A stretch of DNA of 8,416 nt from IMG/VR virus record IMGVR_UViG_2728369185_000004; one strand, 5' to 3'. Positions 1 to 8,416 of the stretch are shown one piece after another. This stretch comes from a virus. Its lineage: Duplodnaviria; Heunggongvirae; Uroviricota; Caudoviricetes. A model generated the notes under the pieces. It searched no databases. It had not been told where the DNA came from and saw only the letters and a program-made list of their open reading frames with translations. Position 1 is the stretch's first letter. Each line of letters starts with the position of its first letter. The position numbers were made by a program, and so were the translations under genes.

Positions 1-408
1 GCACATCAGCAAAACGCTATTCACGCAGTACAGCAAATCCTTCCAGACCCAACCAAACCAATCGTAGTAACCATTCAGGAACGCAACCGCAGCTTAGACC
101 AAAACAGGAAGCTATGGGCCTGCTTAGGTGACGTCTCTCGTCAGGTTGAATGGCATGGTCGCTGGCTGGATGCAGAAAGCTGGAAGTGTGTGTTTACCGC
201 AGCATTAAAGCAGCAGGATGTTGTTCCTAACCTTGCCGGGAATGGCTTTGTGGTAATAGGCCAGTCAACCAGCAGGATGCGTGTAAACGAATTTGCGGAG
301 CTATTAGAGCTTATACAGGCATTCGGTACAGAGCGTGGCGTTAAGTGGTCAGACGAAGCGCGACTGGCTCTCGAATGGAAAGCGCGATGGGGAGATCGGG
401 CTGCATGA
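1..408 (+). CDS. ninB: NinB (lambda Orf-family recombination protein), 5' end outside window
   Basis: Frame-1 translation from base 1 (AHQQNAIHAVQQILPDPTKPIVVTIQERNRSLDQNRKLWACLGDVSRQVEWHGRWLDAESWKCVFTAALKQQ...[11 protein letters not shown]) matches lambda NinB almost residue for residue as I recall it. Stop TGA 406-408 overlaps the next ATG at 405-407 (ATGA). Confidence 0.9.
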   Translation, partial: AHQQNAIHAVQQILPDPTKPIVVTIQERNRSLDQNRKLWACLGDVSRQVEWHGRWLDAESWKCVFTAALKQQDVVPNLAGNGFVVIGQSTSRMRVNEFAELLELIQAFGTERGVKWSDEARLALEWKARWGDRAA

Positions 409-932
409 CTATCAAATCAAATACGCCAGCACACGACAAGGACTGCTGGCAAACGCCGCTTTGGCTTTTTGATGCACTGGATATTGAGTTTGGATTCTGG
501 CTGGATTCGGCAGCGAGCGACAAAAATGCTCTGTGCGCTCACTGGCTAACTGAGGACGACGACGCGCTCAATTCTGAGTGGGTAAGCCACGGTGCAATCT
601 GGAATAACCCACCGTACAGCAATATCAGGCCGTGGGTGGAAAAAGCCGCTGAGCAGTGTATACAACAGCGACAGACGGTAGTGATGCTTGTGCCAGAGGA
701 TATGTCTGTCGGATGGTTCAGCAAGGCTCTGGAGAGTGTTGACGAAGTTCGTATTATCACTGATGGACGGATTAATTTTATCGAACCATCGACAGGGCTG
801 GAGAAGAAGGGAAACAGCAAAGGCTCCATGCTGCTGATTTGGCGACCGTTCATCAGTCCTCGACGGATGTTTACTACCGTATCCAAAGCGGCATTGATGG
901 CGATCGGGCAGGGCGTCAGGAGGGCTGCATGA
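405..932 (+). CDS. Phage Dam-like DNA N6-adenine methyltransferase (orphan, no cognate nuclease seen)
   Basis: 175-aa product from ATG 405 ([26 protein letters not shown]...) with catalytic NPPY motif (WNNPPYSN) typical of N6-adenine methyltransferases. Sits between ninB and ninE; ATGA start/stop overlaps on both sides. The ORF-track start at 345 is an upstream in-frame extension overlapping ninB. Confidence 0.8.
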
Positions 933-1105
933 GACGACAGCGACGAAGCATCACCGACATAATCTGCGAAAACTGCAAATACCTTCCAACGAAACGCTCC
1001 AGAAATAAACGCAAGCTAATCCCAAAAGAATCTGACGTAAAAACCTTCAATTACACAGCCCACCTGTGGGATATCCGGTGGCTAAGATATCGTGCGAGGA
1101 AATGA
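929..1105 (+). CDS. ninE: NinE
   Basis: [58 protein letters not shown] closely matches lambda NinE. ATG 929 overlaps the methyltransferase stop (ATGA). The track ORF from 839 is an in-frame upstream extension. Confidence 0.85.
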
Positions 1106-1449
1106 CAATGGATTATTCACAGTTAAGTGATTTTGAAATTAACAGAATGGTAGGAGACATAATTTTTAAAGGCCTTTGGGCAAGTAAACCGGAAACATCA
1201 GGGAATAACACCAACAAATGGTATTACGGAAATGCTGATACAACTTTTGAGCCATTCAATCATTTGCCTGACTACTGCAATGATCCGAGCGCTTCATGGC
1301 CGATTATTGAGAAATACAGGATTTCTATCTTAGACCAGTTAACTGAATGGTGTGTGGATGCAAAAGGCGTAAGCCCAATATTTGATACCAGACCTCTCCG
1401 CGCCGCCATGATTGTCTTTCTCCTGATGCAGGAGGCCAATAATGCTTAG
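1102..1449 (+). CDS. Conserved nin-region protein of unknown function, NinX-like by position (between ninE and ninF as in P22)
   Basis: 115-aa ORF from ATG 1102 ([19 protein letters not shown]...), start overlapping the ninE stop (ATGA). Assignment is by synteny and recollection of nin-region proteins, not sequence identity I can verify. Confidence 0.55.
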
Positions 1450-1636
1450 CCCATCTCAATCCCTTCAATACCTGAAAGAAAGCATAGAGCGGGCTTCAAT
1501 GTGCACAGAGTGGATTCTATCTAGGTTTAGCGCATACAGAAGATTGCCGGTAAAGGGCATGCCAAGCAAGTCGATGCTGCATATGCAAAAGAATGCGCGC
1601 TGGAAGGTATGGCGAGAACACAGGTTATGTGGCTGA
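1442..1636 (+). CDS. ninF: NinF-like N-terminus with divergent, probably non-native C-terminus (chimeric or disrupted ninF)
   Basis: First ~18 residues [18 protein letters not shown] match lambda NinF ([18 protein letters not shown]...). The rest lacks the NinF Cys-rich motifs, and the ORF ends 20 nt before rusA instead of overlapping it. Confidence 0.4.
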
Positions 1637-1659
1637 AAGAGGGGGTTATTAAGGCGTGA
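1531..1659 (+). pseudogene. ybcO: 3' remnant of a ybcO-like (DUF1364) gene in frame 1, lacking a start
   Basis: Frame 1 after stop 1528-1530 reads ...[27 protein letters not shown] and ends at TGA 1657-1659, overlapping the rusA GTG at 1656 (GTGA). This matches my recollection of the K-12 YbcO C-terminus. There is no in-frame start until ATG 1609. Confidence 0.4.
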
Positions 1660-2018
1660 ATACCTACAGCATCACATTACCCTGGCCTCCGAGCAATAAT
1701 CGCTATTACCGCCATAATCGCGGGCGCACGCACGTCAGCGCAGAGGGGCAGGCATACCGCGATAACGTCGCCCGAATCATTAAAAACGCAATGCTGGATA
1801 TCGGCCTAGCTATGCCTGTGAAAATCCGCATTGAGTGCCACATGCCGGATCGCCGTCGCCGTGACCTGGATAATCTGCAAAAAGCCGCTTTTGACGCACT
1901 CACTAAAGCAGGTTTCTGGCTGGATGATGCTCAGGTCGTTGATTACCGCGTTGTGAAGATGCCTGTTACCAAAGGTGGGAGGCTGGAACTGACCATCACC
2001 GAAATGGGGAATGAATGA
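1656..2018 (+). CDS. rusA: RusA Holliday-junction resolvase
   Basis: 120-aa product (start shown as M, codon is GTG) [119 protein letters not shown] matches E. coli RusA. Purine-rich RBS (aaagaggggg) upstream. Confidence 0.9.
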
Positions 2019-2155
2019 TGTTTGAGTTTAATATGGCAGAACTTCTTCGCCACCGCTGGGGGCGTCTGCGCTTATATCGTTTCCTCGGTTCTGTTTTGAC
2101 CGATTACCGAATACTGAAGAATTACGCCAAAACCCTGACAGGAACAGGAGTATGA
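2015..2155 (+). CDS. ylcG: Small protein YlcG-like (46 aa), below the ORF-track size cutoff
   Basis: Manual translation from ATG 2015: [46 protein letters not shown], stop TGA 2153-2155. Start overlaps the rusA stop (ATGA). Matches my recollection of DLP12 ylcG between rusA and Q. Confidence 0.55.
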
Positions 2156-2240
2156 AGTCAGAGATAACAATCAACTAATACTGTTTTGTTGATTTTTGCT
2201 TGTAATTGGCGTTCTGGTCTGATTTTTGTGGAGTAAGTTG

Positions 2241-2624
2241 ATGCGTGATATTCAGATGGTTCTTGAGCGTTGGGGTGCGTGGGCGGCTAATAATCATGAA
2301 GATGTGACCTGGTCGTCCATTGCCGCCGGCTTTAAGGGATTAATTCCTTCAAAAGTAAAATCTCGCCCGCAATGTTGTGACGATGACGCGATGATCATTT
2401 GCGGGTGCATGGCCCGTCTGAAAAAGAACAACAGCGATTTACACGATTTATTAGTAGATTATTATGTATGTGGTATGACATTCATGTCACTGGCAAGTAA
2501 GCATTGCTGCTCGGATGGTTATATCGGGAAAAGGTTACAGAAGGCTGAGGGCATAATTGAAGGGATGTTAATGGCATTAGATATCCGGTTAGATATGGAT
2601 ATCGTTGCTAATAATTCTAATTGA
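2241..2624 (+). CDS. quuD: Late-gene antiterminator Q (phage 82/21 type)
   Basis: 127-aa product from ATG 2241 ([34 protein letters not shown]...[16 protein letters not shown]...) matches DLP12 QuuD / Q82-family. GGAG RBS at 2229-2233. The track ORF start at 2226 is an extension. Confidence 0.85.
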
Positions 2625-2761
2625 TATGCAATTGTTTACTAAAAGTTATTAAAAATGGGGCGTGGAAACGCCCCCAAAATAAAGGGTAATATATAACAGA
2701 AGGTTTATATAGTAAGAAGCAAGGTAGTGCTTCTAAAGGAAGTGGCTTGAGGGCTCCACTT
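2625..2761 (+). promoter_or_regulatory. Candidate late promoter PR-prime / qut region immediately downstream of Q
   Basis: Position by analogy with lambda and phage 82, where PR-prime and the Q-utilisation site directly follow Q; AT-rich. I could not place the -35/-10 hexamers confidently. Confidence 0.35.
2645..2675 (-). terminator. Candidate intrinsic terminator read on the minus strand
   Basis: Perfect hairpin GGGGCG-TGGAAA-CGCCCC (2657-2675); on the minus strand it is followed by ATTTTTAATAAC. It could instead be an RNA structure in the plus-strand late leader. Confidence 0.35.
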
Positions 2762-2802
2762 ATATGTTGCGGAGGCAAAGCCTCCCGCAACATATCTTTT
2801 TC
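2762..2802 (+). terminator. Rho-independent terminator candidate (tR-prime-like), 18 nt beyond the porin stop
   Basis: Long stem atatgttgcggagg / cctcccgcaacatat with loop caaag, followed by CTTTTT on the plus strand. Confidence 0.5.
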
Positions 2803-2812
2803 GTAAGTCAGA

Positions 2813-3678
2813 TTAGAACTGATAAACCAGACCTACAGCGACGATGTCGTCGGTATCAATACCAGCTGTTTTGGTAAACTTACTATCGTCAATTAAGTTG
2901 ATTTTGTAATCAACAAAAGTGGACATGTTTTTATTAAAGTAGTAAGTAGCACCGACATCGACATACTTGACTAAGTCTCGGTCACCATGAACACCAAGGT
3001 CTTTACCTTTTGACTGAAGGTAAGCAACAGATGGACGCAGACCGAAGTCAAACTGATATTGTGCTACTGCTTCAAAGTTTTGTGCTTTGTTTGCAATATG
3101 GTTATTACCAAAAACGGTCATATTCTGAGTTTCAGAATATGTGGTAGCCAGATAGATATTGTTCGCATCATATTTCAGGCCTGCAGCCCATACTTCCGCA
3201 TTTTTGCCGGAGGCATTGAATTTGCTCTTACCATAGGCGACCTGACCGTCAGTGCGATCTGATTTAGCATAGGTTGCACCCACGCCGAATCCTTCATACT
3301 CATAAGTAGTGGAGAAACCGAAACCATCACCATTGGCTTCAGTTACGTCAGTGCGGTCATTTTTACCCTGATACTGAGCAGCAAAGTTCAGGCCATCGAC
3401 CAGACCAAAGAAGTCGTTGTTACGATAAGTTGCAACACCAGTAGTGCGACCAGTCATGAACACATCTGTTTGGGTCCAGGTATCACCACCGAATTCTGGC
3501 AGAACGTCAGTCCACGCACCGATGTCGTATGCTACACCGTAGTTACGGCCGTAATCGATTGAGCCGTAATCACCAAATTTCAGGCCTGCAAATGCAAGAC
3601 GGGTTTTGTCTTTGGAAGAACCTTGAGATTCAGCACGGTTGCCTTTGAATTCATATTCCCACTGACCGAAACCAGTCA
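2813..3678 (-). CDS. nmpC: OmpC/NmpC-family outer-membrane porin, 3' end intact, 5' end runs into the N gap
   Basis: Minus-strand translation is continuous from 3678 to stop at 2813: ...[80 protein letters not shown]...AVGLVYQF, with hallmark porin motifs and the C-terminal YQF. The track start at 3463 is an internal GTG. About 70 N-terminal residues including the signal peptide are unaccounted for. Confidence 0.85.
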
Positions 3679-3771
3679 NNNNNNNNNNNNNNNNNNNNNN
3701 NNNNNNNNNNNNNNNNNNNNNNNNNNNNNNNNNNNNNNNNNNNNNNNNNNNNNNNNNNNNNNNNNNNNNNN
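3679..3771. other. Run of 93 N (unresolved or masked sequence)
   Basis: Literal n characters in the sequence, interrupting the porin 5' region. Confidence 1.
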
Positions 3772-4197
3772 TGTACGCCCTTTTTTTGAACTATTATTAA
3801 AAAATGATGTCACTGCGCGATAAATATTCATCTAATCAATGTGATTATTTCAAGATGTAAGTTTTAGTTTCTCATTTAATTTGTGAAGTAGATCTCTATT
3901 TTTATCTGAACCTTTTCTATCTAATCCTATTCATGGCTCTTGTCTGAACAAAAATAAATCTATTAGCTAATTTATATTAATGGCACTTATTTATAAGTGC
4001 TCTATAATTCTTTAGCTTAATTTAAACAAACTAAAAATAACATCGGAAATTATTAACTGGTTATTTGTTGAAGTTTTCTTATGCATTTGTGGTGGTGTTT
4101 TGAACACTCGGTGGCATTCTCACAAATATCATTTAGTAGTTTACGTACGTAAAAAATTGGTTATGCTGTTAAGAGTGGTTACTTCGTCACACAGCTT

Positions 4198-4228
4198 AAA
4201 CCCGCCGTCGAGCGGGTTTTTCCATTTT
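4198..4228 (+). terminator. Rho-independent terminator candidate upstream of the lysis cassette
   Basis: Hairpin AAACCCGC-cgtcga-GCGGGTTT followed by TTCCATTTTTT on the plus strand. Confidence 0.5.
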
Positions 4229-4359
4229 TTGAGTCTCGATATTAGCTGATAACCCAATACCTGAGTTATTCACTGACTCCGAATCTGTTACGTTTCTGCC
4301 TTTATTGCGATACGTAGTATCCCCTTAATTTACACCCGCTTTGTCTGCGAGGTGGGGTT

Positions 4360-4575
4360 ATGAAATCCATGGATAAGTTAACAACGGGTGTCGCCTATGG
4401 TACCTCAGCAGGTAGTGCCGGGTACTGGTTTTTACAGTTGCTCGATAAAGTCACGCCCTCACAGTGGGCGGCAATAGGTGTGCTGGGTAGCCTGGTATTT
4501 GGCCTGCTGACGTACCTGACAAACCTTTATTTCAAGATTAAAGAAGATAAGCGCAAGGCTGCGAGAGGTGAATAA
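4360..4575 (+). CDS. essD: Class II pinholin, phage 21 S-type, dual start (antiholin from Met1, holin from Met4)
   Basis: [71 protein letters not shown]: two TM segments plus a charged C-terminus, matching S21. RBS gaggtgggg at 4349-4357. Confidence 0.9.
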
Positions 4576-5072
4576 TGCCTCCATCATTACGAAAAGCCGT
4601 TGCTGCTGCTATTGGTGGCGGAGCAATTGCTATAGCATCAGTGTTAATCACTGGCCCAAGTGGTAACGATGGTCTGGAAGGTGTCAGCTACATACCATAC
4701 AAAGATATTGTTGGTGTATGGACTGTATGTCACGGGCATACAGGAAAAGACATCATGCTCGGTAAAACGTATACCAAAGCAGAATGCAAAGCCCTCCTGA
4801 ATAAAGACCTTGCCACGGTCGCCAGACAAATTAACCCGTACATCAAAGTCGATATACCGGAAACAATGCGCGGCGCTCTTTACTCATTCGTTTACAACGT
4901 GGGTGCTGGCAATTTCAGAACATCGACGCTTCTTCGCAAAATAAACCAGGGCGATATCAAAGGCGCATGTGATCAGCTACGTCGCTGGACATATGCTGGC
5001 GGTAAGCAATGGAAAGGTCTCATGACTCGTCGTGAGATTGAGCGTGAAATCTGTTTGTGGGGTCAGCAATGA
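4575..5072 (+). CDS. rrrD: SAR endolysin (signal-anchor-release lysozyme, phage 21 R-type)
   Basis: N-terminal Gly/Ala-rich SAR segment ([20 protein letters not shown]) followed by a T4-lysozyme-like catalytic region (E...D...T spacing, ...[25 protein letters not shown]...). ATG 4575 overlaps the holin stop TAA. Confidence 0.9.
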
Positions 5073-5530
5073 ACAGAGTAACCGCGATTATCTCCGCTCT
5101 GGTTATCTGCATCATCGTCTGCCTGTCATGGGCTGTTAATCATTACCGTGATAACGCCATTACCTACAAAGCCCAGCGCGACAAAAATGCCAGAGAACTG
5201 ACGCTGGCGAACGCGGTAATTACTGACATACAGATGCGTCAGCGTGATGTTGCTGCGCTCGATGCAAAATACACGAAGGAGTTAGCTGATGCGAAAGCTG
5301 AAAATGATGCTCTGCGTGATGATGTTGCCGCTGGTCGTCGTCGGTTGCACATCAAAGCAGTCTGTCAGTCAGTGCGTGAAGCCACCACCGCCTCCGGCGT
5401 GGATAATGCAGCCTCCCCCCGACTGGCAGACACCGCTGAACGGGATTATTTCACCCTCAGAGAGAGGCTGATCACTATGCAAAAACAACTGGAAGGAACC
5501 CAGAAGTATATTAATGAGCAGTGCAGATAG
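5069..5530 (+). CDS. rzpD: Rz i-spanin
   Basis: [23 protein letters not shown]... has an N-terminal TM segment then a coiled-coil-rich periplasmic domain. ATG 5069 overlaps the endolysin stop (ATGA). The track start at 5057 is an alternative-codon extension. Confidence 0.85.
5289..5471 (+). CDS. rzoD: Rz1 o-spanin lipoprotein, embedded in the +1 frame of Rz
   Basis: [60 protein letters not shown]: lipobox LVVVGC and proline-rich mature part, essentially lambda Rz1. RBS gaaggag 7 nt upstream. Confidence 0.85.
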
Positions 5531-5561
5531 AGCTGCCCATATCGATGGGCAACTCATGCAA

Positions 5562-5855
5562 TTATTGTGAGCAATACACACGCGCTTCCAGCGGAGTATA
5601 AATGCCTAAAGTAATAAAACCGAGCAATCCATTTACGAATGTTTGCTGGGTTTCTGTTTTAACAACATTTTCTGCACCACCACAAATTTTTGCTGCATCG
5701 ACAGTTTTCTTCTGCCCAATTCCCGAAACGAAGAAATGATGGGTGATGGTTTCCTTTGGTGTTACTGCTGTAGGTTTGTTTCCAACAGTAAACGTCTGTT
5801 GAGCACATCCTGTAATAAGCATTGCCAGAGCGGCAGAAAACAACATTTTTTTCAT
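5562..5855 (-). CDS. borD: Bor lipoprotein (serum-resistance moron)
   Basis: MKKMLFSAALAMLITGCAQQTFTVGNKPTAVTPKETITHHFFVSGIGQKKTVDAAKICGGAENVVKTETQQTFVNGLLGFITLGIYTPLEARVYCSQ matches lambda Bor, lipobox LITGC. Start chosen at the ATG with an AGGA RBS; the track ORF to 5903 is an extension. Confidence 0.85.
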   Translation of the reverse strand: MKKMLFSAALAMLITGCAQQTFTVGNKPTAVTPKETITHHFFVSGIGQKKTVDAAKICGGAENVVKTETQQTFVNGLLGFITLGIYTPLEARVYCSQ

Positions 5856-6335
5856 CTTATTATCCTGCATTGTTAAAAACGGCAGAATCCTATGTGACAA
5901 CAATTAAACGATAGTTAAATGGATTGATGAAAATTAAAACTACACAGGTGGGCTCAGACTATTGGAGGAAGTTGGGGACACTCAGAATCCTGTGGAATGA
6001 AATAAACCGGTCTATCCGTCCATTACCCTTTTAGCTGCGCTGTATCGTCGCCGTATTCCCGCATTAACCATGACCGTAGCCCGACGGGGAATTCCTTCTG
6101 CGTGAGTGTGCGGGAATAATTAAAAACGATGCACACCGGGTTTTTACCGCGTTAATGATTCGCGGGTTTATCCCGGTGCGATGGTGGAAGAAACAGGAAG
6201 CTGTATTACAGAAAGTGCTACTACTGTATCCCGATGCGATGTATGTAATGTGAGTCAGATAATGGCACAGGATGTGGTGATGTGGCAGTCTGGAACACAG
6301 GATATATTGTCAGAATAAGACCCGTAGGAATAAAA

Positions 6336-6662
6336 ATGAAAAGACGCCTTTTACTACTTTTTCTGTTATCTGTCCTGGCAGTGGGATGCTCGCAGCAAAA
6401 AGCTGATGAGCCCCGGCAATTAGTGACGGTGTATCCACGATATCCGGAATATGCTGCAGCAAATTATATCAAGGGGCTGGTTGAGGTTAAGTTCGATATT
6501 GGTGCTGATGGGACTGTGACACGGATCGTTTTTCTCCGCTCAGAGCCTCATAATTTGTTTCGTGATGAAGTGGTGAAGGCCATGGCGAAATGGCGATTTG
6601 AAAAGAATCGCCCCTGTCAGGGAGTGAAGAGACAATTTATCTTTACGCCGTCACGTCCTTGA
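6336..6662 (+). CDS. Lipoprotein with TonB C-terminal-like domain (prophage moron, function unknown)
   Basis: From ATG 6336: signal peptide MKRRLLLLFLLSVLAVGC with lipobox LAVGC. The mature part YPRYPEYAAANYIKGLVEVKFDIGADGTVTRIVFLRSEPHNLFRDEVVKAMAKWRFEKNRP aligns motif for motif with the E. coli TonB C-terminal domain ([59 protein letters not shown]). RBS taggaa at 6325-6330. Confidence 0.6.
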   Translation: MKRRLLLLFLLSVLAVGCSQQKADEPRQLVTVYPRYPEYAAANYIKGLVEVKFDIGADGTVTRIVFLRSEPHNLFRDEVVKAMAKWRFEKNRPCQGVKRQFIFTPSRP

Positions 6663-6784
6663 TGCTTCCAGGTAGAGAGGGGCTGGAAGCAGGAGAAAAA
6701 TGAAAGAGCCAGCGGTTATATTTTTGTCATGGCTGACGAGGAATGATGGAAGAAGGCGTTGTATGCCACACAACGCCTCACTGT

Positions 6785-6964
6785 TCATTTCTTCTTTTTC
6801 TCTGGTGGAACCCGATGAATAAGAGTTGCACTGGTTTCCGATGAGATGGCGATATACTCGGGCAAAGTATGCTGGCAGTTTTCCAACTGGTCAAAAATAC
6901 CTGCTCTCGTCTGTTGCAATGCCTGCAGCATGCGGCGGCAATGCGCCTTGCTTTTACTAACCAT
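6785..6964 (-). CDS. Hypothetical 59-aa protein
   Basis: MVSKSKAHCRRMLQALQQTRAGIFDQLENCQHTLPEYIAISSETSATLIHRVPPEKKKK. Strong RBS on the minus strand (GAGGAAGGAAAG just upstream of ATG at 6964). It is the 3' part of the 117-aa track ORF 6785..7138, whose own start has no RBS. Confidence 0.35.
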   Translation of the reverse strand: MVSKSKAHCRRMLQALQQTRAGIFDQLENCQHTLPEYIAISSETSATLIHRVPPEKKKK

Positions 6965-7025
6965 CTTTCCTTCCTCTATCAGTCGCTGCGTGAACTCATC
7001 ATGGAATACCAGGTAAATGCGGATG

Positions 7026-7277
7026 TTATCGGTTTTGGCTACGCAGCATAGTACAAAACGGACAGGTGCATCCCGGGACGGGGGAGGCGTCACATGTCCC
7101 TGTGATGGTTGTTCCGGGTAATGTACTGTGTGGGGCATAAAAATGTCCGATAATTTTACTTTCTACCGCAGTTAGTTGATTCGTTGGTCCTGGTAGCACA
7201 TTGGGCGAGGATTTAAATGCCAGGCAACTGAAGGATGATGTCGCAAGGGAGATAGCGAGAATATTTCTGATTTTCAT
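7026..7277 (-). CDS. Hypothetical small secreted Cys-rich protein (83 aa precursor)
   Basis: From ATG 7277: MKIRNILAISLATSSFSCLA|FKSS... has a signal-peptide-like N-terminus. The mature part ends in a Cys cluster TGTCDASPVPGCTCPFC. AGAGG RBS about 10 nt upstream. Sits 60 nt upstream of the 59-aa ORF, suggesting a two-gene unit. Confidence 0.3.
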   Translation of the reverse strand: MKIRNILAISLATSSFSCLAFKSSPNVLPGPTNQLTAVESKIIGHFYAPHSTLPGTTITGTCDASPVPGCTCPFCTMLRSQNR

Positions 7278-7425
7278 TTGATGATGCCTCTGTGTGAAAT
7301 GACGGTAAACGACGCACTTGTGCCGGCACATAATAGCAAGCACCATAATAGATCAGATTCGATTCTTGCTGTAAGTGATAATTATTCTCGTTTTCGGGTC
7401 CTTTCCGTCGATCCAACAGGTTACG

Positions 7426-7437
7426 GGGCGGCGACCT
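7426..7437 (+). other. cosN: 12-nt cohesive-end sequence GGGCGGCGACCT, identical to lambda
   Basis: ttacg|GGGCGGCGACCT|cgcgg at 7421-7442 matches the lambda right-end/left-end junction; flanking bases also resemble lambda (CGCGGTTTTTCACTATTTATGAAAATTTT). Confidence 0.75.
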
Positions 7438-7471
7438 CGCGGTTTTTCACTATTTATGAAAATTTTTCAGG

Positions 7472-7589
7472 GAAAATCGTGTCGGTACTTCTCGAATATA
7501 ACTTTTTGTTTTTTTTAATATTGCATCCGTAAAGGTCCGACATGAAAGTGTCCGAAAATGCCTTTTTCTGGCGTTTTCATGTCGGGCCT
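7472..7589 (+). promoter_or_regulatory. cosB-like terminase small-subunit binding region (repeated R-type elements)
   Basis: Inverted pair aggtccgacatgaaa (7532-7546) and tttcatgtcgggcct (7574-7588), 14/15 complementary, plus a related copy on the opposite strand at 7474-7489 (cgtgtcggtac). Lies between cosN and the small-subunit gene, as lambda R3/R2/R1 do. Confidence 0.5.
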
Positions 7590-7613
7590 TGTATTTGATA
7601 ATGGGTTGTTTTC

Positions 7614-8162
7614 ATGAAGGTTAATAAAAAGAGGCTTGCCGAAATTTTCAACGTGGACCCGCGGACGATTGAACGCTGGCAGTCTCAGGGACTCCCTTGC
7701 GCCTCCAAAGGTAGTAAGGGCATTGAATCTGTATTTGATACTGCCATGGCAATTCAGTGGTATGCGCAGAGGGAAACTGATATCGAAAACGAAAAGCTCC
7801 GCAAAGAACTGGACGATTTGCGTGCGGCAGCGGAGTCAGATTTACAACCCGGCACCATTGACTATGAACGCTACCGGCTCACAAAAGCGCAGGCAGATGC
7901 GCAGGAACTGAAAAATGCCCGTGAAGACGGAGTAGTGCTGGAAACTGAACTGTTTACCTTCATTCTGCAACGTGTGGCACAGGAGATTTCGGGGATACTT
8001 GTGCGTGTGCCGTTGACATTACAGCGTAAATATCCGGACATTTCACCATCACACCTTGATGTGGTGAAAACTGAAATCGCGAAAGCCTCCAATGTTGCAG
8101 CTAAGGCCGGTGAAAACGTGGGCGGGTGGATCGATGATTTCAGACGCACAGAAGGCAGCTAA
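7614..8162 (+). CDS. nohD: Terminase small subunit (Nu1-like)
   Basis: [104 protein letters not shown]... closely parallels lambda Nu1, including the N-terminal winged-HTH region. Confidence 0.9.
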
Positions 8163-8416
8163 TGCAGCCGGTGCGATAGCTACAGGGCTTTTATCTCTCA
8201 TTATTCCTGTTCCACTGACGACAGTTCAGTGGGCCAATAAACATTATTACCTTCCTAAAGAGTCGTCTTATACCCCGGGGCGATGGGAAACACTGCCGTT
8301 TCAGGTTGGCATCATGAACTGTATGGGCAACGATCTGATTCGCACGGTTAACCTGATTAAATCTGCCCGTGTTGGTTATACAAAGATGTTGCTGGGAGTG
8401 GAGGCTTATTTTATTG
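8134..8416 (+). CDS. Terminase large subunit (gpA-like), 3' end outside window
   Basis: Manual translation from ATG 8134: [94 protein letters not shown] matches the lambda gpA N-terminus ([20 protein letters not shown]...KSARVGYSKMLLGV). Overlaps the small-subunit 3' end by 29 nt in another frame. Confidence 0.85.

Follow-up and report, generated by a model that had tools for sequence, protein, structure and literature searches.

Genomic setting of the ninX–rusA interval

The sequence analyzed here (the window, by which we always mean the whole stretch of 8,416 nt) covers the nin region and the late region of a lambdoid Escherichia coli prophage. It was 99.9% identical to a CFT073 prophage over positions 1–3678 and 3772–4576, and the section from 1380 to 1700 was 100% identical to CFT073, Nissle 1917, UTI89, APEC O1, and many others. 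Gene order was based on the PGAP annotation together with a listing of open reading frames (ORFs), and all feature coordinates are collected in Table 1. Between the intact ninX and rusA genes we found the 5' end of a P22-type ninF (segment A), an orphan sequence (segment B), and the 3' end of a ybcO gene (segment C). The arrangement is widespread: it was carried by 583 out of 5,426 complete E. coli genomes (∼11%; CFT073, Nissle 1917, and UTI89 are among them) and by 27 phage records (among them mEp332 and PhiR11_1, with E. coli K-12 MG1655 given as host, the ev and Lambda_ev series, and PhiR57_1). Its presence in both sets indicates that the junction is compatible with a working phage.

Further downstream, a run of 93 Ns (3679–3771) interrupts the porin gene on the reverse strand (ompC/nmpC-like, from 2813). 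The run reflects either masking or a gap in the assembly; it replaces 217 nt of CFT073, including the 5' end of the porin gene, which is why the porin ORF appears truncated.

Table 1. Features of the ninX–rusA interval and its neighbors (window coordinates)
Feature	Position	Strand	Remarks
ninB	ends 408		PGAP/ORF listing
Phage N-6-adenine methyltransferase gene	405–932		PGAP/ORF listing
ninE	929–1105		PGAP/ORF listing
ninX	1108–1449	+	Intact, precedes the putative scar; Pfam Phage_P22_NinX, E = 1e-16; PGAP NinX family protein
Shine-Dalgarno AGGAGG	1430–1435	+	6 nt ahead of ATG 1442; read from the sequence
Chimeric 64-codon ORF, frame 2	1442–1636	+	ninF 5' end, orphan segment, and out-of-frame ybcO; ORF listing, translation
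Segment A	1442–1498	+	First 19 codons of P22-type ninF; 8-nt overlap with the ninX stop (ATGCTTAG)
Conserved block AAGAAAGCrTmGAGCGGGCTT	1476–1498	+	Common to P22, lambda, and the Stx1-phage remnant; five-sequence alignment, pairwise displays
Segment B	1499–1569	+	71-nt orphan sequence in place of the NinF Cys-rich core; matches neither the A nor the C parent
B/C joint GTCGATG	1570–1576	+	CGATG common to both parents; microhomology of at most 5–7 nt
ybcO 3' remnant (DUF1364, His-Me finger nuclease)	1570–1659	+	Frame 1, 29 codons and TGA; no start codon
rusA ribosome-binding site AGGGGG	1640–1645	+	3 nt past the frame-2 stop; the site annotated at 1121–1126 in phage 82 record X92588
rusA	1656–2018	+	Intact Holliday-junction resolvase gene; Pfam RusA, E = 7e-23; PGAP
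ylcG	2015–2155		PGAP/ORF listing
quuD	2241–2624		PGAP/ORF listing
Porin gene (reverse strand), then lysis genes, bor, and nu1	after quuD		PGAP/ORF listing

A P22-type ninF start without the NinF core

The frame-2 ORF opens at ATG 1442 and ends with TGA 1634–1636, leaving 20 nt before the rusA GTG at 1656, the spacing that had been read from the sequence alone in a first-pass annotation. Its AGGAGG stems from the P22-type ninX/ninF junction, a region near-identical to P22. This near-identity to P22 ninX–ninF runs from 1380 or earlier to ∼1498 (GAGCGGGCTT) and then falls to chance, both in pairwise displays and in an alignment of five sequences. At the protein level, 17 of the first 22 residues matched P22-type NinF (tblastn), and the NinF family PHROG 672 aligned with residues 1–22 only (E = 3.6e-4). 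The first-pass annotation had likened the start of this frame to lambda NinF; the resemblance to NinF is real, but P22 fits much better. The lambda NinF leader differs, reading VIDQNRSYEQESVERA... (VIDQNRSYEQ...), which makes P22 and not lambda the right comparator, and a blastn comparison with lambda ninF at a word size of 7 gave no DNA match.

The same annotation had described a loss of the Cys-rich NinF signature past this start, and here it was correct. Pfam PF05810, a model of 25 positions that all lie in the Cys-rich zinc-ribbon-like core, recovered both P22 NinF (50.4 bits, E = 2e-13) and lambda NinF (47.5 bits, E = 1.6e-12) and found nothing in the 64-aa ORF even at E ≤ 10. The ORF thus has the P22-type N-terminal leader and the position overlapping the ninX stop that mark a NinF, and lacks the Cys-rich core. 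One IMG/VR locus had TCCCTTCAA three times in tandem within the ninF leader, versus once in the window (1458–1470).

The switch from A to B falls inside the 23-nt block at 1476–1498. Judging from the alignments, this block is the likely A/B exchange zone, and a switch at such a place fits exchange through short homology.

Segment B and its two contexts

The only relative of segment B that we found is an unannotated, decayed ninF remnant that follows ninE in Stx1-converting phages (AU6Stx1 and SH2026Stx1) and is 88% identical over window positions 1476–1576. Remnants of this Stx1 type were present in about 250 complete E. coli genomes. An exact-pattern scan with the B core hit E. coli only among GTDB species representatives, and in IMG/VR it returned 118 loci with two contexts only: a P22-type 5' end followed by B and the ybcO remnant, as in the window (82 loci), and a lambda-type 5' end followed by B and AU6-type downstream sequence (36 loci). 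The lambda-type loci carried TAA at codon 4 in 32 cases out of 36 and GTA in place of the GTG start in 13 out of 36. Searches for an intact parent of segment B, comprising tblastn against phages at E ≤ 10, a word search of 5.8 billion proteins, HMMER on 1.84 billion representatives, and the GTDB and IMG/VR pattern scans, led back to the same two contexts.

We also noted several features of the Stx1-type remnant and its surroundings. In Stx1 phages such as AU6Stx1 its start has changed from GTG to GTA and a CAA codon to TAA, and the ORF was still open in only four of the 36 IMG/VR copies. The remnant adjoins AT-rich sequence and then a 590-aa gene on the reverse strand without known function, beyond which a 201-aa HNH endonuclease gene overlaps ninG. 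Derivation of the window from an AU6Stx1-like arrangement through a simple deletion was considered and rejected, as the AU6Stx1 downstream order is HNH-ninG-ninH-Q and not ybcO-rusA.

Two origins are conceivable for segment B, a ninF core in an advanced state of decay or the margin of an insertion that has nothing to do with ninF. The first of these possibilities would simplify the history of the locus: B would be a very diverged or decayed ninF core, the A/B switch an ordinary homologous exchange between ninF alleles, and the 7 nt at 1570–1576 the only truly illegitimate joint. B does occupy the place of the NinF core in both of its contexts (behind a P22-type 5' end here and a lambda-type one in Stx1 phages), the first codons past 1498 are still NinF-like (ERASMCTEW vs. 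ERALTCANC), and the A/B switch lies in a block conserved in all alleles. However, local (Smith-Waterman) alignment of 1499–1569 with the ninF cores of P22 and lambda gave no signal (947 and 530, respectively, of 1000 dinucleotide shuffles reached the observed score), no intact Cys-containing intermediate allele turned up in the phage tblastn, word, or HMMER searches, and in Stx1 phages the remnant borders a gene inserted on the reverse strand, an insertion of which B could instead form the end. We regard a ninF ancestry of segment B as a possibility worth keeping, though a doubtful one.

Frames 1 and 3 of B are interrupted by stop codons. The window and the Stx1 remnant differ at 12 sites in this segment, distributed 5:3:4 over the codon positions of frame 2, with eight altering the amino acid, a pattern that speaks against selection on that frame. 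A frame-3 resemblance to the NinF core (LQCAQSG vs. LTCANCG) was discarded as a coincidence of a TGTGCA string.

Segment B also occurs in derived defective prophages. In some, the first 33 codons of a lambda-type P are fused to the end of B (…KPQV|…; E. coli GCA_016114165.1, 3001–3183; proteins P0011–P0015), and in others the partner joined to the end of B is a 434-type cro or a different cro 5' end. These fusions delete the remainder of P, ren, and everything from ninB to ninX, and rusA-ylcG-Q stay downstream.

The B/C joint and the ybcO remnant

The window and PhiR34_1, a phage with an intact ybcO, share 100% identity starting exactly at 1570 and continuing through rusA, and ahead of 1570 they agree no better than by chance. 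The orf96-rus region of phage 82 likewise matches from 1570 (91.5%), and the match to the AU6Stx1 remnant stops at 1576. On the pattern of these matches, B and C meet in an illegitimate joint at microhomology scale.

Downstream of the joint, frame 1 encodes the end of YbcO. The tail corresponds to residues 67–96 of the 96-residue YbcO structure 3g27 (E = 7e-13) and to positions 62–92 of the 92 in Pfam YbcO PF07102, where it scored 17.7 bits against a cut-off of 29.9. A YbcO-like C-terminus had been placed in this frame from 1531 onward; the tail holds up in these comparisons, but its similarity begins at 1570, and the 13 residues of frame 1 encoded by 1531–1569 matched nothing. In-frame stops lie upstream at 1522–1524 and 1528–1530, and the ORF listing contained no frame-1 ORF of at least 30 aa for the remnant. 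It therefore lacks both an open frame with a start codon and the full domain of about 92 positions with its Cys/His metal-binding and catalytic part. What it retains of a ybcO gene is the synteny with rusA-ylcG-Q and the 3' end, whose TGA (1657–1659, by frame-1 translation) overlaps the rusA GTG in a GTGA, as had been noted from the sequence at the outset. The same coupling geometry had been reported at four other junctions of the operon. An NTGA overlap does recur, but at exactly three (405–408, 929–932, and 2015–2018), and the remaining operon junctions are near-overlaps.

PGAP annotates 1570–1659 as a DUF1364 domain-containing protein, "incomplete; missing N-terminus", and as a pseudogene. 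Several otherwise full-length ybcO alleles in other E. coli (P0017–P0020) contain frameshifts or internal deletions, which implies that ybcO is often inactivated in prophages.

Evolution of the chimeric reading frame

We compared selection on the chimeric ORF with that on its neighbors from the distinct variant sites found among 65 colinear loci of IMG/VR that carry the junction. The ORF had 13 non-synonymous and four synonymous variants, a pN/pS of 0.83 that comes from only 17 sites, some of them imported through recombination from intact ybcO alleles. The flanking genes were far more constrained (ninX, 11 non-synonymous and 13 synonymous, pN/pS 0.21; rusA, 25 and 37, pN/pS 0.20), and the contrast reached p = 0.013 against rusA and p = 0.015 against ninX and rusA combined (Fisher). 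As a separate observation, ylcG had 22 non-synonymous and nine synonymous variants in the same 65 loci (pN/pS 0.77; p = 0.007 vs. ninX and rusA), so this tiny annotated gene may be under little constraint too.

The product itself has few relations. The ORF belongs to no Pfam or NCBIfam family and has no PDB relative, with the proviso that the NCBIfam scan is uninformative, since none of the four proteins submitted gave a match, genuine NinF and YbcO included. The last 21 residues of the product come from ybcO in the wrong frame, and the same tail recurs in P0017–P0020. An exhaustive HMMER search with the 64-aa product against 1.84 billion cluster representatives returned 12 matches, all of them copies or derivatives of the junction or the rare open Stx1-type ORF (P0022). 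Database versions of the product range from 54 to 85 aa, owing to frameshifts, loss of the stop codon, and exchange of the 3' end. In four variants (P0002, P0008, P0009, and P0010), unrelated sequence follows RRLPV, SMLHM, or REHRL, and two of them share a 23-residue tail; this suggests that insertions, possibly of IS elements, have struck several places a short distance before rusA.

Could the fusion nevertheless have given birth to a genuine new small-protein gene that is kept by selection? Such a gene would be expected to look in part as this ORF does: it has a strong AGGAGG with a 6-nt spacer and an ATG, its 64-codon frame was open in 22 out of 22 IMG/VR haplotypes, it is present in ∼11% of complete E. 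coli genomes, and several phage and protein records name it "protein ninF". An open frame in all haplotypes is expected at five or fewer substitutions per copy, however, though weak selection on the ORF may still be at work. The near-neutral pN/pS relative to the flanking genes, the many length variants, the out-of-frame C-terminus, the restriction of family similarity to the first 22 residues (PHROG 672), and the lack of any homologue beyond near-identical copies among the 1.84 billion representatives all argue against a selected gene, which we consider very unlikely. The first-pass annotation had named conservation of the full-length product as a family in other phages as the finding that would speak against a broken junction. 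Full-length versions do occur elsewhere, but all are one allele (≥97.7% nucleotide identity) that evolves near-neutrally, which does not make a gene family of the product. The ORF is probably translated, because the P22-type AGGAGG is kept 6 nt before its ATG, and its product would be non-functional, making it a junk ORF.

Consequences for the rusA start

The ribosome-binding site and start of rusA are identical to those of phages with an intact ybcO; the site is unchanged because the sequence from 1570 is that of such phages. The first-pass annotation had proposed a possible effect on translational coupling into rusA. Relative to an intact ybcO, the arrangement of the sequence predicts that ribosomes no longer reach the GTGA overlap in the ybcO frame. 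Those translating the junk ORF would stop at 1634–1636, 3 nt short of the rusA ribosome-binding site. A fold of 1560–1700, in which we sought structure occluding that site, was no more stable than shuffled sequence (z = +0.54). No Rfam family reached its gathering score in a scan of the whole window, and a promoter and terminator consensus scan of 1000–2300 placed no site within 1442–1659. One could speculate that the 64-aa ORF is an expressed small protein, or a translated leader that sets the level of RusA during lytic growth, and that ∼11% of E. coli genomes have come to use the scar as a coupling device; we give this idea hardly any credence.

Origin and annotation of the locus

We interpret 1442–1659, with considerable confidence, as a recombination scar, that is, a mosaic-junction pseudogene of three pieces (A-B-C) in which P22-type ninX-ninF has been joined to a ybcO-rusA module. 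Two properties of a mosaic-junction pseudogene were found here: abrupt switches in identity (P22 to ∼1498, the Stx1 remnant over 1476–1576, and PhiR34_1 from 1570) and selection that is relaxed in comparison with the neighboring genes (17 sites). Neither NinF nor YbcO can be made from it. This agrees with the central claim of the first-pass annotation, a recombination scar directly upstream of rusA that left neither gene intact, and the PGAP pseudogene call at 1570–1659 supports it independently. The scar is ordinary and common, and existing annotation already treats the ybcO half as a pseudogene.

The number and place of the breakpoints had been seen differently. A simple two-part deletion or recombination junction between ninF and ybcO at 1500–1530 is refuted by the pairwise identity profiles and almost certainly wrong: resemblance to NinF does end at ∼1499, and frame 1 has no stop from 1531 on, but ybcO identity begins only at 1570, with PhiR34_1 and phage 82 matching at chance upstream, the 71 nt in between have a separate relative in Stx1 phages, and PGAP, too, begins its DUF1364 fragment at 1570. 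Because 1499–1569 is a third type of sequence, the out-of-frame ybcO joint lies at 1570–1576.

The three-piece scar would have arisen as follows. A P22-type ninX-ninF module was presumably joined to a ybcO-rusA-ylcG-Q module of the phage 82/DLP12 type, with the ninF start and first 19 codons retained. The NinF zinc-ribbon core would have been swapped for the 71-nt segment B, which also survives as the decayed Stx1-phage remnant, and B would have been fused out of frame, at a microhomology of no more than 5–7 nt, to the last 30 codons of ybcO. The ninF Shine-Dalgarno and ATG would still drive translation of the 64-codon junk ORF, and rusA would rely on its own unchanged ribosome-binding site, possibly aided by ribosomes released nearby, and not on the ybcO stop/start overlap. 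The scar is presumably tolerated because the phage can do without ninF and ybcO, and it would have spread through descent and recombination. Lambdoid phages are known to swap segments with defective prophages via short or diverged homologies, including in the non-essential nin region (PMC3945230).

As a well-preserved intragenic mosaic joint, the locus carries little biological weight, and its practical value lies in annotation. PGAP bacterial records leave the 64-aa ORF uncalled and give the DUF1364 pseudogene only. RefSeq phage records (NC_049949.1, 41367–41561; NC_049953.1) and several NCBI protein records call the ORF "protein ninF" although the PF05810 domain is missing in its entirety; some phage records have it as "hypothetical". 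The ybcO fragment is flagged as a pseudogene in bacterial records only. Furthermore, the exact GTCGATG joint offers a convenient lineage marker for this prophage module in, for example, CFT073, UTI89, and Nissle 1917.

Comparison with known systems

The ninF half of the scar resembles P22/lambda NinF (PF05810, PHROG 672) in lying directly after ninX with the same 8-nt overlap and Shine-Dalgarno, in addition to the 17 residues shared with P22 NinF. It differs in having no CxxC...CxxCC core, running instead into orphan sequence and then into out-of-frame ybcO.

The other half corresponds to DLP12 YbcO and phage 82 orf96 (PF07102, 3g27). The last 30 codons are 91%–100% identical in DNA, the GTGA overlap with rusA is the same, and rusA-ylcG-Q follow, whereas the scar has lost residues 1–66 together with the start codon and has stops upstream in frame. 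Those residues hold most of the Cys and His, including CHDEID, and are presumed to form the metal-binding and catalytic part. YbcO/DUF1364 has been classed as a His-Me finger (HNH) domain protein that is commonly found beside rusA and Q (PMC5714182).

The remnant of AU6Stx1 and SH2026Stx1 shares segment B with the scar, and the Cys-rich core is absent there as well. In contrast to the scar, it has a lambda-type 5' end, and on its 3' side stand the AT-rich region and the reverse-strand 590-aa gene, not ybcO.

Most surviving lambdoid mosaic joints fall at gene boundaries. The scar joint lies inside two genes, and it probably survives only because both are dispensable. [quoted passage not shown]

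Follow-up and report, generated by a model that had tools for sequence, protein, structure and literature searches.

What might a phage gain from a small lipoprotein that resembles the C-terminal domain of the energy transducer TonB and lacks the rest of it? The question is raised by a gene near the right end of a lambdoid prophage, in an 8,416-nucleotide stretch of the virus record IMGVR_UViG_2728369185_000004 (hereafter the window; all positions are counted from its first letter). The ORF at 6336–6662 had been described beforehand as encoding 109 amino acids. The ORF is real, but its 109 codons include the stop and the protein has 108 residues. The gene is divided as follows:

6326–6329, plus strand: ribosome-binding site AGGA, 6 nt 5′ of the ATG, read from the sequence; a ribosome-binding site is annotated in phage 21 too
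6336–6662, plus strand: coding sequence of the TonB-C-domain lipoprotein, stop codon included, from the ORF list and the sequence
6336–6389, plus strand: lipoprotein signal peptide (aa 1–17) and predicted lipidated Cys18 (codon 6387–6389), from the sequence and family conservation
6390–6410, plus strand: short tether SQQKADE (aa 19–25), from the start of the TonB alignment at aa 24–26 and low pLDDT before residue 26
6411–6650, plus strand: TonB C-terminal-type domain (aa 26–105, corresponding to TonB 153–232), from Pfam, NCBIfam, PDB phmmer, AF2, and Foldseek

The product is 100% identical to CPT_21_73 of phage 21, annotated as "TonB C-terminal domain protein", and to WP_000830178.1, which RefSeq calls "TonB family protein"; the domain assignment is already in the databases. 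All names that we found for the gene are generic, and older annotations read 'partial tonB-like' or 'TonB fragment'. Searches of openly readable full-text literature returned no functional study of the gene, so the doubt expressed in the original prediction as to whether it had been characterized was justified. The gene is real, its domain is known, and its architecture is unusual.

The proposed TonB C-terminal domain was sought by profile search and by fold comparison, and both matched strongly; the original prediction had named failure of either as a ground for rejecting it, and neither ground applied. Pfam TonB_C (PF03544) matched with E = 7.3e-13 and 49.2 bits (cut-off 24.6), and TIGR01352 gave 47.4 bits against a cut-off of 27.1. 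The best PDB match in a phmmer search was the E. coli TonB C-terminal domain (1u07, E = 1.4e-14), and 2gsk and 2grx were also among the best. Residues 24–103 aligned without gaps to TonB 151–230, with 32 of the 80 residues identical (40%). This similarity is far beyond chance. The TonB motifs listed in the original prediction are present, except that the Ser of 'S.P.N.F' is offset by one residue from its TonB counterpart.

A first AF2 model, built from eight near-identical sequences, had a pLDDT of 58 and was discarded. The model built from 34 diverse family members had a pLDDT of 87, exceeding 95 over residues 26–105, and superposed on 1u07, 2gsk_B, and 2grx_C with TM scores of 0.91–0.92 and rmsd values of 0.9–1.5 Å. 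The deviation was 1.0 Å over 79 residues from the BtuB-bound TonB, and 0.9 Å over 75 residues from the FhuA-bound TonB (TM 0.92 for both); Foldseek returned 1u07 with E = 1.7e-8. The elements follow one another as a short helix, β1, β2, an amphipathic helix, and β3, with no β4; the protein stops at the point where that strand starts in TonB. The fold is that of the monomer and not of the intertwined dimer (rmsd to 1qxx, 18 Å). A scan of 90 TonB residues identified Y163, F180, G186, F202, W213, Y215, and F230 as functionally important (bioRxiv 10.1101/2021.12.08.471779). All seven are kept, as Y36, F53, G59, F75, W86, F88, and F103, and β3 and the amphipathic helix are the best-conserved parts in common with TonB. 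Since the seven residues belong largely to the fold-determining core, their retention is no proof of a common partner.

The N-terminus of the product reads MKRRLLLLFLLSVLAVGC followed by SQQKADE, that is, a basic start, a hydrophobic core, the lipobox LAVGC, and Ser at +2. The lipoprotein signal with an LAVGC lipobox, which had been noted from this sequence before, is indeed present, and its Cys and a +2 residue other than Asp are conserved family-wide. Cys18 is kept in at least 90% of the 34 family members. The strict lipobox pattern was found in 31 of 35 relatives, and in the remaining four an ...AC box can be seen; position +2 across the family is occupied by S (18), A (6), T (6), or V (1), and never by D (0). 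Under the Lol sorting rule, a lipoprotein without Asp at +2 proceeds to the outer membrane. The lipobox and Ser at +2 therefore predict a Lol-pathway lipoprotein of the outer membrane.

The protein does not qualify as a TonB energy transducer. It has neither an uncleaved membrane anchor nor a His-containing one, its N-terminus being the lipoprotein signal that ends in LAVGC. The proline-rich spacer is missing, with 7 residues between Cys18 and the start of the TonB alignment; the tether SQQKADE, about 7–12 residues in length, stands where TonB has a spacer of ~120 residues. Against the TonB equivalog models (NF008080–NF008084), it scored 45–69 bits, whereas the cut-offs are 265–448, and only the last ~80 profile positions matched. 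Compared with the E. coli TonB C-terminal domain (1U07 and 1XX3; 2GSK with BtuB and 2GRX with FhuA), the likeness thus extends over the fold, the 40% identity, the YP motif, the seven key residues, the amphipathic helix, and β3. In contrast, the N-terminal anchor, the proline-rich spacer, and β4 are absent, Q160, R158, R166, V225, V226, and K231 are changed, and the phage protein is predicted to be lipid-anchored to the outer membrane, while TonB resides in the inner membrane. The architecture is that of a lipid-anchored, transducer-less TonB C-terminal domain carried on phages and plasmids.

What could such a protein do? The best explanation, a plausible one to which we give a little under an even chance, is a decoy at TonB boxes. 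The lipoprotein would sit beside TonB-dependent transporters and bind their exposed TonB boxes, and those of incoming group B colicins may be bound too. Lacking a membrane anchor, a spacer, and any coupling to ExbB/ExbD, it could deliver no energy and would compete with TonB. Such competition would lower the TonB-dependent entry of phages of the T1/phi80 type, colicins, and microcins, and also of siderophores. The fold, β3, the functionally important residues, and the conserved lipobox plausibly support the decoy.

A precedent and an analogy speak to this mechanism. In 2004, Koedding et al. reportedly found that TonB C-terminal fragments of at least 86 residues bound FhuA, inhibited ferrichrome uptake, and protected against phi80. 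Exported periplasmic TonB fragments 33–239, 103–239, and 122–239 inhibit the TonB system, acting as dominant negatives on siderophore transport (bioRxiv 10.1101/2020.01.05.895219). The phage protein shares with exported fragments (Howard 2001; Koedding 2004) a periplasmic TonB C-terminal domain without energy coupling and a similar size (TonB 151–235). Those fragments, however, are soluble, overexpressed laboratory constructs of host sequence, whereas the phage gene is natural, diverged, and known from sequence, and its product is predicted to be lipid-anchored. The analogy is provided by Llp of T5 and Cor, small inner-leaflet outer-membrane phage lipoproteins that disable FhuA from the periplasmic side (bioRxiv 10.64898/2026.03.26.714494). 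Llp and Cor (the latter of phi80, N15, and HK022) are small phage outer-membrane lipoproteins whose localization and logic are as proposed here. They differ in having an unrelated fold and a FhuA-specific, allosteric action, while a TonB mimic would target the TonB box common to the transporters and thereby affect many of them. The Llp/Cor fold was not seen among the structural matches: all significant PDB matches were TonB or TolA C-terminal domains. The viral fold library BFVD gave no match at E ≤ 1e-3. A search of the PADLOC defence models returned no family at E ≤ 1, which we count against the decoy.

The interface itself gives a mixed picture. In the complexes with BtuB, FhuA, and FoxA, β4 of TonB is disordered and β3 pairs with the TonB box (PMC7014051). 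In the phage protein, several named TonB-box contacts are altered (Q160 to Y, or L in the second E. coli allele described below; V225 to K; V226 to R; K231 to T), as is R158 in the TonB-box-contacting Q160 region (to T/K). Also changed is R166 (to Y), which is presumably a FhuA contact. These substitutions count against the decoy. They are not decisive, since the Q160 region of TonB is dispensable (bioRxiv 10.1101/2021.12.08.471779) and strand pairing depends largely on the backbone.

The same domain could instead poison the transducer, the free domain pairing with the TonB C-terminal domain in a strand-swapped heterodimer, or with the periplasmic domain of ExbD, and thereby stalling the energy cycle. 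Short TonB C-terminal fragments dimerize in crystals via β4 or strand exchange (PMC7014051), a re-examination of the inhibition by the exported TonB periplasmic domain considered interference with the ExbD–TonB contact as a possible cause (bioRxiv 10.1101/2020.01.05.895219), and F202 and W213, on which contact with ExbD depends, are kept in the phage protein. We nevertheless regard this mechanism as unlikely: a short outer-membrane tether would hold the domain far from ExbD in the inner membrane, the dimerizing β4 is missing, and the modeled fold is the monomeric one, far from 1qxx.

Is the gene then a recent piece of the host tonB? An exhaustive HMMER scan collected 2795 TonB_C proteins at E ≤ 1e-3, and the closest matches to our protein included many of 105–133 aa that aligned from the signal peptide to the C-terminus. 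A profile search added family members from Rahnella, Salmonella, Pantoea, and Erwinia. The family shares the motifs YPxYA, G.V...FDV...G.V, S.P.HLFD, and KWRFE. Its members end 22–25 residues past the conserved Trp, compared with 27 in TonB, which indicates that the TonB β4 is missing throughout the family. In a neighbor-joining tree of the domain, the lipoproteins formed a clade apart from the enterobacterial TonB C-terminal domains; they are 29–45% identical to E. coli TonB, and the family has members at 33–49% identity across genera. From this separate clade we conclude that the phage gene belongs to an old family and is not a recent clipping of E. coli tonB. One 152-aa lipoprotein (P0139) has its domain inside the TonB clade, with 61% identity to E. 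coli TonB, which suggests that the same architecture arose more than once.

The family data also bear on a different reading, in which the fold is the same and the partner another: an outer-membrane-tethered periplasmic module that binds peptidoglycan or an envelope protein and causes no measurable TonB inhibition. Envelope stability, vesiculation, or serum resistance might then be affected. We consider this reading possible, if on the doubtful side. The separate clade at 29–45% identity to TonB favors it, as do the family-specific motifs YPxYA and HLFD together with the changed TonB-box contact residues, and many multidomain proteins other than transducers contain TonB_C domains as well. Against it, the β3 edge and the amphipathic helix are the parts best conserved with TonB.

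The gene is common. It occurred in 1616 of 5426 complete E. coli genomes (~30%) and was full length in 1611 of those 1616. The allele in the window (allele 1, at least 99% identity) was present in 1201 genomes, and a second (allele 2, ~73% DNA identity) in 392. Carriers include Nissle 1917, UTI89, NC101, the type strain, and other B2 strains, and allele 2 was found in Stx1a phages and phage JLK-2012. Between the two E. coli alleles, dN/dS was 0.12 (dS 1.5, dN 0.18), and the changes within each allele were mostly synonymous (8 of 12 and 8 of 10). The gene is under purifying selection and maintained. The low dN/dS and the mostly synonymous polymorphisms make the labels "partial tonB-like" and "TonB fragment" misleading.

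These values leave hardly any room for a dead tonB fragment picked up by the phage, an idea encouraged by those older labels and by the fact that the gene covers only the last third of TonB. The dN/dS, the predominance of synonymous changes, and the 1611 intact copies speak against it, as do the acquisition of a conserved lipoprotein signal, the age of the family with its 33–49% identity across genera, and a confidently predicted fold. We hold it to be extremely improbable and effectively refuted. Purifying selection, with 1611 of 1616 copies full length, was counted for the decoy.

We then turn to the position of the gene. Window positions 5500–7700 match, with 100% identity, the lambdoid prophage integrated at icd in phylogroup B2 strains, such as Nissle 1917, ATCC 11775, and many clinical isolates. 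The surrounding features are:

4360–4575: S21 pinholin
4575–5072: SAR endolysin
5057–5530, plus strand: Rz i-spanin gene (Pfam Phage_lysis, E = 1.7e-53), the constant upstream neighbor
5289–5471, plus strand: Rz1 o-spanin gene, embedded in Rz (Pfam Rz1, E = 2.9e-20)
5562–5855, minus strand: iss/bor lipoprotein gene (Pfam Lambda_Bor; RefSeq 'increased serum survival lipoprotein Iss')
6145–7369, no strand assigned: mosaic module of ~1.2 kb that includes the gene (the blastn alignment to phage 434 stops at 6144 and picks up again at 7370)
6181–6318 and 6700–6822: small ORFs inside the mosaic module
6785–7346: overlapping antisense ORFs inside the mosaic module
7396–7425, plus strand: cosQ and cos, where the phage chromosome has its right end; position 7425 is the last one covered by the phage 21 record
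7614–8162, plus strand: terminase small subunit Nu1, the next late gene downstream (Pfam Phage_Nu1, E = 1.9e-81)

Phage 434 shares the lysis cassette and bor with the window at 96.7% identity and has a different 0.4-kb segment in place of the mosaic module. The break in homology between 6144 and 7370 places the gene in this ~1.2-kb module at the extreme right end of the chromosome. The module travels together in 57–58 of 58 allele-1 loci. The cosQ element, placed by the phage 21 annotation at 8061–8067 of L001, corresponds to window positions 7396–7402, and the gene lies ~760 bp from the chromosome end. Conserved DNA upstream of the gene is ordinary lambdoid backbone, common to 434 and many other phages, and a search of this segment for structural RNAs gave no Rfam match.

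The divergence of the gene from bor, stated in the original prediction, was borne out by the minus-strand Lambda_Bor match. The "moron position beside bor" fared less well: the gene does occupy an accessory slot of a lambdoid prophage, but the link to bor is incidental. We surveyed the neighborhoods of 80 IMG/VR loci, 58 with allele 1 and 22 with allele 2, with the following counts:

Allele 1 (58 loci): Rz upstream in 55, bor upstream in 36, Nu1-type terminase downstream in 55
Allele 2 (22 loci): Rz upstream in 19, bor upstream in 0, Nu1-type terminase downstream in 5

The constant neighbors are a spanin gene upstream and a terminase downstream. Like Bor/Iss and other lambdoid right-end accessory genes, the TonB-C gene encodes a lipoprotein and lies in the variable stretch that separates the lysis cassette from cos. 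Its product is unrelated to Bor, however, and bor has its own promoter and is transcribed against the late operon, whereas the TonB-C gene runs with it.

A neighborhood of this kind invites the idea of an accessory lysis or late-stage factor acting with the spanins. In five or more phage lineages, the gene lies directly 3′ of the spanin gene; it is presumably transcribed together with the late genes, and it gave a full-length HMM match to PHROG 1267, labeled 'Rz-like spanin' (E = 5e-43). PHROG 1267 is the phage protein family to which the gene belongs; its functional label does not fit a TonB_C domain and is most likely a by-product of position and lipoprotein signal. The protein is globular, unlike a proline-rich o-spanin, and has no C-terminal hydrophobic segment. 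Since such a segment is expected of a u-spanin, since a complete Rz/Rz1 pair is already present at 5057–5530 and 5289–5471, and since relatives occur without any lysis genes, we consider a role in lysis quite improbable.

The gene is co-oriented with and inside the Q-dependent late unit (pR′, S, R, Rz, the gene, cos, Nu1). No plus-strand sigma-70 promoter above background was found upstream of it, either by consensus scan or by weight-matrix scan. A TGTYAGAAT element at 6308–6316 is common to both alleles and is weak promoter evidence. A search for a Fur-box-like site 5′ of the gene found none; the window's closest matches (14–15 of 19) lie at 7371–7395, beside cosQ and 0.7 kb downstream, and we rejected Fur regulation for lack of such a site. 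The gene may therefore be a late gene rather than a moron expressed in the lysogen: its place in the late unit and the lack of a convincing promoter of its own suggest that the protein is probably made mainly during lytic growth, and expression in the lysogen, if any, would probably be low. If expression is indeed mainly late and Q-dependent, the selective benefit of a TonB block is not obvious.

Among the carriers, Nissle 1917, UTI89, and further B2 strains are dependent on siderophore uptake driven by TonB. A strong constitutive TonB block is unlikely because the carriers rely on this uptake, and the absence of a Fur box and of an above-background promoter is consistent with no strong constitutive inhibition. 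That carriers use TonB normally was counted for a partner other than the TonB box. The same prophage carries sitABCD, and we examined a functional link. Each of the seven allele-1 phage records contains sit. The gene is absent, however, from about 20 phages with sit, and sit is absent from the allele-2 phages. We rejected the link; the co-occurrence reflects shared ancestry and gives no independent support for compensation of an iron cost. On the question of self-exclusion through the phage's own receptor, J of phage 21 shares 55% identity with lambda J over its last 300 aa, which is not enough to tell which receptor it uses.

How far does the arrangement extend beyond this prophage? At least five phage lineages, whose endolysins and terminases are unrelated, have the order spanin, gene, terminase, all in one orientation. 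Examples of the same slot are:

a Klebsiella phage, 41% identity
a Rahnella prophage with a GH19 endolysin and a GpA terminase, 33% identity
a prophage carried by a Salmonella Muenchen megaplasmid, its terminase of the P27 type and its head of the HK97 type

The family is not phage-specific, and members were also found in chromosomal and plasmid contexts:

beside lacZ/lacI in Klebsiella and Raoultella
between ycgN and dsbB in Serratia
near ara genes in Erwinia
on Pantoea and Salmonella chromosomes
inside a cellulose-synthesis locus
on a plasmid, adjoining ParM and a Qat defence system
on Klebsiella, Pantoea, Serratia, and Salmonella plasmids

In the contexts examined, no TonB-dependent transporter, exbBD, or iron-regulated operon stood beside the non-phage members. 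In one Klebsiella IncF plasmid lineage, the gene is followed by an Exc2-family lipoprotein gene and faces a klebicin/cloacin operon. We rejected a bacteriocin link, as the klebicin has a glycine-rich N-terminus of group A (Tol-type) and the arrangement is limited to 13 plasmids.

These contexts weigh on both sides. That the gene stands alone on mobile elements, recurring at one site in five or more phage lineages and found on plasmids too, was counted for the decoy. Many members, however, are ordinary chromosomal genes without phage or iron context, which favors another partner, and the stable chromosomal copies in Klebsiella, Raoultella, Serratia, Erwinia, Pantoea, and Salmonella speak for a role that is milder or of another kind. 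Against another partner, no neighborhood points to one, and the enrichment on phages and plasmids fits a function in conflict better than housekeeping. The decoy at TonB boxes, still the reading we prefer, could be generalized to a TonB mimic of phages and some plasmids across Enterobacterales that would exclude TonB-dependent phages, group B colicins, and microcins broadly, via the shared coupling step and not via a single receptor; in prophages of the phage 21 type, a porin and the SitABCD Fe2+/Mn2+ importer encoded alongside might soften the iron cost. We offer this wider form tentatively and think it rather unlikely.

The gene is widespread, being carried by ~30% of complete E. coli genomes and by the classical phage 21, yet it has only been named generically. 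If it does block TonB, it would represent a new exclusion principle, in which mimicry of a host transducer hits all TonB-dependent transporters together. It would then be relevant to phage therapy, to the colicin and microcin sensitivity of ExPEC and Klebsiella, and to the uptake of siderophore–antibiotic conjugates, and would offer a natural probe of TonB-box recognition. If it does not block TonB, the family shows that the TonB C-terminal fold has been reused as an outer-membrane-anchored module with another partner.

The TonB-like gene, which encodes a lipoprotein with a TonB C-terminal domain, lies between two abrupt mosaic edges relative to phage 434, at window positions 6144/6145 and 7369/7370. 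In the corresponding place, phage 434 instead carries approximately 0.4 kb with an oppositely oriented DUF3950 gene. Downstream of the TonB-like gene, the region 6785-7346 contains overlapping ORFs on both strands, antisense to one another:

6869-7051, + strand: 60-aa ORF, annotated in RefSeq and in phage 21, matching PHROG 3744
6785-7138, - strand: 117-aa ORF, matching PHROG 4843 across its last 59 aa
7026-7277, - strand: unannotated 83-aa ORF, signal peptide present, C-terminus rich in Cys

The entire block accompanied the TonB-like gene in 57 of the 58 IMG/VR loci carrying the window's allele. The top Fur-box-like matches within the window (7371-7395; 14-15 of 19 positions identical to GATAATGATAATCATTATC) directly precede cosQ (7396-7402) and are not upstream of the TonB-like gene. 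This site is probably an AT-rich coincidence.

The TonB-like gene product matched two PHROG families. The label of PHROG 1267, "Rz-like spanin", is probably wrong, because the member found here is a TonB_C lipoprotein adjoining the true Rz/Rz1 pair. The second match, to phrog_34172 (unknown function, profile length 251), was through the C-terminal positions 162-242 of the profile, a hint that other phages encode longer TonB-like proteins, perhaps full-length ones.

Family members were also detected on plasmids and on a plasmid-like contig:

L113 11956-13486 and L115 6057-10707 (Klebsiella IncFIB/IncFII plasmids): regions with a 111-aa member and its neighbours
L109 3515-9646 (metagenomic plasmid-like contig): region with a 129-aa member and its neighbours

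On the Klebsiella plasmids, an "Exc2 family lipoprotein" gene comes after the 111-aa member, and the two face the genes for a klebicin/cloacin-type rRNase bacteriocin and its immunity protein, an arrangement that is complete in 13 plasmids. A phage-type holin/lysis cassette also lies within the bacteriocin operon of pFF979_2. The 129-aa member has partition genes (ParM/StbA) on one side and, on the other, a Qat defence system cluster (KAP NTPase/QatB). Additionally, the representative library yielded P0139 (152 aa), a long-linker lipoprotein (ALAGC|SQ) whose domain groups within the enterobacterial TonB clade and shares 61% identity with E. coli TonB. This placement suggests that the lipoprotein-plus-TonB-domain architecture arose a second time, separately and more recently.

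Further accessory genes are located on the same prophage as the TonB-domain lipoprotein:

Outside the window, phage 21 (L005) 21967-25416 and Nissle 1917 prophage (L006) 15461-18910; in the window, 2813-3463: sitABCD, OmpC/NmpC-type porin gene, iss

The porin gene is broken in its 5' part by 93 masked bases (N; 3679-3771), and only the C-terminal 216 aa of the product are readable in the window; the Nissle 1917 counterpart is intact, ompC-like, and 1083 bp long. With sitABCD encoding an Fe2+/Mn2+ ABC importer, the importer, the porin, iss, and the TonB-domain lipoprotein bring four envelope or metal-uptake accessory functions together on one phage-21-type element.

Follow-up and report, generated by a model that had tools for sequence, protein, structure and literature searches.

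What is encoded between the bor gene and cos at the right end of phage 21-type prophages? The window, that is, the whole stretch of 8,416 nucleotides analyzed here, contains in this place a 760-bp interval with contradictory annotations: the phage 21 record and PGAP place open reading frames (ORFs) on the plus strand, the PhiR57_1 record annotates minus-strand ORFs of 117 and 67 aa, and the gene denoted here as orf83 is called by none of them. A preliminary description of this DNA proposed instead an uncharacterized two-gene unit on the minus strand, formed by orf83, a signal-peptide-bearing cysteine-rich ORF of 83 aa, and orf59, a 59-aa ORF preceded by a ribosome-binding site; it might be a toxin/immunity-like or exclusion module, and the coding status of both ORFs was considered unproven. 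Here we describe which of these ORFs is a gene, to what family it belongs, and what its product may do.

The Locus and Its Landmarks

The features of the locus are listed in Table 1. The landmarks agree with the earlier suggestion that the bor-cos interval is an accessory, or moron, slot: bor/iss lies on one side of it, and the end of the phage 21 record and Nu1 on the other. The two ORFs of the proposed unit are indeed found in the places given for them, the stop codon of orf83 (7026-7028) being separated by 61 nt from the ATG of orf59. Both are internal-ATG products of longer ORFs; the product of orf83 is MKIRNILAISLATSSFSCLAFKSS...TGTCDASPVPGCTCPFCTMLRSQNR.

Table 1. Features of the window discussed in the text (positions are those of the whole stretch)
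Feature	Position	Strand	Comment
Porin gene	2813..3463	-	ompC/nmpC-like
N run	~3680-3780		assembly gap or masked stretch
bor/iss	5562..5855	-	
TonB C-terminal-domain lipoprotein gene	6282/6336..6662	+	
40-aa ORF	6700..6822	+	phage 21 record (CPT_21_74); probably spurious
GC-rich hairpin, 9 bp	6755..6778		AGGCGTTGT / ACAACGCCT; between the convergent TonB_C gene and orf83; read from sequence
orf59, 59 aa	6785..6964	-	ATG at 6964; lineage-specific ORF, probably no functional gene
117-aa ORF	6785..7138	-	contains orf59
60-aa ORF	6869..7051	+	WP_000881610.1 (PGAP), CPT_21_75 in the phage 21 record; probably spurious
orf83, 83 aa	7026..7277	-	coding gene; precursor of a small four-cysteine protein, predicted to be exported
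106-aa ORF	7026..7346	-	contains orf83 (internal ATG at 7277)
Four-cysteine motif, aa 60-80	7038..7100	-	G-T-C-x-A-x-P-V-P-G-C-x-C-P-F-C-T-M-L-R; from the 26-sequence alignment
Sec-type signal peptide, aa 1-20	7218..7277	-	predicted; signal-peptidase I cleavage between CLA and FK
Shine-Dalgarno candidate GAGG	7287..7290	-	9 nt before the orf83 ATG; read from sequence
Extended -10 candidate for orf83	7330..7338	-	TGCTATTAT; found by eye, weak, unproven
Fur-box-like site	7377-7395		GAAAACGAGAATAATTATC
cosQ	7396-7402	+	annotated in the phage 21 record OL657228
Phage 21 record end / virion right end	7425		
Cohesive end	7426-7437	+	GGGCGGCGACCT; phage chromosome end adjoining orf83
Nu1	7614..8162	+	

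Positions 6600-7620 of the window match the right end of phage 21 (OL657228) at 100% identity, as they do prophages of CFT073, Nissle 1917, ATCC 25922, and many other strains. The full stretch 6663-7430 was found, at no less than 97.8% identity, in 1222 E. coli genomes out of 5426 complete ones. Sharing elsewhere is confined to the last ~60 bp by cos, where CGGGGCGGCGACCTCG begins at position 7424.

Several non-coding elements were considered. The hairpin between the TonB_C gene and orf83 is unchanged between the two alleles of the interval described below and may possibly be a transcript end; it was not called in the terminator scan because it has no adjacent T-run. The Rfam scan of positions 6500-7650 yielded sub-threshold noise only, and the prophage small RNA svsR, from the phage 21-site prophage of NC101, maps to cI, outside the orf83/orf59 interval. 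The sole Fur-box-like site of the window lies beside cosQ and matches GATAATGATAATCATTATC in 15 of 19 positions. Phage lambda has a better one at the equivalent place (GTAGATGATAATCATTATC, 16/19), and sites of this kind are found in other lambdoid cos regions as well. We therefore rejected it as an orf83-specific operator: since it is present in lambdoid cos regions that lack the gene, this element is tied to cos.

Two further observations concern the neighborhood. The phage protein encoded just before the interval consists of a TonB C-terminal domain only (PF03544, E=1e-12) and looks like a lipoprotein (lipobox LAVGC); its PHROGs class, 'Rz-like spanin' (phrog_1267), looks like a mislabel, and the protein might compete with TonB at outer-membrane receptors. 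The N run, which produces X in the translations of ORFs across it, is situated between the porin gene and the late promoter with the lysis region.

orf83 Is a Protein-Coding Gene

The database contains 22 homologues of orf83 (55-98% identity, nearly all of 82-84 aa) from E. coli, several subspecies of Salmonella, Klebsiella, and Citrobacter. At the DNA level we compared ten diverged versions from unrelated contexts in E. coli, Salmonella, Citrobacter, Klebsiella, and Buttiauxella. The orf83 frame is open to the same stop in all ten, whereas each of the other five frames contains 2-8 stops. The median Nei-Gojobori dN/dS is 0.155 (pN about 0.2 and pS about 0.7, the latter often saturated), versus 1.25 and 1.95 in the shifted frames of the same alignment, and the variable columns are distributed over the three codon positions as 45/38/78. 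Blastn homology across contexts is confined to positions 7285..7024, from 8 nt before the ATG through the stop codon. These observations show that orf83 is a real protein-coding gene: with 22 homologues and purifying selection, the cysteine-rich ORF singled out in the preliminary description is a genuine one.

The signals for its expression are less distinct. What the different contexts have in common upstream is confined to the ~8 nt next to the ATG. The candidate -10 element is kept in a diverged allele. Upstream of orf83 the consensus promoter scan detected nothing convincing as a sigma-70 site, and the phage copy is only presumed to be expressed.

Could orf83 be a decaying pseudogene, a passenger in non-coding cos-flanking DNA? 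The absence of a clear promoter and of the Zur box, whose apparent loss is described below, would fit this explanation, as would the polymorphism within E. coli, although the 4 synonymous and 5 nonsynonymous changes in 80 loci (31 haplotypes) are too sparse to show selection. However, the same 80 loci contain no indels and no nonsense mutations in orf83, so that the ORF is intact in all of them, unlike the neighboring non-coding-like sequence, which gathers both indels and stops. The high identity of the interval in the 1222 genomes also argues against decay, as does a second E. coli lambdoid lineage (L017), which has an intact copy, 71% identical to orf83, in the same slot. We consider the pseudogene explanation quite unlikely.

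Other ORFs of the Interval Are Not Conserved

The situation with orf59 is different. It has only four database matches, all near-identical, and tblastn finds it in phage 21-type DNA only. A second allele of the interval, common in E. coli, is marked by a 48-aa remnant product (P0024) on 486 contigs. Here insertion of an A at 6950 breaks the orf59 frame after codon 5, and the orf59 start codon and ribosome-binding site open a frame of 24 aa only. In the 80 loci (31 haplotypes) orf59 has accumulated 2 synonymous and 7 nonsynonymous changes and two frameshifts, including a deletion of A at 6799, and this polymorphism looks neutral-like. Its full-length match to PHROG 4843 (E=4e-47), a group without assigned function, provides no independent support for coding, since the group appears to be built of the same ORF called in near-identical prophages. 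The Pfam scan of orf59 gave no match at E<=1, PF13132 (DUF3950/YlcI) included, and a relationship to DUF3950 was rejected, the pairwise score being reached by 675 of 2000 shuffled sequences. Thus orf59 is probably a chance-like ORF and not a functional gene. The doubt about coding status initially attached to both ORFs can be lifted for orf83, with its conservation and low dN/dS, and is justified for the lineage-limited and frameshifted orf59.

The ORFs annotated in public records fare no better. A case for reading the plus-strand 60-aa and 40-aa ORFs or the minus-strand 117-aa ORF as the real genes, and orf83 as an overlapping artefact, can be made from the fact that PGAP and the phage 21 and PhiR57_1 records call them and never orf83, and that the plus strand is the late-transcribed one. 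But the 117-aa, 60-aa, 40-aa, and 67-aa ORFs are all found by tblastn in phage 21-type DNA only, and the frames corresponding to the annotated ORFs are among those closed by stops in the orf83 homologues. Moreover, natural alleles disrupt them: 22 or more of the 80 loci carry the nonsense mutation E46* (7004) in the 60-aa ORF, which is also shifted by the insertion at 6950, the 40-aa ORF has an allele with E37*, and the 117-aa ORF has E56* together with the same frameshift as orf59. Conservation of this overlapping 117-aa frame, named in the preliminary description as an observation that would speak against the proposed unit, is thus not seen. That the annotated ORFs are the real genes is in our opinion extremely improbable. 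It follows that between the TonB_C gene and cos nothing but orf83 is conserved as a coding sequence.

orf83 Is a Single Gene in Diverse Contexts

Genes of the orf83 family occur without orf59 in nine other contexts, where DNA homology ends at the stop codon. In the E. coli lambdoid prophage L017 the gene stands by Nu1/cos and is followed by a DUF3950 gene. In Salmonella islands the order is PPC, the orf83 homologue, Bor, omptin; in Klebsiella the gene follows a cos remnant. Other copies adjoin icd in C. koseri (L020), lie between fecIR(-receptor) and narLX in Citrobacter, or stand beside azt genes in Enterobacter and Klebsiella. Further ones are found in Serratia, in an integrase-bearing element, and in PagP and Band_7 neighborhoods. 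In Buttiauxella, too, the gene occurs alone.

The cargo downstream of the gene also varies. In L017 it consists of a 44-aa lipoprotein-like ORF (MKYFALISALLLSAC...; 5345..5479) and the DUF3950 (YlcI-like) gene (5641..5835), so the downstream slot is evidently exchangeable.

The two-gene hypothesis has to be weighed against these data. The two ORFs are co-oriented and only 61 nt apart, and the ribosome-binding site noted for orf59 is indeed strong, the purine-rich GAGGAAGGAAAG directly preceding its ATG. The Klebsiella copy at the cos remnant even shows a similar arrangement, with a ribosome-binding site and an ATG ~62 nt past the stop codon and a 30-aa ORF of the form MV...K....RML. However, the likeness of this ORF to orf59 is not significant (the score was reached by 300 of 5000 shuffled sequences), and we rejected the relationship. 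More important, orf59 is missing from all other contexts of orf83 and is frameshifted in a common allele, its polymorphism is neutral-like, and orf83 is stably single in chromosomes. Searches against PADLOC (E<=1; orf83, orf59, and the TonB_C protein all without a match), Pfam, NCBIfam, and PDB produced no match of the toxin, immunity, or exclusion type, and no conserved partner gene was seen. A two-gene toxin/immunity-like or superinfection-exclusion module is therefore not supported, given the disruption of orf59 and of the 60-aa, 40-aa, and 117-aa ORFs in natural alleles, and we regard it as very improbable.

A Family of Small Proteins with Four Invariant Cysteines

In addition to the homologues described above, a profile search of 1.84 billion representative sequences produced about 20 more full-length relatives of 79-86 aa, with E-values down to 2.5e-44. 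Their sources are Enterobacter, Klebsiella, Salmonella, Siccibacter, Serratia, and Pantoea, and none has a name beyond 'hypothetical protein'. We aligned 26 sequences of the family, with 27-71% identity. C62, G69, C70, C72, and C75 are invariant, forming the pattern C-x7-C-x-C-x2-C, whereas conservation reaches 90% or more at M1, A20, F21, G60, P66, L78, and R79. The orf83 protein has all the invariant residues. Like the rest of the family, it has a length within 79-86 aa, A/C-x-A followed by F at the end of the signal peptide, glycine before the second cysteine, and L-R after the cluster. Hence orf83 belongs to an unnamed and uncurated family of ~80-aa proteins of Enterobacterales.

Scans of orf83, orf59, and the 26 family members against Pfam, NCBIfam, PHROGs, and PADLOC yielded only phrog_4843 for orf59, so the label 'uncharacterized' given earlier to the 83-aa product was apt: it is covered by no curated family. 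A PDB sequence-profile search with the family gave no match at E<=10, and a literature search by peptide strings found no paper. AlphaFold2 models built on alignments of 20 and 26 sequences had pLDDT of 48.5 and 58.7, and at such low confidence they lend no structural support to any role of the protein.

The signal peptide noted in the preliminary description is borne out by the alignment. The n-region contains K2 and R4, residues 6-20 are hydrophobic, and distant members have ALA, AMA, or AWA followed by FQ in place of CLA followed by FK. We also considered a lipoprotein with SFSC as the lipobox, but the position of Cys18 is occupied by Ala in distant members, and thus the conserved feature is a signal-peptidase I site, AxA before F, and not a lipobox. 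Cleavage at this site and export, as judged from the sequence, would leave a predicted mature protein of 63 residues, four of them cysteines. Conservation within it centers on one helix (ExxIxxxFY) and the C-terminal cysteine cluster; there is no conserved His cluster.

The mini-motif at the C-terminus of the family also exists elsewhere. Two proteins of ~610-630 aa from ENA metagenome contigs of ~2 kb (P0045 and P0047), rich in Asn, Thr, and Ile and having no Pfam domain, contain 4-5 repeats of P-[IL]-P-G-C-N-C-P-K-C-T-x-L-R-N, the same mini-motif as the C-terminal PVPGCxCPFCTMLRS of the orf83 family. It may represent a unit of its own, either structural or metal-binding.

Candidate Zur Boxes Upstream of Chromosomal Relatives

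Representative family genes were scanned 200 nt upstream with the E. coli Zur motif TRWNAYRWTATAWYRTNWCA, as quoted in PMC6103462. In K-12 this motif recovers the sites of znuA/C, zinT, and ykgM with 0, 0, and 1 mismatches, respectively. Upstream of family genes, candidate sites were found with one mismatch in one locus of the P0035 type (L111) and with two mismatches in another (L107), as well as in Buttiauxella (L015), C. koseri (L020), Serratia (L030), and two loci of the P0040 type (L123 and L133). Sites in Citrobacter (L010) and in two loci of the P0037 type (L120 and L122) have three mismatches to the full motif, and these groups have only 1-2 mismatches to the core palindrome ATGTTAT-N3-ATAACAT. 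In all 205,784 nt of the representative loci there are 13 sites with at most two mismatches; three of these are the Zur sites already known, and seven precede family genes. The remaining background is by our own arithmetic ~0.003 per 200-nt upstream region, and thus chance comes nowhere near to explaining the enrichment at family genes. As the neighbors of the P0040 and P0037 lineages are unrelated, the box belongs to the family gene itself.

The genomic neighborhood points in the same direction. The chromosomal lineage of the P0035 type in Enterobacter and Klebsiella adjoins aztD (E=3e-137), aztC, and the ABC transporter subunits of the zinc importer aztDCBA, and genes of this type also follow paralogues of dihydroorotase (pyrC) and porphobilinogen synthase (hemB). 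Zinc-independent paralogues of the latter two are typical members of zinc-starvation regulons. Based on these data, the chromosomal members of the family seem to be repressed by Zur, with the reservation that predicted Zur boxes need experimental proof (PMC6103462).

The mobile copies differ from the chromosomal ones. Within 200 nt upstream of orf83 in the window the Zur box is absent: the closest match to the motif has 6 mismatches, and the surroundings contain no core palindrome. The best sites have likewise 6 mismatches at the Klebsiella cos remnant, 5 in the Salmonella islands, and 3-6 in integrase-bearing elements of the P0032 type. Since the phage 21, Salmonella island, and P0032 types of mobile subgroups have no box, the link to zinc may not apply to the window copy.

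Two observations concern other copies of the gene. In the lambdoid prophage L017 the sequence GGTTACGTGTTAACGTAACA at 4942-4961, 59-40 nt before the orf83 homologue, has three mismatches to the Zur motif and agrees with the ykgM Zur box of E. coli, GGTTATGTTATAACATAACA, in all but 4 of 20 positions; it may be a decaying remnant of an ancestral Zur operator in a phage-borne copy. The chromosomal copy in C. koseri, which bears a Zur box, lies directly by icd, the gene that contains the phage 21 att site in E. coli (PMC12803456); this could be a coincidence or a trace of phage acquisition.

Possible Function of the orf83 Protein

Taken together, the data are best explained, and rather probably so, if orf83 is a lysogenic-conversion moron copy of a gene from a family of periplasmic proteins that is repressed by Zur and induced by zinc limitation, Zur control having been lost in the phage, and if the remaining ORFs in 6663..7025 are non-conserved by-products. 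In this scheme, orf83 would be a self-contained moron at the right end of the phage 21-type prophage, antisense to the late operon. The Sec signal peptide would direct export of its product, signal peptidase I would cut after CLA20, and a periplasmic protein of 63 residues would result. The chromosomal ancestors would be repressed by Zur and induced when zinc is limiting; it is the chromosomal Zur boxes and the azt/pyrC/hemB neighborhood that make such induction the most likely one for the family. Since the phage copies appear to have lost the box, a lysogen would produce the orf83 protein independently of Zur. The most likely role suggested by these considerations is a periplasmic or envelope response to zinc scarcity.

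The four cysteines may bind Zn(II) or another metal, or may form two disulfides. In known zinc-binding proteins of the periplasm the ligands are His, Asp, and Glu, not Cys, and therefore disulfides are favored in this oxidizing compartment. A more specific version, in which phage 21-type prophages carry a deregulated gene of the Zur regulon whose product captures zinc, passes it on, or in some other way helps the envelope to adapt when zinc is short, is at present doubtful.

The main rival explanation, possible but not the one that we favor, is that the orf83 product is a disulfide-knotted periplasmic effector or inhibitor aimed at a lysozyme, protease, amidase, or receptor, with the zinc link being purely regulatory. 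The phage would then carry orf83 to modify the envelope of the lysogen, as it does with Bor. Four invariant cysteines in an exported protein of 63 residues are consistent with this, and so is the company of envelope-related genes, namely Bor, omptin, and PPC in Salmonella and Bor/Iss, the TonB_C lipoprotein, and the porin in the window. The E. coli Zur regulon includes pliG (PMC6103462), and its product, a Zur-regulated lysozyme inhibitor, provides a precedent. On the other hand, the Pfam, NCBIfam, PHROGs, and PDB searches revealed no sequence or structural likeness to any inhibitor family, and neither a target nor a conserved partner gene is apparent.

These results have several consequences. 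The phage 21 GenBank record and the CFT073 RefSeq record leave the conserved orf83 unannotated and show in its stead, on the other strand, an ORF that lacks conservation, which calls for a concrete correction, the more so as the carriers of orf83 include the textbook phage 21 and the model strains CFT073, Nissle 1917, and ATCC 25922. The family is a new one, without a Pfam or NCBIfam model, and its chromosomal members are strong candidates for a component of the enterobacterial response to zinc starvation. If the phage copy is expressed, it represents a new type of cargo for the bor-cos moron slot in prophages common in extraintestinal and probiotic E. coli. If it is indeed a deregulated zinc gene, lysogens, which make up ~1200 of the sequenced E. 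coli, would gain a Zur-independent advantage under the nutritional immunity of the host.

Comparison with Known Systems

Both a moron in the bor-cos slot and a periplasmic protein of the Zur regulon are of known kinds; it is the orf83 family itself that is uncharacterized. The closest analogues in position are the Bor/Iss morons of lambdoid phages, which have in common with orf83 the slot, the orientation antisense to the late operon, a self-contained unit of the size of one gene, and an envelope protein product that is exported (for orf83, predicted to be). The bor gene is moreover physically linked to a gene of the orf83 family both in the window and in the Salmonella islands. The two proteins have no sequence relationship, and Bor has the lipobox of a lipoprotein, in contrast to the signal-peptidase I site of orf83.

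With ZinT, PliG, and the zinc chaperone AztD the chromosomal relatives of orf83 share predicted export and Zur-box-like palindromes of the quality of the ykgM and zinT sites, and one lineage of the family neighbors aztD-aztC. There is no homology between these proteins and orf83, and the phage copy in the window has no Zur box. ZinT, PliG, and AztD are also far larger than the 63-residue mature product of orf83, and ZinT and AztD bind zinc via His and Asp, whereas the orf83 family offers four cysteines only.

Finally, small size, encoding by a phage, and export (for orf83, predicted) are also features of the exclusion lipoproteins Cor and, in phage T5, Llp, which are produced in the lysogen or infected cell; Llp contains a disulfide. 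Both are lipoproteins acting on FhuA, while the orf83 family has no conserved lipobox cysteine and, unlike Cor and Llp, includes chromosomal genes that have no relation to phages.
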